Below, piece by piece: positions 1 to 64,000 of a stretch of DNA of 64,000 nucleotides. The notes beneath the pieces are model-generated. The model saw only the letters and a list, made by a program, of their open reading frames with translations. It was not told where the DNA came from and made no database searches. The stretch is from a virus (lineage: Duplodnaviria; Caudoviricetes). The stretch is from positions 167,065 to 231,064 of the IMG/VR virus record IMGVR_UViG_3300028591_000079. One strand, given 5' to 3'. Position 1 is the first letter of the stretch, and every line of letters starts with the position of its first letter. A program made the translations under genes and the position numbers.

Positions 1-546
1 AATTGGGTAAAAACATCATTTGCAAAATCTATGAAAGATGCTGTTGCTGGAATGTATGGACTACCCAGAGAAATGTTAGAAGGAGACACAAAAGAATCTA
101 GAGAATGGAGAGAACAACCGGTAGAATTTTGGGGAGAAAAACTTGGAATTGAAAATCTTACACCTAGACAGATTTTGCAATTTTTTGGTACAGGGTTGGT
201 TCGCACACATGTTAATCCTGATTTTTGGGTGTACAGAACAGAATTTGAATTAGATAAACTAACGAGTGGTGGTGGGAATGCTTTAGTTACTGATGTTAGA
301 TTTCCCAATGAAGCAGAAATGATCAAATCAAAAGGTGGACAGATTTGGCATGTTTTTTGTGGCGATGTCCCTGAATGGTTTACAAATTATAGAGACAAAA
401 GAATTATTCCAGATGGCGTACATGAGTCTGAATATAGATGGGCAGAAACAACACCAGATGCAATAATTCACCCACAACGCAAGGGATTAGAATTGTTAGA
501 AAAATTAGTCGAAACAACATATAAACACAAAATAGAAGAACAATAA
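1..546 (+). CDS. Deoxynucleoside monophosphate kinase (T4 gp1-like), 5'-truncated by the window edge
   Basis: Motifs SFA..MKDAV..MYG, TPRQILQFFGT, PDFWV and VTDVRFPNEA; the frame is open from base 1 and the P-loop lies outside the window. Confidence 0.85.
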   Translation, partial: NWVKTSFAKSMKDAVAGMYGLPREMLEGDTKESREWREQPVEFWGEKLGIENLTPRQILQFFGTGLVRTHVNPDFWVYRTEFELDKLTSGGGNALVTDVRFPNEAEMIKSKGGQIWHVFCGDVPEWFTNYRDKRIIPDGVHESEYRWAETTPDAIIHPQRKGLELLEKLVETTYKHKIEEQ

Positions 547-560
547 TAAAGAGAAGTGGG

Positions 561-1484
561 ATGAAAAAAACACAAACAGTAGCATATTTGATTGATTTCA
601 TAAATTCCAATGGACAAAACATAGAATCACTAAAGCTCGCATGTGGTACAAATACAAATCTAAAAATCTATTTATGTTTGGACGAAGAAGATCTGATTTC
701 GTATGCAAAAAAATTCAAAAAACACAAAACACCAGCGGATTTATTAGATGTTATGATAAAAAAACAACCATCAATAAATATATCAGTTGAAGTTTATGAT
801 CGTGTTGTAGAATCTGTTAGAAATGATATGGAACAGTATTTAAAATATAATGGATTCAAAATGGCAAACGCATGGGAAGATCAGGACGGGTGGGTTTCTC
901 ATTTTTTAGTTAAGTATTATTATTTTTCGAACTTTTATAGAGATAGATGGTTTTTCCCAGAGAATCTAAAAAAAGCAACAAAAGTAAAAAAGACCTATAA
1001 AAAATATTCGGACTTTTTAAATTTAGCAAGAAAAAGCATCACAGAAGAAAGAAAAGTTCAAGCAAGAAAATGCGCAGAAAATCCAGAAGCAACACTAAGG
1101 AAAAGTTCTGTTGACACTCCAATGTTCCAAAACAATCAACGAATTACAATGTTGGATATTACTTCTAGACAAGATGTTAGCGAAGACCAGATGTTTGATT
1201 CCTACCACGAGGCATTGTCTATAAAAAGAAAAATAATGGAATATGCAGAGAATTTTGAAGATGGTAAATATGCAAAAAAAATACAAACAATGCTAGAAAC
1301 TGGAGAATGCAAGGGTAAAAAAATAGAATTGGTACTATTGAAAATCTTTGCTTATAAATCTGGAATAGTAACAGCAAAATCAATAAAATTCATAAATTCA
1401 CTGTCAAGAACATATAAAGAAAAATTTGGAATTAGTTCTGCATTACTTAATAAACAAATGAGAGAACTTGGAATAAAAAAATAA
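561..1484 (+). CDS. Hypothetical protein, possibly a divergent sigma-factor-like protein
   Basis: 307-aa ORF; FLNLARKSITEERK and SSVDTPM...ITMLDI loosely resemble sigma70 regions 2.3-2.4 and 3.2. Confidence 0.3.
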   Translation: MKKTQTVAYLIDFINSNGQNIESLKLACGTNTNLKIYLCLDEEDLISYAKKFKKHKTPADLLDVMIKKQPSINISVEVYDRVVESVRNDMEQYLKYNGFKMANAWEDQDGWVSHFLVKYYYFSNFYRDRWFFPENLKKATKVKKTYKKYSDFLNLARKSITEERKVQARKCAENPEATLRKSSVDTPMFQNNQRITMLDITSRQDVSEDQMFDSYHEALSIKRKIMEYAENFEDGKYAKKIQTMLETGECKGKKIELVLLKIFAYKSGIVTAKSIKFINSLSRTYKEKFGISSALLNKQMRELGIKK

Positions 1485-1500
1485 AAAAAAGTTCTATATA

Positions 1501-1586
1501 ATGGGCACTGTGATTTTATTTTCATAGTCGAGCCCATATCCCGGTAGTATCCAGTTTTCCTCCTTTCCCTGGATACTACCATTTTT
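1501..1586 (+). ncRNA. Candidate two-hairpin small RNA / bidirectional terminator with an anti-SD-like loop
   Basis: GTTCTA motif at 1491; stem 1501-1537; perfect 12-bp stem 1543-1554/1569-1580 with loop TTTTCCTCCTTTCC, then a T run. Confidence 0.45.
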
Positions 1587-2172
1587 ATAAACTTTTCATT
1601 TTTGCCACTTCAAATAAATCTTTGGCCCACTGTGCTTTATCTCTAAGATAATGATTGTATAAAGTTTTTTCATTGCTAATCATTACGCAATCAATTTTAT
1701 TATCCAAACACTCTTCAACGGTTACAGGGCCATCATCTATAACTAAATCAATTTTATTGTCTTTGAAGGCTTTTACTTTACTATGAGAATCAGTTACTAT
1801 AATGTTTTCAATGGGGATTAATATATTATTTGTTTTGAGTTGATTATATGTTTGATATTTTGCCCAACTAATCTTGTTTCCCATATAATCAACATCTGGA
1901 TAAATACTTTGTCTAGATGTAACAATTTTTAGATTATATAACAGATCCCAATTTGCAATTAGTGACGGGTATTTATTGTTTATCAGTGGAGTTGAATATC
2001 CTGGTAAAGTTCTAAATCCCATAATGATTTTTTCTCCAATATCTTTAGGATAACACTCATAAACAGCCCAGGATACTGGAGGATAATAATCTTTTTTATC
2101 ATTGAAGCCCATCTTATAGACAGGCTCCAAATCAAACACAGTATTATCTAAATCAAGTGCTATATTTTTCAT
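1585..2172 (-). CDS. HAD-superfamily 5'(3')-deoxyribonucleotidase (NT5C-like)
   Basis: IALDLDNTV (motif I), IVTSR, K, and LVIDDGP (motif IV); start moved to ATG 2172, which overlaps the upstream stop (ATGA). Confidence 0.75.
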   Translation of the reverse strand: MKNIALDLDNTVFDLEPVYKMGFNDKKDYYPPVSWAVYECYPKDIGEKIIMGFRTLPGYSTPLINNKYPSLIANWDLLYNLKIVTSRQSIYPDVDYMGNKISWAKYQTYNQLKTNNILIPIENIIVTDSHSKVKAFKDNKIDLVIDDGPVTVEECLDNKIDCVMISNEKTLYNHYLRDKAQWAKDLFEVAKMKSL

Positions 2173-2399
2173 TGCACGATCTCTAAAGCTGATGTTGTTG
2201 CTGCATACACATCTTTTCCACAAGCTACAGTAAATGTTTCAGATTTGCGCTTTGTTGTAGATAACATTTCAATTTTTGCTGACACTTGTTCATTCATTGC
2301 TCGTGTTAACACATGGGAATTTGTAGAAACACTTACATCATTCCAAGTACCGCCAGAGAACACAGAAATAATTGTTAATGTTGTTGCTATACAAGACAT
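2169..2399 (-). CDS. Hypothetical protein
   Basis: ORF in a tightly packed minus-strand operon, GGAG SD upstream. Confidence 0.55.
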   Translation of the reverse strand: MSCIATTLTIISVFSGGTWNDVSVSTNSHVLTRAMNEQVSAKIEMLSTTKRKSETFTVACGKDVYAATTSALEIVQ

Positions 2400-2400
2400 A

Positions 2401-2643
2401 TTACTCTCCTTTTGTTGTTTTTTCTTGTTTTTTGTATAGATTTTTCATGTGAGTATATAACAGTCTTCTGCCAATGATTCTGCCAAGATACAATCCACAA
2501 AACACATCCATACAAAACTCTAAAAGTGCCTGAATAAAAATATAATTTCCATCAAACACAATATTCAAAATAGCATGTGTAATTACAACAAATGCAATTA
2601 TAAACACTATGCTGAAAAAATACAACATAATCACTGGCATCAA
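2401..2643 (-). CDS. Small membrane protein
   Basis: Two hydrophobic segments and a basic C-terminus. Confidence 0.55.
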   Translation of the reverse strand: MMPVIMLYFFSIVFIIAFVVITHAILNIVFDGNYIFIQALLEFCMDVFCGLYLGRIIGRRLLYTHMKNLYKKQEKTTKGE

Positions 2644-2918
2644 TAATCACCACCATATAAATAAACACTATTTAAAGATTGTTGCCGTAACGGATTATAG
2701 TTGCATTCTACATGAGTTGTGTTTTGATATGTAACATATGTATCATATCTACCAGCAATTGGGTCCCAAGATTTATACGACTGAGGATAATCTCTAACCG
2801 TATAACATTCCGGGACCTTATAATATGTTGGACTACCATATCCAAATGGACGACTAATTTCTGGATTCGAACAAGCTGTTAAAATAAATATTGAAAATAA
2901 ACATAAAAATTTCTTCAT
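2640..2918 (-). CDS. Putative lipoprotein
   Basis: MKKFLCLFSIFILTAC signal/lipobox with AAGGAG SD; start moved to 2918. Confidence 0.65.
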   Translation of the reverse strand: MKKFLCLFSIFILTACSNPEISRPFGYGSPTYYKVPECYTVRDYPQSYKSWDPIAGRYDTYVTYQNTTHVECNYNPLRQQSLNSVYLYGGDY

Positions 2919-2928
2919 AATTTTCTCC

Positions 2929-3222
2929 TTAAATGTTTCTAATTGATTCTCGTATTGCAACCAAATCTTCATACATTCTTGTTTCAATATTATCCCTGTT
3001 GTCACTAGAGTTATCACGCAAAATTCTTACATTGTTATATTTATCAATAATAGAGTCAACATAATTGCCTAGGCTTTTTATATCTTCTTTTATTGAAGAA
3101 TCCGACTTTTGTATATTAAGCTGTTCCAAAAACCATTCTTTGTTGTTTTCTACATAATTCAAAACATCGTCTGCATCAATAGTAACATCTGCTTTGATTT
3201 CTAGCCCCCACGGATATTTCAT
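2929..3222 (-). CDS. Hypothetical protein
   Basis: 97-aa ORF with AAGGAG SD. Confidence 0.6.
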   Translation of the reverse strand: MKYPWGLEIKADVTIDADDVLNYVENNKEWFLEQLNIQKSDSSIKEDIKSLGNYVDSIIDKYNNVRILRDNSSDNRDNIETRMYEDLVAIRESIRNI

Positions 3223-3242
3223 CTTTTTCTCCTTGCGTTTTA

Positions 3243-3674
3243 TTATATCATTGTTGACATAAATTTATCTGTTCCACCACATAATTCAACAGCAGCATCA
3301 AAATTTTCATTTTCAAACACAATCATGTTATGCTCTGTATCAATTGTTTTTGGCGAGTCATTATTATCACTTTTACAAATATAAAAGATAATTCCAGGAT
3401 ATTGCTCTTTAATTTTTTGAATAATATTTTTTCTACCGTCATCTTTCAAATATTTTTCATCTACTTTATAAAATTTATATTTCATATTGATAGAATCAGA
3501 AATAACGACAGCAATTTGGGCACCATTTAAGGTTAATTCCGCATCTGTTTCAATATTTGGCGAAACAAAACTTTTATTTAAAAAGTTTTTACGGTTTGCT
3601 ATTTTCATTTTTTCTAATTCATCTGTTATTTTTTGTATAAAAGTTTCTTTATTCATTTTTAACTCCTTTTCCAA
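3243..3674 (-). CDS. Hypothetical protein (probable paralogue of 4288..4701)
   Basis: C-terminal IVFENENFDAAVELCGGTDKFM resembles VVFDPNVITTIELLGGIEPFL. Confidence 0.55.
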   Translation of the reverse strand: MEKELKMNKETFIQKITDELEKMKIANRKNFLNKSFVSPNIETDAELTLNGAQIAVVISDSINMKYKFYKVDEKYLKDDGRKNIIQKIKEQYPGIIFYICKSDNNDSPKTIDTEHNMIVFENENFDAAVELCGGTDKFMSTMI

Positions 3675-3809
3675 TAGACATTGATGATATTATCTCCTTT
3701 GTCTGTTTCTATTTTATAACATTTTAATTTGTTTTGCAATACATTTTTGATTATAAAACTGTCAGGCATATAATCAAAAATAGGGTATTCATATTCTCCA
3801 ACAAGTTTA

Positions 3810-4286
3810 TTATTTACAAGAAACATTTTTATCTCCACTTTGATTATTGCAAAACCATCCAGATAAAAGATAAGTATATCTATCGTTTTTTGCTTGTTTA
3901 TCGTTAAATATAAATTTTTTATATGCATCAATATATTGTTTTTGTTTTATATCCTCTTTTGTGTCAAAATATACAAAATTTTTACCATTAGAGAACATTG
4001 TTATGTGATCTTTTACATCTGTGAAATTATAAAACACATTCAGAGTATGATCATAAATACCACATAAAAAACAAGCATCTTTATTTGTGATCTTTGGAAT
4101 TGCACATCCTAATTGCTCATCCAAAACTTCAACAACTGCCGGGGATAAATACCATTTTTCATCTGTATCAATAGAAATATCAAAAATATGACAAAAAACT
4201 TTGCTAGAACCGTCTGTCATATCAAACTTGTCCATAAATTCTGTTATTGTTTCCATTTTAAAAAACAAAGTCAAATCGTGTTTCAT
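3810..4286 (-). CDS. Hypothetical protein
   Basis: 158-aa ORF with GAGG SD, in operon. Confidence 0.55.
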   Translation of the reverse strand: MKHDLTLFFKMETITEFMDKFDMTDGSSKVFCHIFDISIDTDEKWYLSPAVVEVLDEQLGCAIPKITNKDACFLCGIYDHTLNVFYNFTDVKDHITMFSNGKNFVYFDTKEDIKQKQYIDAYKKFIFNDKQAKNDRYTYLLSGWFCNNQSGDKNVSCK

Positions 4287-4287
4287 A

Positions 4288-4701
4288 TTAATCCTCTAAA
4301 GTATCCAAAAAAGGTTCTATTCCACCAAGTAATTCAATTGTTGTTATCACATTTGGATCAAAAACAACAAAATTACATTGTTCGTCACAGTTTTCTTTAC
4401 CAATATACATAACGGTATCATATTCTTTTGTCAATTTTTCTCTTATCTTTTCTATGTTTCTATTTTTCCAATCAATAAACCCCTTATAACAGATCGGAGA
4501 TTCAAATTCTTTATGCTTTTTTCCATATTGCTCAAAAAATATCAAAGCAACTCTGTATCCGGTCCTTGTAAACATTCTATTTTGATATTTTTCAGATGTT
4601 TGATCCATAAGAGTTGACTTAAAATTGTTTACATAAGGCTTTGTTGTCTCGTCTTCCGATAAAAAATCTTCAAAAGCTGTAAAAAATTCATTGGTTGTCA
4701 T
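4288..4701 (-). CDS. Hypothetical protein
   Basis: 137-aa ORF with AAGGA SD. Confidence 0.6.
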   Translation of the reverse strand: MTTNEFFTAFEDFLSEDETTKPYVNNFKSTLMDQTSEKYQNRMFTRTGYRVALIFFEQYGKKHKEFESPICYKGFIDWKNRNIEKIREKLTKEYDTVMYIGKENCDEQCNFVVFDPNVITTIELLGGIEPFLDTLED

Positions 4702-4710
4702 ATTTTATCC

Positions 4711-4965
4711 TTATTCGATTACTTCTTTATAGTCTTTTTCTCTTATTAACCACACATTTCTTCTTCTGTTATTCATATCATACATTCTATATCTCCAAAA
4801 AACTCTATTACTCAAAACCAAGGCAAGAAAAACACGAGTATCTACATCTACAGTTTTTCTTTCTACAACCTTTTTAGTGCCAAATTTTATTTCTGCATTG
4901 TTTATTTCATAGAGTTTTTGGTTTTCTGGCACATCATTGCTAAAAATCACAAAACTAACCTTCAC
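4711..4965 (-). CDS. Hypothetical protein
   Basis: 84-aa ORF overlapping the clpP stop. Confidence 0.5.
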
Positions 4966-5551
4966 GACTTACCTTTATACCATCAATTAGGCCTTTTTTA
5001 CCGTATTTTTTAGCGTCTTCTGCCTTCAAATAACAATCTCTTTCAATATCTTGTGCGATTTTGGACTTTTTTTCACCACTGACCTCAGAATAAAAATCTA
5101 CTAGCCAATCTTTCATGTCTTGAATGTTTTTTGCTTGAATTTGAATGTCGGTAGCTTGTCCCTTTGCGCCACCCAATGGCTGATGTATCATAATTTCAGT
5201 ATCTTTCAGTGCAAATCTCTTACCTTTAGCACCACCAGCCAACAAAACAGATGCCCCAGATGCACACATACCCATACCCAAAGTAGAAACATCACAAGAA
5301 ACATAATTCATAGCATTCAAAATAGCACGAGTAGCAGTAACAGAACCGCCTGGAGAATTGATCCACATTTGAATGTCTTTATTTTTATCTTCTGATTCTA
5401 AAAACAACAATTGTGCCACTACACTGTTTGCTAATTCGTCTGTGATTTCTTCACCAACAAAGATAATGCGATCAGACAACAACCGAGAATAGATATCACA
5501 TGCACGTTCACCATCCTTAGTTTTAGAAATAACCATTGGTATCAAAGCCAT
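4955..5551 (-). CDS. clpP: ATP-dependent Clp protease proteolytic subunit
   Basis: [45 protein letters not shown] (Ser), IMIHQPLGG (His), ERD (Asp). Confidence 0.95.
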
Positions 5552-5577
5552 TTATAACTCCTTTTGTTTACAACTCC

Positions 5578-5605
5578 ATTATAACATATTTAATTCTATT
5601 GTAAA
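5578..5605 (-). promoter_or_regulatory. Sigma70-like promoter with ATTAAA spacer box (clpP operon)
   Basis: TTTACA-N5-ATTAAA-N5-TATAAT on the minus strand. Confidence 0.6.
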
Positions 5606-5667
5606 TAAAAAACCCCAAGAATAATTTCGAGGGGTTACAACATGGATGATTATTATCCATCCGCATT

Positions 5668-5925
5668 CTAATTGTGTTTTATTGTTTTGTCAAGCATTTC
5701 ATTTGTTGTGTTATTTTGAGCTTTTTCTTTTTGATCAACTTCTTGCAAACATACTATAATTTGAGAAAAAGTCTTGGTTCCATCATAGCATTGAGAAGTT
5801 GGATAATTAGTTTGTCTATAATCATTTACAACTACATAACTATCTTTACTACCAAAACAACCAGTCAACATCAATATAAAAAACAATAAAATCAACACAA
5901 CAACAATTCTACCAAGCGTTTTCAT
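5668..5925 (-). CDS. Lipoprotein, putative o-spanin
   Basis: Signal peptide with LTGC lipobox and two further Cys; immediately downstream of an i-spanin-like ORF. Confidence 0.55.
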   Translation of the reverse strand: MKTLGRIVVVLILLFFILMLTGCFGSKDSYVVVNDYRQTNYPTSQCYDGTKTFSQIIVCLQEVDQKEKAQNNTTNEMLDKTIKHN

Positions 5926-5926
5926 A

Positions 5927-6238
5927 TTATTCTCCTTTTAGATATTTTAGCAATTCTTCTGATGGTTTTGAGTCTCCACATGAATCTTTTGGTATGTTTT
6001 GGAATCTTTCTTTATATTCTTTTTCGATTTTTTCCATTTCTTGAGCTATTTTTTTATTATATTCTTTTAGATTGTTTACTTCTAATTGCGATGCTTTTAA
6101 TTGTACTTCTAATGATTCTCTGGTTTGTTTTTCCATTTTATAGCTATTTACAGAAGTTCTCCACAACACAAAGAGACCAGAAAAGGCAATGGCAATAATA
6201 GCATACAAGATAATTTTAGTTTTTGATAATCCTAACAT
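5927..6238 (-). CDS. Putative i-spanin (Rz-like)
   Basis: N-terminal TM helix, long coiled coil, C-terminal C-G-D-x-K-P-S-E-E-L-L; start moved to 6238. Confidence 0.55.
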   Translation of the reverse strand: MLGLSKTKIILYAIIAIAFSGLFVLWRTSVNSYKMEKQTRESLEVQLKASQLEVNNLKEYNKKIAQEMEKIEKEYKERFQNIPKDSCGDSKPSEELLKYLKGE

Positions 6239-6551
6239 TTTTATACCTCTCAAAATTTTTCCAATATAATTGTTTACCACATTTTTGTACAGTACTTATA
6301 TTATAGAACCAGCAATCATCAAAATTACATACAATTATTTCTTTTGAACAATTACCTTCCCATGTGCCATCTTTATTATATCCACCGGTCCACCATCCGA
6401 AAGTTTTATATTCTTCACATACCCACTTGATTTGGGCTGGTTTTATTTTGAATCCTGTTTTTCCTATTTTGGCCTCTTTTTCTGTGCAAGGTTTTTTATA
6501 TATCCCAGGTTCTCTTATATACACCCAAGTTTTTTTATTTGTGTTTTCCAT
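6216..6551 (-). CDS. Hypothetical protein
   Basis: 111-aa Trp/Cys-rich ORF in operon. Confidence 0.5.
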   Translation of the reverse strand: MENTNKKTWVYIREPGIYKKPCTEKEAKIGKTGFKIKPAQIKWVCEEYKTFGWWTGGYNKDGTWEGNCSKEIIVCNFDDCWFYNISTVQKCGKQLYWKNFERYKNVRIIKN

Positions 6552-7107
6552 AATATAATTCTCTAAAATGTTTTCTGCAGACAGATTTATAGATTGTATC
6601 CCCTAATTGTACTCCTGATCCACCTTTTACAACATTACCTTTGGAATCAAATAATAAATGATGATCCGCTAGTTTCATACACCCTTCTATTTGACAATTT
6701 GATTTTAGTTGATGTAATTTTGCTCCAACTTCAATTAATCTTTTAGAAGTTGGAAACATATGCTCATTATAATCCACCAAAAGACCGTAACACATTACTA
6801 TTTTATTTTCTTTATCTGCCATTTCCACCAATTTGTCTATATCTTCCGGGGTAAAAAATTGAACCTCATCTACTAATATTACTTTTGTTTCTTTTTTGGG
6901 ATGATAATTTTGCAAATCTTTTAGTGACAATGCTGGAGTTTCAATACCAATACGAGACTTTATAATAACATCTCCAAATCTATTATCAAATGATGGCTTT
7001 ATACACTCCACCTTGACACCATTCTTTTTCCAATTATAAGCTTGCATAATAAGCTCTGCAGATTTTGAAGTTCCCATGGTACCATAAGTAAAATGCAAAT
7101 TAGCCAT
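6535..7107 (-). CDS. tdk: Thymidine kinase
   Basis: LHFTYGTMGTSKS, SRIG, ILVDEVQF, VMCYGL, Y.SVCRKH. Confidence 0.95.
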   Translation of the reverse strand: MANLHFTYGTMGTSKSAELIMQAYNWKKNGVKVECIKPSFDNRFGDVIIKSRIGIETPALSLKDLQNYHPKKETKVILVDEVQFFTPEDIDKLVEMADKENKIVMCYGLLVDYNEHMFPTSKRLIEVGAKLHQLKSNCQIEGCMKLADHHLLFDSKGNVVKGGSGVQLGDTIYKSVCRKHFRELYYGKHK

Positions 7108-7195
7108 CTTTTTTCCTTATTCGTTGCTCATATTATCAAAATAACCTTAAACCATAAGCTGCTGTTCCGATAGCTCTCGTCATTGTTTTTACTCC

Positions 7196-8323
7196 TTATT
7201 TGATTCTATTGACTCTATAAAACATACCTTGGCGACTAAAAGTTTTTATGTTTTTAGCACCAATGTAACTACCACAACTACGTAAAGACCCACATATATC
7301 ATTTATAGTGGTTTGTATTGGCCCAGTATATGGAACCAACTTACACTCAACGCCTTCACTTGTACCAGTTGATGTTACTTTACCATAATTTTCTCTTTGA
7401 GCTCTAAATGAACTCATTCCATAATATTCTTTGAAAAATTTGTATGTGATTTTATTTTTCAATGTATCTGGATCAACTTCTTCTGTTTTATACCATTTCT
7501 GGATCTTTTCCCCGTTAGATTCTTCACATCCAGCAAACATTGAACCACTCATGCACATATCAGCTCCAGCAACCAAAGCCTTACAAAAATCAGCATTAGT
7601 TTTGAAACCACCATCGGCAATAATATAACCACCTACTTGATGAGCCGCATTTGCGCATTCGATAATAGCTGACAACTGAGGTCTTCCACATCCAGTTTTG
7701 ATTCTAGTATCGCAAACGGGAGAAGGACCAATACCAACTTTTACGAAATCTGCACCAGCCAATATTAACTTTTGAACTTCATCACCAGAACAAACATTGC
7801 CCACAGCGATCAACCCACCATGAAAGTTTTGTTTGTTCATAAATTCACGCAACTGTTTTACACAATCTACAATTTCAGGAATATAAGCATTTGGAACATC
7901 TAACAATACACTTACCAATGCACCAGTTTCTTTATATACAATTTCTACTTTCTTAAATTCTTCTTCCCAATTGCGTTTTCCTACGGTTATAAACAAATTT
8001 CTTTCATTACCATAATATTCGCCACAACCATCAATACCACCATAAATAATATCTTTCTCTTTTTGCTCTTTTATAAATTCAATGATCTGATCTGCTTTAT
8101 AAAATTTATGTAGTGTAGCAAAGAATTCATTTTCCAATAACTTACTAGCAACAGCAAAAGTACCAGTTTGAGTCATGTTAGCTGAAATAATAGGAACACC
8201 ACAAACTCCTAAATGTTTATACTCTCTTACGATCTCTACATCCCCTCTGTGATTAATTGTGGTAGTCTGTGGAGCAATTAGAACATCATCAAAATCTAAT
8301 TGAACATCGTTGTGTATTATCAT
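7196..8323 (-). CDS. guaC: GMP reductase
   Basis: LDFDDVLI.P, PIISANM, VKVGIGPS.VC.TR.KTG.GRPQLSA, IIADGG, YYGMSS, SEG; no CBS domains. Confidence 0.9.
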   Translation of the reverse strand: MIIHNDVQLDFDDVLIAPQTTTINHRGDVEIVREYKHLGVCGVPIISANMTQTGTFAVASKLLENEFFATLHKFYKADQIIEFIKEQKEKDIIYGGIDGCGEYYGNERNLFITVGKRNWEEEFKKVEIVYKETGALVSVLLDVPNAYIPEIVDCVKQLREFMNKQNFHGGLIAVGNVCSGDEVQKLILAGADFVKVGIGPSPVCDTRIKTGCGRPQLSAIIECANAAHQVGGYIIADGGFKTNADFCKALVAGADMCMSGSMFAGCEESNGEKIQKWYKTEEVDPDTLKNKITYKFFKEYYGMSSFRAQRENYGKVTSTGTSEGVECKLVPYTGPIQTTINDICGSLRSCGSYIGAKNIKTFSRQGMFYRVNRIK

Positions 8324-8334
8324 TTTATTTTCCT

Positions 8335-8916
8335 TTAGATAGATGCAGCCAATAATTTCATATAAGCCTCATCACGTTCTTTTCTTTCTTTTACAACTTT
8401 TTCTTTTAGACCCCAACTTTCAATACGTCCCACAATCTTCTCCCAATCTTGATAATTATACCCACTACGGTTGTCGGCTGGATAACAATGTCCACGATGC
8501 TCTTTTTCATACTCGGTTAAGAATTCATCATCTAATATAATGTAATCTTCAACAGGGTGTTTTTCTAACATTTCTTTTATAATTCTCAACCTTAGCCATG
8601 GTTCCCTTTCTGTAAATCTACCGACTGGAGTATCTTTATATAAATCCAAATCTAACTTTTTGATATTAGCCCATTCTTTCACTTTGGCAATACTTTCTTC
8701 TTTATTGAATTGAAACTTCCAAGATGAAATTGAAATAAAATGAACAACAACATCATCTGCAAGGTTTCTACAAGCACGATCAAGATAATTCAATTCATAC
8801 AGATTTAAATCACGAAGCTCACCCATCTCTTGACCAATTTTAGTATCATTTCGCCAAGTAGTAACATGAGCGAGTGGTCCGTCAAAATCTGCAAATATAA
8901 AAAACTCTTTTGCCAT
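8335..8916 (-). CDS. HAD-family (Swiss-army-knife RNA repair-like) hydrolase
   Basis: FADFDGPL, ISISSWK, YIILDDE. Confidence 0.6.
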   Translation of the reverse strand: MAKEFFIFADFDGPLAHVTTWRNDTKIGQEMGELRDLNLYELNYLDRACRNLADDVVVHFISISSWKFQFNKEESIAKVKEWANIKKLDLDLYKDTPVGRFTEREPWLRLRIIKEMLEKHPVEDYIILDDEFLTEYEKEHRGHCYPADNRSGYNYQDWEKIVGRIESWGLKEKVVKERKERDEAYMKLLAASI

Positions 8917-9812
8917 TATTCTACCTCTACAATTAGTTTTGGATTCCATTGTGGTTCTGCATAAGTCTCATTACCAGTTACATACCCAAACGGATTCTGA
9001 TACACTGGAATTGAAACACCTTTGCCTTCTATTTTTCCTTGCCAACGATTATGCTGATGACCTTGAAGGATAAATGCTGTGTTTGGAATGTTTTCAATTA
9101 TCCATTTTCTCAAATCATTACAAAAATAAGAATTTAGTGGTGATCCTTTGAATTCTTCTGCAGTTGATTCAGGTGTTACGGGGAAATGCGTCATCAATAT
9201 AAATTTTCTACCTTTTTGCATGGCCCTAATATAAGCAATCTTGATGTCTGCCAAAGTATGTTCAAATTCTTTCCACATGTCATAAGGACTCATAATAACA
9301 CTTCGATATGTGCTTTCAGGAATAGTATAAGTAAACCTAAAATCACTTACACCATATTCAGCAGCCCTCATCGCCTCTTCCTGTTTATCTACACCATCTG
9401 ACATAAAATTAGTCCACAATGTAGCACCAAACACAATCGGAGCATGAATATCAAAATCATCTTCTGTTTTTTGGCAACTATAATCATCTCTATTGGCAAA
9501 CACTATCAAATTACCAGACCCCAAGCAATCATATTCACCTAAAACCTTTTTATATTCTTTATTTAAATCTTCATAACTAGCCTGAAAACCATACATAAAA
9601 TGATTTCCACCAATAATAATGGCTCTTTGGTTTGGAATATATTTATAACAGAATTCTTTTACTTCATTAGGACTAGAACCAACATCACCAGCAATAAGAT
9701 TTACACCATCAAAACCATCATTCAACTTAGAAAACATCTCATCAGTGTATTCTTCGTTGTAATGTTTGTTGTAATAATAATGATTATCACTAAAGAGTCT
9801 AAATTTAGTCAT
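8916..9812 (-). CDS. Calcineurin-like metallophosphoesterase
   Basis: SDNH, IAGDV, GNH, GATLWT, MTHF, GHQH. Confidence 0.85.
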   Translation of the reverse strand: MTKFRLFSDNHYYYNKHYNEEYTDEMFSKLNDGFDGVNLIAGDVGSSPNEVKEFCYKYIPNQRAIIIGGNHFMYGFQASYEDLNKEYKKVLGEYDCLGSGNLIVFANRDDYSCQKTEDDFDIHAPIVFGATLWTNFMSDGVDKQEEAMRAAEYGVSDFRFTYTIPESTYRSVIMSPYDMWKEFEHTLADIKIAYIRAMQKGRKFILMTHFPVTPESTAEEFKGSPLNSYFCNDLRKWIIENIPNTAFILQGHQHNRWQGKIEGKGVSIPVYQNPFGYVTGNETYAEPQWNPKLIVEVE

Positions 9813-10134
9813 TTCTTTCTCCAACATAAAAATCATAAAAATCTTCTGGTGTCATTAGTGCATATTTTTCTTCATCAATAGAAACGATAAAGTCTTCATT
9901 TATTCTACCGTTTCTGGATGGACTATAATACCAATCCATAAGTGGAGAATCGTCTGTTATTTCTAAACCAATAAGAGCAGACAGATATTTTATAGCACGT
10001 TCTTCGTTTATATCAGGAATCGAATGAAAAAAACCACGAATGTAATTATCAAGAGCATCTTCAACAGCTTGTTTTTTCTGTTGTGCTTCAATGATTGCAT
10101 CTAATTCTTCAACAAATTGTTCTTTTGTGATCAT
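9805..10134 (-). CDS. Hypothetical protein
   Basis: 109-aa acidic ORF of a type common in phages (MITKEQF...EDFYDF). Confidence 0.6.
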   Translation of the reverse strand: MITKEQFVEELDAIIEAQQKKQAVEDALDNYIRGFFHSIPDINEERAIKYLSALIGLEITDDSPLMDWYYSPSRNGRINEDFIVSIDEEKYALMTPEDFYDFYVGERND

Positions 10135-10150
10135 ATTATTCTCTTTTTAT

Positions 10151-10371
10151 TGTTGGACCGCGGTAAATGAAAACCATTCCAGCCTTAGGTTGTGTTGGGT
10201 CAACTATTTTACAAACAGTGCGTCTCTATCTCATATTCTCTAGGCCACACCATTGTCCAAGGACTATGGAGATTGTATCCTTGGAAAAATCCCTTAGAGT
10301 CTCAACAGCTCCACACACATTGGCAGGTTACCCCTATCAATCTCCTTTATTCATTTCATTATGGTCCAACA
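10151..10371 (-). ncRNA. Candidate ~220-nt structured RNA with a pseudoknot
   Basis: 9-bp terminal helix, several internal helices, 8-bp loop-receptor pairing and its own promoter (TATAAT 10377-10382); no minus-strand ORF. Confidence 0.6.
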
Positions 10372-10398
10372 CCTTTATTATAGTATTTTTAATTTAAA

Positions 10399-11202
10399 TC
10401 ACAAGTTAAAAGACGATCTAATACTAAATTCTAAAGATTCTGCAGTGTCTTCTCTTGAATTTAGAACAATTGGTAATTTAGCCCCCATCAAAAGCCCTCC
10501 ACAAACCCAATTTTCACTTAGCGCTGTTAGACTTTTCCAAATTGCATTACCTTCATTTATATCTTTTACAACAATAACATCTGACACTGGACCACTTATA
10601 CCTTTTGATTCCCTAATGTTTTTATTGAGTGCCACATCTAATTGTTCTATTCTTAGTTGTCCTTCTGGGTATTCAAATTTGTTTTTATTCCACCAATCGT
10701 AATAAAATGGATTTGTTTCTCTATTGTTTTCGCCGCCGGCAGACAATAAAGATGTATATATTTCTTTTTTCTCCCACACACATTTCAAATAAACTTCTGT
10801 AGCATATTGAATCGCTTTTGGTATCAAATCCTCAGCATTCAATAATCTCAAGTTACATGCAGCATCGGTCAATATAAAAGTTTGATTTGTTTTTGTGTTT
10901 TTAAATATCCCACAATGAATCAATCTATCACCACCAAAATATTTATTCAACTCTATAATGGGTCTAATAAAGTTTTCTGTGTGAATTTTGCCTTTTACTA
11001 TAATATATTTTTCTTTTATCATTGTTAGTGTCACGTTTTTATTTGTAGCAGCATCATCTAACTTAAAATGATCAACTAAAGAATTCCTACCAATAACAGG
11101 AACAACATAAACTTCACCAACAACATTTTCTTTTTTTAGTTTATCAAAGACTTTAGCATGTTTTTCTGTAATCTGACCCAACAATAATATATCTTTTTTC
11201 AT
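10399..11202 (-). CDS. Phosphate acetyl/butyryltransferase-family protein (PTA_PTB)
   Basis: KG.IHT, LTDAACN, DVIVVKDINEGNAIWKSL, GGLLMGAKLPIVLNSRED. Confidence 0.8.
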   Translation of the reverse strand: MKKDILLLGQITEKHAKVFDKLKKENVVGEVYVVPVIGRNSLVDHFKLDDAATNKNVTLTMIKEKYIIVKGKIHTENFIRPIIELNKYFGGDRLIHCGIFKNTKTNQTFILTDAACNLRLLNAEDLIPKAIQYATEVYLKCVWEKKEIYTSLLSAGGENNRETNPFYYDWWNKNKFEYPEGQLRIEQLDVALNKNIRESKGISGPVSDVIVVKDINEGNAIWKSLTALSENWVCGGLLMGAKLPIVLNSREDTAESLEFSIRSSFNL

Positions 11203-11204
11203 AA

Positions 11205-11414
11205 TTATAATTCCTTTGATCTTTCAATTACACTTTTGGCAGCATTTTTTATGGATTTTTTGAATTGTTTCCACATCTTTTCAATATCATCTGGTGTATC
11301 TGTTTCTTTCACATGTTCCATACAAAAAGCCAAATACAGTTTTACATCAGACTTTTTTATCGTGTGCGGTACTTTTATGCATTTTAGCTTGCTATTGATT
11401 TCCTTCATTTTCAT
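11205..11414 (-). CDS. Hypothetical protein
   Basis: 69-aa ORF with GGAGG SD. Confidence 0.55.
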   Translation of the reverse strand: MKMKEINSKLKCIKVPHTIKKSDVKLYLAFCMEHVKETDTPDDIEKMWKQFKKSIKNAAKSVIERSKEL

Positions 11415-11976
11415 CTTTATAATCCCTCCAGTCCATTTTTAACATTGTATTTAGATAGTCCATAAGATTTCTTGTTTCTTCATCGTCTATACATAAATCA
11501 GCAACAGTCCAACAACCGTTTTTCAATACTCTCCAAGCTTTTGACCATCTTGTGTGCTTTTCCCATAATAAACACTCTGGGCACATCCAAATTGTAAAAG
11601 TATCATCAAAAGTATCTGGTTCAACAAGTAATGCATTGAAAGTACCCAAATCATGAAAATAAGTACCAAATAAACCTACATTTTTTCCCGTTTTTGGTTT
11701 ATATCCTGTTGCTTTTTTTAGATCTTTCAACAATTGTTGTGCTCTGTCTTTTGGTAAACATATAACATCTTGCCCTCTGTTTGTGTACCCCTTGAACAAT
11801 ATTGCAAAAAAATCTTTAATCTTATTCCACCACAAATACCATGCAGACCTTTGTGATCCCATATAAGTAAATAATGTCCAATAAGTTACATATGGTACAT
11901 TATTGGCTGGATTTTTATTTACATCTAATCTCAAAGCATCCATTTCACAACTACAAGAATAATAAGAATTAATCAT
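11392..11976 (-). CDS. Hypothetical protein
   Basis: 194-aa ORF with AAGGAG SD and a weak internal duplication (W.KIK..F.IL..G / W.KAWRVLK.G). Confidence 0.6.
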   Translation of the reverse strand: MINSYYSCSCEMDALRLDVNKNPANNVPYVTYWTLFTYMGSQRSAWYLWWNKIKDFFAILFKGYTNRGQDVICLPKDRAQQLLKDLKKATGYKPKTGKNVGLFGTYFHDLGTFNALLVEPDTFDDTFTIWMCPECLLWEKHTRWSKAWRVLKNGCWTVADLCIDDEETRNLMDYLNTMLKMDWRDYKDENEGNQ

Positions 11977-11987
11977 TTTAACTCCTT

Positions 11988-12512
11988 TTATTTGATTTTT
12001 TCTTCTACAAAATGATTATCTTCATCATAGTATACAACATATTTTATTCCGCATCTACGTAAAAATTCCCAACATCCTTTACATGGTTTTGAGCTTCCTC
12101 TAGTATCAGATAACAATCCACCCTTTCTTCTTGCTACAACTATCATAGGAATCTTTAAGGATCTTACAAATTCAAAAAAATACTTTTCTTGGCTTTCTGT
12201 TGGATTAGTTATTTTATTTGTGAACATAGCGCCAACCCCAGCAACATCCAATTCCATTATTGTTCTTGAATCTATAACTTTAGTAACATAATTTCTAACA
12301 GCATCCAATTCACAATGACTACCTCTCTGATCTCGCCTATATCCGTTTTTTTGCTTCATCCAAAAATATGGTTGTTTGGTATTATGTCCTATTGATAATA
12401 TATTCCCGTCTTTATCTAACAAACAAGCAGCCATTCTTTGCCGATATTCTGAGTTTACAGTTTCATCAAAAGCAACATTTAAAGCTTTCAACATTTCATG
12501 ACGGTTTATCAA
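11988..12512 (-). CDS. Cytidine/dCMP deaminase-like zinc protein
   Basis: SIGHN, HCELDAV (HxE) and SKPCKGC (PCxxC). Confidence 0.75.
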   Translation of the reverse strand: MINRHEMLKALNVAFDETVNSEYRQRMAACLLDKDGNILSIGHNTKQPYFWMKQKNGYRRDQRGSHCELDAVRNYVTKVIDSRTIMELDVAGVGAMFTNKITNPTESQEKYFFEFVRSLKIPMIVVARRKGGLLSDTRGSSKPCKGCWEFLRRCGIKYVVYYDEDNHFVEEKIK

Positions 12513-12655
12513 AATTTTCTCCTTTTTTTAGTATTATATTGAACTTAATAAAAAATGCAATTAAAAAATTTTCTCAAACTAATTAATTTTCATAGTTCTA
12601 TTTATTAGATATACTATTTGAATGGAGAAACCTATATACAAGAGAATTAGTTAAA

Positions 12656-13069
12656 ATGTCATTACAGAAGATGGATCCAGACACTAAAATGGAGATAATC
12701 ATCAATATGGCATGGGGCACTCCGCTAAAAATTATTGCACAAAAGTATAAGACCACAGAAAGTAAAATTATAAACCTTAGAAAAAACAACTATAAACTAT
12801 ATAATCAAATTTCAGAAGGTTTTTATATAGCAGATGAAGTTGCGGTTTTAGGTTTATGTCCAATACATGAAAGAGCTGTAAATGTAATAAGAAACAAATA
12901 CAAATCTCGTTTCAAAATATTAGATGAAAATAATTACTTACTTGATGGTTCTGCAATACTAATGGATAAAATAATAGAAATAGCAGACTCCATTATAGCT
13001 TTAGATGATATTCCTCCACTAAACGAAAGTAGATGGTTGAAGAATTTTTATAAAGAATGTAAAAAGTAA
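12656..13069 (+). CDS. Hypothetical protein with an N-terminal HTH-like segment
   Basis: GTPLKIIAQKYKTTESKI resembles an HTH. Confidence 0.5.
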   Translation: MSLQKMDPDTKMEIIINMAWGTPLKIIAQKYKTTESKIINLRKNNYKLYNQISEGFYIADEVAVLGLCPIHERAVNVIRNKYKSRFKILDENNYLLDGSAILMDKIIEIADSIIALDDIPPLNESRWLKNFYKECKK

Positions 13070-13084
13070 AAGGAGCAACTTAAT

Positions 13085-13474
13085 ATGCAAACTAAAACAA
13101 GAGAAGTAGAAATACCAGAAGGAATGTCTCTAATGGACTACGCAAAACAAACAAAAGGGATATATATAAATCTTTTGAATCTTTGTGGTCGTTCTCCTAC
13201 AAGTGGCAAGTATGAATTTAGATATATGTTGTCAAATAAAAGTCTGTATGGTGAAAAGGTAAAAATCGTAAACGCAGGACAAGAATTAGATGCAACAGTC
13301 CTTTATAGTTGTTTAGGAACTGATTATAGAGACAAAAAACAATATAGGGAAGAATTCAAAAAAGCTGTTGATGAATTAGTAAAAGATTATAGAACACAAG
13401 AAAGAATTGATGCTCATATCTCTGGTGAAAACTATTCATTAGAAGAATTGCGCAAAAAAGGACTATTGGATTAA
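13085..13474 (+). CDS. Hypothetical protein
   Basis: 129-aa ORF with AAGGAG SD. Confidence 0.6.
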   Translation: MQTKTREVEIPEGMSLMDYAKQTKGIYINLLNLCGRSPTSGKYEFRYMLSNKSLYGEKVKIVNAGQELDATVLYSCLGTDYRDKKQYREEFKKAVDELVKDYRTQERIDAHISGENYSLEELRKKGLLD

Positions 13475-13476
13475 AA

Positions 13477-13749
13477 ATGGATAAAAAAGTTGAATATATT
13501 GCTGAATTGTTGGGTATGGAAAATCAAGATGTGGCATTGGTCTTGTATACATATCTCAGTAAAGTATTGGAAGATTTAGTTCACAACAGATACGCAGTTA
13601 CCATATTTGGAGAATTGGTATTTGATGATGAAAATAATATAGTCTTCAAAAACAACAAATTCGAATTCAACAATAAGCTTTTTGACCGTAAAGATATATT
13701 GTCAATTTTACAGGTAGTTGAATATGGACCGGGTGGAAGAGTTTTTTAA
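13477..13749 (+). CDS. Hypothetical protein
   Basis: 90-aa ORF in operon. Confidence 0.55.
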   Translation: MDKKVEYIAELLGMENQDVALVLYTYLSKVLEDLVHNRYAVTIFGELVFDDENNIVFKNNKFEFNNKLFDRKDILSILQVVEYGPGGRVF

Positions 13750-13999
13750 GAAGCCAAGAAGAAAATTGTCAATAGAAGAAATAGATGATATGCTGGATCT
13801 TCTTGACAAAGTGTATGATTCTGCTCTAAACAAAAAAGAAGATTACTACATTCAAATTGCTCTTATACATCTTCTTGTCGGATACCCAAATGAAAACACA
13901 AAATATTCAGAAGCTACACTAAAAATAAATGACTGGATATATCAACTAAGACCAATAATAAACGAATATAGGATTAAACACCACCATGGCAAAGTTTGA
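13718..13999 (+). CDS. Hypothetical protein
   Basis: 93-aa ORF overlapping both neighbours. Confidence 0.5.
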   Translation: MNMDRVEEFFKKPRRKLSIEEIDDMLDLLDKVYDSALNKKEDYYIQIALIHLLVGYPNENTKYSEATLKINDWIYQLRPIINEYRIKHHHGKV

Positions 14000-14573
14000 A
14001 AACCAAAAGTATATATTTAATGAGGATTTTAGTTCTGAAGATTTTGTCTATATGGCTTTTTCTATGCTAGAGACTCGTGGTTATCATGGGCTTATTGAAT
14101 TGATGTCGATAATAGATGATCCAGATAAAATAATGCAAATCATATACTTATTCAACGGTATGGAAATAAAAATGCCAAAAAGTACCGAATTTGCTGACAC
14201 CCTAAAATCTTGTGCTATGGCTTATTTTATGCTTAATGGAAATGCTTATTCTAAAAACGGATTTACTAAAAAAGAAGCAATGGCAACACTAAACGTAGAA
14301 TCAGAAGAAGAATATGAAAAACTTGTAAAAATATATCAAGACTGGGTTGCTCGCATGAAAGATAATGGATTCTACGTACAAGACTACCTAAAATTCAAAA
14401 ATAATACCGAACTAAACAAGGTAGAAAGAATACAAGGAATATATAAACCCGGCAATAGACTCAAAAAAATATTCTCTATAAAAAAATTTAAACAAGAGGC
14501 AAAAAAACCTAAAAAGAGAAAATCACCAACAAAAAAACCAAAAATAATGGAAGAGACGAAAAATGAACAATGA
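13986..14573 (+). CDS. Hypothetical protein with a basic C-terminus
   Basis: 195-aa ORF upstream of the terminase genes. Confidence 0.6.
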   Translation: MAKFENQKYIFNEDFSSEDFVYMAFSMLETRGYHGLIELMSIIDDPDKIMQIIYLFNGMEIKMPKSTEFADTLKSCAMAYFMLNGNAYSKNGFTKKEAMATLNVESEEEYEKLVKIYQDWVARMKDNGFYVQDYLKFKNNTELNKVERIQGIYKPGNRLKKIFSIKKFKQEAKKPKKRKSPTKKPKIMEETKNEQ

Positions 14574-15237
14574 CGATATGCCTAAAAAATGGACTGAAAT
14601 GGCCAATAGTGAAGAAACAGAACAAAACACTTCAATTGCCAATTATGAAGAAGAACAAGTCCCAGCATTATCATACGAAGAACAAAAAGAATTAGTAGAA
14701 CAAGAATCCCCAGAAGAATATAAAGACATGTTTGGGGCCCTTGTTGAAGTTTCTAATATGGCAAATCTTCTTTCTAAAATTGACACAGACGAAAGCCAAT
14801 ATGTAAGACGTAAAATGTTAGATATCGTGTCAGAAGAATTTATTAGAAAACGTATGAACACTAATGTAAAACTCGAAGATATGAAATTAAGACTTTTAAA
14901 TAGAGTTTATGATAATATTGACCAATTAGATCTCACAACATCATACGAAATGCTCAAAGGTATACATGAAATGACTCAAGGAGAAGCACAATCCCCAATA
15001 GGAAGATATGCAAATCCGTCTATTATACCAACACAAAATACGGGTCCTACAATTAATATATCAACCGGAGAAGGAAATATAAATACAGCAACAATATCTC
15101 CAACCCCAGCTCCAACAAGTAACATTAATCTAAAGGATCTTTCCCGCATGAGTGAAGCACAAAAAGCATGGGGGGATCTAAAAGTAAAGAAAAAAGATCC
15201 AATAATAATAAATACAGAGGGTAAAGATAAACAATAA
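14563..15237 (+). CDS. Hypothetical protein, possibly terminase small subunit
   Basis: Helical core and T/N-rich tail; translationally coupled to terL (positional inference). Confidence 0.35.
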   Translation: MNNDDMPKKWTEMANSEETEQNTSIANYEEEQVPALSYEEQKELVEQESPEEYKDMFGALVEVSNMANLLSKIDTDESQYVRRKMLDIVSEEFIRKRMNTNVKLEDMKLRLLNRVYDNIDQLDLTTSYEMLKGIHEMTQGEAQSPIGRYANPSIIPTQNTGPTINISTGEGNINTATISPTPAPTSNINLKDLSRMSEAQKAWGDLKVKKKDPIIINTEGKDKQ

Positions 15238-17270
15238 TGATAACAAAGACTCAATTTACAGAAAGCGAAATAGATCAAAAAATAGATAATCTTCCCTCTA
15301 TATCTTTTGATGATAATGAAGAATTTCAAAGAGTTGTTATGTCTCAAGATTTTACGGACATATTCAACTATATTATGCAAACAAGAGACATTCCAGATAA
15401 AATTAGAGCTTTAAATGAAATAGATCAAAGAATATCACTCTATCTTACATTAACAAGTCAAGATGAAAATTTTATATCTCAATCTGATCAAATACTTTAC
15501 GCCAGACATTTTCCAGATATTGAAGAATTTTTAGATAATAATTTTTATATGGGATATACATCTGGAACTATTTATCCATACTGGCGTGAAAAAATGTTAT
15601 TAATGTTTGATAAAGGTTCCACAATCAAAAAAGCTGTTTATACGGGCTGTATTGGATCTGGTAAATCTACAATAGCCAGAAAATGTTCAATATATTCCCT
15701 GTATAAAGTATTATGTTTACGCCATCCTCGTGCAGTATTCAATGTAGATAATGATGCAACCTTAGCTAGCTTTATTTATTCTATCACCTTGAAGACAGTG
15801 TATGAAACTAACCTTATGCCTTTTGTAAAGATTTTGGATAGTATGCCATGTTTTCAAAGAGTTCAAAAAATAGCAGCCTTCAAAAATTTCGATATATCAG
15901 AAGAAACATCACCTATCCCTTATTGTGTTACTGGATCAGGTGGAGATACTACAATTCATTTTGCCAACAATATTATTCAGTTCGCAGGATCTCAGGAAAC
16001 ACACCAAACTGGTAGAAATATTTTTAATGCTTTCTTGGACGAAGTCTCTGAAAAAGGCCTTGAAGATGGTCTTAGAATTATTAATGCTCTTGATGCTCGT
16101 ATTTCATCTCGTTTCCAAGGATCTAACTTTACATTTTTTAGTATTGTATCATCAGCGAAAGAAAAAGCCAGTCCTATTGGTGCCTATATTAGATCGATTC
16201 CACAAGATGATAAAGAAAGTATAGTATTCTCGCCTAAACTATGGGAAGTTAAACCAGATCCGGATTTTCAAGGTGATGGCAGAACTTTTACTGTATTAGT
16301 GGGAAATGGAATTATACCATCAAGAATTATAGATAATGAAATAGAATTAGAACAAATTAAGAATGGTGAATTTGTTTTGCAGAATGGGTGTGAAATTATT
16401 GAGCCACCTCTTTTCTATAAACAAAAATTTGAAATGAACATAGATCAAGCCATTCAAGATATTGCAGGTATCGCTACCGGTGGTGAAGATCTTGTTTTTA
16501 GAGATACATCAAAATTACAAGATACTAACTTGTGTCCTGAAATTCATTTTGTGGCAGATCTAGGTAAAAAAACGGATCTATTCCAATTTTTACCATCTCA
16601 TTTGTTTACAACAGATTTAAGTGGGAGAAAAAGATTTAAAAGAGCACCAAACGCTGAAAGGGTTGTGCATCTTGATTTAGCAGAAGCATCAGGAGAAACA
16701 GAGGCAGGTATAGGATTGATGCACAAAGAATTATATAAAGCACCAAATTCCGTTTTCCCGGAAGAAATATATGTTGTTGATTTTATTGGATATGTAAATT
16801 CAAAAACAAGAATTGACCTAGAGGCAATACAAAACCTATATATAAAACTTGTAACAGAATATGGTTGCAATATAAGACTTATGAGTTCAGACCAACATCA
16901 AGGCGAATTAATGAGACAATTTTTTGATAATCATAGACTAGCGACAGAAACAGCATATATATCAGTTGACCGTACTTTGCAACCATATAACAACACAGCA
17001 AGGCTTATTGAATTGGGTAGAGTAAAAATTGGTAAATGTCCTTATCTTATTGAACAAATGGAAAACGTTGGCATTAGAAGTGGTAAAGCAGTAAGACTAA
17101 ACGCAACAAGAAAAGATATGACCGATGTTCTTTGTGGTATGATAGAAGGAGCACGCATTTGTAATTTATCAGCTGCTTATACTTATTCGGTTTCACCACA
17201 AGAAAAAGAAAACAAGGATACTATACAATCCTTGTTAAAATCTGATCAATTTTTGGTAGATATATTATAG
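15237..17270 (+). CDS. terL: Terminase large subunit
   Basis: Walker A GCIGSGKST, Walker B AFLDEV, coupling motif VSS, nuclease motifs VHLDLA, SSDQHQ, KDMTDVLCG. Confidence 0.85.
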   Translation: MITKTQFTESEIDQKIDNLPSISFDDNEEFQRVVMSQDFTDIFNYIMQTRDIPDKIRALNEIDQRISLYLTLTSQDENFISQSDQILYARHFPDIEEFLDNNFYMGYTSGTIYPYWREKMLLMFDKGSTIKKAVYTGCIGSGKSTIARKCSIYSLYKVLCLRHPRAVFNVDNDATLASFIYSITLKTVYETNLMPFVKILDSMPCFQRVQKIAAFKNFDISEETSPIPYCVTGSGGDTTIHFANNIIQFAGSQETHQTGRNIFNAFLDEVSEKGLEDGLRIINALDARISSRFQGSNFTFFSIVSSAKEKASPIGAYIRSIPQDDKESIVFSPKLWEVKPDPDFQGDGRTFTVLVGNGIIPSRIIDNEIELEQIKNGEFVLQNGCEIIEPPLFYKQKFEMNIDQAIQDIAGIATGGEDLVFRDTSKLQDTNLCPEIHFVADLGKKTDLFQFLPSHLFTTDLSGRKRFKRAPNAERVVHLDLAEASGETEAGIGLMHKELYKAPNSVFPEEIYVVDFIGYVNSKTRIDLEAIQNLYIKLVTEYGCNIRLMSSDQHQGELMRQFFDNHRLATETAYISVDRTLQPYNNTARLIELGRVKIGKCPYLIEQMENVGIRSGKAVRLNATRKDMTDVLCGMIEGARICNLSAAYTYSVSPQEKENKDTIQSLLKSDQFLVDIL

Positions 17271-19556
17271 AAACTCTGGCGATGTTAGTGGTAGTTTTTT
17301 GATTCTTTCTAATTCTGCCACCATTTTATTTGTACCTTTATTATATTTATCTAACATGTTTGACATTTTTACCAGATCCATATTGTCACCAACTCTAAGC
17401 AACCAATCATTAACGTTTTTATTTCTTTTTTCTATCGCTTTTGTTTTACGCGCTATGATTTTATCTTTTTTAGCTTGTCTTGTATCAATTATAGATTTTT
17501 CAAAAGCATCAGTTTCATCGTTTCTTACTGGCCAATACACATCATCAGTATCTTCAGTCATTTGAGAAAATAGATTATCAGTAAAATCAACTAAATTATC
17601 GGCAGAATCTATAACTATTTTTTTGATTCTAATTTGATCATCTAAAAGTGGCTTTGCATTTTTCTTCATTTTATTTGGATCACTATTGAAAAGACTGCTA
17701 TCTAATAATTTTTGTCCTTCAAAATTAAAATCTTTTATTTCCGTATTATAAAGATGAAAGACTTTTTCTGTTTCTAATAGTTTTGCTCTATCAATAAAAC
17801 TGATATTATTTCTTACTTTTTCAATAAATTCCTTGAGTTGTTCTGGAGTTTTACCAATCAGAACCATAAAATTTGTCCCCATTTTATGTAGAAAATACAT
17901 ATATTTAGATGATCCAGCATCAAAAGATATGGTAACAACAGTACTATAAAAACCATATATATCTTCAATAGTCAAATCTGATGTAGTGTCTTCTGTAAGT
18001 TTTGTAAATAAATCATTAGTAAAATCAGCTAAATTATCATAAGAACGACCCATAATATCTCTAATTTGTACTTCTTCTTGATCTAATTGCTTTTCGCTTG
18101 AGATAAACTTTTTTGGATCATCTACATATAAACTACTATCTAATAATTTCTGTCCTTCAAAATCAAAGTCTTTTATTTCAGTAGAATAAAGCATACCAGT
18201 TAGAGTTGTACTAAGAATACATGAATCGTTGCTTATTTGTTTTATATTTTGGTTTATTTTTTGGTTAAACTCATCAATTTGACCTAAATCCTTACCAAGT
18301 ACTACATAATATTTTCTTATTTTAGTATCAGAACCAGGAAATAATAAAGACAAACGAACAACACAACCATAATAACTATAAATATCATCTATAGTTTCAT
18401 TATCTTCTTTTTTAGATTTTTTCTTTTTCTTTGAGCCCGGTCGTGGATATTGTGTATGGGTAACGGCTGGAGCAAAAGAAGCAGTAGTAACCCCACCACC
18501 AATGCCAGCAGCACAACAACATTCTTCTAAATTTGGGTGGTCTTTCATGTATTCAACCAAATCAGTAAAATAATTATTAGCAAACTCTTCTGGTGTATAA
18601 TAAAAGTCATATTTCAAAATTGGCAAATATGGATTTAGAGCTGGAATATTTGCTTCTGTTTCTGCTTTATATGCCACCTTTACTATATCAAAATCTGGGT
18701 TAAACAACAATTGATCATCAAAATTATAATCTTTAGCTGCAACACTATAAATAACACCTTTATCTTTTGATTTATAAACTTTACATTGTCTGTCTGTTTT
18801 TTTGTTTTTATTGTGTTTTTGTACGTTTGCATATATTTTTAGAAGATCCTTTGCCGCCTGTTCTTTTGTTGGAGAGAAAAATGAATACCAACTTGCGTAG
18901 TTAAATATTTGCTTTGTTGGACCTATACTAACATGTGTAACGTATATTTTATAATCATCTGCATTTATAGTGTCATCTGATTCTGTTAGTGTTGATTCTT
19001 TTAAATATCCTAATTTATATGCTTTTATATAATCTTCAATCATATTATCCATAAATCTATCTTTCTGAGGATACATACCAACAGAATCCATTTTTTGCAT
19101 TATATCAGAATCATAAGCATACCATCTTTTTGCAAATGCTTTTTCTACTGGTAATTCTAATAATTTTTGTTTTATTGAAAAATTATCTTGTAATACATCT
19201 TGAGAATTATAATCAAAAAAACCAGCAACAACACTGTATTCTAAACTTAAATCATATGTTACCACTCTTACCTTATTTTGCCCATCATAGTTATCACCAA
19301 ATTCTGAAGCAACTTTTGATCTTATTATTCTATCAAACTCGTATCCTTGTTCTTTATCTTTTGCAATATAATACAAATGAAACGCAATCTCTGCAGAGTC
19401 ACTTTCTTCTGGAGTCAATCCATAAGTTTTCAGTAACATATCAGGGAAAATATCATAAGATGGATCCATATTAATATAAACAGCGCAATGACCAACAAAA
19501 CAAGCATATTGTGTTTCTTCAATTTCATCAAAAAGATTTTTTATTGAGTCTTCCAT
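17265..19556 (-). CDS. Large modular protein, probable internal head protein, with a ~100-aa internal duplication
   Basis: TI(D/E)DIY...KDF.FEGQKLLDSSL...DNL.DFT..LF occurs twice; many (L/I/M)xE motifs. Confidence 0.55.
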   Translation of the reverse strand: MEDSIKNLFDEIEETQYACFVGHCAVYINMDPSYDIFPDMLLKTYGLTPEESDSAEIAFHLYYIAKDKEQGYEFDRIIRSKVASEFGDNYDGQNKVRVVTYDLSLEYSVVAGFFDYNSQDVLQDNFSIKQKLLELPVEKAFAKRWYAYDSDIMQKMDSVGMYPQKDRFMDNMIEDYIKAYKLGYLKESTLTESDDTINADDYKIYVTHVSIGPTKQIFNYASWYSFFSPTKEQAAKDLLKIYANVQKHNKNKKTDRQCKVYKSKDKGVIYSVAAKDYNFDDQLLFNPDFDIVKVAYKAETEANIPALNPYLPILKYDFYYTPEEFANNYFTDLVEYMKDHPNLEECCCAAGIGGGVTTASFAPAVTHTQYPRPGSKKKKKSKKEDNETIDDIYSYYGCVVRLSLLFPGSDTKIRKYYVVLGKDLGQIDEFNQKINQNIKQISNDSCILSTTLTGMLYSTEIKDFDFEGQKLLDSSLYVDDPKKFISSEKQLDQEEVQIRDIMGRSYDNLADFTNDLFTKLTEDTTSDLTIEDIYGFYSTVVTISFDAGSSKYMYFLHKMGTNFMVLIGKTPEQLKEFIEKVRNNISFIDRAKLLETEKVFHLYNTEIKDFNFEGQKLLDSSLFNSDPNKMKKNAKPLLDDQIRIKKIVIDSADNLVDFTDNLFSQMTEDTDDVYWPVRNDETDAFEKSIIDTRQAKKDKIIARKTKAIEKRNKNVNDWLLRVGDNMDLVKMSNMLDKYNKGTNKMVAELERIKKLPLTSPEFL

Positions 19557-20407
19557 TACACATCAAGATCAAATATATCTTTTATTTCTGTTTCACCAGT
19601 TTCTACATTTTGAACTTTTACCCTTGGTGCTGTTTCTGGATCTTTTTCATCAAACATAACATCAATCACACGATAAACAGGAGCATCAGGATTAACACCA
19701 GCCATAGGATCATCTTCAACGCCCATGTCCATACCTCCACTGATAGAATCAACAGCCCCACCAGCAGGAGAAATATGCAAATCATTATTTTCGGAAGCAA
19801 AATCATCTAAATTGAAATCTCCATTATTATCTTGAGTTGTTGTATTATCTGTGGAAGAAGTATCTGTTGATGTTTTATCGCTAGTTGTATTCATTCCACC
19901 AACCCCAGCAACAGAAGCATCAAAATTATCCAGATTAAAATCGTCTTCTTTGAATAGTCTTTGATTTACAAGTCCACTGATCCATGGATATTTTGAGGAT
20001 TCCATCATTGCTTTTAGTGTTACTTCTGCGGATTCGTTTTTGTTAGAATTATAAAGATTACCTATAATTTGTATCCACGTTTGAGATTCACCAGATACAG
20101 CACCAGTTTGAAGCATTTTATTACACAATTCAACTTTTCCCTTTTTTTGCAAATTAGTAAGTGCATTATAAAATTCTTGAGGAAAAGATTGTGGTTTTTG
20201 TTGAAGTATTTGTGTTAAAGTATCCACATAAGAGTCAATATTTTTATCATTATCAGCTTTTGTTTGTTGTTGATAATTATAATCTCTATTTACTTGTTTT
20301 TGAAAAGCTTTGAATTCTGGAGAGTTTATATCAGGCTGCGTGCCAAATTTTTCTTTCCACCTTGTTATAGCATATTTTACACCAACTTCTGTAAGGATTT
20401 CTGCCAT
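19556..20407 (-). CDS. Hypothetical protein (acidic C-terminus, probable head-associated)
   Basis: 283-aa ORF in the GTTCTA-promoter operon; DDFNLDNF/GDFNLDDF repeat. Confidence 0.55.
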   Translation of the reverse strand: MAEILTEVGVKYAITRWKEKFGTQPDINSPEFKAFQKQVNRDYNYQQQTKADNDKNIDSYVDTLTQILQQKPQSFPQEFYNALTNLQKKGKVELCNKMLQTGAVSGESQTWIQIIGNLYNSNKNESAEVTLKAMMESSKYPWISGLVNQRLFKEDDFNLDNFDASVAGVGGMNTTSDKTSTDTSSTDNTTTQDNNGDFNLDDFASENNDLHISPAGGAVDSISGGMDMGVEDDPMAGVNPDAPVYRVIDVMFDEKDPETAPRVKVQNVETGETEIKDIFDLDV

Positions 20408-20408
20408 T

Positions 20409-20957
20409 TTACCCCTCCAATATTTTCAAAACTTGTTCATCAGTAGATTCGTGTATTTCTACAGCTGGAGGAAGTGGATAATTATGTTCTTTTAGCCAAG
20501 TATGCAATTCCGGTACTGTTTTAAATATTTCTATCATACCATCGTGAGAAAGAAGAATATTACCATTTTGTTGAAAAATATGAGCATCCTTGGATTGCAG
20601 AAAAACATCATTACCCTCATCATTAATCACCCAAGTATTAGACGTTTCTTCTTTATCGGCCTGACTTATTTTTTTCAATAGTTCGTCAAATTCAGAAATA
20701 ACATCGGCAGCGTTTTTGAATTTTTCTACTGCTTGAGCCATCATTTCTTCTTTGGTTTGAGGTTCTTCTTTTTTTTCTACATCAACCCCTATACCATGAA
20801 GTTGTAATTCTTTATCGGTCTTGATGTCTGTTATAAAATTTCCATCATCATCCATAGCTGGGGAAGTTGCTGTAACACCTTCTTCTGATAGTGAAAGTTT
20901 CTTTGTCATTTCAGTAATAGCAGTAAGAAACTTTGATTTTATACGATATTCAACCAT
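20409..20957 (-). CDS. Hypothetical protein
   Basis: 182-aa ORF directly downstream of the GTTCTA motif at 20996-21001. Confidence 0.6.
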   Translation of the reverse strand: MVEYRIKSKFLTAITEMTKKLSLSEEGVTATSPAMDDDGNFITDIKTDKELQLHGIGVDVEKKEEPQTKEEMMAQAVEKFKNAADVISEFDELLKKISQADKEETSNTWVINDEGNDVFLQSKDAHIFQQNGNILLSHDGMIEIFKTVPELHTWLKEHNYPLPPAVEIHESTDEQVLKILEG

Positions 20958-21029
20958 TTTTTGAGATCTCTTTGGTTTTTGTTAATCACACTTTATAGAA
21001 CTCTGCTCGTAAAACAAAATTTGCCCCTA

Positions 21030-21536
21030 TTATCTTTGTATTGTCAGTGTTGCTTCATATTTATCATTTTTTTTGTTTATTTTTACATACGAGATTTTGC
21101 CACTAATTTTTTCTTGAGTATTTATTTTTATCACTTCTAAAGTCGGTAAAGTCATTATTTTTTGTTTATTGAAAATTTTTATATTATTATTTACGTTTTT
21201 TGTTTTATACCATTGTTCTTTATCATCTTTTTTTCTATATTTTGGATATTTCCCGTTTAATTTGAAAAACCTATAATAATCACTATCTAAGTCTCGAATT
21301 GCTTGTTCTAGAGTCGCATTCTCCACATTTTTCAACCAACCCTTTTTAATTTTTAATTTTTTTAATATTTTTTTCTCTTCATCAAACGAAATATTTTTCT
21401 TGTTACGCTTCCAAACTTCGTATCTAGTTTTAACAAAGAAGTTATAAACATACCTAGAGTACTTAATCTCTCTTTCAATGAGGATTTTTTGCTCTTCATC
21501 GGGTTTTAGTTCAATTTTTATCGTTTTGATGTTCAT
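21030..21536 (-). mobile_element. Truncated IS200/IS605 TnpB-like protein (N-terminal HTH/REC/WED only)
   Basis: KTIKIELKP..EQ, SRYVYN, WLKNV....LEQAIRDL...Y.RFF...KYPKYRKK, LPTL..IK, KYEATL; stops before the RuvC GID motif. Confidence 0.75.
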
Positions 21537-21572
21537 TTTCTTCTTCTCTTTTATACATTGAATATATCGCAA

Positions 21573-21865
21573 ATAAACGATAAAGTCAAGATAAAAACCA
21601 AAGAATAATTTTTGTTATATAGTAAGTAATATATACAATAATTAATTTATTTTTTTTAAATTATTATTATGTTCTTAATTTCTTTAATTACGTATTAAGT
21701 ACATAATTTGTATATTGTATTTAATATCTTACAAATAAAAATATTAATTTATCTAAAATTAATAACCTAGTAATAAATATTATATAAACGCGCGCACGCG
21801 TCTTAATATGTATTTAAATATTAAAGGATTTTGAAAAATATTCTTTTTCTTGATGATTAAGTGTA
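21573..21865. other. Extremely AT-rich non-coding region with an embedded ACGCGCGCACGCGT island
   Basis: About 290 bp with no ORF between divergent genes. Confidence 0.6.
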
Positions 21866-21877
21866 GTTCTAAAAGAT

Positions 21878-22369
21878 ATGATGAGCAAAACCGAATATCT
21901 TGTTATTTATTATATTGGTTATTCTTGGAACAAAGAAGAAATAATGAAAGCTCTTGGTATTGACAAAGAAGAGCTTGAACGTATATTGAAAAAATACAAT
22001 CTCAAAATATCAAAAAATGGTATAAAAAGAGCGGCTAGAGGTAAAAGGATAGAATACACCAAAAAAAATATAATAATCAGACATGATAAAAAAACCAATG
22101 ACTGCCCATTTATTTGTGTGACTGTTCATAAACAACTAAAAACAGCAAAAAAGACGGTATATTCATTATCAATCAAAGATAACGGTAAAAAACTAAGAAA
22201 ACGATCTACAAAATTGATAAAAATTCTAAAATGTCGTAATAATTTTCTAAAAGAGAACAACCAAGACAAACTAAAACAAATTAGAAAAGCTGAAATAAAA
22301 TGGTTCTTGCGACATCCTTTTACAAAATTTACTTTTCCTTGGTTAGTTCAGTTGATTTCCAAACATTAA
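21878..22369 (+). CDS. Basic hypothetical protein with an N-terminal HTH-like segment
   Basis: GYSWNKEEIMKALGIDKEELERIL; ATG is 12 nt after GTTCTA. Confidence 0.55.
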   Translation: MMSKTEYLVIYYIGYSWNKEEIMKALGIDKEELERILKKYNLKISKNGIKRAARGKRIEYTKKNIIIRHDKKTNDCPFICVTVHKQLKTAKKTVYSLSIKDNGKKLRKRSTKLIKILKCRNNFLKENNQDKLKQIRKAEIKWFLRHPFTKFTFPWLVQLISKH

Positions 22370-22439
22370 ACTTGTAAAAAACATTAAAAACGCTATAATA
22401 AACTCAATAACCAAATCAAAGCATATAGGAGAGATTGGT

Positions 22440-22820
22440 ATGAGTGTATTTAAAATTCGTATGGCGACAGAGACAAGTAATGATACATACTATAGAAGAC
22501 TCAATATACCCAGAGAATCTTATGTGGATGTTGATGTAATAAATAGAGTTGTTTTAAGACATGGTAGTACAAAAAGAAGAAATATTTTACCGGCAAATGA
22601 TAAAAACTATATAGAAGAAAAAAAGAATTTGATTTCTGGATTAGTTTTTGATAGTCGTAAAGATGCAGAAAAGTTTATGAGAAAGAAAAAAAGCACATTA
22701 GAACGATTGGCAAAACAGAATCCAATTTATAAACAGTATGAAATTTTTGCAATACAACAGCGTTTTATGCCAGATGAAAACAAACTAAAACACTGGGATC
22801 CAAATAAAGAAGATTTTTAA
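22440..22820 (+). CDS. Hypothetical protein
   Basis: 126-aa ORF with AGGAG SD, downstream of promoter 22372-22399. Confidence 0.6.
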   Translation: MSVFKIRMATETSNDTYYRRLNIPRESYVDVDVINRVVLRHGSTKRRNILPANDKNYIEEKKNLISGLVFDSRKDAEKFMRKKKSTLERLAKQNPIYKQYEIFAIQQRFMPDENKLKHWDPNKEDF

Positions 22821-22872
22821 TTTCCATTATTTTATTTTGATGGTAATATTCTGGTGTAAAAAGAGGTAAAAA

Positions 22873-23226
22873 ATGACAAACAAAGAAAAATATGAAATGA
22901 TAAAACACTTTGCTGATAACAATGATGTAATAGGTGTTTTAGGTTCTTTTTTGGTGGATGATGCGTATAAGGATATCGATTTTGTCAGATTTTTGAAAGA
23001 TTCGGATCCTAAGTTGTTTTTCAATATTCACCCAATGATTATGGCAGATCTAGAAAAACATCAAAAAGTTATGGAATCTTGTGTTTATATTTTAGAAAAA
23101 ACAAAAGTGTCAAACAAAGTAAAAGAACAATTAGTAGTGGTATCAACAGGAATAGCAGAAAGATGTAAGGCCATAGTTGGTGCCGCAAAAGAATTATGTG
23201 ATATTTTTGATAAGGCTTGCAAATAA
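22873..23226 (+). CDS. Hypothetical protein
   Basis: 117-aa ORF with GAGGT SD. Confidence 0.6.
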   Translation: MTNKEKYEMIKHFADNNDVIGVLGSFLVDDAYKDIDFVRFLKDSDPKLFFNIHPMIMADLEKHQKVMESCVYILEKTKVSNKVKEQLVVVSTGIAERCKAIVGAAKELCDIFDKACK

Positions 23227-23237
23227 AGGAGAAGGAA

Positions 23238-24146
23238 ATGAGCATTAATCCATTCAAAAGAAAAAACACACCAAAACAAGATCCGGCAGAAATTGAAGGA
23301 ACAACAGAATATCATATTCGCGTTATTAGTAATTCAAAAATGTTTCCAGATGAATTGATTAAACAAATAGGAGAAGAATTGGGACTGAAGACTGTTACCA
23401 GGGATCCTAAAGAAAATAAAAATGAAACAAAAAAGGCAAAGAAAGAAAAAATAAAATTCAACTTTGATATGGTTTCTACTTCTACTGATTTGAAGATGTT
23501 GACTGAAAAACTAAAAAAGTCAAAAGTAAAAGCTTATAGTCTGTTGCTGTATGGAGAACCAGGTTGTGGAAAAACTTTTTATGGTAATTATTTGGCTCAA
23601 GAATTAGGTATGAATGTTATCAAGAAAAAAGCAAGTGATATGTTGAGTCGTTATGTTGGAGAAAGTGAAAAACAAATTGCGGCAGCTTTTCAAGAAGCGG
23701 TAGATAACAATGCAATACTTATTTTAGATGAGTGTGATTCTATGTTGACTGATCGTAGTAAGGCAAAGCAAGATTTTCAGGTTTCAAGTGTAAATACTAT
23801 GCTAACTTGTATGGAATCTCACCCGTTGCCTTTTATTTGCTCTACCAACTTGAAACAATGGTTAGACAAAGCTTCTATGAGACGTTTTGTGTTCAAGATC
23901 AAATATGATGAGATGAATCATAAAAATATTCAAGCTGGGATTAATGAATATTTTGGTAAAAAGTTCAAAATTACAGAGGAAGACACCAAACTTTTGAAAC
24001 ATATAACAGCTGGCGATTTTCCAATTGTGAAGAAAAAATTAGACATATTGGAAGATGGTAAATATACAAAAGAAAATATTTTACAGCAGTTATTTGAAGA
24101 GCAGAAAGAAAAAGAAATAAACGATATTGGAAAAGTAGGATTCTAA
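23238..24146 (+). CDS. AAA+ ATPase
   Basis: LYGEPGCGKT, SRYVGESEK, ILILDECD, STN, DKASMRRF. Confidence 0.9.
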   Translation: MSINPFKRKNTPKQDPAEIEGTTEYHIRVISNSKMFPDELIKQIGEELGLKTVTRDPKENKNETKKAKKEKIKFNFDMVSTSTDLKMLTEKLKKSKVKAYSLLLYGEPGCGKTFYGNYLAQELGMNVIKKKASDMLSRYVGESEKQIAAAFQEAVDNNAILILDECDSMLTDRSKAKQDFQVSSVNTMLTCMESHPLPFICSTNLKQWLDKASMRRFVFKIKYDEMNHKNIQAGINEYFGKKFKITEEDTKLLKHITAGDFPIVKKKLDILEDGKYTKENILQQLFEEQKEKEINDIGKVGF

Positions 24147-24539
24147 ATGTTTGATAATAGAAAGTTTGAAAAAATAAACAGAAACCTAAGTAGAATCATG
24201 GAAACGGATCTTGATAATATTGCTTTTGCTTTTGTTGATGGCGAAAATAGTATGGAGATCCCTGATATGTATGAATTTTGCAAATGGTGGGTAAAAAAAT
24301 ATCCTGATAAATTTGCATATCTAAAAGGTAGTTTATATAGGTTTAGAGAAGATAGAGCTAAGTTATTCCATTCTATAGATGTTATACTTAGAAAATATGC
24401 AGACAGTAAGAGGGCTAATCCGTTTGTTATCTTTCAGCTTCAAATGTTAACAAATAACTGTATAGACCAAACGAATTCTACATGTTCATTGGTTCAAACT
24501 ATAGTAAAAATGTGCGAAAAAATATTAAAAGGGGAATAA
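24147..24539 (+). CDS. Hypothetical protein
   Basis: 130-aa ORF in operon. Confidence 0.55.
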   Translation: MFDNRKFEKINRNLSRIMETDLDNIAFAFVDGENSMEIPDMYEFCKWWVKKYPDKFAYLKGSLYRFREDRAKLFHSIDVILRKYADSKRANPFVIFQLQMLTNNCIDQTNSTCSLVQTIVKMCEKILKGE

Positions 24540-24541
24540 AA

Positions 24542-24886
24542 ATGTATTTAGAAGTGACAATGAAAGATTTGAAAAATAAAAGTGTATTTGAATATATTGC
24601 AACATCTATAGAAAAGAAATTCCCAGATAGTAAAGATGATGCAAATAAAATAAGAAATGCAATGACAAATGAAGAAGTTGCAGAAATTTTTGGGGATTAT
24701 TATGAAGGATGGAAATATGATAATGTAATTTTTTCTTTTGGAGATATTGATACTATTATTTATTGGATGGATCAAGAAGTACAATTACAAAAGAAAGCAT
24801 TGGAATATAAGAAATGGCTAAATTGGTTGGCTGATAGAGGATTGAGCCCAAACAAAGTAAAACAAATCAATAAAAAAAGCTCCTAA
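24542..24886 (+). CDS. Hypothetical protein
   Basis: Start moved to ATG 24542, which follows AGGGG SD. Confidence 0.55.
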   Translation: MYLEVTMKDLKNKSVFEYIATSIEKKFPDSKDDANKIRNAMTNEEVAEIFGDYYEGWKYDNVIFSFGDIDTIIYWMDQEVQLQKKALEYKKWLNWLADRGLSPNKVKQINKKSS

Positions 24887-24889
24887 TAT

Positions 24890-25063
24890 TTATCTGGAGC
24901 TTCTTTTTTTACTGTAGTATTCTTGTATTATTTCTTTTGCTTTGTTGTATATTCCTAATTCTACATCATCCATCAGTTCTATTTCTTCTGGTCTAGTTTC
25001 TTTTATTACTCTTTTTGCTGCATTTAGTATATCTTTTTTATTTACGCGTTCTGTATTTGTCAT
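24890..25063 (-). CDS. Small hypothetical protein (57 aa, not in the ORF track)
   Basis: MTNTERVNKKDILNAAKRVIKETRPEEIELMDD...; fills the gap and overlaps the upstream stop. Confidence 0.4.
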   Translation of the reverse strand: MTNTERVNKKDILNAAKRVIKETRPEEIELMDDVELGIYNKAKEIIQEYYSKKRSSR

Positions 25064-26117
25064 ATTCACCAGCCTTTTTTACTCTAAATCCTTCATGTGT
25101 TTTTATTGCATTAATTAGATTTGTTTTTTCCGTTGAAGTGAATTGATTTATAGGTTTATCTAGTGGAATACAAAACTTTCTCATTGTTCTAAAGTAGTCA
25201 TTTAAATTGTTTTCATGAGATGGTGCAAATTTTGGAAGTAATTGATTGACGGTCATTGTTGGATTATTACCAGTGAACCACCAATTTTCCAATGCTTTTT
25301 GTCCTGTTTTATCGTCTGGAAATATTGCGTACTTATTACCTCTCCCTTGTTGATAGTAATTTATTGCACCGATCTTTTTAGCACTATCCATATCATTTAC
25401 TACCATGTTCCCAGGATTGTGTGCTCTGCTTGATAAATTACCTAACCCAAGACTATAAATCACATCTCCATTTTTGTCTTTATAATCTATTCTTTGATTT
25501 CTCCAATGTGGTTCTGCTGATACTATACCTTTTGAATTGTTGTAGACTTCATTTGGTGTTGGTTCATCTATATATTCCGGGGCCACACATTGATCTTTTA
25601 CTTTATCATCTGCCATTTTATTTAATCCAACATTTGCCACATCAACAATGCTTGGTTCATTAAAAGCTCTATCGTGATTTATCATATTATAGCTGTTTCC
25701 TAATCCAGCCAAAGTAGCAAGAGCCAAAGCAGCATTTCTGAATTTACCATTGGCTTCACATATTGTATTATCTGGATCTTCTCCTGGTTCAATCATGGAT
25801 AATACATCGCTATATTTGATTGGAGTAAGAGTTATGCCATTTGTAAATTGAATACACCAAGAGTCTCCATTGGAATGATCTGAGTGCTCGTTTCCATTTA
25901 TAAACTCAATTTCCCCTCTTTCTTCTGCTTCTACAACGTCATCTAATTTATAAAGTCTTACCATTGCATTTTTTTCGGCACTATCATAAACCTGAATAAA
26001 TTTTACACCGCTACCGTAAGTTTGTAAAATAAGATCAGCAAAACTAGAAACATCATAAAGTCTTTGTTCTACAATTTTTTGACATTCTGAAATAAGTCTT
26101 GGATCATCTAGTCTCAT
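25038..26117 (-). CDS. Virion-associated protein with a C-terminal lysozyme-like (muramidase) domain
   Basis: RAHNPGN, YAIFPD...G..AL, TVNQLL.KFAPSHENN...Y, LINAIKTHEG. Confidence 0.6.
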   Translation of the reverse strand: MRLDDPRLISECQKIVEQRLYDVSSFADLILQTYGSGVKFIQVYDSAEKNAMVRLYKLDDVVEAEERGEIEFINGNEHSDHSNGDSWCIQFTNGITLTPIKYSDVLSMIEPGEDPDNTICEANGKFRNAALALATLAGLGNSYNMINHDRAFNEPSIVDVANVGLNKMADDKVKDQCVAPEYIDEPTPNEVYNNSKGIVSAEPHWRNQRIDYKDKNGDVIYSLGLGNLSSRAHNPGNMVVNDMDSAKKIGAINYYQQGRGNKYAIFPDDKTGQKALENWWFTGNNPTMTVNQLLPKFAPSHENNLNDYFRTMRKFCIPLDKPINQFTSTEKTNLINAIKTHEGFRVKKAGEYDKYRTRK

Positions 26118-26118
26118 T

Positions 26119-27246
26119 TTATAGTCCCATTTGGTTTTCTAATAGTTTTTGATAATCTTCTAAATAGTTTTGCTTAAATTCTTCTTCTGATGTGTAGATT
26201 CCAATACCATCCAATAAGGCTGCATTGTATTCCAAATCTTGTGGTGTTGTTGAGTTTTTTCTTAGTAATGGAGTGGCGACACAGTAAACGTTTGTCTTTT
26301 TCTTTTCTGTGTATAACATTTTTTCTATAATCTTTGAAAATGCATAAAGTGTATTATCTTTATCAACATCGTTCCCTACAAGCTCTTGTCCTAAATTGAG
26401 TATAAGATTTTCAGTAACAACATTTATATCTTTTCCATTTAAATCAAAAGCATAAGTATAATTTCTACCGTAAACTTCATACCAAATCAAAGATATTTTA
26501 TAATTATCAATATCGTCATTTTCTATTGCTTCGTTTTTATTCTGATACATGTGAATATCAAAAGCATAATTAGAATCAAAACTTGGCTTGTCGTAATATA
26601 TGTTTTTTTCTTTTGCCATTATATCACTATTTTTTGCCATACCTAATACACTATAATCGTTGATAAGATATGTTTGAGGTACTGTAATCAAGCAAGGAAC
26701 GTTTAATTCTCTTTTAAATCTTTCTCGCACCATCTTTTTAAAGTTTTCTATTTCTGATGGGGCTGTTTTCATCTTTGATTTAGAGTTTACTTTTTGAGCA
26801 TATTTTTCTTTCCAATACTCTAAAAATTGTTCATAGGCTTTACCGCCATTTCTTCCATTGGATATAAATACAAAATTATTTTCTTCTGGATTTAATGAGT
26901 CATATATTGTTGTTTTATAGAATTGATGGTTTTTATAGACTTCAGGTTCAAACATACCAGCATTTCTTATACTATCTTGGGCTTTTTGTATTTTTTGCTG
27001 TAAATCTTCTGGTTCTTTGTTTTGATTATCATTGTTGGAGTTTTTATCATCAGATTGTTTTTGTTTTTCTGCTGCTTTTTTTGCTTTTTTTTGTAAATAT
27101 TTCCCTCTCCCCCATTTATAAAGCCTATTAGCACCTAACCCTAATAAAGCACCAAAAGGACCACCCAATGCTGCACCAATACCAATAGACCCCAAGTCGC
27201 CTCTCGTGTAATCTTTTTCTAATAATATACCTGAATCTTTTTCCAT
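26119..27246 (-). CDS. Hypothetical protein with an N-terminal glycine zipper
   Basis: GSIGIGAALGGPFGALLGLG follows ILLE. Confidence 0.55.
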   Translation of the reverse strand: MEKDSGILLEKDYTRGDLGSIGIGAALGGPFGALLGLGANRLYKWGRGKYLQKKAKKAAEKQKQSDDKNSNNDNQNKEPEDLQQKIQKAQDSIRNAGMFEPEVYKNHQFYKTTIYDSLNPEENNFVFISNGRNGGKAYEQFLEYWKEKYAQKVNSKSKMKTAPSEIENFKKMVRERFKRELNVPCLITVPQTYLINDYSVLGMAKNSDIMAKEKNIYYDKPSFDSNYAFDIHMYQNKNEAIENDDIDNYKISLIWYEVYGRNYTYAFDLNGKDINVVTENLILNLGQELVGNDVDKDNTLYAFSKIIEKMLYTEKKKTNVYCVATPLLRKNSTTPQDLEYNAALLDGIGIYTSEEEFKQNYLEDYQKLLENQMGL

Positions 27247-27247
27247 A

Positions 27248-27988
27248 TTATGACCACTGAGCTAAGTGAGAATGAACAACGTCTTTTATTGAGTCTATTT
27301 TTGTTTTTAAAGCATCTCTTCTTTTCCCCATATTTTCTGTTGATATTTGAAAATCTGGTTCTAAAACTACTGAAGATCTCATTGTAATAATAGAGTCTAA
27401 GAAATAATATTCACAAAAATCACACACCCACTCTTCTCTTGATGGTGATATATAATTCGGATCATCAAAACCTAATCCAATGTCGAAAATAATTTGTCCA
27501 ATTCCAAAAGGTGCTAATACATGAATTTTTTCTGAGGCCATATCTATATCAAACTGCATCTGTCCATGAGAAAGGTCTTCATAGGTTTCATATGTCAATT
27601 GGGTTACTGGATCGAAATTATTAGCCGAAAGATTGACTCCAAGTAATTGACGATCAAACATATTTGGGTTTGAACGCATATTCCATGAAGGCAAATTGCC
27701 TCTTGTAACTCCAAGAATATAGGCGTGTTTTCTTTGTTCTTCGTCTATTGTTGGTTGTCCGGATTGCCATATTTCATCGAATGTAATTGTTGTGGTTGTT
27801 TGTTGCGTTCCATATGTTTTTGGTAGACGCACACGAAACGGCCAATAACGCCAATATTCACGACAACCCATGCGAATTGCTGTATCTTTGATGCCTTGTT
27901 CGGCAACAGAAATTAGATATCCGGGGTTGGCTGTTGTAAGAAACAATCTATCTTCAATTGCTTGAGCCATAAAGTTTTTATTAGCCAT
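27248..27988 (-). CDS. Putative neck / head-tail adaptor protein (T4 gp13-like)
   Basis: AIRMGCREYWRYWP at the N-terminus and the C-terminal helix GKRRDALKTKI match adaptor architecture; GTTCTA promoter upstream. Confidence 0.45.
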   Translation of the reverse strand: MANKNFMAQAIEDRLFLTTANPGYLISVAEQGIKDTAIRMGCREYWRYWPFRVRLPKTYGTQQTTTTITFDEIWQSGQPTIDEEQRKHAYILGVTRGNLPSWNMRSNPNMFDRQLLGVNLSANNFDPVTQLTYETYEDLSHGQMQFDIDMASEKIHVLAPFGIGQIIFDIGLGFDDPNYISPSREEWVCDFCEYYFLDSIITMRSSVVLEPDFQISTENMGKRRDALKTKIDSIKDVVHSHLAQWS

Positions 27989-28065
27989 ATGATAAAGTCC
28001 TATTTTATTTACTTTTTATAGAACTTTTTTACCATATTATAAAGTTTGTAGAAAAAGTTTTAGAT

Positions 28066-28503
28066 TTATTTCTTTCCAGCTAATCCTTCACTAACTGTTT
28101 TTGCTGCCATAAGGACCACAAGCATCCACAATAATGGTTTAATTATGTGTTTCCATAAGAAGAATAAGATTTTACCAATATGATACAGTGTTTTTGATAG
28201 TGCTATAATAAAGAAAAATAGAAACATAGTCAAAATTTTCCAACAATTAGAGTCCACCCATATATTCCAATTTTCTACCCATTGATATTGAGAAACTTTT
28301 CTTGAATATGGTTTATTATCTTTGTAGCAAATGTTATGAATTAGTCTCGGAATCTGGCAAATACGATTGAAAGATGCTCTAATTATTGTCAAAAAGAAAA
28401 AAATAGAATAAGCCCACATGAAAAACACATTGCGAGCCCAAATTCTCTTGATGGTTTGTTCAAGTTTTTCTGAATTATCTATTATTTCTATGTTTTTTTT
28501 CAT
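28066..28503 (-). CDS. Membrane protein
   Basis: Three hydrophobic segments. Confidence 0.55.
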   Translation of the reverse strand: MKKNIEIIDNSEKLEQTIKRIWARNVFFMWAYSIFFFLTIIRASFNRICQIPRLIHNICYKDNKPYSRKVSQYQWVENWNIWVDSNCWKILTMFLFFFIIALSKTLYHIGKILFFLWKHIIKPLLWMLVVLMAAKTVSEGLAGKK

Positions 28504-28595
28504 AATTTTACCTTTTATTTGGTTTAATCATAACAATAAATATAAAAAAACAAAATTAAAAATAAACATGTAAGTTTTTTGATGTTCTAATATAT

Positions 28596-28898
28596 ATGGA
28601 AAAGACTTGTTTATATATTATTAGCAATGGAGAAGGTGCTATAAAAGTTGGGGTAAGTAAAAACCCGACCAAAAGAGTAAAGCAACTTCAAACTGGCAAT
28701 GAAAACAAATTAGAATTATTGTTTTTTGAAGAATTTGAATGTCCAAGAGAGAAAGTTTTCAAAGTAGAACATATGGTGCATAGAGAATTGAGAAGAATGT
28801 GCAAAAAGAAAGAGGGAGAGTGGTTTTATTTAGATGATTTAAGTCTTGATAAGGTAAAAAATACTATAATTTGGCATAGAATAAGATATGATAACTAA
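28596..28898 (+). CDS. GIY-YIG superfamily (T5orf172/MUG113-like) protein
   Basis: LYII...IKVGVSKNP.KRVKQLQTGN...E..VH..L......GEWF. Confidence 0.85.
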   Translation: MEKTCLYIISNGEGAIKVGVSKNPTKRVKQLQTGNENKLELLFFEEFECPREKVFKVEHMVHRELRRMCKKKEGEWFYLDDLSLDKVKNTIIWHRIRYDN

Positions 28899-28932
28899 AA
28901 ACCCCTAGAAAAATCGCAAACTAGGGGTTCTT
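28897..28932. terminator. Bidirectional intrinsic terminator
   Basis: AAAAACCCCTAG...CTAGGGGTTCTT between convergent genes. Confidence 0.7.
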
Positions 28933-28952
28933 ATATATCATCCAAAATAATT

Positions 28953-29345
28953 TTACCGATTTTGGGCGGCAGCGATTTTCAATTTCAATTCATTATCTTC
29001 TGATTGATCTTGTGTATATGCATCTAAAGCTTTTTGTAGCATTTGCATTTTATATTGGGTTGCATTTAGACGAGATTGCCAGCTATTAATTTTTGCCATA
29101 CCATTTACAGAGCCAATTTGACCAGCTTTTATTGATTTTTGTTCATTTTCGATGGCTGATTTTATATCTTCTATTGTTGTTTGCATATTAGATATTTTTT
29201 TAGCAATCATATCAGTAAAGCTTGGTTCTGGATCTGATTCTGGGGCTTCTGGATTTGGATTTTCTACTGGTCTTGCATGTCTAGCTTCATCATATTCAAA
29301 ACCTTCAAAAATCCGTTGCAATTCTTCTTTTATAGTTTTTGCCAT
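28953..29345 (-). CDS. Hypothetical coiled-coil protein
   Basis: 130-aa ORF; GTTCTA motif at 29379-29384. Confidence 0.55.
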   Translation of the reverse strand: MAKTIKEELQRIFEGFEYDEARHARPVENPNPEAPESDPEPSFTDMIAKKISNMQTTIEDIKSAIENEQKSIKAGQIGSVNGMAKINSWQSRLNATQYKMQMLQKALDAYTQDQSEDNELKLKIAAAQNR

Positions 29346-29430
29346 TTTATTTAGCCTTTTTTAGATAATGATGTTTTATAGAACTAATATGATAATTAAA
29401 TTTGTTTTTTATTAAACTTTGTGATATAAT

Positions 29431-29853
29431 ATGTTTGTAAAGAGGATAAACATGAGAAAAGAAAAATTTTTATATTGGAATTATTATGTACCAGAAAATA
29501 ATCAGAAAGTGCCTATAATCTTGGGTTTTTTTGATATTGGAGACTACAAAGATAAGTATATTTTTATGCATATAAGTAGTAGATTTTCAATTAATGTTCA
29601 GAATGATGAAAAATTACAAGAGCTAGAAAATTATGTATATCCGATTTCAAAAACAGAAGAAGATATGATATTAGATGAGATGGGAGATAATGGAAAACGA
29701 CAATATATTGAAAGATTGAGAGAATTGAAACTTGATGATGATTATAAACTTTATTCTTTTTCTATTACACCTGAATCTACTTATCTCCTTACAAAATTTT
29801 TAGAAGAAACCTTAGAAAGACCAATCAAAATATCATTAGGAAACTTGGAGTAA
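29431..29853 (+). CDS. Hypothetical protein
   Basis: 140-aa ORF (true start probably 29452, after GAGG). Confidence 0.55.
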   Translation: MFVKRINMRKEKFLYWNYYVPENNQKVPIILGFFDIGDYKDKYIFMHISSRFSINVQNDEKLQELENYVYPISKTEEDMILDEMGDNGKRQYIERLRELKLDDDYKLYSFSITPESTYLLTKFLEETLERPIKISLGNLE

Positions 29854-29859
29854 AAACAA

Positions 29860-30543
29860 ATGAGTTGGAACTGGAACAATGAATCTTTACATCAATACAC
29901 ACCAAGAAATTATATGGCAGATGGTGTTGTTTATATTCAAGATGAGATTAATGAAGAGAATTGTGCTTTTATGATTGGAGATATGCACAAATTTATAATG
30001 CAAGAAGATAATAGTGGTAAAGAGCTAAATATTATAATCAATTCTCCTGGTGGTAGTGTGGATGTAATGACTCAAATATCTGCTCTAATGACTATGGCAA
30101 AATTGCGTGGTATAAAAGTTGTTACTTGGGTTCTTGGATGGGCTGCTTCTGCCGGATCTCTTATTGCCGTACAGGGTGATGATAGATGGATGTCTCGTAA
30201 TGCTTTTCACATGATTCATTTTGGGTCTATATGGGAAAATTTTACAAAAGAAAGCGAAATAGCAAAGTCTTTTAAGTTTACACAAGAATACACTAAAAGA
30301 ATGCAAAAAATATATCTTGATCATTGTCCGAAACTAACATCAGAAAAATTAAAAGAATTAGAAGAAGATGAAATGGGAAGGTTATGGGCAGATGAATGTT
30401 TAAAGTTAGGTATTTGTGATCATATTATAGAAGATGATTATGATGAAAAAATAAGAGTCGAAGAAGAAAGCAATCAGTTGTTAGAAGAATTGTTGCAACT
30501 AAAAAAAGAAAAAGCCAAAAATAAAAAAACAAAGAAAAAGTGA
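29860..30543 (+). CDS. Second, divergent ClpP-like serine protease
   Basis: [35 protein letters not shown]. Confidence 0.85.
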   Translation: MSWNWNNESLHQYTPRNYMADGVVYIQDEINEENCAFMIGDMHKFIMQEDNSGKELNIIINSPGGSVDVMTQISALMTMAKLRGIKVVTWVLGWAASAGSLIAVQGDDRWMSRNAFHMIHFGSIWENFTKESEIAKSFKFTQEYTKRMQKIYLDHCPKLTSEKLKELEEDEMGRLWADECLKLGICDHIIEDDYDEKIRVEEESNQLLEELLQLKKEKAKNKKTKKK

Positions 30544-30622
30544 TTAATTTAAATTTTTTTCTGAAGTTTTATTTTTTCCATAGTTCTAAATATTATAACC
30601 ATTGAACAAAAGGAAAAATAAA

Positions 30623-30928
30623 ATGGCAAATAAAAAAACTGATAAATATGTACAAACAAAAAAGGCTGTAAAACCTCAAGTAAAAGCAACTAAAAAGGCA
30701 ACATCAGCTCAAAAGGTTAAAAAGGTTGAAACAGTGAAAAAGCAAAAGGCTCAAACAGCTCCTAAAAAGACTGTTCAGACTAAAAAAGTTTCAATCAAAT
30801 CAATTCCACAAGAAATCGTAACAAAAGAAGAAGCAAAAACATATACAATTTGCGGATATACAATTAAAAAGACTCATGCTTGGATTGCTGCCGCTGTTGT
30901 AGTTGTTTTGTTGTGCATCTTGTTCTAA
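30623..30928 (+). CDS. Lys-rich protein with a C-terminal membrane anchor
   Basis: K/T/A-rich N-terminus and WIAAAVVVVLLCILF tail. Confidence 0.6.
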   Translation: MANKKTDKYVQTKKAVKPQVKATKKATSAQKVKKVETVKKQKAQTAPKKTVQTKKVSIKSIPQEIVTKEEAKTYTICGYTIKKTHAWIAAAVVVVLLCILF

Positions 30929-30955
30929 TCAAAATATTTCAAAAAAGGAGCCACA

Positions 30956-31264
30956 ATGTCTAAGAAATATGTTGCTTTAGATGGAAATGTGTTCGTAAAA
31001 GAAAAAAAGATCGAACACAGAATCGGAGCTTTTACAATTCCTGATAATTTAGATGTAGATTATACTTTTGGGACTGTTGTTTCATCTGGTCCTGGTACTT
31101 ATGAAAACGGTCAATTTATTCCTAATACTTTGAAGGTTGGTGATGAGATTGTTTTCCCTCGCACGGTTGGGAGCAAAACACACTTTAATAATGAGGAAGA
31201 ATTGATTTTGGTCCGTGCTTGTGATGTTATTGCTCGCATGGAAGAAGTAAAAGACGAAGAATAA
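30956..31264 (+). CDS. groES: Co-chaperonin GroES
   Basis: GTVVSSGPG, LKVGDEIVF, DVIAR; directly upstream of groEL. Confidence 0.85.
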   Translation: MSKKYVALDGNVFVKEKKIEHRIGAFTIPDNLDVDYTFGTVVSSGPGTYENGQFIPNTLKVGDEIVFPRTVGSKTHFNNEEELILVRACDVIARMEEVKDEE

Positions 31265-31282
31265 TAAAAGGAGAAATCTAAT

Positions 31283-32920
31283 ATGAGTCGTAGTGCACTA
31301 TTTGATTCAGAAGCACAAAAAGCATTAGTAAAAGGTGCTCATTTGGTTCGTGATGCTGTAAAAGTAACTATGGGGCCAAAAGGTAAAACAGTAGTAATCC
31401 AACAATCTAACAATAAACCACCAGTAATCACAAAAGATGGTGTGTCTGTGGCAGTAGAAATTCAACCAAAAGACGAAAAAGTTGCTATTGGCTCTCAACT
31501 TATTTGTTCGGTTGCAAGAAAAGCGTTGGGTGAAGCGGGTGATGGTACTTCGTCTGCAACTGTTTTAGCTGGAGCTATCATCGATGAAGGAATTAAATAC
31601 ACTAATACAAATGCAGCTTTAAGTGATATTCGCAAAGGTATTTCTCATGCCGCTGAAGATGTTGTAGAAAAATTGGCAGAAGTATCAACACCAATTACTA
31701 CAGATGAACAATTGATCGATGTTGCAACAATTTCGGCTAATGGGGATCGTAAATTGGGTAAAATTGTTGCAGAAGCTTATTCGAAAGTTGGCAAAGATGG
31801 CGTTGTAACAATTGAAGAAACAAAAGAACGTGATATATCTTTGAATTTCACAGAGGGTATGCGTTTAGATCATGGATATTCTTCTCCTTATTTTGCAGTT
31901 GGTTTTGATGATGCTACAATCGAATATGACAATGCGGCTGTTATGTTGGTTGATTCTAAATTGACTAATATGCAAGTAACACTAAATCTTCTAAATCCAT
32001 TTGTTCAAGCTGGTACTCCTGTCGTTATTATTTCAGAAGGTATTGATACTCCGGTTTTGAATTTGTTAGTAAAACACCGTCTGACAGCTGGATTAAATAT
32101 TGCCTGTATTGATGCTCCTGGTTTTGGTCAAAGAAAAACTGAAATTTTGAGAGATTTGGGTATTTATCTAGGTGGTGAAGTTGGTGATGATATGCTTGGT
32201 GTTCGTTTGCAAGATATGAAGCCTGAACATTTTGGACATTGTGAAAAAATTATTATCAAAAAAGATGAAACAATTATTCGTGGTGGCAAGGGCGATCAAG
32301 CAAAGTTAGAAGAACGTATTGCATCAATTAAAACAGCTATGGAAAACACCGATGTACAATATGATAAAGATAAACTTAAAGAACGCCTTGGATCATTGAC
32401 TACTGGTGTTGCCACAATTCGTGTTGGTGGAAGCTCTGAAGAAGAAATCAAAGAATTGAAAGACCGCTTGGATGACACTATGTGGTCTGTAAAATCTGCA
32501 TTGGAAGAAGGTTTTGTTCCCGGTGGTGGCCGTACGTTAGCATATTTAGCTGATCATATGGAAATGGACAAATACGCAAAAGAGTTGAATGATGATGAAC
32601 TGATTGGTGCTAAAATCCTTCAAAAAGCTATGCGTGCAACATTCTCAACCATCTTAGAAAATGCCGATGAAAACCCAGCAATCTATCTAAAAGAATTGAA
32701 AGATGCAGAAATTACAGACGGTTATGATGTGTCAAAAATGGAACGAGTGAATTTGGTGGAAGCTGGTATTATTGATGCCACTAAGGTTGTTAGAAGCTCG
32801 TTACAGGCGGCTACGAGTATTGCTGGTCTGGTGTTGACAACAAACGTGGTGATTACACAAGATCCAGAAGAAAAATCTGGTATCAACATTACAGGTATGA
32901 TGGCTCCTGGTGTAATGTAG
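31283..32920 (+). CDS. groEL: Chaperonin GroEL
   Basis: VKVTMGPKG, ITKDGVSVA, AGDGTSSATVLA, ATISANGD, EEGFVPGGG. Confidence 0.97.
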   Translation: MSRSALFDSEAQKALVKGAHLVRDAVKVTMGPKGKTVVIQQSNNKPPVITKDGVSVAVEIQPKDEKVAIGSQLICSVARKALGEAGDGTSSATVLAGAIIDEGIKYTNTNAALSDIRKGISHAAEDVVEKLAEVSTPITTDEQLIDVATISANGDRKLGKIVAEAYSKVGKDGVVTIEETKERDISLNFTEGMRLDHGYSSPYFAVGFDDATIEYDNAAVMLVDSKLTNMQVTLNLLNPFVQAGTPVVIISEGIDTPVLNLLVKHRLTAGLNIACIDAPGFGQRKTEILRDLGIYLGGEVGDDMLGVRLQDMKPEHFGHCEKIIIKKDETIIRGGKGDQAKLEERIASIKTAMENTDVQYDKDKLKERLGSLTTGVATIRVGGSSEEEIKELKDRLDDTMWSVKSALEEGFVPGGGRTLAYLADHMEMDKYAKELNDDELIGAKILQKAMRATFSTILENADENPAIYLKELKDAEITDGYDVSKMERVNLVEAGIIDATKVVRSSLQAATSIAGLVLTTNVVITQDPEEKSGINITGMMAPGVM

Positions 32921-32926
32921 TGTACT

Positions 32927-32964
32927 AAAAGGACTGGACTTGTTTAATCTCGTCTGGTCCTTTT
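32927..32964 (+). terminator. Intrinsic terminator after groEL
   Basis: AAAAGGACTGGAC...GTCTGGTCCTTTT. Confidence 0.65.
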
Positions 32965-32993
32965 GAAGGTTTTTCGTTGAGTTCTATAATAAC

Positions 32994-33656
32994 ATGAGAA
33001 AACTAGAAAAAGTATTTAACTACAGAAATGTTATTGAAGGGAAGCAAGTTGATTATTTGGCAGCCCTTAGAGACTCATCTTTTTTCAATTTATATGGTAT
33101 TCCTGCAGAAGTTAAAATACCAAAAAAAGAAAACAATTTAGATGAGTATATAAATTATGTAGATGATGAATGGGATATACAAAAAACAGTTGTGGTGCCA
33201 AAATTTACAGAATATCGCAGTATTTTGTCTCAACTTGGTCAAACTGCAGAAGATGAATATCCATTAGAAATACTCATTCCATCTGCTTTACATTTACCTA
33301 GGAACTCAAGAATAATTTTGGATGAATATAACTCTCACGAAGATAAAATCGCAAGAGAATGGAGAGTTTTATCTACAGAATCCAAACAACTTAGTAACAG
33401 TAAAACATATACTAGAATTGCTTATTGTGCTCCAGCTCGTGCAAGTATATACAAAACAGCAAGAGTTGAAAGCACCGTGGTTATAACTGATTTTGAACCC
33501 ATAAGCGATTATGTGATTTTACAAGATATAACAGCATCATCAGTAAATTATTTAAATGTTATACCTGTTGCTAATACTAAAACAAAAGATCAAACAAGCG
33601 CAGAATCAACCAATGAATTTACTTGGAAGGTTCGTTTGCCATCAATATTACACTAA
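32994..33656 (+). CDS. Hypothetical structural protein (possible head-closure protein)
   Basis: First gene after GTTCTA at 32981; NLYGIP.EV.IP and REWRV resemble head-completion proteins. Confidence 0.35.
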   Translation: MRKLEKVFNYRNVIEGKQVDYLAALRDSSFFNLYGIPAEVKIPKKENNLDEYINYVDDEWDIQKTVVVPKFTEYRSILSQLGQTAEDEYPLEILIPSALHLPRNSRIILDEYNSHEDKIAREWRVLSTESKQLSNSKTYTRIAYCAPARASIYKTARVESTVVITDFEPISDYVILQDITASSVNYLNVIPVANTKTKDQTSAESTNEFTWKVRLPSILH

Positions 33657-33666
33657 AGGGTAGAAA

Positions 33667-34104
33667 ATGACACCAGGATTGACTAATAATACTAAAACAA
33701 ATATGTTGAAATACTTTTTGAATGCTATTCCAGAAGAAGTTCCAGCCCCAACTCCTGTTTATGCTGGTTTGCTTATAGACCAAGGTGGACCAGAACCAAA
33801 TGAGCTTATTATCGGAACTGGTAATTATAATCGCGCCCCTGTTGAATTTGTTGTGGTAGATGGTGTAGCAAAAAACACTTCATCTATAACATTTCCTAAA
33901 GCATCAATATCTTGGACTCCTGGAACATCCAAAATTACTCATATTGCATTCTATACTTCACATTTAGATACAGATACTGGTGAATATGTTTCCGATGACA
34001 CTGATTCTACTATTGCAATTTTACCACTATCAGAAGCAGAAACAGTAGAGGCAAGTGAAACATTCCAACTAAACCCACAAGCTGTAAAAATGCAACTCTT
34101 ATAA
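33667..34104 (+). CDS. Phage structural beta-sandwich protein
   Basis: VYAGLL, NYNRAPV.F, NTSSITFPKA..SW, ITHIAFY: a pattern seen in tail/baseplate-associated proteins. Confidence 0.55.
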   Translation: MTPGLTNNTKTNMLKYFLNAIPEEVPAPTPVYAGLLIDQGGPEPNELIIGTGNYNRAPVEFVVVDGVAKNTSSITFPKASISWTPGTSKITHIAFYTSHLDTDTGEYVSDDTDSTIAILPLSEAETVEASETFQLNPQAVKMQLL

Positions 34105-34129
34105 AAACTAAATAACAAAAGGAAAAACA

Positions 34130-34357
34130 ATGGTAGACTTTTTACATTATGGACAACATTCTCAAACCAAAAAACCAGTGCAGGCTAAGGTTGTAATGGC
34201 AGAATCAACAGCAAAAGTACTTGAAGAAGAAAAAATTGAAGTAAAAGTTGAAGATACTGTACAGGAAGTTGTTGAAAAAGTAAATAAATCTAAAAAGGTT
34301 CGTGCAAAAAAAGAAAAAGACGGATCAGTTAGAGTTAAACAAGTATTACAAGACTAA
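34130..34357 (+). CDS. Small hypothetical protein
   Basis: 75-aa ORF with AAGGA SD. Confidence 0.55.
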   Translation: MVDFLHYGQHSQTKKPVQAKVVMAESTAKVLEEEKIEVKVEDTVQEVVEKVNKSKKVRAKKEKDGSVRVKQVLQD

Positions 34358-34374
34358 AATTAAAGAAAAATAAA

Positions 34375-34842
34375 ATGACTAATCTAGGTGAAATCGCTAC
34401 TCCTTTCAAATGTATAAGTTACTATGTCTCAACAAAATCGGTGGTAGATAATAAACATTCTTATTGCTATTGGTTCAGAGGTAAACTTATCCGCATCATC
34501 TCTAATAAACCTTTTGCTCGCGGTGATATGCTTATTGTTAATAGTATAGAAAACCAAAGTAATGGTGGAGTTGTTATAAATGTAGAGGTGGATCCTGGAG
34601 AATATCAAAAACTCCCGGTTCTAAGTTTTGTTTCAACTAGATTGGTCTATAATAAATATTCTGATTTTGAATTTTCTTCTACGCCTGGTGTTACAATTAT
34701 AAAAACAATAGAACAAGTCATGGATGATAATTATTCGGCTTGTTTTGTTGTATTAAGTGAAACCTCAGGAATGATTCACGCAGTAGATAAACATATGAAT
34801 AACTACTTCGATATAAATATTACCCTTGGTTGGTCTGAATAA
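34375..34842 (+). CDS. Hypothetical protein
   Basis: 155-aa ORF. Confidence 0.55.
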   Translation: MTNLGEIATPFKCISYYVSTKSVVDNKHSYCYWFRGKLIRIISNKPFARGDMLIVNSIENQSNGGVVINVEVDPGEYQKLPVLSFVSTRLVYNKYSDFEFSSTPGVTIIKTIEQVMDDNYSACFVVLSETSGMIHAVDKHMNNYFDINITLGWSE

Positions 34843-34856
34843 TATAGGAATAGAAA

Positions 34857-36683
34857 ATGCCATCAAAAAACAACAACAGAGAATATGTAAAATCATTAGC
34901 AAAAAGAATTGTTGAGCACTCCTCTTATGATAAGGAAACCAACACTCTTTTTGTTACAAATCCTGGTATAAGTGCAGAATTATTAAAAAGCCTGGCAAAA
35001 AAGCAAGGTTATAGAATAGGCCAGGTTAAAACCGGAGAATATATTTCTATTCCTTTAAACTATCGTCAAGAAGATTTAGATGATAAGTACATTTCTCAGT
35101 TTGATAATTTCTTAGACACATACACAAATTTCAATAAGAATTATCATACATTATTGACCGCATATAAGACTTTTGATCTTATGGAAGAAAATCTTGGTGA
35201 AGTGGATCTTATTTTGTCAACTTATGTGGAAGAAGTTTTATCTACTGGTTTTGTTGATGATCCATTGAAAATTAAAATAAGCAATCCAGATGCGCAAAAA
35301 ATTGTAGATGCTGTATTATATAAGAATAAGTTTTTTGCTCGTTTACCAATGCTTGTAAGAAACATTGCCAAATATGGAAATATGGGATTTACTCTTTCTT
35401 ATCCTTATTTGATGACGCAATATGACGAAGTGGATGCTGACATTGAAGAACACAAAATTGATGTGGTAAAAGACTTGGTTATAACTCCGGTAAACCCAAA
35501 ATTCTTCAAGGTAACATGTGATAATTGGTATAATGTTATAAACTATCAGACTCAAATTGATAATACTTATTCATATACAAATAATTTAGTGTCTGTACAA
35601 AATCTAACTTGGCAGCCATGGCAATTTCAACATTTCCTCATATATTCAGAAACAACAGAACCATATGGGCAATCAATGTTATGGTCTATGCGTTCTTCGT
35701 TTGATCAATTGACTACATTGGAAGCTTTGTTGGCTGTGTCTCGTGCAAGTAAAGTCCAAAGATTGGTTATTAGTATTCCTATTCCGGTTGGTGCCTCTCA
35801 GATGGATGCTTACCAATATTTAAATGAATTTAAAGCTAATTATTTGAGTTCTTTGTTCACTGATGCTCCTGGTACTAAAGCTGGTCGCAAGATTCCTGGA
35901 GCCACTAGTATATTTGTAAAACCAGCAATTAAAGATTTTACAATTGATAAGATAGATTCAAACATAGATTTATCGTCAACAGAAGACGTAGAATATTTCC
36001 TTGACAAGATTTTACGTAATTCAAAGTTGCCAAAGGGGTATTTAGTAGGGGATGATACAATTACTACAGCCCAAACGTTAGAGTCGCAAGATTTGAAATT
36101 GAGCCGTGCTTTGGTTCCTTTGAAAAGAGCTTTGGTTGATGGTACATTGGGATTGGTTGAAAAGATTCTTACCCATGCTGGTTTTGATGTTACTAAGATT
36201 AGTGTTGAAGTAACTCTAAACAAACCAATACAAATTTCTAATGATTTGATTGCAAAATATAACGACATAATACAATTAATTGGCAATATTCAAGAAGTAA
36301 TCAATCCAAAAATGACAAATATTAATCGTTATCAGTTGTTGGTTGAGATGGGAATACCTGTAAATGCTGCAAGATTGATGTGTAGTAAATCTTCCATTTC
36401 AGTATTACAAAACGCATCAGACTTAAAGAAATTCATGTTGGGTCAAAAAGAACAAGATCCTAGTGCTGTAGAACAAATACCAGATGCAGGGTCTATGGAA
36501 GAATGTACAAAAGTTGATATGATGCTCAGTTCAAAACAGTTCTTAAATGAAAATGTAGAATTGGCTGAAGACTTGAATGATTTTTATAAGGTAATCAAAT
36601 CAGAAAGCAAAAGTGGAAAAACAAGCCTACATGAAAGCCTTATAAAACCTAAAAACACACCAAAAGAAACAACAGAAGAATAA
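34857..36683 (+). CDS. Portal protein (T4 gp20-like)
   Basis: RNIAKYGN.., PYGQSML..MR....QL..LE, EDVEYFLDKIL..SKLPKGYL, QDLK..R. Confidence 0.85.
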   Translation: MPSKNNNREYVKSLAKRIVEHSSYDKETNTLFVTNPGISAELLKSLAKKQGYRIGQVKTGEYISIPLNYRQEDLDDKYISQFDNFLDTYTNFNKNYHTLLTAYKTFDLMEENLGEVDLILSTYVEEVLSTGFVDDPLKIKISNPDAQKIVDAVLYKNKFFARLPMLVRNIAKYGNMGFTLSYPYLMTQYDEVDADIEEHKIDVVKDLVITPVNPKFFKVTCDNWYNVINYQTQIDNTYSYTNNLVSVQNLTWQPWQFQHFLIYSETTEPYGQSMLWSMRSSFDQLTTLEALLAVSRASKVQRLVISIPIPVGASQMDAYQYLNEFKANYLSSLFTDAPGTKAGRKIPGATSIFVKPAIKDFTIDKIDSNIDLSSTEDVEYFLDKILRNSKLPKGYLVGDDTITTAQTLESQDLKLSRALVPLKRALVDGTLGLVEKILTHAGFDVTKISVEVTLNKPIQISNDLIAKYNDIIQLIGNIQEVINPKMTNINRYQLLVEMGIPVNAARLMCSKSSISVLQNASDLKKFMLGQKEQDPSAVEQIPDAGSMEECTKVDMMLSSKQFLNENVELAEDLNDFYKVIKSESKSGKTSLHESLIKPKNTPKETTEE

Positions 36684-37078
36684 TGTTAGATATAGAAGGT
36701 ATTTATTTTGCAACTAAAACCGGAACTCTAATAAATCTTGTGAAAGCAGGAGTTGAGAATGAAAGACAAAGTTTGGATTATTTTACCTTCCAATCAATTT
36801 TATTTAAGTATTTTGATATAGATAGAATAAATAAAATACTTGAATATCTAAATGAAAGCGAAAAAGTTATAATAGATTTTGATAATGAAAGGGCTATGTT
36901 GGTAAAAGACAAAGACCCAAATTTCTTATCAATATTTACAAAAGAAATGAGTCCAGAAACTATTGCAAACTTCTATATGGAAAATGATGGTAATATGGAT
37001 GACAATAACTACAGTAAACCTAATCTAGGAGATGATAAATATGTTGAATCCATTTATAGACGGTCGACCAATTCCTAA
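36683..37078 (+). CDS. Hypothetical protein
   Basis: Coupled to the portal stop. Confidence 0.55.
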   Translation: MLDIEGIYFATKTGTLINLVKAGVENERQSLDYFTFQSILFKYFDIDRINKILEYLNESEKVIIDFDNERAMLVKDKDPNFLSIFTKEMSPETIANFYMENDGNMDDNNYSKPNLGDDKYVESIYRRSTNS

Positions 37079-37388
37079 CATAAAGGTCAATTTCAAAGTA
37101 AAAATAAAAACCAAATCAACTGAAGAATCTAGTGTTTGGAATTCTTTTTTCGCATATGTAATGAGTAAACCTAGAACAAAAATTGAATTTATTACTGTAG
37201 CTTTAATGCGTAATTTTTCTCTTTCTTCTATAACCGTTGAAGATTTGAAAGATGTAATAGAAGAAAATGATTATGAAAAGCTTTTGACAATAGAAGAAAT
37301 TTTCAATGAACGTCTACCTATTGATTTGAAAGCATTTATTTTATCTGTTTTTCAAGTTCCAATTCCATTTATTAAAGAACATCAATAG
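37032..37388 (+). CDS. Hypothetical protein
   Basis: 118-aa ORF. Confidence 0.55.
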   Translation: MINMLNPFIDGRPIPNIKVNFKVKIKTKSTEESSVWNSFFAYVMSKPRTKIEFITVALMRNFSLSSITVEDLKDVIEENDYEKLLTIEEIFNERLPIDLKAFILSVFQVPIPFIKEHQ

Positions 37389-37448
37389 TCTAGTGAAATT
37401 ATGTTTTTTGATACCTTCTAATTCAGTTCTATATAAGGATAATAGAAG

Positions 37449-39347
37449 GTGTTTCACGTGATTTTTGTAGATAAGTCAAATATTAATCTTCTTGAACAAC
37501 ATTTAGGTGATTATGCTACTTGGATGCCCTATGGATTTGGAGAAAAGGGCATGCTTGGTTTATATCCCACAAATGAACACACCGAAGAAGAAATTATTGA
37601 TCAATTAAAAAAATTTAAAATCCCTTATTATACAGAGGTTACCGAGGCTGTTGTTTTGACCGAAAGTGGAAATGATGAGTCTGATGAATCTTATAAGGGT
37701 ATTTTTATTGATCGAAAAACAGGGGACTTTAAAATCCTAACAGGTCGTTTTCCAGATAAAAAAGCTATGATAAACAAATATGGCACTCTTGGAAAAGATT
37801 ATATTGCACGTAAGGTTTTTGAGAAGCCAGTTTTTGATTGGATTCTAAACAATGCAAAATCTTCTCTTGATTCATATTTGATGTTTTCTACTGCTTTTAG
37901 TAAATGGAGACATAATTCAATCTTAGATAAATATTATATAAAGTTGATAAACGATATGCCACAATTATTTAAAAACGTTAGAGCCCAGGATAGAATTGGT
38001 GGGGATAATAAAGCCAAGCATGCAGATAAAGAAGCTGTTGAGTTAGATGAAGCAGATTATGTTGGAAACTATGATGATATAAACAATGGTAAAATATATT
38101 TGGTTGTTTATGGTGAAAATGGTATTTTAGCGGATTTTACAGATAGTGCTCCAATAAAATATTCTTCCAACCAATATAGTTTTGAAAGTGTCGAATTATT
38201 TAAATGGCTACAAAGAGCTGTTGATCAAGTTGAAGAAGAAACTGGTGAAACAGTAACAGGAGTAGCGGTAAAAACCAAGAAAAAAGATCCGTCTCCAAAA
38301 ATGTATTCGCGTAGCCAAATTGAAAAAGGTTATACAAAAAGTGTTGGAAAATCTTGGAGTGATGATCAAGCTTTTCAACAAACATTGGAAGACCCAACAA
38401 GTGAAAAATTCAACGCCCTTGTTTATTGTAAAGACGAACAAGGTAGAAGAATAATTCCAAAACCTTATCCAATATCCATAAACCATGTTATAGAGAAAGG
38501 CAATGGCATAGATGATCGTCAAGTTTGGATTTCTGCATTGCAAGCGTTGAATACTGTATATGGGGAACCAGAAAACACAGCAGAAGCTCAAATATATGGA
38601 CCTGCTGCACATGAACAAGTGTATATTCAAGACGCACAAGGTAAAGAATATTATTCAAATCGTGGCGAAGTATATAAAAACGTACATAATATGGAACCAG
38701 GACAAGATAAACCATTCTTAACAAAAAGTGGAAACATAGCTCACCCAGAATGGAAGGTATCGCACCCAATCAGATATAATAATTTAAAAGATCTAAAGAA
38801 TCTAATAAATAATCAAAAATCTGGCAATCAGTCTGTAGTACAAAATATGGTAAAACAAGAACCAATAAATAAACAAGCACATTTGAGTAATTTAGGAAGT
38901 CCAGAAAAGAATTACAAACCTGTTACTTATGGTAGTGTAAAAAAAGATATTGATTCTCGTCCAAAAAGAGACCAAATACTATCTTGGAGACATGAATCAA
39001 CCGAAGAACAAAAGGAACATGAAATGGCAATAAAAGAAGCTATTCAAAAACTGGTAGAAGCGTCCGGTGTTTTAGATTTACCAGATTATGATGTAGATTT
39101 GGCAGATGATAATGTAAATAATGTTGTTCGTTTTATTGTAAAGAACACATTTGGAAAAGATGATATTGAAGAAGTATTAATAAACAAACCAATTAGTGCA
39201 GATGTTGAATTAGAAGATTTTATGTTGCCAGAAATTGAAGCTGCCGCAGAAAGAATTAAGGCACGCAATCCAGGTAAAAAAGTCTTTGTTCAAGTAAATG
39301 ACGAAGAACCAACAGAATACATCGACATAGAAGAACCACAAGCCTAA
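37449..39347 (+). CDS. Large hypothetical protein (probable internal head protein)
   Basis: 632-aa ORF with multiple hydrophobic-x-E motifs at domain boundaries. Confidence 0.55.
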   Translation: MFHVIFVDKSNINLLEQHLGDYATWMPYGFGEKGMLGLYPTNEHTEEEIIDQLKKFKIPYYTEVTEAVVLTESGNDESDESYKGIFIDRKTGDFKILTGRFPDKKAMINKYGTLGKDYIARKVFEKPVFDWILNNAKSSLDSYLMFSTAFSKWRHNSILDKYYIKLINDMPQLFKNVRAQDRIGGDNKAKHADKEAVELDEADYVGNYDDINNGKIYLVVYGENGILADFTDSAPIKYSSNQYSFESVELFKWLQRAVDQVEEETGETVTGVAVKTKKKDPSPKMYSRSQIEKGYTKSVGKSWSDDQAFQQTLEDPTSEKFNALVYCKDEQGRRIIPKPYPISINHVIEKGNGIDDRQVWISALQALNTVYGEPENTAEAQIYGPAAHEQVYIQDAQGKEYYSNRGEVYKNVHNMEPGQDKPFLTKSGNIAHPEWKVSHPIRYNNLKDLKNLINNQKSGNQSVVQNMVKQEPINKQAHLSNLGSPEKNYKPVTYGSVKKDIDSRPKRDQILSWRHESTEEQKEHEMAIKEAIQKLVEASGVLDLPDYDVDLADDNVNNVVRFIVKNTFGKDDIEEVLINKPISADVELEDFMLPEIEAAAERIKARNPGKKVFVQVNDEEPTEYIDIEEPQA

Positions 39348-40879
39348 TGACAACCAAAATTCCATTATCTTATAAACAATTACCAAAAGATCTTCATGTA
39401 AATACTGGAGCTACTGCTTTGGGACATGATGGGGATCGCTATTATCATGCAGCTTCTTCTTATTCTACTGGAGGTGCAACTATTCCTATGGGTGGATATG
39501 TTATGGAATCTGGAGAATTTGATGAACTTTTAAATTATCTTGGCACAACAGAAGAATGGTCAGAAGCCGGTTTTATTCTTCCTGATGGTACTTTGATTGA
39601 TTTATCTGGAAAAGAACAAGGTGGAGATGAAGAAAAAAGAAATCTCCAACACAAAGATGTAAGAGAATTCGGTTTTGATTTGGTAGATTTGTTAGATAAA
39701 GGTGTTATAAGGCTTGGATATGGAGACCAACCTATACCTTTTGTTCAAGTATCTCTTAAAAATGGTATGCCAACTTCAAATCAATGGGATAGAATAGATG
39801 AATTGCTTTCTATGTCTCCTTATAAATTAGATTTTGAAGCAACAATGGAAGGATCAGATAAAGATAATCCTAAAACAAATTTCTATAAACAATACAATAT
39901 AGAAAGCGAAATAAAAGATATAAAGCACGACTTGCAAGCTTATATAAATGGTGATAAAACAAACATAGGAATTCCAAGTGTGACAGAAGGAACAATGCCA
40001 CTAAGTTATCCCAAGGGCCCGTATGGCGTGATGACTAATGGTTCTAATCCACTAATGACAGGCATAGGACCAATGGTGTATCTAAATCAAGGCGGAATGA
40101 TAGATTTAGATGAACAAAAATTACATGATAAACTTAGTGATTTGCTTTGGGATGAAAATAAAAAAATAAAACCACAAGTAAAAAACAAACTACTTGAAAT
40201 TGCTCGCTTGTTCCGTGAAAGTCTAAATCTATATACAACAAAAGATATTAGAGTTACCGGATCTTTTGCGAACTACAATTATTCAGATGAGAGAGATGAT
40301 GACGGAAATTATAAGAGTGATATTGATCTTCATCTTGTGTATGATTTTTCTGAGTTAGGGGTTGATAAAGAAATATTGACAGAGCTATTTAATGCAAAAA
40401 AACAAATATTCAATCAACAATATAATTTCCTAATTCATAAAATACCTGTGGAAGTTGGAGTTGAAGATATAAATACCCCTCTTGTTTCTACTGGTGTTTA
40501 TTCTTTAGAGACAGATGAATGGATAATAGAACCACAAAACGCAAATAAAGAAATTCCAGATATAAAAGAAACAGATTTTGAACAGGTAACACAAAGAATA
40601 GAAATTGCAATAGAATCTAAAGACAAAAATCAAATGAAAGAAGTTTGGGCTTGGATTAGAAACTTGCGTAAAACATCATTGGCAGCAGAAGGAGAATTTG
40701 GAGAAGGTAATTTACTATTCAAAAAACTTCGTAATGGCGGATATCTAAAAAGACTAAAAGATGCTATAAATGATGCTGTAAGTAAAGATCTGTCCCTTGA
40801 AATGTTTTATACCTCAAGATTCTATCCAAAAACACCAATTCCAACAGAACCAGAAGTAAGGCCTTTATCATGTCAGTAA
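39347..40879 (+). CDS. Multidomain protein with a C-terminal pol-beta-like nucleotidyltransferase domain
   Basis: VTGSFANYNY...SDIDLHLV (GS-DxD), PVEVGVED, GEFGEGNLLFKKLRN. Confidence 0.7.
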   Translation: MTTKIPLSYKQLPKDLHVNTGATALGHDGDRYYHAASSYSTGGATIPMGGYVMESGEFDELLNYLGTTEEWSEAGFILPDGTLIDLSGKEQGGDEEKRNLQHKDVREFGFDLVDLLDKGVIRLGYGDQPIPFVQVSLKNGMPTSNQWDRIDELLSMSPYKLDFEATMEGSDKDNPKTNFYKQYNIESEIKDIKHDLQAYINGDKTNIGIPSVTEGTMPLSYPKGPYGVMTNGSNPLMTGIGPMVYLNQGGMIDLDEQKLHDKLSDLLWDENKKIKPQVKNKLLEIARLFRESLNLYTTKDIRVTGSFANYNYSDERDDDGNYKSDIDLHLVYDFSELGVDKEILTELFNAKKQIFNQQYNFLIHKIPVEVGVEDINTPLVSTGVYSLETDEWIIEPQNANKEIPDIKETDFEQVTQRIEIAIESKDKNQMKEVWAWIRNLRKTSLAAEGEFGEGNLLFKKLRNGGYLKRLKDAINDAVSKDLSLEMFYTSRFYPKTPIPTEPEVRPLSCQ

Positions 40880-42606
40880 AAGAAAAAGAATTACAAATAA
40901 AAGAAGACGAATTAGAAACAAAATCTGGTCATCATACTCCAGAAGGTCTTTTTACGCAACCAACTAAAGATATTGTAGATGGTTTACTTAAAGACGCCAA
41001 TGGAGATGAAGAACTGGCCCTAAAACGTATCAACTTCTATATAAATCGTGCCGGTGATGGTCTTTCTAATAAAACAGCTGTACATGCCGCAAAAAGAGAA
41101 TTGGAGAAAAAGGTAGAAGAAAAAATGCAAAGCAAAAAAGATGAAATACATGATATACTAAGCGAATATTTTCAAGAAGCTTATGACACCATGTTTGAAG
41201 ATGATGAACCAAAAGCGCAAAAACCTAAAAAAATGCGTTATTGGGATGCTGTTGATTCTTTGATTGATAACGGTATAAATCCTTACTGGTTAATTGTTCA
41301 ACCGCGCCAAGCTTTATATTTTGAACCATATAATTCAATAATGGCAATGTATAAAGTGAATCCAGATAAAACTATAGATATGCTTACTTATAAAAATGGT
41401 AAAGTTGATGGTGGTAAAAACGAAGAAGGTAAATTTATTCCAAGTATTACAACCATATCTCCAGATGAATTCAAAGCAGCACTTGAAGACGAAAGGAATG
41501 CAAAGGTTGTAGATAATTTTGATAAACACTACTATGACCTTGATACAATTGTTGATATTATAGCTAACGGTGATGAACTTTATAATGCTTGGATAGAAAG
41601 ATTTTACAATGAACACAAAGATGAACTGGGCCTAACAAAAGCTCATAGTTGGAAAACACATAAAGCATTTAAACAATTTTGGAACGAACTAAGTAACTAT
41701 GAAAAATCTACTTATGCTAATCCTATGGGCGTTTCTGATAAATATGGACTAGCAACAAAAGATCCAAGAAGGGGAATGCCAGTTGGAAAAATTAGATTTA
41801 AACAATCCCCACAACGTCTAAATGGTAAAACAACTTCTGTAATAGGTGATGTGGAGCCGGGGCAATATGAACCACAAAATATAACACCAGACCAAGCAAG
41901 AAGCAAGATGTCCGACCATGATTTGGTTTCATATTGGTTAGACAAATTTGGTATAGACTCTAAATATGCAGATCAAACAATAAAAGATCAAAGCGGTACA
42001 GAGTGGAAAATAGCTAAAGCTGCAGAAACCCATAATGACATAAGTCCTGTTCGTTTTCAGCTTGTGTTTCCATCTAATCCTGATTTTAAAATGGTAAAAA
42101 AACCTGATGAAATTGAAGACATGATTAGATTATACAACAAAGAAGAATCTATTGAAGAAGCTTTTGGTAGATTTGGCTCTAAAATGGCTCAACCAACAAT
42201 AACTGATTACAATGCTCTATATTCCTATCTTGAACAAAACGGTATAGATCCTAAATTCTGTCGTGGTGCAATATTATATGGAGATTTAGGACAAGAATGG
42301 AGAATTACTGGCTATAACTTATCAGATCCAGAAAATCCACTTATAGCACTTCAGTCATTCTCTCAACCAGAAGAAATTATAAATGGTACTTCTAAGGTTT
42401 CAAGTAATAAAGTTCCTCTATCTGTTGTTCAAAAATGGTGCCAAAAACCTAAAAATCAACAATCTCAAATCGAATGGAATAATATAATGCTTGACCCTTT
42501 CCAAAGACAAAAAGCAAAAGCAAATATTCCAGACCCAGAAAGAAAACCAATGAAACTTAAAAACTTCGATAAGGTAGCAGCAAGAGCAAAACACGGAGTA
42601 ATGTAA
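40870..42606 (+). CDS. Large hypothetical protein
   Basis: 578-aa ORF; HTPEGLFT...ALKRINFYINRAG..LSN resembles DUF3175-type domains; two repeats around the G.EW.I motif. Confidence 0.55.
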   Translation: MSVKEKELQIKEDELETKSGHHTPEGLFTQPTKDIVDGLLKDANGDEELALKRINFYINRAGDGLSNKTAVHAAKRELEKKVEEKMQSKKDEIHDILSEYFQEAYDTMFEDDEPKAQKPKKMRYWDAVDSLIDNGINPYWLIVQPRQALYFEPYNSIMAMYKVNPDKTIDMLTYKNGKVDGGKNEEGKFIPSITTISPDEFKAALEDERNAKVVDNFDKHYYDLDTIVDIIANGDELYNAWIERFYNEHKDELGLTKAHSWKTHKAFKQFWNELSNYEKSTYANPMGVSDKYGLATKDPRRGMPVGKIRFKQSPQRLNGKTTSVIGDVEPGQYEPQNITPDQARSKMSDHDLVSYWLDKFGIDSKYADQTIKDQSGTEWKIAKAAETHNDISPVRFQLVFPSNPDFKMVKKPDEIEDMIRLYNKEESIEEAFGRFGSKMAQPTITDYNALYSYLEQNGIDPKFCRGAILYGDLGQEWRITGYNLSDPENPLIALQSFSQPEEIINGTSKVSSNKVPLSVVQKWCQKPKNQQSQIEWNNIMLDPFQRQKAKANIPDPERKPMKLKNFDKVAARAKHGVM

Positions 42607-43190
42607 TGTTTATAGATAGAATTCAAGATATATTATTCGAAAACGGTTATATGTTCGATGAAAAAAAATCTAAAGTAATATCTGATCCTGAGACTGGAGT
42701 AAGTACAAGTAAGGATGAAGAATATATTTACGATAAGCTCAAAGATAAATATGGAGAAGTAAAAAAACAATACAAAGACGAAGAACGTTATCCTTGGGTT
42801 GTGGACTTTTATATCCCTTCTGAAGATATGTTTATTGAATACGAGAAACACTGGAGTCACGGAAGAAGAATTTTTAATCCAGATGATCCAGAATGTCAAA
42901 AAGATGTAGAATGGTTAAAAGATAAAGCTAAAGATAATGAATTCTATCAAAGGACTCTTACCCAATGGACAGAGAAAGATCCAGAGAAATTTCAAACAGC
43001 AAAAGATAATGGACTAAATTTCTTTGTGTTTTTCAATCTTCGTGAATTTGATAAGTGGTTTGAACATCCTGATATGCAATACCGTCAATATCGTGATCCT
43101 GACCCTCTTCAATATGACTCAGAAGATTATTTTGCTAAAAAGGCTCAGGGATATGATACAAATGGAGTTGATTCAGATTATTTAGGATAA
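42606..43190 (+). CDS. PD-(D/E)XK (Vsr/DUF559-like) endonuclease
   Basis: S..EE.IY..L, QY...RYPW.VDFYIP..DMFIEY..HW.HG. Confidence 0.7.
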   Translation: MFIDRIQDILFENGYMFDEKKSKVISDPETGVSTSKDEEYIYDKLKDKYGEVKKQYKDEERYPWVVDFYIPSEDMFIEYEKHWSHGRRIFNPDDPECQKDVEWLKDKAKDNEFYQRTLTQWTEKDPEKFQTAKDNGLNFFVFFNLREFDKWFEHPDMQYRQYRDPDPLQYDSEDYFAKKAQGYDTNGVDSDYLG

Positions 43191-43309
43191 CACAAATAAT
43201 TACATGTTTATTTAAAGACTCTCTAAAGGCAATTTTGGAGAGTTTTTTGTTACTTATAAAGTTCTATATAATGTTATAACAATTTTATTGAAACATAAGG
43301 CCTAATCCT

Positions 43310-45745
43310 ATGAGTAAAACTTTATTTATCGAAAACTCACCATTTTTAACTCATTTGGTAATGTCAGATGAATTAAAAGAATCTATACAAGTAAAACAGA
43401 GTAAAAATAATACACTTATTGTAAAAAATTTTCCAGCAACAATACTAAATAGACCAAATCAAAATGGCAGGGTTTACAGTACTGTTGAAATGCAAAAAGC
43501 GTTAGATGCAGCAAAACAACAAATTCAATTAAAGCAGTTATTGTGTCAGGCTGACGAACATCCAGAAGGATCTTTTGTTGCCCCAACACATGCTTCTCAT
43601 GTTATTACAAATGCTTATATAAAGAAAAATGTTACTCTAGAAGTGGAGGGGGAAAAGGGTACATGGGATGTATTATTTTGTGATATTGAAGTTTTGAATA
43701 CGACAGAAGGAAAAAATTTACAAGCATTAATTTTAGGTGGTTGTGGAATTGCATCGTCAATAAGAGGTTTGGGCGATATGGAAGGAGACCAAGTTGTAAA
43801 CTATGAATTTCTTGGTTTCGATATTGTTTCAAATCCGTCGTCTGGCACATGGAGCAATATGCCAATCTATGAAGCTAAAATTGAATCCATAGAAGAAAAT
43901 GCATTAAATGAAGCTACTAAATTTACAGTTTCTACATATGCTTCTAACACCACGCATGATTTGGAGCAGGCTATGGAATTTCAGAATAGGGCTTCTACAT
44001 CATTACAATATGGTACCATTACAAATATGAACACCAAGATGGACCAAGAAGTAGATCCTAAGACAGGAGTTGAAAAAACCGTAGGCGAAGTGGAAGTAGA
44101 GACCAGTGATGATACGAGTGATTTGAAGACTGCTTTAGAGATTGCTGGCAGAGCCTTTACAAACCCAGATAACATCAATGTTACATCTATTACGATTGAA
44201 AAAGTAGATGAAGATGATATGAAAGACAGTGTAATGCAAGGTGGGGCTTCTGATACATTGAAAGAAGAGCCGGTTGAAGAAGATGTATTAAAAGAAGAAG
44301 AATTGGCTCAAGGTATGTGGATAAAGACAGAGTTGTTAGATCCTACTGCTGTATATTATGTTGATGCTATTGATGAAGGAAGTGTAACATTAATAAAAAA
44401 TAGTGATCATGGTCCAAAAGTAAAGATAGAATTAGATGGTAGTTTTATATTCCCATGGTCTGAAGTAAAAGATGAATCAGCAGATAAAAAAGAGTTCCTA
44501 GACGTAAATGTTGGAAATAGTGATGTGGAAGTAAACGGTGATAATAATACTGTAAATTCCAATGCTGGTGTAGATATTTCAGGACCACTACCAGAAGCAA
44601 CACAATTGAAAGAAAACGAAAAGTGGGTATTGGCTATTGATTGTGCTGATGGTATTGCTTATGTTCAAGATTTAAGAGGCAACACTGAATATGCTAACGA
44701 TTGGGATATAACAGAAGATGAAAACATGGCAGTTGTATTTGACTCAGAAGAAGCTGCTAATGAATTCAAAAACCAATTTATAATGCAAGGTGGAAATGAA
44801 GAACAATTACCAACTCTAAATATGTTCTATGCAAAAAAACTAGAAAACATAGAAGAAGCAACCACAGATGGAACAATAGAACAAAATGATGAAACTTTAA
44901 CTATTGATGTGGATGGTAATGAAGTAGAAAAAGAATTTAGAACACCAGAAGAAGCCAGAGTTGCAAAAGCTGGGTTGGAAAATGGTGAACTAACTGCCGA
45001 TGTGATGTATGATGAGGCTGGTTCTTGGTGGGGATTGAAAGTTTCTGCTGGTGATTATGCTGATTGGTATGTAACTGATGAAGGTAATGGTGTTGATGTT
45101 ACTGCTGATGAAAATATGGCTTTAGTATTTCCAACAGAAGAAGAAGCTAAGAAGTTCCAACAAGAAAATGGTTGTGAAGAATATGAATATCAAAATGGAT
45201 TAAGGGCTTCTGTTACTCCTGTTCAAATGGGTATAACTGATGAAGAAATATTTGGCAAACAAGAAGAATCAAATATGGATGAAAAGTTATATGGACAAAA
45301 AGACCCGGCATCAGATGAATTTCAACAACAACCAGTAACTGAAGAAATAAAAGATCTAAAAGTTACATTGGGTGATATTGCTTATGATGTAGATGAAGAA
45401 CCGGACTTTGAAGGCGATCCATTTGAAATAGAAGGTGTACTAAATCAATTACCTGACACTATCGAAGTAGAATTGAATGGTGTAGATGTTCCAGAAGATA
45501 ATGCTGAAGAGTTTATATATCAAAAAGCATGTGAACAAACAGGATTACCAATCAAAAACGCCACCATAATTGATATTGAAGAAATTGAAAAAGAAGAAGT
45601 CAAAGAAGATGGTGAAGAAGGCATGGATATGGATGCTACTACTGATATGTCTTCAAATGATATGGGTGGATTAGAAGGTGACTCTGGTATGGCAGATGTT
45701 GGCGATGTAGAAGGTGAAGATGATATTATGGGTACAGAAGCCTAA
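43310..45745 (+). CDS. Prohead core protease (T4 gp21-like) with a long acidic C-terminal extension
   Basis: NRPNQNGRVY, DEHP, SHVI, SSIRGLG, FDIVSNPS in the first ~185 aa. Confidence 0.85.
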   Translation: MSKTLFIENSPFLTHLVMSDELKESIQVKQSKNNTLIVKNFPATILNRPNQNGRVYSTVEMQKALDAAKQQIQLKQLLCQADEHPEGSFVAPTHASHVITNAYIKKNVTLEVEGEKGTWDVLFCDIEVLNTTEGKNLQALILGGCGIASSIRGLGDMEGDQVVNYEFLGFDIVSNPSSGTWSNMPIYEAKIESIEENALNEATKFTVSTYASNTTHDLEQAMEFQNRASTSLQYGTITNMNTKMDQEVDPKTGVEKTVGEVEVETSDDTSDLKTALEIAGRAFTNPDNINVTSITIEKVDEDDMKDSVMQGGASDTLKEEPVEEDVLKEEELAQGMWIKTELLDPTAVYYVDAIDEGSVTLIKNSDHGPKVKIELDGSFIFPWSEVKDESADKKEFLDVNVGNSDVEVNGDNNTVNSNAGVDISGPLPEATQLKENEKWVLAIDCADGIAYVQDLRGNTEYANDWDITEDENMAVVFDSEEAANEFKNQFIMQGGNEEQLPTLNMFYAKKLENIEEATTDGTIEQNDETLTIDVDGNEVEKEFRTPEEARVAKAGLENGELTADVMYDEAGSWWGLKVSAGDYADWYVTDEGNGVDVTADENMALVFPTEEEAKKFQQENGCEEYEYQNGLRASVTPVQMGITDEEIFGKQEESNMDEKLYGQKDPASDEFQQQPVTEEIKDLKVTLGDIAYDVDEEPDFEGDPFEIEGVLNQLPDTIEVELNGVDVPEDNAEEFIYQKACEQTGLPIKNATIIDIEEIEKEEVKEDGEEGMDMDATTDMSSNDMGGLEGDSGMADVGDVEGEDDIMGTEA

Positions 45746-45851
45746 AATCTAGTAAAACCAATAACAACAAGAAAAAAATTAATAGTTCTATTTTTAGTAG
45801 GCAGATAATTGCCAAAAAATAAAATATTCTAGAATATAAAGGAAACCAAAA

Positions 45852-46577
45852 ATGACAAAACAAGAATTGATTCAAAAAATTCGCGACAAGAAAGAAGCCG
45901 CAGATGCAACTGCAAAAGATAATTTCACAGTTGCAAACATCGAAGGTAAAGAAGTAAATGGCGTAGCACCAGCAGCAGGTGTAGAACATGCAGATGAAAA
46001 CAAAGCAGGTGATGCAGCAGAAGTAAAGAAAGAAGTTGAAACAGCTGTAGATCCAGTAGTTCCTGCAGACGAAGATGGTGTTTCTAAAAATGGTGGCGAA
46101 AAAGATTTAACAGATACCACTGTTGAAACAGAAAAGAAAAAAGAAGACAACGCCATGAAAGACGTTATCAATGTAACAGATCGTACATATGAAGAAAACA
46201 AAGAAGTCCAAAACGAATTGGTAAAACAATTGGGCGAAGCTGTTGAAAAGAATGAAAAATTGAAAACAGAAATGAAGAACATCCAAGATGTTTGCAAAGC
46301 AGCATTGGAAGCTCAAAAATCTCAATATGTAGAATATAGCACAAAGAAAGTTCAGGCTTTGATTGAATCAATTGTCAAAATTGGTGAATCAATGGAAGCA
46401 GAATTAAATGCTGAAATTGAACGTGGTAAAAAGAACATGGTTCGTATGGAAGCTACTTTGAAAGCAAGCAACAAATTGAACAATATTTTACGCGAAGGTT
46501 TGTTGGCAACTCGTGAACCAAAGAAAATGGTTCGTTACGAATCTGTTATGAAACGTTACTCAAAGATCGCTGCATAA
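45852..46577 (+). CDS. Putative prohead scaffold/core protein
   Basis: Acidic N-terminus and coiled coil; follows the protease; highly expressed-type codon usage. Confidence 0.5.
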   Translation: MTKQELIQKIRDKKEAADATAKDNFTVANIEGKEVNGVAPAAGVEHADENKAGDAAEVKKEVETAVDPVVPADEDGVSKNGGEKDLTDTTVETEKKKEDNAMKDVINVTDRTYEENKEVQNELVKQLGEAVEKNEKLKTEMKNIQDVCKAALEAQKSQYVEYSTKKVQALIESIVKIGESMEAELNAEIERGKKNMVRMEATLKASNKLNNILREGLLATREPKKMVRYESVMKRYSKIAA

Positions 46578-46597
46578 TTTTTAAAATTATTTAGCAT

Positions 46598-46634
46598 TAC
46601 CCCAAGATTCCCTCCTCTCTATCTTGGGGTTTTT
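46598..46634 (+). terminator. Intrinsic terminator
   Basis: ACCCCAAGAT...ATCTTGGGGT followed by a T run. Confidence 0.7.
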
Positions 46635-46815
46635 ATTGTCTCATTTTAAACAAGAAATCGTCTCAAAAAATGAGACGATTTTTATTAATAAAAATTTGTT
46701 ATTTTTGAGTAGTTGAGCCAAAAACAACAAAAAGCTCGCCACCGATATTTAGAATCAGATACGGCAGCCCTTGCTCTGATTCGTATTTTGAGATTTAGCT
46801 AGCATGTCTCAAAAC

Positions 46816-47280
46816 TTATTCATCTGATGTTATATATGTTAATGTTACACCAGCTTCTTTAAATATTTGTTCTGTTAGTTTTACACTTTCTTTCCATCTA
46901 TCAGGTATTTCTTTTTCCCAAGCATATACGTATTTTATACCAGATTGAATTATAAGAGAAGCGCAATGAGCACAAGGAGGAAGTCCAGATACATATAACG
47001 AACAACCTTCTAGATTTTGCTTTGAGAATTGAATTGCGTTTTCCTCAGCATGAAGTACGATTTTATATTTAATATCTCTGTTTTCTAATCTTTCTTTTGT
47101 GTCTTCTACTCCAACAGCAAAACCATTATATCCAGTTGAGATTATTCTTCTATTGTTATCAACTATACATGCACCAATTTTGCTAGAAGGATCTTTGGAC
47201 CAGGTTGATATATGTTCTGCCAACTTGAGAAATCTTTTGTGCCATTTTAGTTCATTGTCAACAAATTCTTTTACAGTCAT
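46816..47280 (-). CDS. dCMP deaminase
   Basis: WSKDPSSKIGACI, STGYNG, HAEENAI, PCAHCA. Confidence 0.92.
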   Translation of the reverse strand: MTVKEFVDNELKWHKRFLKLAEHISTWSKDPSSKIGACIVDNNRRIISTGYNGFAVGVEDTKERLENRDIKYKIVLHAEENAIQFSKQNLEGCSLYVSGLPPCAHCASLIIQSGIKYVYAWEKEIPDRWKESVKLTEQIFKEAGVTLTYITSDE

Positions 47281-47281
47281 C

Positions 47282-47746
47282 TTACTTTCCTGTACTTCCA
47301 AAACCTTTTTCTCCCCTATCAGTCTTTTCTAATGTGTCTACAATCGTTATTTTTGGCTTCTGGATGGGGCAAACTACTAACTGAGCTATCCTATCTCCTG
47401 GTTCAATATAAAAGTCGTCCTTGCCCAAATTTGTAAGCACCACACCTATTTCTCCAGTATACCCATAATCAACTGTTCCAAAATGTGTTAGTATTCCTTT
47501 TGAGTTATTTCCACTTCTTCCTCTTACTTGAATTTCCCAAAGATCAGAATCACAACCATCTAACTGACACATAATACCAGTCTTTATCATACCAGTACCA
47601 CCAGCAGGAATTTTACATCTACGTCCTTGAATATCTACATAACTTACATCAATACCAGAATCACCATCTTTCCAATCCAACGGTTTTTCTCTGTTTTTGT
47701 ATATGTTTTCTGCTGTTTGGTTTGCGTATTTAATTTTTAGGTTCAT
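47282..47746 (-). CDS. dut: Trimeric dUTPase
   Basis: SGID, RSG, GTVDYGYTGEI, GDRIAQLV, RGEKGFGSTG. Confidence 0.95.
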   Translation of the reverse strand: MNLKIKYANQTAENIYKNREKPLDWKDGDSGIDVSYVDIQGRRCKIPAGGTGMIKTGIMCQLDGCDSDLWEIQVRGRSGNNSKGILTHFGTVDYGYTGEIGVVLTNLGKDDFYIEPGDRIAQLVVCPIQKPKITIVDTLEKTDRGEKGFGSTGK

Positions 47747-48162
47747 AGTTTTTCCTCCTTTGGTTTGTATCCTGTTTTTATTGGGTCTACTATATAACAA
47801 TTTTTAGTAACTGTCAAACCCTTTTCTTTTGCTTCTTTTCTTCTTCTTTGACTTGTTATTAAAGCGGTTCCATATTTTCTGCGTTTTTTCTTTGCCCTGT
47901 GTTGTTTTGTATATTCTGGTTGCACATATGTCTTTTTGTATTCTCTCATATAGTTTCTTAAATATTCTCTTTGCTTAATTTTCTTTTCTTCCGGAGTCAA
48001 ATCTGATGGTGTTTCTTGATTTATTTTAGTTAATCCTTTGCCATCAATATTATCTATTCCATCTTCCGCTTTGAATCTAACAAGAGCGCCTGATATTCCT
48101 TTTTCTCCGGGATTATTTAAAACACATATTGCACTATCTAAAAAATCAGTTAAATTTGACAT
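47743..48162 (-). CDS. Basic hypothetical protein
   Basis: 139-aa ORF. Confidence 0.55.
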   Translation of the reverse strand: MSNLTDFLDSAICVLNNPGEKGISGALVRFKAEDGIDNIDGKGLTKINQETPSDLTPEEKKIKQREYLRNYMREYKKTYVQPEYTKQHRAKKKRRKYGTALITSQRRRKEAKEKGLTVTKNCYIVDPIKTGYKPKEEKL

Positions 48163-48564
48163 CTATAACGGATCTCCTAAGCCTTTATAATACCTTCCTA
48201 TTTTCCCTTGTTTCCAATCGCATTCCCATACATAAAAAACTTTCCAACCCAAATCATATAAATATTGAAATCTTGCCTTTGTTTCTACATACATTTGCCC
48301 ATAAGTTTTTTTTGTCATTGTGTTGAAAGCTTTTAGGTCCAAATGTGTAAAATGACCGTGCCAGTGACAACCAAGAAATTCAAATGCTACTTTGTTTACA
48401 GGATCTACCCCATCAATCACATATATTTTATTATTGAACCCACGAAATACCACTTGGCGCTTTATTACACCTAATTTATTCAACCAATCTTCTTCTGCTT
48501 GACTTGTTCCAACCTTCAACCCCTTTACAAAAGTATTCATTACACCTTTGCGGAATCTATTCAA
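48163..48564 (-). CDS. Vsr-like PD-(D/E)XK endonuclease (N-terminus probably frameshifted from ATG 48640)
   Basis: SQAE..WL, VIDG, FEFLGCHWHG, YVWECDW. Confidence 0.7.
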   Translation of the reverse strand: MNRFRKGVMNTFVKGLKVGTSQAEEDWLNKLGVIKRQVVFRGFNNKIYVIDGVDPVNKVAFEFLGCHWHGHFTHLDLKAFNTMTKKTYGQMYVETKARFQYLYDLGWKVFYVWECDWKQGKIGRYYKGLGDPL

Positions 48565-48661
48565 TGTTGGTGATTTTCTTTTTTTTGTAAGTTTGAGTGG
48601 TCTGTATGTAATTGTTTTCTTTTTCGTTTTTTTTTAACATAATAATTAGAACTGTTTTTAT

Positions 48662-48970
48662 TTATTTTCCACTCAAAAAATCTGCGACAAATTGTTTTTT
48701 TTCTTTTACAGACATTAAAGATATTTTTTTATAGTATTTTTTACCCTCTTTACTTAGTAGACACACATATTTATGTTCTTTATCTTTATCGTTGTGAAAT
48801 ACTTGTGGATCATCATATTTAAAATGTAATCTTTGTTGTCTTTTGTTATCAAATATCCAATCTGGTGTATAAGCTATTTCCATATCGTAATAATATTTAT
48901 AGTACTTAAGATAAAATTGCAGATGTTTCATATTTTTATTATAGTTTATTTTCTTTTTAATACAAGCCAA
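48662..48970 (-). CDS. Hypothetical protein
   Basis: ORF; true start probably the internal MKHLQF. Confidence 0.45.
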   Translation of the reverse strand: MACIKKKINYNKNMKHLQFYLKYYKYYYDMEIAYTPDWIFDNKRQQRLHFKYDDPQVFHNDKDKEHKYVCLLSKEGKKYYKKISLMSVKEKKQFVADFLSGK

Positions 48971-49012
48971 TTAAATCAGTTCTATAATAAGCCAACAAAA
49001 AGGAAATTTTAT

Positions 49013-49744
49013 ATGCAAATAGTCAAACCACAAGCAATACCTCTTCAAGAAATAAACGGTGATAAAATCCTATTAAAAATACAAGATGCCGCAAAAACAT
49101 GTTATCAATCTCATAAAGTCACAGATGATATAGAAAGCGCAAAAAGAATAGTAAAGTCTCTAATCAAATCTGGTCATCTTAGTATGTTAGAATTTGGTGG
49201 CACTATTGGAATGAGATATATAACAAACATAGCTGGATATAAGGATTTAAGAACGCATAGATTATCCACGTGGGCAGTTGAATCTACAAGGTGGGCAAAT
49301 TATTCTAAAGGTAAATTTGGTGGTGAATTGACTTTTCTTGATCCAATAGAATTTTCAAAAGACTCTGCTGAATACGCAAAATGGGCCCAGTGTATGAAGA
49401 TGATTGAAGATAGTTATATGGAATTAGCTAAAATGGGGGCAAAACCAGATCAACTAAGTCTTCTTCTACCTCAATCCACCAAAGCTGAAGCAAATGTAAT
49501 AACAAATTTAGTAGAGTGGCGACATATACTTTCTCTTAGATCTTCGATAGCCAAAACAGGACACGCAAGAGCAAGCATAGTAGAATTGATGGATCAGACC
49601 TTAGAATTGTTTCATGAGAAGATTCCAGTTATATTTGATGATTTATATGAACAATTGCAACAAAAAAGATTAGAAAAGAAATATGCAGAAGAACAGAAAA
49701 AACAACTAAAAATACAGTTCGATAATAATGAAAAAATAAAATAA
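49013..49744 (+). CDS. thyX: Flavin-dependent thymidylate synthase
   Basis: AKTCYQS, LIKSGHLSMLEF, THRLSTWAVESTR, LLPQS, NLVEWRHILSLR. Confidence 0.85.
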   Translation: MQIVKPQAIPLQEINGDKILLKIQDAAKTCYQSHKVTDDIESAKRIVKSLIKSGHLSMLEFGGTIGMRYITNIAGYKDLRTHRLSTWAVESTRWANYSKGKFGGELTFLDPIEFSKDSAEYAKWAQCMKMIEDSYMELAKMGAKPDQLSLLLPQSTKAEANVITNLVEWRHILSLRSSIAKTGHARASIVELMDQTLELFHEKIPVIFDDLYEQLQQKRLEKKYAEEQKKQLKIQFDNNEKIK

Positions 49745-49760
49745 AGGAGTATAAAGTAAA

Positions 49761-49880
49761 ATGAGAAAATGTGAAAAAATCTTGTTTAATACGGTAGATA
49801 AAAGAACAAAACATCAAGTCTGTCAAGCTTTTATGGACGAAGAAAGAAAATTACAAATGAAAAATAAAAAAGGAAAGTAA
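49761..49880 (+). CDS. Small hypothetical protein (39 aa)
   Basis: AAGGAG SD; MRKCEKILFNTVDKRTKHQVCQAF... Confidence 0.45.
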   Translation: MRKCEKILFNTVDKRTKHQVCQAFMDEERKLQMKNKKGK

Positions 49881-49881
49881 A

Positions 49882-49938
49882 ATGATTATGCGTTGTGATG
49901 GAAACTGCGGCGGATGTGGTGGCTGCGGTTTGAAATAA
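49882..49938 (+). CDS. Cys/Gly-rich micropeptide MIMRCDGNCGGCGGCGLK
   Basis: AAGGA SD; followed by the terminator at 49946-49982. Confidence 0.55.
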   Translation: MIMRCDGNCGGCGGCGLK

Positions 49939-50018
49939 TAAAATAAAAGCTCTAGTGTTGATAATTTCACTGGGGCTTTTTTCTTGTGTTCTAACTAGTA
50001 TATAAAAGAGGTGTAATA

Positions 50019-50411
50019 ATGAGTCAAAACAACAGCACCCCTAATCGTAGAAAAATCGGATTCAGAACAAGTAGAGATGATGAGCCAGAAATAGAACCCA
50101 TGAAACAATTAAGTACAGCAGAAGAAACAGAAGAAGAGCAAGATGAATCAACTGTTATGCTTAATGATTATATTCCTGGTGCTATTTATGATGGACAAGG
50201 AAATATAGTAACTTATGAATCTTTTAGAGCTGCAGTAAAAAAACTAAAAGCTGAAGCAAAAAATCTAAGAAGAACATCTGCAGCTAAATTTATTCTTTAT
50301 ACCACTCTTGCCGCTTCTATTGCATTATTGAGCTACGGAACATATAAAAAATACCTAAGTCCAGCAGAAAAAGCTAAACAAGAAATTATAAACAACCAAA
50401 GGCAAAGATAA
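50019..50411 (+). CDS. Hypothetical membrane-anchored protein
   Basis: GAGGTG SD; one TM helix near the C-terminus. Confidence 0.6.
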   Translation: MSQNNSTPNRRKIGFRTSRDDEPEIEPMKQLSTAEETEEEQDESTVMLNDYIPGAIYDGQGNIVTYESFRAAVKKLKAEAKNLRRTSAAKFILYTTLAASIALLSYGTYKKYLSPAEKAKQEIINNQRQR

Positions 50412-50656
50412 TGGTGTTCAAAGATGGTTCTACAAAAATACTAGTTGAAATTTATAAAGACTATAATATATATAAGATCACTACAAACGCAAAACAAATA
50501 ATATATAACGCAAATTCTGTCAATCCTAATATACACCAACTTATAACATGCACAGGAGATACTTTAGAACAAATAAAAGCAGAAATAGATAAAGTACACG
50601 CAAGAATAAAACTAATAGGACTCTTTTATGATAGAAATCAGGGACTAAGAAGATAA
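50411..50656 (+). CDS. Hypothetical protein
   Basis: 81-aa ORF coupled to the upstream gene. Confidence 0.55.
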   Translation: MVFKDGSTKILVEIYKDYNIYKITTNAKQIIYNANSVNPNIHQLITCTGDTLEQIKAEIDKVHARIKLIGLFYDRNQGLRR

Positions 50657-50664
50657 ATTAGTTG

Positions 50665-50693
50665 TTGACTTCTGAAAATTTTAGTTCTATAGT
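50665..50693 (+). promoter_or_regulatory. Sigma70 promoter for the leader peptide and tRNA operon (overlaps a GTTCTA motif)
   Basis: TTGACT (50665-50670), 17 bp, TATAGT (50688-50693); predicted +1 is about 50700, the A of ATG. Confidence 0.75.
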
Positions 50694-50699
50694 AATATT

Positions 50700-50762
50700 A
50701 TGATGAAAATGAATAATAACTTTTGGCATCACTTTCCTAAAACCCATGGAGGTGCCTGCTAA
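50700..50762 (+). CDS. Attenuator leader peptide MMKMNNNFWHHFPKTHGGAC
   Basis: Leaderless 20-codon ORF; control codons TTT TGG CAT CAC TTT CCT match the four downstream tRNAs. Confidence 0.8.
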   Translation: MMKMNNNFWHHFPKTHGGAC

Positions 50763-50824
50763 TCATATTTATTTTCATATAAAAGATTCAGCCCTCCAAG
50801 AATAAAATCTGGAGGGTTCTTTTT
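50725..50824 (+). promoter_or_regulatory. Transcription attenuator (protector / antiterminator / terminator)
   Basis: 1:2 GGCATC (50725-30) with GGTGCC (50751-56); 2:3 TGGAGG (50747-52) with CCTCCA (50793-98); 3:4 AGCCCTCCA (50790-98) with TGGAGGGTT (50810-18) followed by CTTTTT. Confidence 0.8.
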
Positions 50825-50826
50825 GT

Positions 50827-50903
50827 GGCGAATATAGCTCAGTTGGTAGAGCATCGGTTTGTGGTGCCGAGTGTCACCAGTTCGAACCTGGTTATTCGCC
50901 CCA
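50827..50903 (+). tRNA. tRNA-His(GTG) with G-1:C73 and encoded CCA
   Basis: Acceptor GCGAATA/TATTCGC, anticodon loop TTGTGGT, T-loop TTCGAAC. Confidence 0.95.
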
Positions 50904-50980
50904 CGGGGTGTAGCTCAGTCTGGTAGAGTGCTTGCTTTGGGAGCAAGATGTCGGAGGTTCGAACCCTCTCACCCCGACCA
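50904..50980 (+). tRNA. tRNA-Pro(TGG)
   Basis: Acceptor CGGGGTG/CACCCCG, anticodon loop TTTGGGA, CCA end; abuts tRNA-His with no spacer. Confidence 0.95.
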
Positions 50981-50986
50981 GTTTTA

Positions 50987-51062
50987 GGCTAGGTAGCTCA
51001 GTTGGTAGAGCAAGGGACTGAAAATCCCTGTGTCAGTGGTTCGATCCCGCTCCTAGCCACCA
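50987..51062 (+). tRNA. tRNA-Phe(GAA)
   Basis: Acceptor GGCTAGG/CCTAGCC, anticodon loop CTGAAAA, CCA end. Confidence 0.95.
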
Positions 51063-51063
51063 T

Positions 51064-51137
51064 ACATCTGTCGTTCAATAGTAGGACTCTGGTCTCCAAA
51101 ACCAGCAATTGGGGTGCAAATCCTCACAGGTGTGCCA
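51064..51137 (+). tRNA. tRNA-Trp(CCA)
   Basis: Acceptor ACATCTG/CAGGTGT, anticodon arm CTGGT-CTCCAAA-ACCAG, T-loop TGCAAAT, G73-CCA. Confidence 0.9.
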
Positions 51138-51224
51138 TTTTTCTCTTTTTTTATCAATCCGATTTAATTTCACATTGTTTTTTTGGGTGTTATAATAAAA
51201 ATGTGTAAAAACAAAAGGAAAACT

Positions 51225-51560
51225 ATGAAAACACATAATATGACACTTAAACAACCATATTTTGATTTAATCAAGTGTGGTAAAAAAACTATTGAATTGA
51301 GGTTGTATGATTCAAAAAGACAACAAATAGTCCCCGGAGATCAAATAACTTTTCAAAATGGAGATAATTTCAATACAGTAAAAGTAAAAGGTTTAGTAAG
51401 AGCTGAAAATTTTGCATCTTTATTTGATTTGATAGATGTACAAGATACAGGTTTAGATACTGTAGAAAATGCTATTAAAATCATGGAACAATTTTATGAC
51501 AAAGATGCTCAAAAGAAATTTGGTGTAGTAGGTATATCAATAGAAAATCAAGAGAACTAA
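51225..51560 (+). CDS. ASCH domain protein
   Basis: HNMTLKQPYFDLIKCGKKTIELRLYDSKRQQI.PGD.I.F; GVVGI. Confidence 0.9.
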   Translation: MKTHNMTLKQPYFDLIKCGKKTIELRLYDSKRQQIVPGDQITFQNGDNFNTVKVKGLVRAENFASLFDLIDVQDTGLDTVENAIKIMEQFYDKDAQKKFGVVGISIENQEN

Positions 51561-51561
51561 T

Positions 51562-52089
51562 ATGATTCAATATAAAAATTCAATGAAATATAACATTTTA
51601 GATGAAAGATTTTATATCCAAGTACGAGATCTAACTAAGACAATAGCTGATTCATACGCAGAACATTTCAACTGGTTAGATAATAAATTCTTTAAAACAT
51701 TACGTGAAAAGAATAATAATACTAGAGGCTATTCATTCGCTGTAGATTATGATAATTTTATTGATTTTCCATATGGTAGTTTGTTTGATACAGTGGGTAC
51801 ATATAAATTAGCAGGTTGTGCATTACTAAAAAATGAACCAGAAGAAAAGAAATTGTGTTGTTTATTTGTAGATCCTAACTATAGAGGACAAAAGATAGCA
51901 AGTAAGTTAATAGAAAATAGCTTTGAATTACTCAATACAACTAAACCACTAATGACCGTATCTCAACAAAATCTATACATGTTACAAAAATTGATAAACA
52001 GATACGGATTTGAATTAACATCTGTAAAAGAATCTGTTTATAAGCCTGGCATAAAAGAATACTACTACAACGAAGGCTTGGCAAGATAA
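51562..52089 (+). CDS. GNAT-family acetyltransferase
   Basis: EKKLCCLFVDPNYRGQKIASKLIE (acetyl-CoA motif), KP.MTV, YGF. Confidence 0.8.
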   Translation: MIQYKNSMKYNILDERFYIQVRDLTKTIADSYAEHFNWLDNKFFKTLREKNNNTRGYSFAVDYDNFIDFPYGSLFDTVGTYKLAGCALLKNEPEEKKLCCLFVDPNYRGQKIASKLIENSFELLNTTKPLMTVSQQNLYMLQKLINRYGFELTSVKESVYKPGIKEYYYNEGLAR

Positions 52090-52132
52090 CATTTGAGTTC
52101 TAAATATAATCTAAAAACAAAAAGGAAACAAA

Positions 52133-52300
52133 ATGAAAGTTGATCAGGAAAAATGTATAGGATGTGGCGCTTGTCAAGGTGGATGTCCTATGATGGCTAT
52201 AAAATTAGAAAATGGGAAAGCTCAAATTGATACTTCTAAATGTATTTCGTGTATGACTTGTGCTTCAATCTGTCCAATGGGCGCAATTTCGGCTGAATAA
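52133..52300 (+). CDS. 2[4Fe-4S] ferredoxin (55 aa, not in the ORF track)
   Basis: [12 protein letters not shown] and [12 protein letters not shown]; AAGGA SD; terminator at 52311-52342. Confidence 0.92.
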
Positions 52301-52389
52301 AGTAAAAATAAAGCTCTAGATACTGTTTCTAGAGCTTTTTTCTTGTTCTAATATACATCTAATCTTGCTTTTTATGGAGATTATTGATT

Positions 52390-53082
52390 ATGAACAAAAA
52401 AGAACGTGAACTGCTGAGAGATATAAAACGTAGATGGGCTGTAAAATGTAAAGAAGGTGAATTATTTTGCTTTTTATGTGGTGAGCAAATCAAAAATATG
52501 GCAGATTGTAACGCAGACCATTGGATCCCTTTATCTTTAGGTGGAAAAACAACAGAAGATAATATAAAACCAGCCCACCAACCATGTAATTCTGCTAAAG
52601 GATGTATGAGTCCAGAAGAATTTTTAGCCCACAAAGACGAAATTCTATCAAAAGTATATAAAAAAGATAAAAAACAGAGAAAATATAAAAAATCCGATAC
52701 AAAAAAGGTAAAATTAGATAAAAGAAAAACTCAAAGACTACAAAAACGTAAAAATGATGTCTTATATACTGCTTCTTACAGTTTAAAACAACCTTATGAC
52801 ATCGGAACTACAATATATTACATAAAAGAAGATCTAACGCAGAAAAAACCTAAATTTGAAATAAAAGAAGGTGTTATAATTGGGTTTACATACAAAAATA
52901 CAGTAGAATATGTGTTAGTTAAGGATTTTTTCATCAACGAACAAGGTAAAATAGACTCTGAACTTCTTGATGTAATACCACTAACTAAACCTCAAGCTAT
53001 TGCAACAAAATTAGAATATGAAAAATTGACAAAACATCTATTCTTACAACTTATCCAACAACAAAAATTATTGGAACATTAA
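52390..53082 (+). CDS. HNH endonuclease
   Basis: CFLCG...DHWIPLSLGG....NIKPAHQPCNSAKG. Confidence 0.85.
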   Translation: MNKKERELLRDIKRRWAVKCKEGELFCFLCGEQIKNMADCNADHWIPLSLGGKTTEDNIKPAHQPCNSAKGCMSPEEFLAHKDEILSKVYKKDKKQRKYKKSDTKKVKLDKRKTQRLQKRKNDVLYTASYSLKQPYDIGTTIYYIKEDLTQKKPKFEIKEGVIIGFTYKNTVEYVLVKDFFINEQGKIDSELLDVIPLTKPQAIATKLEYEKLTKHLFLQLIQQQKLLEH

Positions 53083-53118
53083 ACTTGCATAAAACATTAA
53101 ATTTCGTATAATATGTTT

Positions 53119-53320
53119 TGTAATAAGGGTCGCTTGGAATGTTAAAACCAGCTAACCTAAACGTTGAGACCCTTGCCAAGTTTTGTTTCTCATAAAGTCT
53201 GGATAACTGCCGAGAACAAAAACTCAAAAACTGCTGAGAGTATAACTAATGCAGTATCTTTTCTTTCATTTCATAGCCTTATAGCTCACCAAAAATTATA
53301 TTTAGGTGAGTTATTTTTTT
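53119..53320 (+). ncRNA. Candidate ~200-nt structured RNA between a promoter and a terminator
   Basis: Promoter 53085-53112, three hairpins, terminator 53283-53320. Confidence 0.4.
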
Positions 53321-53343
53321 ATTAGTGGGTTCTTATCCTCGAA
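53296..53343 (+). repeat. 48-bp inverted repeat, copy 1, containing the crossover-like site GTTCTTATCCTCGAA (53329-53343)
   Basis: Exact reverse complement of 63953-64000. Confidence 0.95.
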
Positions 53344-55126
53344 TCAGGGTAGTGAAAATACCGGGAAAATCTTGGGTATCAATTCTGAAGGTGAAGTTGT
53401 ACCTGTAAGTGCTTCAGGCATTGTAACACCAGAAGGTGAAGCTTCAATTTTAGATAATTCACAGCCTAAAAATCTGTTTGGTGAAACTGCTGAACAAATA
53501 GTTGTACCAACTGAAAATATGCTAAATGATGAATCTGAACATTGTGGTTATAGTGCTTCTCAAGCTGTTGTAGGTCCATTCCTTTCAAATTTCAACCAGA
53601 CACCGATTAGAAACAAACAGTTAGCTTCGGTTTCTTGCTGTATAAAAACTTTAAGTACAGTAGATAATACTTATCCGTTTTTTATAATCGATTTAGGTAC
53701 AGACACTTTTCCTTCAACGAAAGAAGCTTTGTCAAGTATAGTACCTGCTTCAAACTGGAAAACCACATATAAAAAATTCTTTGAAGTAACATTAACGAGT
53801 TCTGATTTAGGCCATATGGAAAACTTCAAATTAGATGGTTCAGATTCTAGAGTTACTTATAGAAATCCTGATTATTTAGATAGCGAAGGTTATTTGGTTA
53901 TTCCTACTGGTAATTGGGTAATGCTTGGTGATGACAGATCAGATTACGGTGCATTTGGTTATGATAGAGACTCACAATCTCAAACAGGCTATAGTAAACC
54001 ATTTTATTATAAAAGCAGCTCCGGTAGTTATGGTTCATCCAAGGGGAACTTTGGTGTATCATTTTTTGAAAGAACTTGGGAAACCGAAACAATTACAAAA
54101 CAGAATTTTGATGCATATTTAGTAACAGAAGAATCTGGTGAACAAGTTATTCATTCTGATATTATCGCTACAGCTTTATCTGATATTGAAGATTTGAAAG
54201 AACGTAATCCAAACTCACCACTACAAGGAAAATGGTTATCAATAATTGGTGATAGTATTTCTACTTTTGAAGGTTGGTCTAATATTGCCCCTGGTTCTAC
54301 TTCAGCTGCGGTTTATTATCCAAACTCTGGTGTAGCTTCACCAATTTTAGATGTAAATCAGACGTATTGGAAAAAGTTGATTGACAGAACTGGAATGAAT
54401 CTATTGGTAAACAACTCATGGTCAGGTTCACATTGTGCTGGTTCTAGTACAGGTTCAGTAGTATCTCAGTCAAATGATCGTTGCCATCAGTTACATAAAA
54501 CTATTGATGGAACAGTTGTAAATCCAGATTATATTTTGATCAATATCGGAACTAACGACTTTGACCATGATTATGAAATGGGTACATGGAACGGTAGAGG
54601 TGTTTTATTCCCTGCTAATCCAACTACAACATCACCAAATACTTTCAGAGAAGCTTATGCCGTCATGTTGTATCGGTTAAGACAGTATTATCCACTAGCT
54701 AAAGTTTTCTGCTGTACTATACCTTGCGGAAACAACGAAGGCGGTGAGGGTCTAAATGAAATAAATGGTACTGGTTATACCTTATCCGAGTGGAATGATG
54801 CTATTAGAGAAGTAGCTACTGCATTTGGCGTAAAAGTAATTGAAATGGCAACTGCAGGTATGGATTATTATACTTTAGCAACTCTATACGGTGACGGTAG
54901 AGTTCATCCTTCAGAAGCAGGCATGGAACGTATGTATGAAATCATCAGACCTGCCATGGAAAATGAAACAACTTCTAATACATCAGCACCAAGACTGTCT
55001 AAGTTGATGACTGGTACTGCAACTGCTATATCAGACTCTACGGCTTCTGATGTTTCTGGTTTAGTAACTGATTTCAATGCTTTACTTGCAGCCTTGAGAG
55101 CAAGAGGCGTTATCTCAGCTTCATAA
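53306..55126 (+). CDS. Fibre/receptor-binding cassette A with an SGNH esterase domain (probably lacks its own start)
   Basis: GDSIST, NNSWSGS, IGTND, DGRVHP; C-terminal fibre-type motif DVSGLVTDFNALLAALRARG; the GTG start lies inside a terminator stem. Confidence 0.75.
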   Translation: MSYFFISGFLSSNQGSENTGKILGINSEGEVVPVSASGIVTPEGEASILDNSQPKNLFGETAEQIVVPTENMLNDESEHCGYSASQAVVGPFLSNFNQTPIRNKQLASVSCCIKTLSTVDNTYPFFIIDLGTDTFPSTKEALSSIVPASNWKTTYKKFFEVTLTSSDLGHMENFKLDGSDSRVTYRNPDYLDSEGYLVIPTGNWVMLGDDRSDYGAFGYDRDSQSQTGYSKPFYYKSSSGSYGSSKGNFGVSFFERTWETETITKQNFDAYLVTEESGEQVIHSDIIATALSDIEDLKERNPNSPLQGKWLSIIGDSISTFEGWSNIAPGSTSAAVYYPNSGVASPILDVNQTYWKKLIDRTGMNLLVNNSWSGSHCAGSSTGSVVSQSNDRCHQLHKTIDGTVVNPDYILINIGTNDFDHDYEMGTWNGRGVLFPANPTTTSPNTFREAYAVMLYRLRQYYPLAKVFCCTIPCGNNEGGEGLNEINGTGYTLSEWNDAIREVATAFGVKVIEMATAGMDYYTLATLYGDGRVHPSEAGMERMYEIIRPAMENETTSNTSAPRLSKLMTGTATAISDSTASDVSGLVTDFNALLAALRARGVISAS

Positions 55127-55146
55127 AAACTTAACAAATAAAAATT

Positions 55147-55176
55147 ACCTCCCAGTTTTATTTCTGGGAGGTTTTT
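55147..55176. terminator. Bidirectional terminator between cassettes A and B
   Basis: ACCTCCCAG...CTGGGAGGT followed by TTTT. Confidence 0.75.
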
Positions 55177-55206
55177 GTATCTATAAATATTTTATGATAC
55201 TTTTTA

Positions 55207-58149
55207 TTATGCTATAGTCAAAGCTTTAGATAATAGCAATAATTGATCTTTTGTTATATCGTAAACAAATTCACCGGCAGTTTTACCTACTCTATATATT
55301 ATTGCTACATATTTTGTTGTAGATTGTAAAGTTATATTTGCTGTTCTCCATCCTTGCATTGTTTCGCCAGGTGTTCCAACAGGTGTCCCATTTTCATTAT
55401 ATTCATACACTCCATAAGCTAAATCGCTATATGTTGAAACTAAAGAACTATCAGGATTCCATTGTAAAGTTTCGCCACCATTTACTGCTAATAGATACCC
55501 GGTAACCTCTTTTGTTGTAGCACTAGTATCTGACACAACGCAATCAATTGCTGGTGCACATCGGCCTCCGCTTGGTTTATAACCCCAATAACTACTTTGA
55601 ACACCAAAGCCATGAGCAGTATTTGCTACCAGTGGCATTTTATCAATGGAATCTACAACACGATAATTGAAATACTTTGTTTTACCACCATAAGTACAAG
55701 AACAAAGCTTGTAGTGTTCACTTGAGGATGTTATAACACCTCGTTGAGATAAGATATTCAATAAGGTATTTAATTCTTCTCTCAATTCATCAACGGTTGC
55801 TCCAGTAAAATCAGATATAATTGGGGTAAAACTTTTCAATGTTTTATCTGACATATATCCAGTAACTGTACCAACATTTGAGTCATCAGATTCCATTGTG
55901 TGCCTAATGGTTTGATAATATAATTCCATACCAGCTTCATTTGGATGTAAACTACCATCACTGTAAAAGTTTTGTAATGTATAATAATTCATTCCGCATA
56001 AAGCAAGTTCAACTACTTTACAACCAAAGGCAGCAGCAATTTCTCTAATAGCATCGTTGAATTCTACCAATGAAACACCTACTCTGTTTATTTCATCAAA
56101 TCCTGGAGATAAATTGTTTGTTACTTCTCCGCAAGGAACAGTACAACAGAATATTTTAGCCAAAGGATAATTTCTTTTCAAACGGCCCAACATAACAGCA
56201 TAAGCTTCACGGAATGTATCTGGAGATGAGTTAAGATCTGGAACTTTTTGACCATTTCTACCATCCCATTTTCCAAATCCCTGTGGACCATAATATGTTG
56301 CAGTTCCAGAACCAGAATCTGATATTCTACTAATAGTTTTACTCATGTGATCGAAATCATTAGTGCCAATATTGATCAATATGTAATCAGGATTTACAAC
56401 TATTCCATCGATTGTTTTATGGAGTTGATTACATCTATCATTCTCGGTATCAACAACATAACCTTTCCAAAACTTAGAAACAGTTGAACCAGACCATGAA
56501 TTATTCACTAATAGTTTCATTCCGGTTCTATCAACTAATTTCTTCCAGTAAGTTTGATCTACTGTTGTCATACTATTCTTTACAGTTGATTTTGGATAAT
56601 ATATTGCAGAATTTACAGAAGCTGGTGCAACATTAGACCATCCATCCCAAGTAGAAATACTATCACCAATAATTGATAGATATTTGCCTTTTAATGGAGA
56701 TTCTTTTTCATTGATAGACTGTAATGCATCACTATTATATTCTTTATCTCTAACTATTTCTGAAGTATATAAATCTAAACAAAGTTCATAAGAATTCTGT
56801 ATGCTTCCAGCAATTCCAGTATCAGCATTTATTACTTGAAATTTTTGATATTGATTTGGTGTTGCATTATAATCACTGCAGAATATAAATGTAGTCACAC
56901 AATCATCTAATATTCTAGTAGATGTTACAGTTTGTCTTGCCCTACCATCTATACCTATAACCAAAGTACCATCCATATAAAACCCGCCATGTTCAACATC
57001 ATATATATCTGTAGCATTGATAGTAACATTTGGGTCTGAACCGTCTAAAGCAAAAATCATTGGTTTAGTAGCACCCATACCAACATATGGAACGTTTATT
57101 GTGCATAATGTATTTTCATCACTGTTAAGTTCTGGATATGCTGACCCTTCAGTTAATTTACCATTTATACCATTTGTTGTATATTTAATTTTTACAGCAT
57201 GTTGGCCAGACCCAGGTCTTATACCAATATGCGTTAAATATTTTCCAGTCATTGGTGATTGATCAGCTAAAACATAAACTCTAGTATTCACAGAACCACT
57301 TGTAGGCATAATGGAAGAATTTATTACACCAACAGGGATTCTTTTATTTGTGATCTTTTCTAACTTTTCATCTACCGCATATTGATGTTTTTTATCATCA
57401 ACCAATGTAGAAACCGCTGTGAATTCAATTGGCATACACACAGAAGTGGATGTTGCATCTGTATAATCAGTACCTGCAATTGCTCCTGTTGACCCATTGT
57501 AATACAAGAATGATTCTAATTCTAAATTAGTCAAAGTAACATTAGCTGGACGATTTTTTGTACCAAAACCAAATTGTCTGCATGTTGGTTCTGTTTTTGT
57601 ATCACCTGGTATACGCTGTCCTAATCCCAAGAAATAGTTCCAAGGTATAACAGGATAGGATTTTGTAACACCATTAAAAGTAATTGTTTTTAGAAATTCT
57701 TGGTTTATCGTAACTCTAGGATCTGAACCATCTAGTTTGAAAGTATTAATACCTCGTGGTAAATCTTTGGTATTCAAAGTAATAAATTCGTGTAGGTTTG
57801 ACTCCATTGCTGCTCTTGTTGAAGGCATCATTGATTTCAACAAAAAGTTACCATTATCAGATATTGGTGCATTTTCAATATACAACAAATATAATTTCAA
57901 GTTATAACTAGTGATAGTTGGATAATCTTGATTTGCTAAAAATAATGAAACAGTATCTAATAAGCATTCTTTTAATCCGGCGTATCTTTCAATAAAGAAT
58001 GGTGCTACGCCAAAATTACAATTATTTGGCGAACTTCCAACATCGACTTTGCTTGTATCAAAGTTCAAAGATCTGTGTAATATCATTCCTTCTGTTATTT
58101 TAAAGTCAGGAGATGATGTTATATTCGAGGATAAGAACTTGATATGCAT
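55207..58149 (-). CDS. Fibre/receptor-binding cassette B with an SGNH esterase domain
   Basis: SPLKGKYLSIIGDSIST, NNSWSGS, IGTND, DGSLHP; two LDGSDP.VT modules; begins MHIK-FLSSN. Confidence 0.75.
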   Translation of the reverse strand: MHIKFLSSNITSSPDFKITEGMILHRSLNFDTSKVDVGSSPNNCNFGVAPFFIERYAGLKECLLDTVSLFLANQDYPTITSYNLKLYLLYIENAPISDNGNFLLKSMMPSTRAAMESNLHEFITLNTKDLPRGINTFKLDGSDPRVTINQEFLKTITFNGVTKSYPVIPWNYFLGLGQRIPGDTKTEPTCRQFGFGTKNRPANVTLTNLELESFLYYNGSTGAIAGTDYTDATSTSVCMPIEFTAVSTLVDDKKHQYAVDEKLEKITNKRIPVGVINSSIMPTSGSVNTRVYVLADQSPMTGKYLTHIGIRPGSGQHAVKIKYTTNGINGKLTEGSAYPELNSDENTLCTINVPYVGMGATKPMIFALDGSDPNVTINATDIYDVEHGGFYMDGTLVIGIDGRARQTVTSTRILDDCVTTFIFCSDYNATPNQYQKFQVINADTGIAGSIQNSYELCLDLYTSEIVRDKEYNSDALQSINEKESPLKGKYLSIIGDSISTWDGWSNVAPASVNSAIYYPKSTVKNSMTTVDQTYWKKLVDRTGMKLLVNNSWSGSTVSKFWKGYVVDTENDRCNQLHKTIDGIVVNPDYILINIGTNDFDHMSKTISRISDSGSGTATYYGPQGFGKWDGRNGQKVPDLNSSPDTFREAYAVMLGRLKRNYPLAKIFCCTVPCGEVTNNLSPGFDEINRVGVSLVEFNDAIREIAAAFGCKVVELALCGMNYYTLQNFYSDGSLHPNEAGMELYYQTIRHTMESDDSNVGTVTGYMSDKTLKSFTPIISDFTGATVDELREELNTLLNILSQRGVITSSSEHYKLCSCTYGGKTKYFNYRVVDSIDKMPLVANTAHGFGVQSSYWGYKPSGGRCAPAIDCVVSDTSATTKEVTGYLLAVNGGETLQWNPDSSLVSTYSDLAYGVYEYNENGTPVGTPGETMQGWRTANITLQSTTKYVAIIYRVGKTAGEFVYDITKDQLLLLSKALTIA
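58123..58138 (-). repeat. Crossover-like site, copy 2 (GTTCTTATCCTCGAAT)
   Basis: 16-bp identity to 53329-53344, inverted, read in the same frame (FLSSN). Confidence 0.9.
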
Positions 58150-58400
58150 TTTTGTGTTTATATAACTAATTAATATTCAGCAAATTGAAAAAACATTAAA
58201 AAGCATAAAAATCGTGTCAATACATTTGTATATACAGCATAAAAGACTGAAAAACCGCCATAAAATTTTTCAATTTTCCCATCTAGACTGTTTCAAAAAA
58301 CTTTTATAAATTGGTTCTATTATACATTCAAAACATTAAACTAGATTTCTATATTAAACAATCTATAATTACAACGAAAAACATAAAAAGGAGAACATCT

Positions 58401-58673
58401 ATGGCTGATAATACACTTAAAAAATGCATTGAAATAAAAACTCCAAATTGTCCTCGTTGTAAACTTTTTGAACCAACCTATCAAGAATTACAAAAAAAAT
58501 ATCCTCAATTTGATTATTCTGTCTTTGTTTTTGGTGTAGATAAAGAAGCACAAGAGTTAGCTACTAAATATTCCATTCGTTCTGCTCCAACTTTTGTAAT
58601 ATTCAATGGTGAAAATGTAGATATAACAAAACAAGAAGAATTAGAATCAGTATTGGAAAAGAATTGTGATTAA
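58401..58673 (+). CDS. Thioredoxin
   Basis: CPRC active site, YSIRSAPTFVIF; AAGGAG SD. Confidence 0.85.
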   Translation: MADNTLKKCIEIKTPNCPRCKLFEPTYQELQKKYPQFDYSVFVFGVDKEAQELATKYSIRSAPTFVIFNGENVDITKQEELESVLEKNCD

Positions 58674-59169
58674 TTTTGATACAACTTTTTTAGATTATCC
58701 AAGCCCAGATGGTATTGCAGTCGTTGTAATTATGTCTGGTTGTTCTCATGGTTGTATTGGGTGTCAAAATCCATTATTGCAAAAAATACATGAAAAAATA
58801 AACGATAAACTTATAGAAGATATAATAGAAGAAATAAAAATACGTTGCAAAAGAAATGATACAAACAAAATAGTCTTATCTGGAGGAGATTGTCTTCATG
58901 AATGTAATCGTAATTTGACTGCCTCTATTTGTTCTATACTTGGCCCTACGCACGATATTTGCATTTATACTGGGTACTCACATGAAGAAGTAAAAAACAT
59001 GCAAATAAGAGGTTATAAATATGTAAAATGTGGCAAGTTTGATAAAGATAATATGCAAATCTCGGAAAAAACAGATGATTATATTCAATTTGTAAATAAA
59101 ACCCAAAATCTATTCGATGAAGCCGGCAATCAGTTATCAGTTGACGGTAGATTCTATTTTAATAACTAA
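58666..59169 (+). CDS. nrdG: Anaerobic ribonucleotide reductase activase (radical SAM)
   Basis: SGCSHGCIGCQN, LSGGD, IYTGY, KCGKF, NQ-like TQN. Confidence 0.9.
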   Translation: MINFDTTFLDYPSPDGIAVVVIMSGCSHGCIGCQNPLLQKIHEKINDKLIEDIIEEIKIRCKRNDTNKIVLSGGDCLHECNRNLTASICSILGPTHDICIYTGYSHEEVKNMQIRGYKYVKCGKFDKDNMQISEKTDDYIQFVNKTQNLFDEAGNQLSVDGRFYFNN

Positions 59170-59182
59170 TAGGAGCAATAAA

Positions 59183-60937
59183 ATGACCGAAGAAAAGAAA
59201 GCGATAAAAATTAAGTTTCCAGAATTCGATAATAACACAGAAAATCCATATCAAGAAGAGATGGAAAAACTGATTGATACTAATCTTTCTGAAGCTACAA
59301 CAACTCGAACATTGAAAAATATTACTGAAACTCTAACAAAGGCATTGAAATCTAAATATGGAATCACAGACAAGGAAGAATTGAAAACCAAAGTAAATGC
59401 AATTCTAAAGGCTCATGGGTTGGCTCCTGAAAATTTTGATCCATTGGCTTTTATTTCTAAACAAGTCTTCGGTAACCTACAATCTGTTAATGATGTTTCT
59501 ATTGATGATAATGCAAATAAAACTGATACGAATATGACGGGTGTTTGTGTTGAATCTTTCTTGCCGTATCAAAAATTAGCAGGTTACGACTATTTATATC
59601 AAACCATCAAAGATTTATATGGTAAAGAAGAAGCTAAAAAGTGCACCGCTGATATGTATGACTTCTCTTTGGCATTGAATGATTCTACTAAAATTCTAAT
59701 TCCTTATTGTTATTGTGTGGATGCTTCTAAAATTGTAACCGAAGGAAGAAATTTTGGTCAGGTTCATTCTTCTCCAGCTCATCGCATTTCTACTTATATT
59801 TCTGTTTTAGGTGATACCATCCGCGAAATGTCATTCAATGTTGCTGGTGCTTTAGCTATTGGTACTTTCTTTATGGATATTTGCCACTTAGCTGTTTATC
59901 GTGAAAGAATTCCATTAGATGACTTAAGAAATGATAAAAAAGCTAGAAAATCAATGGCTAATCACTTCCAACAATTCATTCATACAGTTAATCATTATTC
60001 CAGAAACGCAGTAGAATCACCTTTCACAAATGTTTCTCTGTTTGATCGTAATAAATTGGAAGGCTTGATTGCTGATGATAACTATGGCTGGTACTTCCCT
60101 AAAAAAGCAGCAGCATGTGAAGATAATGGAATTGAAGATAATAAAGATGCCTGGAAAAACTTTATTTTAGACTATATTGAAGAATTACAAGAGATATATA
60201 TTGACGTATTTGATGAGGGTGATCCTTTGCGTGGTGGTTTACAATTTCCATTCCCTGTAACAACCTGTAATTTCGGAACAACTAAAGACGAAAAAGGTAA
60301 CAATAAACTAACATATGAAGATAATAAACTGTTAGACTATATTACAAAGCATGCAGATATTTCTCGTTACAATATTTATGCCTCTGAAGGGTCTAAAGTT
60401 GCTTCTTGTTGTCGTTTATTGTCCGACTCTGACTTCTTGGCATATGCAGGTGGAGTAAATTCATTTGGTGGTTCACAAGTTTCTTTAGGTTCTCATCGTG
60501 TAGTTACTATCAATTTTGCAAGATGTGCCTATGAAGCTGAATCTTATGATGACTTCAAGAAAATTGTTGTAGAACGTGTTGCTAGAATGGGTAAAATCTT
60601 AAAAGCACATAAAGTTTTGATCTTGAAGTTAGAAGAATTAGGAAAACAACCTTGGATATCAAATGGCTGGATTGATATGACACACATGTTCTCCACTTTT
60701 GGTTGTGTTGGATATGTAGAAGCTGACAAGATCTTGAAATTCAAATTCAACCATGTAGATTTTGATTATATGAAAGACTTTTTGGTATTCTTCAATAACG
60801 AATGTCAAAAAGTAGCTAATCAAGAAAACATTATATTCAATATTGAAGCGATTCCAGCTGAAGGGATGGCTCCAAAGTTGGCAAAAGTTGATAAAATACT
60901 ATTTGCAGATGAAGATGGAAATTATGTATTTGAATAA
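59183..60937 (+). CDS. nrdD: Anaerobic (class III) ribonucleotide reductase, N-terminal catalytic part
   Basis: SIDDNAN, PYC, ESPFTNVSLFD, FPFPVTT, ASCCRL, GSHRVVTIN, EAIPAE. Confidence 0.9.
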   Translation: MTEEKKAIKIKFPEFDNNTENPYQEEMEKLIDTNLSEATTTRTLKNITETLTKALKSKYGITDKEELKTKVNAILKAHGLAPENFDPLAFISKQVFGNLQSVNDVSIDDNANKTDTNMTGVCVESFLPYQKLAGYDYLYQTIKDLYGKEEAKKCTADMYDFSLALNDSTKILIPYCYCVDASKIVTEGRNFGQVHSSPAHRISTYISVLGDTIREMSFNVAGALAIGTFFMDICHLAVYRERIPLDDLRNDKKARKSMANHFQQFIHTVNHYSRNAVESPFTNVSLFDRNKLEGLIADDNYGWYFPKKAAACEDNGIEDNKDAWKNFILDYIEELQEIYIDVFDEGDPLRGGLQFPFPVTTCNFGTTKDEKGNNKLTYEDNKLLDYITKHADISRYNIYASEGSKVASCCRLLSDSDFLAYAGGVNSFGGSQVSLGSHRVVTINFARCAYEAESYDDFKKIVVERVARMGKILKAHKVLILKLEELGKQPWISNGWIDMTHMFSTFGCVGYVEADKILKFKFNHVDFDYMKDFLVFFNNECQKVANQENIIFNIEAIPAEGMAPKLAKVDKILFADEDGNYVFE

Positions 60938-60949
60938 AGAGGTAAAGAT

Positions 60950-61384
60950 ATGAGAAAATTTAAAATGCCAAATATTTATGCAAACCAATGGTGTTCACTT
61001 TGGGAAGATTATACAATTGCTGAAAAAATGAAACGTGATGGAGAAATCAATGCCCTTATGACTGGTGGTTCAATCGTACATTATTCGGTAGATAGTAAAC
61101 TAACATCTCAACAAGCAAAAACTATGATTACAAAAGCTATTAGCAATGGTGCTGAACATTTTGCATTGAATTGTGTTTATAGCGAGTGCAGGGAATGCGG
61201 AAAGGTAGAAAAAGGTGATTTTGAAACATGTCCGCACTGCGGCAGCAAAAAGCTGATCCACTTAAGTCGTGTAATTGGTTATTTTTCTATTATAGAAAAT
61301 TGGTCTCCTGATCGTCGCAAATACGATTTTCCGAATCGAAAGTTTATAAAATCAGAACAGTTGAAAGAACAATTGGAGAAATAA
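60950..61384 (+). CDS. nrdD: Class III RNR C-terminal part (Zn ribbon and glycyl-radical domain)
   Basis: YANQW, GGSIVH, CRECG..CPHCG, SRVIGYF; own GAGGT SD. Confidence 0.9.
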   Translation: MRKFKMPNIYANQWCSLWEDYTIAEKMKRDGEINALMTGGSIVHYSVDSKLTSQQAKTMITKAISNGAEHFALNCVYSECRECGKVEKGDFETCPHCGSKKLIHLSRVIGYFSIIENWSPDRRKYDFPNRKFIKSEQLKEQLEK

Positions 61385-61390
61385 AACAAA

Positions 61391-61421
61391 AGCCTCCCGT
61401 CAGTAAAAATTGGGAGGTTTT
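61391..61421. terminator. Bidirectional terminator
   Basis: AGCCTCCC...GGGAGGTT followed by TTT. Confidence 0.7.
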
Positions 61422-61449
61422 TGCTTATTATGTTCATTTAAATTAGCTT

Positions 61450-63990
61450 TTATTGGTCAACTACAATTGGCACAAATTCACCAGTCAACTTGTCATAGCA
61501 TCCTTGAGTTGAATCAGATATTCTAGTTGCTGGAACATAGTCTCTAACCAAGTTATCTGATGTATCGTATAATTTAACTTCAATCAATTCATATGCTGTG
61601 TTATAATTTTGATTTGTGCTTGAATAACTTCCATATAAAGCATAAGGCCATCCAACGGTTGATGTTCTAGTCGCTGTTCCTAGCGGTGTTGTCAAATTAT
61701 CATCATTACCAGCATAAATCGTTAGTATTGATGCTGATTGATTTATGTCCGTAAGTGTTGATATGTATTTTGTATTTGTTTGTGGTATTACGCCAGTTAC
61801 AGCTGATGAGCTAGTACCAAATTCAAAACGGTCGGTTTTATCATATACTGATGTAAAGATTTTACCATAAATTCCACCAATTGCAGCACCGGAACCAGCA
61901 ACTATGGTATCTGTGGTTCTAAATTTTGTAACCGACTTACTTAAGTTATTTTTAGTATAAGAAGTTGGTGCTGCTCCATTTAGAATACCGGTTTTGGCAT
62001 TGTGTATTTGATAAGATCCACCAATAGTTTGGGTTGTTGTTGCTGTAATTACAATGTCACCAGTTACAGATGGAATATTTATAAACCCATCTGCATATAC
62101 ATCTGTAGTTACATCAGTTCCGCCCATGGTAACTGTTACAGAGTCTTTGATATAACCTTCATCAGATATCAATTCTGCATTATAAGCAGATTGTTCTGAA
62201 ACAGTACTATCAGTGTTTGAATTAGTTACATTTGTTAAGTTATTTGTAACACTATAACTAACTCCACTATAAGAAGCTGTAATATCTATATTTCCGTTTA
62301 CAGCATCGATGGTAATTACCCCAGTTGATGCATTATACACGGTACTGGTTATATTTGCACCATTTTGTAAAACTGTTACATTTACACCTTCAAATGGAGA
62401 TAGAGTTGTAGTAAATGTCTCGCCTAAAGCTGCCTCTGTTGCATTATTACTACTGGTTACATTTTCAAGTGTTTGAACAACACTCATTTTTAGCTTTGAA
62501 TCACGATCTTCGTGAGGCAAATGCAAAAAGTCTAACTTACTTTTTAAATCAATTATGGCTTGTCTAGCTAATGCTTTGTGGCCATTATTATTTGTGTGTG
62601 TTGGGATTGTTGCACTATCATTTACATAATATGGATAAATGTTTTCGAATGTCATGCCATTACGATCAAAATCTATTGTATGACAACCGAAGAAGCTTGC
62701 TGCTTTTCTAATTGCTTCATTCAATTGTGGCATTGAATACAGACCGTTATTTATTGGAAAAGTAGCACAATTTATTCTCTTTATTGATCGATGCGTTGCA
62801 ATAACAATTTTGGTAAATGGATAGGCTTCTCTTACTTTTTTTACCCACAAACTTAAGCCTTCTAGTATACCCCAACCATCATTGACAACATCGGTTGTAG
62901 GATATGTCCAATTCATACTATCAAAATAACCATTTGTTAGTAAACTGTATGGTGCATGGGTCATATCATTTAGCCCACGAATCATAATGATAATATCTGG
63001 AGCTTTTCTTTGCATTGAACCTGGAATACGAACACCAAGCTTTCTTATTTGTGCATCATGCCATACATATGAGGTTTTTCTATTTGCATTAGAATCTTCA
63101 TGAGCAGTAATTGAAGCACCAGACCAACAGACTGGAATAACTGTAGCACCCATATCTTCCAAATATTCCCACCATACTTTTGCATTATCATTGCCAGCAT
63201 ATCGCAAAGCCAAACCAATGGATTTACCAATATCTTCAGCGGTTGGTGTAAAATATACTTGTTTACCTATTTCATTAGTAGTAAATCTATGACCGCCTAT
63301 AGTAAGTTCAGTTGGTGTAGCTCCAGACAAGCCATAATAATCATAATATGTTAGATATGCAGCAAGTGGAACCCCAACATCTTGTTCTGTAATAGTAATT
63401 TCATAAGCGTCTTTATCGATTTTTGTTGAGTTACTGGAGTCAACAACGGCAATAGTCAAGCCATCTTTTACTTTTTCTTCTGAATTTAATATACTATCAA
63501 TTTCTTCTTCTAAATCAACTATACGACCAGATTCCTGAATACCGCTAGCTAAAACAGAAATATTCCCACTTGTTGTTCTGTGGTTTATAATTATTGCTTT
63601 TGTGTTTTCAGGAACATTTACTATTTCTTTTTTTTCATCACCCGCTGAAGTACAAGCTATTGCTCCAGAAATATATGTGGTACTATTAAAGGTATCAAAA
63701 CTATTATAAAAATATATACAATATGGATTGTTCGATGAGATATTTCCTGAAAAAACATCAACATTTAGAGTATTATAATTGTCATTGGGAATTATATAAT
63801 ATTTCCAACCTGCAGTACTTGCTTGTGTATGCGTACCGCCATACCAAATCCCAGTTATTGATGTTGTTGATTCCAGCGATAAAACATCTAAATCTTGGAT
63901 AGGAGTTTGTTCTAATATAATATCGAGTTTATCTTGAATTTCTTTGCCTTGGTTCGAGGATAAGAACCCACTAATAAAAAAATAACTCAC
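61450..63990 (-). CDS. Fibre/receptor-binding cassette C (SGNH-like domain, Ig-like repeats, C-terminal lectin-like domain)
   Basis: LSSNQGKEIQDKLD fibre motif, WSGASI, RGLND, PTHTN, VTNNLTNVTNSN repeats, VRDYVP...G.YD. Confidence 0.7.
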   Translation of the reverse strand: MSYFFISGFLSSNQGKEIQDKLDIILEQTPIQDLDVLSLESTTSITGIWYGGTHTQASTAGWKYYIIPNDNYNTLNVDVFSGNISSNNPYCIYFYNSFDTFNSTTYISGAIACTSAGDEKKEIVNVPENTKAIIINHRTTSGNISVLASGIQESGRIVDLEEEIDSILNSEEKVKDGLTIAVVDSSNSTKIDKDAYEITITEQDVGVPLAAYLTYYDYYGLSGATPTELTIGGHRFTTNEIGKQVYFTPTAEDIGKSIGLALRYAGNDNAKVWWEYLEDMGATVIPVCWSGASITAHEDSNANRKTSYVWHDAQIRKLGVRIPGSMQRKAPDIIIMIRGLNDMTHAPYSLLTNGYFDSMNWTYPTTDVVNDGWGILEGLSLWVKKVREAYPFTKIVIATHRSIKRINCATFPINNGLYSMPQLNEAIRKAASFFGCHTIDFDRNGMTFENIYPYYVNDSATIPTHTNNNGHKALARQAIIDLKSKLDFLHLPHEDRDSKLKMSVVQTLENVTSSNNATEAALGETFTTTLSPFEGVNVTVLQNGANITSTVYNASTGVITIDAVNGNIDITASYSGVSYSVTNNLTNVTNSNTDSTVSEQSAYNAELISDEGYIKDSVTVTMGGTDVTTDVYADGFINIPSVTGDIVITATTTQTIGGSYQIHNAKTGILNGAAPTSYTKNNLSKSVTKFRTTDTIVAGSGAAIGGIYGKIFTSVYDKTDRFEFGTSSSAVTGVIPQTNTKYISTLTDINQSASILTIYAGNDDNLTTPLGTATRTSTVGWPYALYGSYSSTNQNYNTAYELIEVKLYDTSDNLVRDYVPATRISDSTQGCYDKLTGEFVPIVVDQ

Positions 63991-64000
63991 CTAAATATAA
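63953..64000 (-). repeat. 48-bp inverted repeat, copy 3 (runs off the window end)
   Basis: Reverse complement identical to 53296-53343. Confidence 0.95.

Follow-up and report, generated by a model that had tools for sequence, protein, structure and literature searches.

Does a phage adjust the transcription of its own tRNA genes to the speed at which ribosomes read a leader whose codons those tRNAs decode? The question is raised by a locus in the 231-kb genome of an uncultured phage (IMGVR_UViG_3300028591_000079) with relatives from gut and rumen. The window analyzed here is a stretch of 64,000 nucleotides, positions 167,065 to 231,064 of that record. According to the original prediction, a short open reading frame (ORF) upstream of four tRNA genes is part of a ribosome-sensing attenuator. 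Our analysis makes it reasonably likely that the element is a ribosome-mediated (leader-peptide) transcription attenuator controlling the phage tRNA operon. The promoter, the ORF, the alternative 1:2, 2:3, and 3:4 helices, the terminator, and the cognate codons all speak for this reading, with evidence from 14 variants and from eight of eight folds with a masked ribosome, but the codons track tRNA content only partially.

A short reading frame before four tRNA genes

The locus contains the following features, with coordinates in the window.

50665..50693, + strand: promoter TTGACT-17-TATAGT, from a consensus scan
50700..50762, + strand: leader ORF of 20 codons plus stop, MMKMNNNFWHHFPKTHGGAC, read directly from the sequence
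50721..50738, + strand: control codons 8-13, UUU UGG CAU CAC UUU CCU (F W H H F P)
50790..50824, + strand: intrinsic terminator with a 9-bp stem, an 11-nt loop, then C and U5, from sequence and minimum free energy (MFE) fold
50828..51137, + strand: tRNA array His(GTG), Pro(TGG), Phe(GAA), Trp(CCA), from ARAGORN and Rfam tRNA (50-69 bits), as are its four genes
50828-50903, + strand: tRNA-His(GTG)
50904-50980, + strand: tRNA-Pro(TGG)
50987-51062, + strand: tRNA-Phe(GAA)
51064-51137, + strand: tRNA-Trp(CCA)

The promoter hexamers, a -35 element at 50665-50670 and a -10 element at 50688-50693, are separated by a 17-nt spacer, and the ATG at 50700 falls at about +1 of the predicted transcript, which is where the promoter and the start had originally been placed. 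The -10 hexamer is embedded in a phage motif, GTTCTATA(A/G)TAA; GTTCTATA.TAA is unchanged across 14 relatives, and AGTTCTAT occurs 39 times in the genome when about 16.5 occurrences are expected. Like known leader-peptide attenuators, the locus has a short 5' ORF with a usable start codon, which is predicted to be translated. The ORF lacks a Shine-Dalgarno sequence, while other genes of the same phage show one. Leader peptides from leaderless transcripts have precedent in Deinococcus deserti and Streptomyces lividans (PMC4007540, PMC8079986).

The ORF and its FWHHFP core read exactly as first described. Four tRNAs cognate to this core begin 3 nt past the T run, and both their positions and their identities were borne out. 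Across all six frames of the 231-kb genome, FWHHFP is the only six-codon window made solely of Phe, Trp, His, and Pro codons in which all four are present. Approximately 1.4e-4 of random 128-nt sequences hold such a window, and it is unlikely that the match between the core and the array arose by chance. Among very many windows, a 1e-4 coincidence is expected somewhere, which is the strongest point for a chance ORF with a chance match to the array. Against this stand the 14 conserved variants and their covariation, the uniqueness of the element within the genome, and its homology to trp leaders, and we find that explanation scarcely credible. With one or two control codons per amino acid, however, sensing of any single tRNA would be weak.

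The terminator was found where it had been predicted, with arms AGCCCUCCA at 50790-50798 and UGGAGGGUU at 50810-50818, followed by C and U5 at 50819-50824. A consensus scan missed it because its loop exceeds 8 nt. The G+C-rich 9-bp stem and a run of five to seven U residues recur across the variants, where the stem is 98% paired. The gap between the terminator and tRNA-His is 3 nt. In the other tRNA array of this phage (genome positions 90763-92347), a promoter lies directly before tRNA-Ala and there is no leader, so the genome provides no internal replicate.

Alternative helices and their predicted response to ribosomes

The predicted folds contain the mutually exclusive 1:2, 2:3, and 3:4 helices expected of an attenuator, along with a further helix that we call P0. 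The strands involved, besides those of the terminator, are as follows.

50703..50715, + strand: 5' strand of P0, AUGAAAAUGAAUA, partner 50766-50778, from MFE fold and RNAalifold consensus
50723..50736, + strand: segment 1, the 5' strand of helix 1:2, UUGGCA.CACUUUC, from pairing across variants
50747..50764, + strand: segment 2, UGGAGGUGCCUGCUAAUC, with segment 1 or segment 3 as alternative partners, from pairing tests and masked folds
50766..50778, + strand: 3' strand of P0, UAUUUAUUUUCAU, between segments 2 and 3, from MFE fold and RNAalifold consensus
50785..50798, + strand: segment 3, GAUUCAGCCCUCCA, both the 3' strand of the antiterminator and the 5' arm of the terminator, from pairing tests and masked folds

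Of the three alternative helices that had been proposed, 2:3 and 3:4 are conserved, and 1:2 exists in a register other than the one described. The proposed pairing, GGCAUC/GGUGCC, appears in the single-sequence MFE fold but was rejected because it is broken in five variants. The conserved register instead joins nt 24-29 with 58-63 (UUGGCA/UGCUAA) and nt 31-37 with 49-55 (CACUUUC/GGAGGUG); 99.5% of its cells are paired, versus 25-54% when the partner is slid. The control codons nearly coincide with the 5' strand of this helix (nt 24-37), and the leader stop codon (50760-50762) lies inside segment 2. The 2:3 antiterminator is 92% paired compared to 22-57% when slid, and the changes in it yield wobble pairs; its core is invariant and therefore offers no covariation test.

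P0, absent from the original prediction, is a 13-bp helix that joins the start region to the stretch just past the stop codon. Its variation consists only of one-sided G-C to G-U switches, and in two variants (L029 and L033) the register is shifted but an equivalent long helix still forms. The RNAalifold consensus predicts P0, helix 1:2, and the terminator, which jointly are 93% paired versus about 50% when slid. The observed covariation score of this consensus structure was matched by none of 500 shuffles. Specifically, two-sided compensatory changes occur at three base pairs, two in helix 1:2 (C-G to U-G to U-A and A-U to G-U to G-C) and one in the terminator (C-G to U-A). The leader fold has a z-score of -4.76.

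These features suggest how the switch may operate. Transcription would start at or beside the ATG of the 20-codon ORF. With a fast ribosome at the stop codon, or with no ribosome, segment 2 would be covered or paired with segment 1; with segment 2 unavailable, the terminator would form 3 nt before tRNA-His and the tRNAs would not be made. Alternatively, a ribosome lingering on codons 8-13 (Phe, Trp, His, His/Cys/Gln, Phe, Pro) would cover segment 1, allowing segments 2 and 3 to pair in place of the terminator, with readthrough into tRNA-His, -Pro, -Phe, and -Trp. Translation of the ORF and control of readthrough by stalling at the control codons are predictions from the sequence.

The original prediction called for folding the leader with and without a ribosome footprint, and we did so for eight leader variants. 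When the A site was set at any of codons 8-12, the folds of 8 of 8 variants offered a 2:3 helix of -12 to -18 kcal/mol before the 3' arm of the terminator exists; a stall on these codons thus permits the antiterminator in the folds, and 2:3 is the predicted fold whenever segment 1 is masked. The 2:3 helix was weaker, at -8 to -14 kcal/mol, with the A site on codon 13. When the ribosome was placed at codon 16 or at the stop, 2:3 reached about -5 kcal/mol at most, and formation of the terminator was predicted. In all eight masked folds, a stall at the control codons leaves segment 2 available, and termination at the stop codon occludes it. Because a leader cognate to the tRNAs is combined with a switchable stop before them, these phage tRNAs are probably made only while ribosomes move slowly through the control codons. 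Since the tRNAs produced decode the control codons, the circuit would regulate tRNA supply by negative feedback.

Variation among relatives and kinship with bacterial trp leaders

We recovered 14 leader variants from metagenome relatives, among which a flanking protein of 81 amino acids is 77-98% identical. All 14 have 20 codons, no insertion or deletion in the ORF, and a stop (TAA or TAG) at the same place; homologs that lose the frame, which had been named as evidence against an attenuator, were not seen among them. F8, W9, H10, F12, and P13 are invariant, and codon 11 specifies H, Q, or C. Codons 1-10 are nearly invariant in nucleotides; the sole exceptions are codon 5 in L033 and the third base of codon 7. 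The variable columns of the ORF are distributed 4/4/11 by codon position (P about 0.024). As coding evidence, the open frame itself is not significant, with P of 0.37-0.86 per lineage under random substitution. In addition, several "synonymous" changes, among them TAA to TAG and TGC to TGT within helix 1:2, are also structure-neutral, which weakens the coding signature.

An argument can be made that the leader is structured but noncoding, with an incidental ORF, and that the long P0/P1 hairpin and terminator serve in processing, in stability, or in timing, as a gate that an antitermination factor of the phage or the host, and not a ribosome, would open. RNA structure by itself accounts for much of the conservation, with 39 of 63 ORF positions paired, and the fold z-score, the nonsignificant frame retention, and the missing Shine-Dalgarno sequence in a phage whose own genes show one all fit a noncoding leader. 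Nevertheless, genuine trp-operon leaders contain the same peptide motif, and the ATG stays fixed 6 nt from the -10 hexamer in all 14 variants while the sequence of that spacer changes. Moreover, there is the bias toward third codon positions, His16 is kept through a synonymous change in an unpaired loop, the stop is sited for a terminating ribosome to cover segment 2, and the 2:3 alternative is conserved. On balance, we regard a noncoding leader as unlikely. It is far less probable that the ORF and the terminator make up a gene for a small peptide, whose 20-amino-acid product is functional and whose leaky readthrough yields the tRNAs. Conservation of the peptide, including a C-terminal HGG.C, would be expected of such a gene, but the nucleotide invariance of codons 1-10 points to constraints on the RNA, the 2:3 pairing would have no role, and the 3-nt gap between the terminator and tRNA-His is too short for another promoter.

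If the leader is an attenuator, its codons might be expected to follow the tRNAs that it controls. The arrays of relatives are variants of His-Pro-(Met)-Phe-(Lys)-(Cys)-Trp; in L006-type phages, the array recovered is Pro-Met-Phe-Lys-Cys-Trp, with its 5' end missing. The control codons are cognate to the regulated genes, F/W/H/P versus four tRNAs, with exceptions in L039 and L019. The six-codon window contains only amino acids of the array in this phage, in L035/L037, and in the Cys-containing arrays; in His-Pro-Phe-Cys-Trp arrays, FWHCFP comprises exactly the five amino acids of the array. A Cys codon at position 11 goes with tRNA-Cys in three of four array types, the exception being L039, which has the codon with no tRNA-Cys in its array. 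A second mismatch is L019, with two Phe codons and a Gln codon before an array that has neither tRNA-Phe nor tRNA-Gln. The association of the Cys codon with tRNA-Cys is not significant among these related, nonindependent sequences (Fisher P = 0.11). Furthermore, the change from His to Cys at codon 11 consists of three transitions, each of which preserves a pair of helix 1:2, and it could therefore be structure-neutral drift of the RNA. The predicted tracking of tRNA content is partial: the FWHCFP arrays fit it, and L039 and L019 do not.

The origin of the leader bears on the same issue. The MNNNFW motif in the phage start, MMKMNNNFW, is shared with trp-operon leaders of Bacteroidota, namely Chryseobacterium and Bacteroidales metagenome-assembled genomes from rumen and sheep. 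Bacterial forms include MKMNNNFWWWH (L030), MKVMNNNFWWWQ (L044-46), and MLNMNNNFWWWH (L043). As in the phage, the identical MNNNFW start is followed by a terminator; in the Bacteroidales form MKVMNNNFWWWQ, the downstream genes are trpB and trpE (in L045). Because MNNNFW is common to the MNNNFWWW trp leaders, the phage element looks borrowed from a trp attenuator. The start of the L030 ORF is identical to the phage leader at 24 of 24 nt, and its peptide, FWWWHSNFLQP, already has F, W, H, F, and P in order. Judging from these sequences, F, W, and H probably descend from the trp-operon leader of a Bacteroidota bacterium (MNNNFWWWH) rather than having evolved to fit the tRNAs. The differences are also clear. 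A run of three Trp codons upstream of trpB/trpE or trpE characterizes the Bacteroidota leaders, whereas the phage leader has a single UGG in all 14 variants, followed by H-(H/C/Q)-F-P, and precedes tRNAs. The comparison motif for the bacterial leaders is Rfam Bacteroid-trp (Weinberg et al. 2010; PMC2864571).

The phage could thus carry a true leader-peptide attenuator that is not tuned to the four tRNAs, i.e., a trp leader captured from a Bacteroidota host that reports general coupling or only Trp-tRNA, with F, H, and P inherited or incidental. The shared MNNNFW(WW)H motif, the order of residues in L030, the tolerance of codon 11 for H, Q, and C, and the mismatches in L019 and L039 are in its favor. 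Against it, the Trp run was cut from three codons to one and is restored in no relative, F12 and P13 are invariant despite synonymous changes, and several array types have windows made only of their own amino acids, with nothing alike elsewhere in the genome. We judge an untuned leader to be improbable, if slightly less so than a noncoding one.

Searches for further relatives gave little. Cultured phages yielded no close relative: blastn returned matches to tRNAs only, and tblastn with the neighboring genes returned distant matches only. In IMG/VR, the conserved leader start had no match beyond the phage's own record, and neither the His-Pro tRNA junction nor a neighboring protein of 130 amino acids had any match. 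A degenerate NFWHHFP pattern had three matches there, which we dismissed as chance occurrences in coding DNA. MNNNFW had at least 119 matches in IMG/VR; among the matches listed, none precedes tRNAs, and one (L050) was set aside as apparently coding DNA. There are no tRNAs upstream of an ASCH homolog in IMG/VR (L002), and the array is absent from the ASCH-based contexts L009-L016, of which L016 is a bacterial contig.

Relation to described attenuators

The geometry is that of trpL of E. coli and Salmonella: a short ORF with control codons in segment 1, exclusive helices, a terminator before the first gene, and a stop codon that lets a terminating ribosome cover segment 2, as is predicted here. 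The phage leader differs in its output, a tRNA array in place of biosynthetic enzymes, and in having a single Trp codon in a mixed set of six; it also lacks a Shine-Dalgarno sequence, has its ATG at about +1, and contains an additional helix that links the start region to the stretch after the stop. It falls below the threshold of the Rfam leader families tested: Trp_leader (RF00513), His_leader (RF00514), and Phe_leader (RF01859) gave 14.8-15.5 bits against cutoffs of 41-55 (15.5 against 41 for Trp_leader). The bacterial MNNNFWWW leaders likewise matched no Rfam family at threshold.

Multivalent attenuators are known: the ilvGMEDA leader senses Ile, Leu, and Val, and the thr leader senses Thr and Ile. 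They sample several amino acids per leader, and slow decoding of any of them favors readthrough, as is proposed here. They have many codons per amino acid, however, and regulate the pathways that make those amino acids, whereas the phage leader has one or two and its products are the decoding tRNAs. Leader-peptide attenuation of translation apparatus genes is shared with pheST (pheM leader) and with the leaderless synthetase leaders of D. deserti and S. lividans, all of which control proteins, namely synthetases, in contrast to tRNA genes. T-box riboswitches also use transcription attenuation to report the state of a specific tRNA, but they bind uncharged tRNA directly via a specifier codon, with no translation, and control synthetase, biosynthesis, or transporter genes. 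A T-box was not listed in an Rfam scan of the leader even at E values up to 10.

To our knowledge, described leader-peptide attenuators control only protein-coding genes, for amino acid synthesis, transport, or tRNA charging, and our literature search found no published leader-peptide attenuation of tRNA genes. The four tRNA genes fall outside the biosynthesis, transport, and synthetase class of all described members. Because the switch appears to control tRNA genes, the regulated product would be the very molecule that is sensed. The switch may serve to keep tRNA supply in step with demand or to offset tRNA depletion; a role against anticodon nucleases, or in antidefense more generally, is speculation. 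A broader reading, which we offer tentatively and rate at somewhat below an even chance, is that giant phages regulate their own tRNA supply by multivalent attenuators. The present one would have been exapted from a host trp leader, with the Trp run rewritten to one or two codons per array tRNA. In a closed loop with the ribosome sensing decoding speed and the tRNAs as output, it would turn the array on when host tRNAs become limiting through codon demand, host shutoff, or tRNA-targeting defenses. If true, this would explain how large phages avoid making unneeded tRNAs, and it would provide a concrete link between phage tRNA arrays and tRNA shortage in infection, a matter of interest in work on phage tRNAs and on defenses that target tRNAs. 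The locus adds an origin traceable to the leader of a host trp operon, and its 14 natural variants form a series in which both compensatory changes and gain and loss of tRNAs are seen.

Leader anatomy and chance expectation

The locus is best read as a leader-peptide attenuator that gates a tRNA operon, an interpretation we regard as reasonably probable. Its virus record (231,064 bp; G+C 32%; completeness estimate 96%; the window is its final 64 kb) carries genes for a ThyX-like thymidylate synthase, an ASCH protein, an acetyltransferase, an HNH endonuclease and tail-fibre proteins nearby. The promoter, ORF, terminator and four tRNA genes of the original prediction were all found in place; helix P0, absent from it, was seen in the fold.

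Features of the leader and tRNA array (window coordinates)
50665-50693: promoter, TTGACT-17-TATAGT
50700-50762: leader ORF, MMKMNNNFWHHFPKTHGGAC then stop; ATG 6 nt past the -10
50703-50715 with 50766-50778: P0, 13-bp helix
50790-50798 with 50810-50818: terminator stem, then C and U5 to 50824
50828-51137: tRNA-His(GTG), Pro(TGG), Phe(GAA), Trp(CCA)

The leader folds at -38.5 kcal/mol (z = -4.76 against shuffled versions), and the 11-nt loop of the terminator is the only reason why a consensus scan passed over it. FWHHFP is the sole six-codon window in the genome, in six frames, that draws on F, W, H and P alone and contains each of them; such a window occurs in about 1.4e-4 of random 128-nt sequences. 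We give coincidence almost no credence.

Variation among related leaders

No close relatives were found among cultured phages and IMG/VR. In a large protein collection, the 81-aa protein just upstream had homologues 77-98% identical and the ASCH protein just downstream had numerous ones, of which several lie on contigs close to 230 kb. Contigs encoding these homologues, together with one metagenome scan using the conserved leader start, yielded 14 distinct leader versions with their arrays. All have GTTCTATA(A/G)T, six variable bases and then ATG, and in every version the ORF is 20 codons without indels, ending at a constant position in TAA or TAG. In one relative, a 230,868-bp contig (L019:3205-4392, and L020 at the same coordinates), a TnpB/IS605 OrfB gene is inserted between the 81-aa gene and the leader; the 81-aa gene is shortened to 72 aa, the -10 region and leader are intact, and tRNA-Phe is lost, with a short hairpin as its remnant behind tRNA-Pro.

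RNAalifold predicted three elements (nt 1 is the A of the ATG):
P0: nt 4/5-16 with 67-78/79
helix 1:2: nt 24-29 with 58-63, and 31-37 with 49-55
terminator (3:4)

Together, P0, an 8-bp helix 1:2 (nt 30-37 with 49-56) and the terminator are 93% paired; sliding the 3' partner lowers this to about 50%, and none of 500 shuffles reached their covariation score. Helix 1:2 by itself is 99.5% paired, with two two-sided changes through wobble (C-G to U-G to U-A; A-U to G-U to G-C); the terminator has one compensatory pair (C-G to U-A). Antiterminator 2:3 (GGAGG with CCUCC, plus CUG/CAG and AAUC/GAUU) is 92% paired versus 22-57% when slid, with changes yielding wobble pairs; its core is invariant, so that covariation cannot test it. 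The three mutually exclusive helices originally proposed can all pair across variants, but the proposed register for 1:2, GGCAUC/GGUGCC, is broken in five and was replaced by the pairing listed here.

Translation of the putative ORF is favored by the constant ATG-to--10 spacing despite a varying spacer, the split of variable columns by codon position (4/4/11, P = 0.024), a synonymous change that retains His16 in an unpaired loop, and the peptide's kinship with known leader peptides. Frame retention on its own is not significant, and several synonymous changes are equally neutral for helix 1:2, which is neutral or adverse for translation. Also on that side, no Shine-Dalgarno sequence precedes the leader ORF, although the phage's own genes display a peak of G between -11 and -8. 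A structured non-coding leader, or a temporal gate dependent on a factor, is unlikely, and a peptide gene that carries a terminator of its own is very improbable. Leader peptides from leaderless transcripts are described in Deinococcus deserti and Streptomyces lividans (PMC4007540, PMC8079986). A further GTTCTATAAT promoter motif copy (window 32981-32995; genome 200045) has an ATG just 3 nt after it, and this phage may often make transcripts whose leader is very short or absent.

Ribosome position and codon-tRNA correspondence

Codons 8-13 (nt 22-39) occupy nearly the same stretch as nt 24-37, which form the 5' strand of helix 1:2; the 3' strand of this helix contains the stop codon. We masked ribosome-covered RNA and folded what exists before the terminator 3' arm is made.

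Predicted outcome by ribosome position
A site at codons 8-12: antiterminator forms, -12 to -18 kcal/mol, 8/8 variants
A site at codon 13: antiterminator forms, weaker, -8 to -14 kcal/mol
A site at codon 16 or stop: terminator forms; antiterminator no stronger than about -5 kcal/mol
No ribosome: terminator forms; no antiterminator; P0, helix 1:2 and terminator fold at -37 to -42 kcal/mol

The proposed footprint-constrained fold behaves as anticipated, with the antiterminator for stalls on codons 8-12 and the terminator for no ribosome or one at the stop, the same logic as a trp attenuator. A ribosome slowed at any one of codons 8-13 would open the gate to the tRNA operon, and since the array tRNAs read those very codons, the loop would limit itself. 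Speculatively, such a gate could counter anticodon nucleases.

Codons 8-13 and arrays in the window and related loci
FWHHFP; His-Pro-Phe-Trp; window, L035/L037
FWHCFP; His-Pro-Phe-Cys-Trp; L021-24; L017, L027, L031 (weak tRNA, anticodon GCA, Rfam 32.8 bits)
FWHCFP; His-Pro-Met-Phe-Cys-Trp; L029
FWHCFP; His-Pro-Met-Phe..., contig ends, tail 95% identical to L006 (Pro-Met-Phe-Lys-Cys-Trp); L033
FWHCFP; His-Pro-Phe-Trp, without tRNA-Cys (exception); L039
FWHQFP; His-Pro-Trp, without tRNA-Phe or tRNA-Gln (exception); L019/L020

The expected covariation of codons with tRNA content appears in part: FWHCFP mostly accompanies tRNA-Cys, but L039 lacks that tRNA and L019/L020 combine FWHQFP with an array lacking tRNA-Phe and tRNA-Gln; by array type the Cys association gives Fisher P = 0.11 among sequences related to each other. 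That leader codons track the array is suggestive, not proven. The His-to-Cys change (CAC to UGU) comprises three transitions, each preserving a helix 1:2 pair and two later fully compensated, so RNA drift could explain it. A real attenuator untuned to these tRNAs is the foremost alternative, although not a likely one. In L035:1158-1260, L039:1248-1345 and L019:4814-4912, tRNA-Trp(CCA) is about 99 nt with an insertion of about 25 nt after the anticodon stem, and tRNA-Pro genes there are 91-97 nt; the excess may reflect long variable arms or intron-like inserts.

Kinship with trp leaders and wider setting

The metagenome scan also recovered L030, where a terminator follows MKMNNNFWWWHSNFLQP and a stop; the setting is bacterial, PIN and DUF2281 genes lying upstream. 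Over its first 24 nt, this leader matches the phage leader exactly when the latter is counted from the second ATG. Scanning species genomes for MNNNFWWW gave four loci, all Bacteroidota. In Chryseobacterium the gene after the leader starts, by eye, like anthranilate synthase component I (TrpE). Three Bacteroidales MAGs, two from a rumen and a sheep rectum, have MKVMNNNFWWWQTYDRMS and a stop, followed by a terminator; next come a tryptophan-synthase-beta-like gene (Pfam PALP) and one for anthranilate synthase.

M..MNNNFWWW[H/Q] leaders with terminators
L043:1400-1720(-)
L044:7600-8000
L045:4150-4500(-)
L046:7100-7500
L030:1-140(-)

In Bacteroidota this conserved leader precedes genes for trp biosynthesis (in L045, trpB and trpE were confirmed); Rfam found no family at gathering score in these five loci, Bacteroid-trp included. 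Given the L030 identity and the Bacteroidota leaders, the phage element has the look of a trp-operon leader in which the Trp run was cut to one codon, followed by H-(H/C/Q)-F-P. This kinship supports a genuine leader peptide and gives a hint of a host within Bacteroidota; with such ancestry, F, W and H may be inherited and not newly fitted to the tRNAs. A literature search found no paper on leader-peptide attenuation of tRNA genes: the mechanism is already known, and the regulated output is new. The locus contributes a population of covarying variants in which tRNAs were naturally gained and lost, and its ancestry can be traced to trp leaders.

ARAGORN called eight tRNAs in two arrays in the genome. 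The other array (Ala, Asn, Thr, Leu; G000:C1:90720-92350, the whole record, outside the window) lies directly 3' of a TTGACT..AGTTCTAT promoter without leader ORF or terminator, is split by an inserted ORF, and holds at least three more tRNA-like stretches that ARAGORN did not call (anticodons by eye UUC, GUA, UCU). A bacterial contig of higher G+C (L016:1-6336; GAPDH, MiaA and MCRA genes) also has an ASCH-acetyltransferase pair, its ASCH 76% identical to the phage protein, suggesting that these phages and bacteria have exchanged genes. In a close relative (L008:203-298), ARAGORN labels as tRNA-SeC a tRNA-like gene of 96 nt whose anticodon is UCA; it adjoins the ASCH gene on the upstream side and could be a suppressor tRNA reading UGA.

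Follow-up and report, generated by a model that had tools for sequence, protein, structure and literature searches.

How can three long, fibre-like reading frames begin with the same few codons, on both strands, when two of them have no ordinary start? The frames lie in a window of 64,000 nucleotides, the whole stretch of DNA analysed here, which forms the final 64 kb of a 231,064-bp virus contig. A preliminary description of the window proposed an inversion system with three crossover sites and exchangeable esterase fibre cassettes. Our analysis suggests a larger arrangement. Judged from the sequence, and with a probability of roughly 0.85, the region would be the left half of a shufflon, an eight-site multiple-inversion switch with which a 231-kb uncultured phage would exchange the tips of a virion fibre, probably its tail fibre. 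The missing parts sit at the start of the same contig, where positions carry the prefix L002. Host-range switches of this kind are already known in smaller phages and plasmids; this one is larger and more dispersed. The features of the locus are listed in Table 1.

Table 1. Coordinates of crossover sites, cassettes, stubs and associated genes (window positions unless prefixed L002).
Feature	Position	Strand	Remarks
Hairpin and T run, terminator-like	53281..53321	+	Directly upstream of site 1
Stub U_A	53296..53328	+	33 nt before site 1, identical to the 33 nt before site 3
Crossover site 1	53329..53343	+	15-mer GTTCTTATCCTCGAA, core TTCTTATCCTCGAA
Cassette A	53330..55126	+	Silent fibre C-terminus, 598 aa from FLSSN
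Bidirectional terminator hairpin	55147..55172	.	Common to convergent A and B; -17.6 kcal/mol, z -4.9
Cassette B	55207..58137	-	976 aa from FLSSN; Pfam PF13472 2.4e-15, 57.9 bits
Crossover site 2	58124..58138	-	15-mer match
Stub U_B	58139..58149	-	Carries the ATG of the MHIK leader; no Shine-Dalgarno sequence
Passenger genes	58311..61384	+	Thioredoxin, NrdG-like activase, NrdD in two ORFs (Pfam)
Cassette C	61450..63966	-	838 aa from FLSSN; weak SGNH-like middle part
Crossover site 3	63953..63967	-	15-mer match
Stub U_C	63968..64000	-	Identical to U_A; cut by the contig end
Constant fibre gene	L002 143-1729		Site at 892-906; 528 aa, GGAG ribosome-binding site
Tyrosine recombinase P0002	L002 14876-16171	-	Stop codon 13 nt from site 14848

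The three copies of the 15-mer in the window were recovered at the positions and on the strands first described. Allowing up to two mismatches still gives three matches, where shuffled sequences predict 0.15 and none of 100 shuffles reaches three. A search of the rest of the genome raised the number of sites from the three originally proposed to eight, with five further copies past the window end, at the start of the same contig. A 14-nt core is exact in all eight copies, for a chance expectation of approximately 0.002. Three copies are on the plus strand and five on the minus strand, with both orientations clustered, and all are confined to about 25.5 kb spanning the contig ends, with none elsewhere in the 231 kb. 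FLSS is read in frame at every copy (8/8) and FLSSN at the three window copies, each of which heads a long ORF as the preliminary description had it. The ORFs also diverge soon past the site, B at the first codon relative to A and C, and A and C after a common NQG. The base that follows the core varies (AAT, AAC or AAG), the core itself is invariant, and the conserved downstream peptide QG[AS]EN is written in codons that differ synonymously among copies. The constraint is on the DNA, as the core stays the same throughout the eight copies even where conserved codons beside it carry synonymous differences. A linker peptide, FLSSNQG.EN.GK, recurs in several cassettes. The sites are asymmetric and have no dyad symmetry. 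A dyad-symmetric site was considered and dropped, since the palindrome-like CCTCGA-A-TCAAGG occurs solely in cassettes beginning with Gln-Gly and is probably a by-product of coding sequence.

Cassette A consists of the linker FLSSNQGSENTGK, an SGNH esterase domain (PF13472, 8e-16, 59.5 bits; phrog_5240 tail fiber, 3.7e-16), and a head-fibre-like C-terminal helix. The SGNH domain of cassette B is 53% identical to that of A over 328 aa (blastp) and is accompanied by a long N-terminal part and approximately 170 additional C-terminal residues. The catalytic motifs GDS (GDSIST), GTND, and HP are present in both. The description of the cassettes as SGNH esterases is thus upheld for A and B, which score above the Pfam cut-off and carry the motifs, but is weak for C, which scores 28.6 bits against a cut-off of 32.9 and has GAS where GDS is expected. 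Cassette C keeps a GLND block, and its identity to A and B is 23–26%. Sites 2 and 3 enclose the passenger genes, and an inversion of the enclosed segment would flip the thioredoxin, NrdG-like, and NrdD genes too.

Copies 1 and 3 share at least 48 identical bp, made up of the 33-nt stub and the site, and this identity, reported earlier, was confirmed up to base 64000, where the contig ends. The intrinsic terminator proposed before copy 1 is also supported: the hairpin at 53281-53314 is predicted to fold at -13.1 kcal/mol (z -3.0) with a T run behind it, and its 3' half falls within stub U_A. The apparent GTG start at 53306 does sit in the 3' arm of the stem. Stub U_A has no usable start and offers only eight open codons (VSYFFISG) after a TAG. 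The frames of A and C have no ordinary start. A terminator-like hairpin and T run, or the 3' half of one, precedes them as it does the cassette at L002 10394, in keeping with the earlier suggestion that A and C are silent. Start-less frames here run to 598–976 codons, for which chance openness is 10^-20 to 10^-33 at 32% GC. A group I intron with an upstream HNH gene and stop-codon recoding (the TAG before the GTG) were entertained for these frames and dropped, as the constant gene and the five other sites suffice to explain them.

The constant 5' gene, which the preliminary description had placed outside the window, was found at the contig start. Its N-terminus of 250 aa terminates in ...TKTEADSE-FLSSN, where a copy of the site falls in frame. 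This copy, at L002 892, is the only one that follows a long frame, open over 263 aa, and that is served by a GGAG ribosome-binding site; the other seven are preceded by 0–16 open codons. An ATG is missing from six of those seven silent copies; B alone has one, four codons before the site, and it lacks a Shine-Dalgarno sequence. The promoter and the constant part form an 860-bp piece between inverted sites. The cassettes at L002 892, 9008, and 14848 each bring a separate downstream gene or genes. The MHIK leader before site 2 had been put forward as a minimal expression site, a role that now passes to the constant gene with its GGAG. The leader lacks a Shine-Dalgarno sequence, unlike the constant and recombinase genes, and is at best a weak secondary expression site. 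With its ATG four codons upstream, B could be expressed alone. A sigma-70 promoter scan of 53000-64000 gave fewer matches than shuffles and was uninformative on the leader. Some genes of the phage have no Shine-Dalgarno sequence.

The recombinase, likewise expected outside the window, is of the tyrosine type and lies at the contig start beside site 14848, the outermost of the array. This protein, P0002, matches PF00589 with 29.4 and 27.9 bits, a small margin over the cut-off of 27.1. Its AlphaFold model (pLDDT 87.9) has a two-domain fold with core-binding and catalytic domains, and all 13 Foldseek matches in the PDB at E ≤ 1e-3 are tyrosine recombinases (Brujita Int, Tn1549 Int, XerA); lambda Int and Cre match at higher E-values. 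Within the P0002 family R198, K239, and H319 never vary, and Y357 is almost always retained (at least 90%). Lys322 occupies the Arg II position (Arg in some clade members) and Asn345 the His/Trp position, and because these residues are atypical the activity of P0002 is not guaranteed. P0002 is the sole recombinase in the genome by Pfam profile search; the serine recombinase profile (PF00239) has no match in the genome and does match control genomes. Relatives of P0002 were absent from GenBank phages and from the 256-kb record behind L026, and essentially absent from IMG/VR (one 32% match).

We propose that a single gene would be expressed, made up of a promoter region, the GGAG, and the constant 250-aa N-terminus up to the 14-nt site. 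The seven further sites, in both orientations, would each head a stored alternative C-terminal cassette. A tyrosine recombinase would bring two inverted sites together and carry out strand exchange in their common 14 nt; the intervening DNA would flip, so that another cassette is joined in frame to the constant part. We infer that P0002 is the enzyme acting on these sites and that rearrangement is limited to inversions. In an inversion-only simulation no cassette is more than two inversions away from the constant part: one is needed for B, one for C, and two for A. A and B form a head-to-head invertible segment as proposed, which is one of three such pairs. The simulation agrees with the earlier view that the MHIK leader could never receive C by inversion; since the expression site is the constant gene and not the leader, C is nonetheless a further option, reachable in one inversion. 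Switching would be expected to alter the surface glycan that is bound or deacetylated, and hence host range.

A broader reading is tentative, and we hold it to be possible rather than probable. It would make the locus a dispersed genome-scale shufflon over at least 25 kb, in which promoter and N-terminus move as one 860-bp module and seven or more cassettes, several genes long in some cases, are shuffled along with an nrdDG-thioredoxin segment by a recombinase from a small undescribed clade working with Lys for the second catalytic Arg. If true, many different glycan-esterase fibres could come from a single jumbo phage.

Evidence for other arrangements was sought among relatives. A related phage has an N-terminus (at least 99% identity over 200 aa) that is joined to three unrelated tails in different assemblies (P0076, P0086, P0090), and the tail of P0086 is also found by itself, unfused and with no start (P0130, P0131); this evidence is at the protein level, where strain-level module exchange could give the same pattern. 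The same SGNH cassette is found on two diverged constant regions (P0090, P0135), which points to exchange between lineages. The constant N-terminal part is always present in relatives and is found at one copy here. For the present phage itself no second arrangement came to light: no same-species contigs were found in IMG/VR or JGI metagenomes, and IMG/VR searches with a 29-mer of the constant end plus site and with the site plus YCARGG returned no match to either. The constant protein found only distant repeat-motif relatives in IMG/VR, JGI metagenomes, and GTDB genomes. L010 was rejected as an 85% relative because it matched the generic fibre repeat alone.

These observations can be set against explanations that do without programmed switching. 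The site might be an evolutionary module boundary at which homologous or illegitimate events occasionally swap tips, with the integrase serving another job. The one SGNH cassette carried by two diverged constant regions (P0090, P0135) would suit this account, which we nevertheless consider unlikely: seven cassettes that lack a start yet stay intact over as many as 976 codons would need recurrent expression to persist, the genome's only recombinase abuts a site, and homologous recombination is inefficient over as little as 14 nt. The succession of constant gene, cassettes, and recombinase is moreover that of Rin and R64 (PMC6109161; bioRxiv 10.1101/2024.10.25.620183). It is quite unlikely that the cassettes are static paralogous fibre genes, each self-expressed, with FLSSN an inherited protein linker and no programmed rearrangement. 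B does have its own ATG, the linker FLSSNQG.EN.GK is common to several cassettes, and the absence of a Shine-Dalgarno sequence is not decisive since some phage genes lack one. A static array is hard to reconcile with 14 nt that are identical eight times while adjacent conserved codons vary synonymously, with six of seven silent copies that lack an ATG behind 0–16 open codons, three lying behind a hairpin and T run or its 3' half, with an N-terminal part that relatives always have but that is present at one copy only, and with a recombinase gene that abuts the sites.

Mis-joined or folded-back contigs could also create repeats, or the end repeat of at least 48 bp. Repeated sequence within the cluster does form both contig ends: the last 48 nt match the sequence at site 1, and the first 33 nt are the reverse complement of L002 10395-10427. 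However, the eight copies have eight unique contexts, each with a different long ORF, which no artefact would yield, and the ends are better explained by breaks at a real repeated, heterogeneous locus. An assembly artefact is accordingly very improbable. Assembly breaks of this type have been attributed to shufflons (PMC5430464). The contig-end junction is the only uncertain part of the assembly; CheckV estimates 96% completeness, so up to approximately 9 kb may be missing.

If active, the inversion switch would give one uncultured jumbo phage at least seven different fibre tips with no mutation needed, and host range would be broadened or hedged in the gut or rumen. SGNH-type esterases make up at least three of the tips (four with the weak C), and their probable substrates are acetylated surface polysaccharides. 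Tyrosine-recombinase fibre shufflons are so far known chiefly from small temperate prophages of Bifidobacterium and Eggerthella, to which jumbo phages would now be added; our literature search found no paper combining 'shufflon' with 'jumbo phage'. Such loci break metagenomic assemblies, so contig ends inside fibre arrays are worth re-examining. As an inversion tool, the recombinase with its exact 14-nt asymmetric site could be a candidate.

The nearest known systems are the Rin, R64 and p15B Min switches. Rin is the shufflon of dnaJ2-integrated prophages in Bifidobacterium breve and longum (Mavrich et al. 2018, PMC6109161). It and the present system are both phage-encoded, with a constant receptor-binding-protein gene (Rc in Rin), several start-less C-terminal cassettes (Rv), a short asymmetric repeated site (the 11-bp rix, 14 nt here), and a tyrosine recombinase at the array end opposite the constant gene. 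Rin inversion was shown by sequencing (PMC6109161), whereas here it is deduced from layout. Rin is a compact locus of a small temperate siphophage; here eight sites cover at least 25 kb of a 231-kb jumbo phage. Cassettes here are as long as 976 aa and include enzymatic SGNH domains, some comprise several genes, one invertible segment carries a ribonucleotide-reductase operon, the promoter and constant part themselves lie between inverted sites, and the recombinase falls in a small clade of its own that has Lys at Arg II.

The R64/IncI1 pilV shufflon (Rci, sfx; bioRxiv 10.1101/2024.10.25.620183; PMC5430464) also has a tyrosine recombinase beside the array, asymmetric in-frame sites in both orientations with one-sided conservation, and head-to-head segments with two cassettes each; broken assemblies are known or suspected for both. 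R64 differs in switching a conjugative-plasmid pilus adhesin, with seven sfx sites in approximately 2 kb and small cassettes. The p15B Min, Mu Gin, and P1 Cin systems, as summarised in part in PMC6109161, likewise switch tail-fibre C-termini by inversion at in-frame sites. They rely on serine invertases, Fis with an enhancer, and dyad-symmetric 26-bp sites, in contrast to the asymmetric sites and absence of PF00239 here. The invertible segment of Mu (Sv plus U) pairs a variable 3' end with a complete downstream gene, as do the cassettes at L002 892, 9008, and 14848.

The shufflon-type system proposed in the preliminary description is supported by a constant gene, by the in-frame position of site 892 and by an adjoining tyrosine recombinase, and we regard the region as a shufflon with a probability of about 0.85. 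Coordinates are collected in the table. As first described, the 15-mer GTTCTTATCCTCGAA occurs three times in the window, even with two mismatches allowed, and at all three copies the codons TTC TTA TCC TCG AAx encode FLSSN in frame with a long ORF. Shuffled windows contain a mean of 0.15 copies, and none of 100 shuffles reaches three. The original count of three sites rises to eight across the whole genome, with seven exact copies of the 15-mer, one copy with A replacing the first G, and the 14-mer TTCTTATCCTCGAA exact in all eight. A genome-wide search found zero copies in the remaining ~205 kb, and the cluster of sites therefore spans both contig ends. The base after the 14 nt varies among sites (AAT, AAC or AAG), and the linker that follows, QG[AS]EN, is conserved as a peptide with synonymous codon differences between cassettes. 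Since the 14 nt are themselves invariant, conservation of the site acts on DNA and not on protein alone.

Crossover sites and associated features (L002 is the start of the same contig, just beyond the window end)
Feature	Genome position	Window or L002 position	Strand	Remark
Site 20	20		-	
Site 892	892		+	
Site 9008	9008		-	
Site 10394	10394		+	
Site 14848	14848		-	
Site 1	220393	window 53329	+	heads A
Site 2	225188	window 58124	-	heads B
Site 3	231017	window 63953	-	heads C
Constant gene		L002 143-1729		528 aa
Promoter and constant part		L002 34-891		
Recombinase P0002		L002 14876-16171	-	431 aa
Cassette A		window 53330-55126	+	598 aa from FLSSN
A C-terminal helix		window 55020-55126		
Cassette B		window 58137-55207	-	976 aa from FLSSN
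Cassette C		window 63966-61450	-	838 aa from FLSSN
Bidirectional terminator		window 55147-55172		common to A and B
GNAT acetyltransferase ORF		window 51562-52089	+	
HNH endonuclease ORF		window 52384-53082	+	
NrdD, two ORFs		window 59117-61384	+	12 nt apart

The window makes up the final 64,000 bases of an IMG/VR virus contig (231,064 bp, 32% GC, 96% complete by CheckV). This contig has no terminal repeat, and both its ends stop in repeated shufflon sequence. Its last 48 nt (window 63953-64000) equal those at site 1, and its first 33 nt (L002 1-33) are the reverse complement of L002 10395-10427. These ends are consistent with an assembly broken by a heterogeneous locus, an effect that PMC5430464 reports for shufflons. 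Given such a break, the gap between the ends may hide up to ~9 kb of sequence, possibly including one or two further cassettes. When the two ends are read as joined, the 20-aa stub after site 20 leads directly into a copy of the terminator 3' arm. A piece, short or long, is probably missing at this junction, because the hairpin would be complete if the 10 nt present at site 1 (tcaccaaaaa) were inserted.

When a fibre N-terminal ORF ending in FLSSN was sought in the rest of the genome, one was found around site 892. With GGAG as its ribosome-binding site, this ORF encodes an N-terminus of 250 aa built of fibre-type repeats and ending ...GITDAYTKTEADSE-FLSSN-LGSENAGK. The seven remaining copies have just 0-16 open codons upstream, and those at 10394, 220393 and 231017 immediately follow either a hairpin with its T run or the 3' half of that hairpin. 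At 32% GC, start-less frames of 598-976 codons would stay open by chance with a probability of only 10^-20 to 10^-33; being far too long for chance, they are coding sequences that selection maintains. The main expression site is the constant gene and not the MHIK stub in front of B, once considered a possible minimal expression site: MHIK lacks the Shine-Dalgarno sequence that both the constant and the recombinase genes have. The remark that MHIK cannot receive C by inversion is correct, the two being ends of the same DNA segment, but this has no bearing on expression from the constant gene.

The 48 bp reported as common to copies 1 and 3 are indeed identical and consist of the site and 33 nt upstream. 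The terminator-type hairpin described before copy 1 folds at -13.1 kcal/mol (RNA fold, z -3.0) and precedes a T run; ORFs A and C have their nominal GTG start within the hairpin's 3' arm, with TAG directly before the GTG. The description of the cassettes as SGNH fibres holds for A and B, which score well over the Pfam GDSL/SGNH threshold, clearly show the GDS, GTND and HP blocks, and have SGNH domains with 53% identity to each other. C is weakly SGNH-like and falls below the cut-off (28.6 vs 32.9 bits). From the SGNH domains we infer that switching would change which acetylated glycan is recognised. At the C-terminus of A, a ~35-aa helix (…TDFNALLAALRARGVISAS) resembles the C-terminus of phi29-type head-fibre proteins (PF11133 at 22.7 bits, under the cut-off; phrog_14753 match), and in B this motif is internal and followed by ~170 further residues. 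The HNH and GNAT ORFs lie just upstream of A's silent stub; no connection between them and the shufflon was found.

In the proposed mechanism, recombination of two inverted sites would swap cassette-side (V) partners between stubs (U). When inversions alone are simulated, 8/8 V ends can reach U_892, the constant stub at site 892. One inversion is enough for B, C and the cassettes at 20, 9008 and 14848, and two are needed for A and the 10394 cassette. A and B form a head-to-head invertible segment, as anticipated, and are one of three such pairs alongside 892/9008 and 10394/14848. The promoter and constant part could also flip as a module, since inverted sites 20 and 892 flank them. Several sites head operons. 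Behind the 892 cassette (278 aa) come two ORFs, of 356 and 811 aa; behind the 9008 cassette (97 aa) lies an ORF of 1117 aa, a paralogue with 27% identity to the 811-aa one; and the 14848 cassette (171 aa) precedes a Peptidase_S11-like ORF.

A recombinase of either the tyrosine or the serine type had been named as the enzyme to seek; the genome encodes no serine recombinase, and the search of the rest of the genome found one tyrosine recombinase, P0002, whose stop codon is 13 nt from site 14848. P0002 is divergent (Pfam 27.9 and 29.4 bits vs a cut-off of 27.1), and its family is small (20 clusters at E<1e-30 in a set of 1.84 billion representatives). An AlphaFold model from the family alignment has a pLDDT of 87.9, and its significant Foldseek matches in the PDB are all tyrosine recombinases (Brujita Int, Tn1549 Int, XerA), with lambda Int and Cre also matched at weaker E-values. 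R198, K239 and H319 never vary in the family alignment, and Y357 is conserved in at least 90% of it. Where the second catalytic Arg is expected, P0002 has Lys322; most close relatives also have Lys there and some have Arg. The His/Trp position is Asn345 in P0002 and mostly Asn across the clade. By these residues, the clade appears to be an unusual natural active-site variant among tyrosine recombinases.

No same-species contig for this phage was found in IMG/VR or JGI metagenomes. Indirect evidence for switching comes from a related phage whose constant part is 44-48% identical to that of this phage. Three of its proteins, P0076 (318 aa), P0086 (432 aa) and P0090 (849 aa, SGNH), have N-termini at least 99% identical over ~200 aa and are wholly different after ...NIELLTS, at an E-[LF]-[LV]-[ST]-S motif, the counterpart of EFLSS in the present phage. 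Eight contigs also encode the P0086 tail as a start-less fragment of 199-200 aa (P0130, P0131). The longest of the eight is 14,252 bp, the same as the longest carrying P0090, which suggests that a single contig may carry P0090 expressed and the P0086 tail silent. One SGNH cassette, grouped by clustering at ≥90% identity, occurs on two clearly diverged constant N-termini (P0090, P0135), and cassettes thus also move between phage lineages.

The closest known system is the Rin shufflon of Bifidobacterium prophages, which likewise has a constant gene (Rc), start-less cassettes (Rv), an asymmetric site (rix, 11 bp) and a flanking tyrosine invertase, according to its authors the first phage-encoded invertase of the tyrosine family (PMC6109161). 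As in R64 Rci/sfx, the site is asymmetric with the spacer and one arm alone conserved, an asymmetry thought to limit the R64 reaction to inversions (bioRxiv 10.1101/2024.10.25.620183). In coliphages, fibres are switched in the same way by Min, Gin and Cin, which are serine invertases, a type absent here. The operon cassettes resemble the Mu Sv-U / Sv'-U' arrangement. The shufflon described here belongs to a known type of system but is larger and more dispersed than known ones. It differs from them in its eight sites over at least 25 kb of a jumbo phage, its large enzymatic and multi-gene cassettes, its metabolic passenger genes on an invertible segment, an expression module able to flip, and a recombinase from a clade of its own whose active-site pattern is unusual. 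Our literature search found no paper pairing a shufflon with a jumbo phage.

The passengers, between sites 2 and 3, are thioredoxin, nrdG and a split nrdD. Thioredoxin and the NrdG-like activase lie upstream of NrdD, the anaerobic ribonucleotide reductase, which is split into an ORF of 606 aa, aligned to positions 49-432 of the Pfam profile, and a second ORF of 144 aa, aligned to positions 439-554. Because of this split, and because AGAGG provides the second ORF with a separate ribosome-binding site, the C-terminal (glycyl-radical) region of NrdD would be a polypeptide in its own right.
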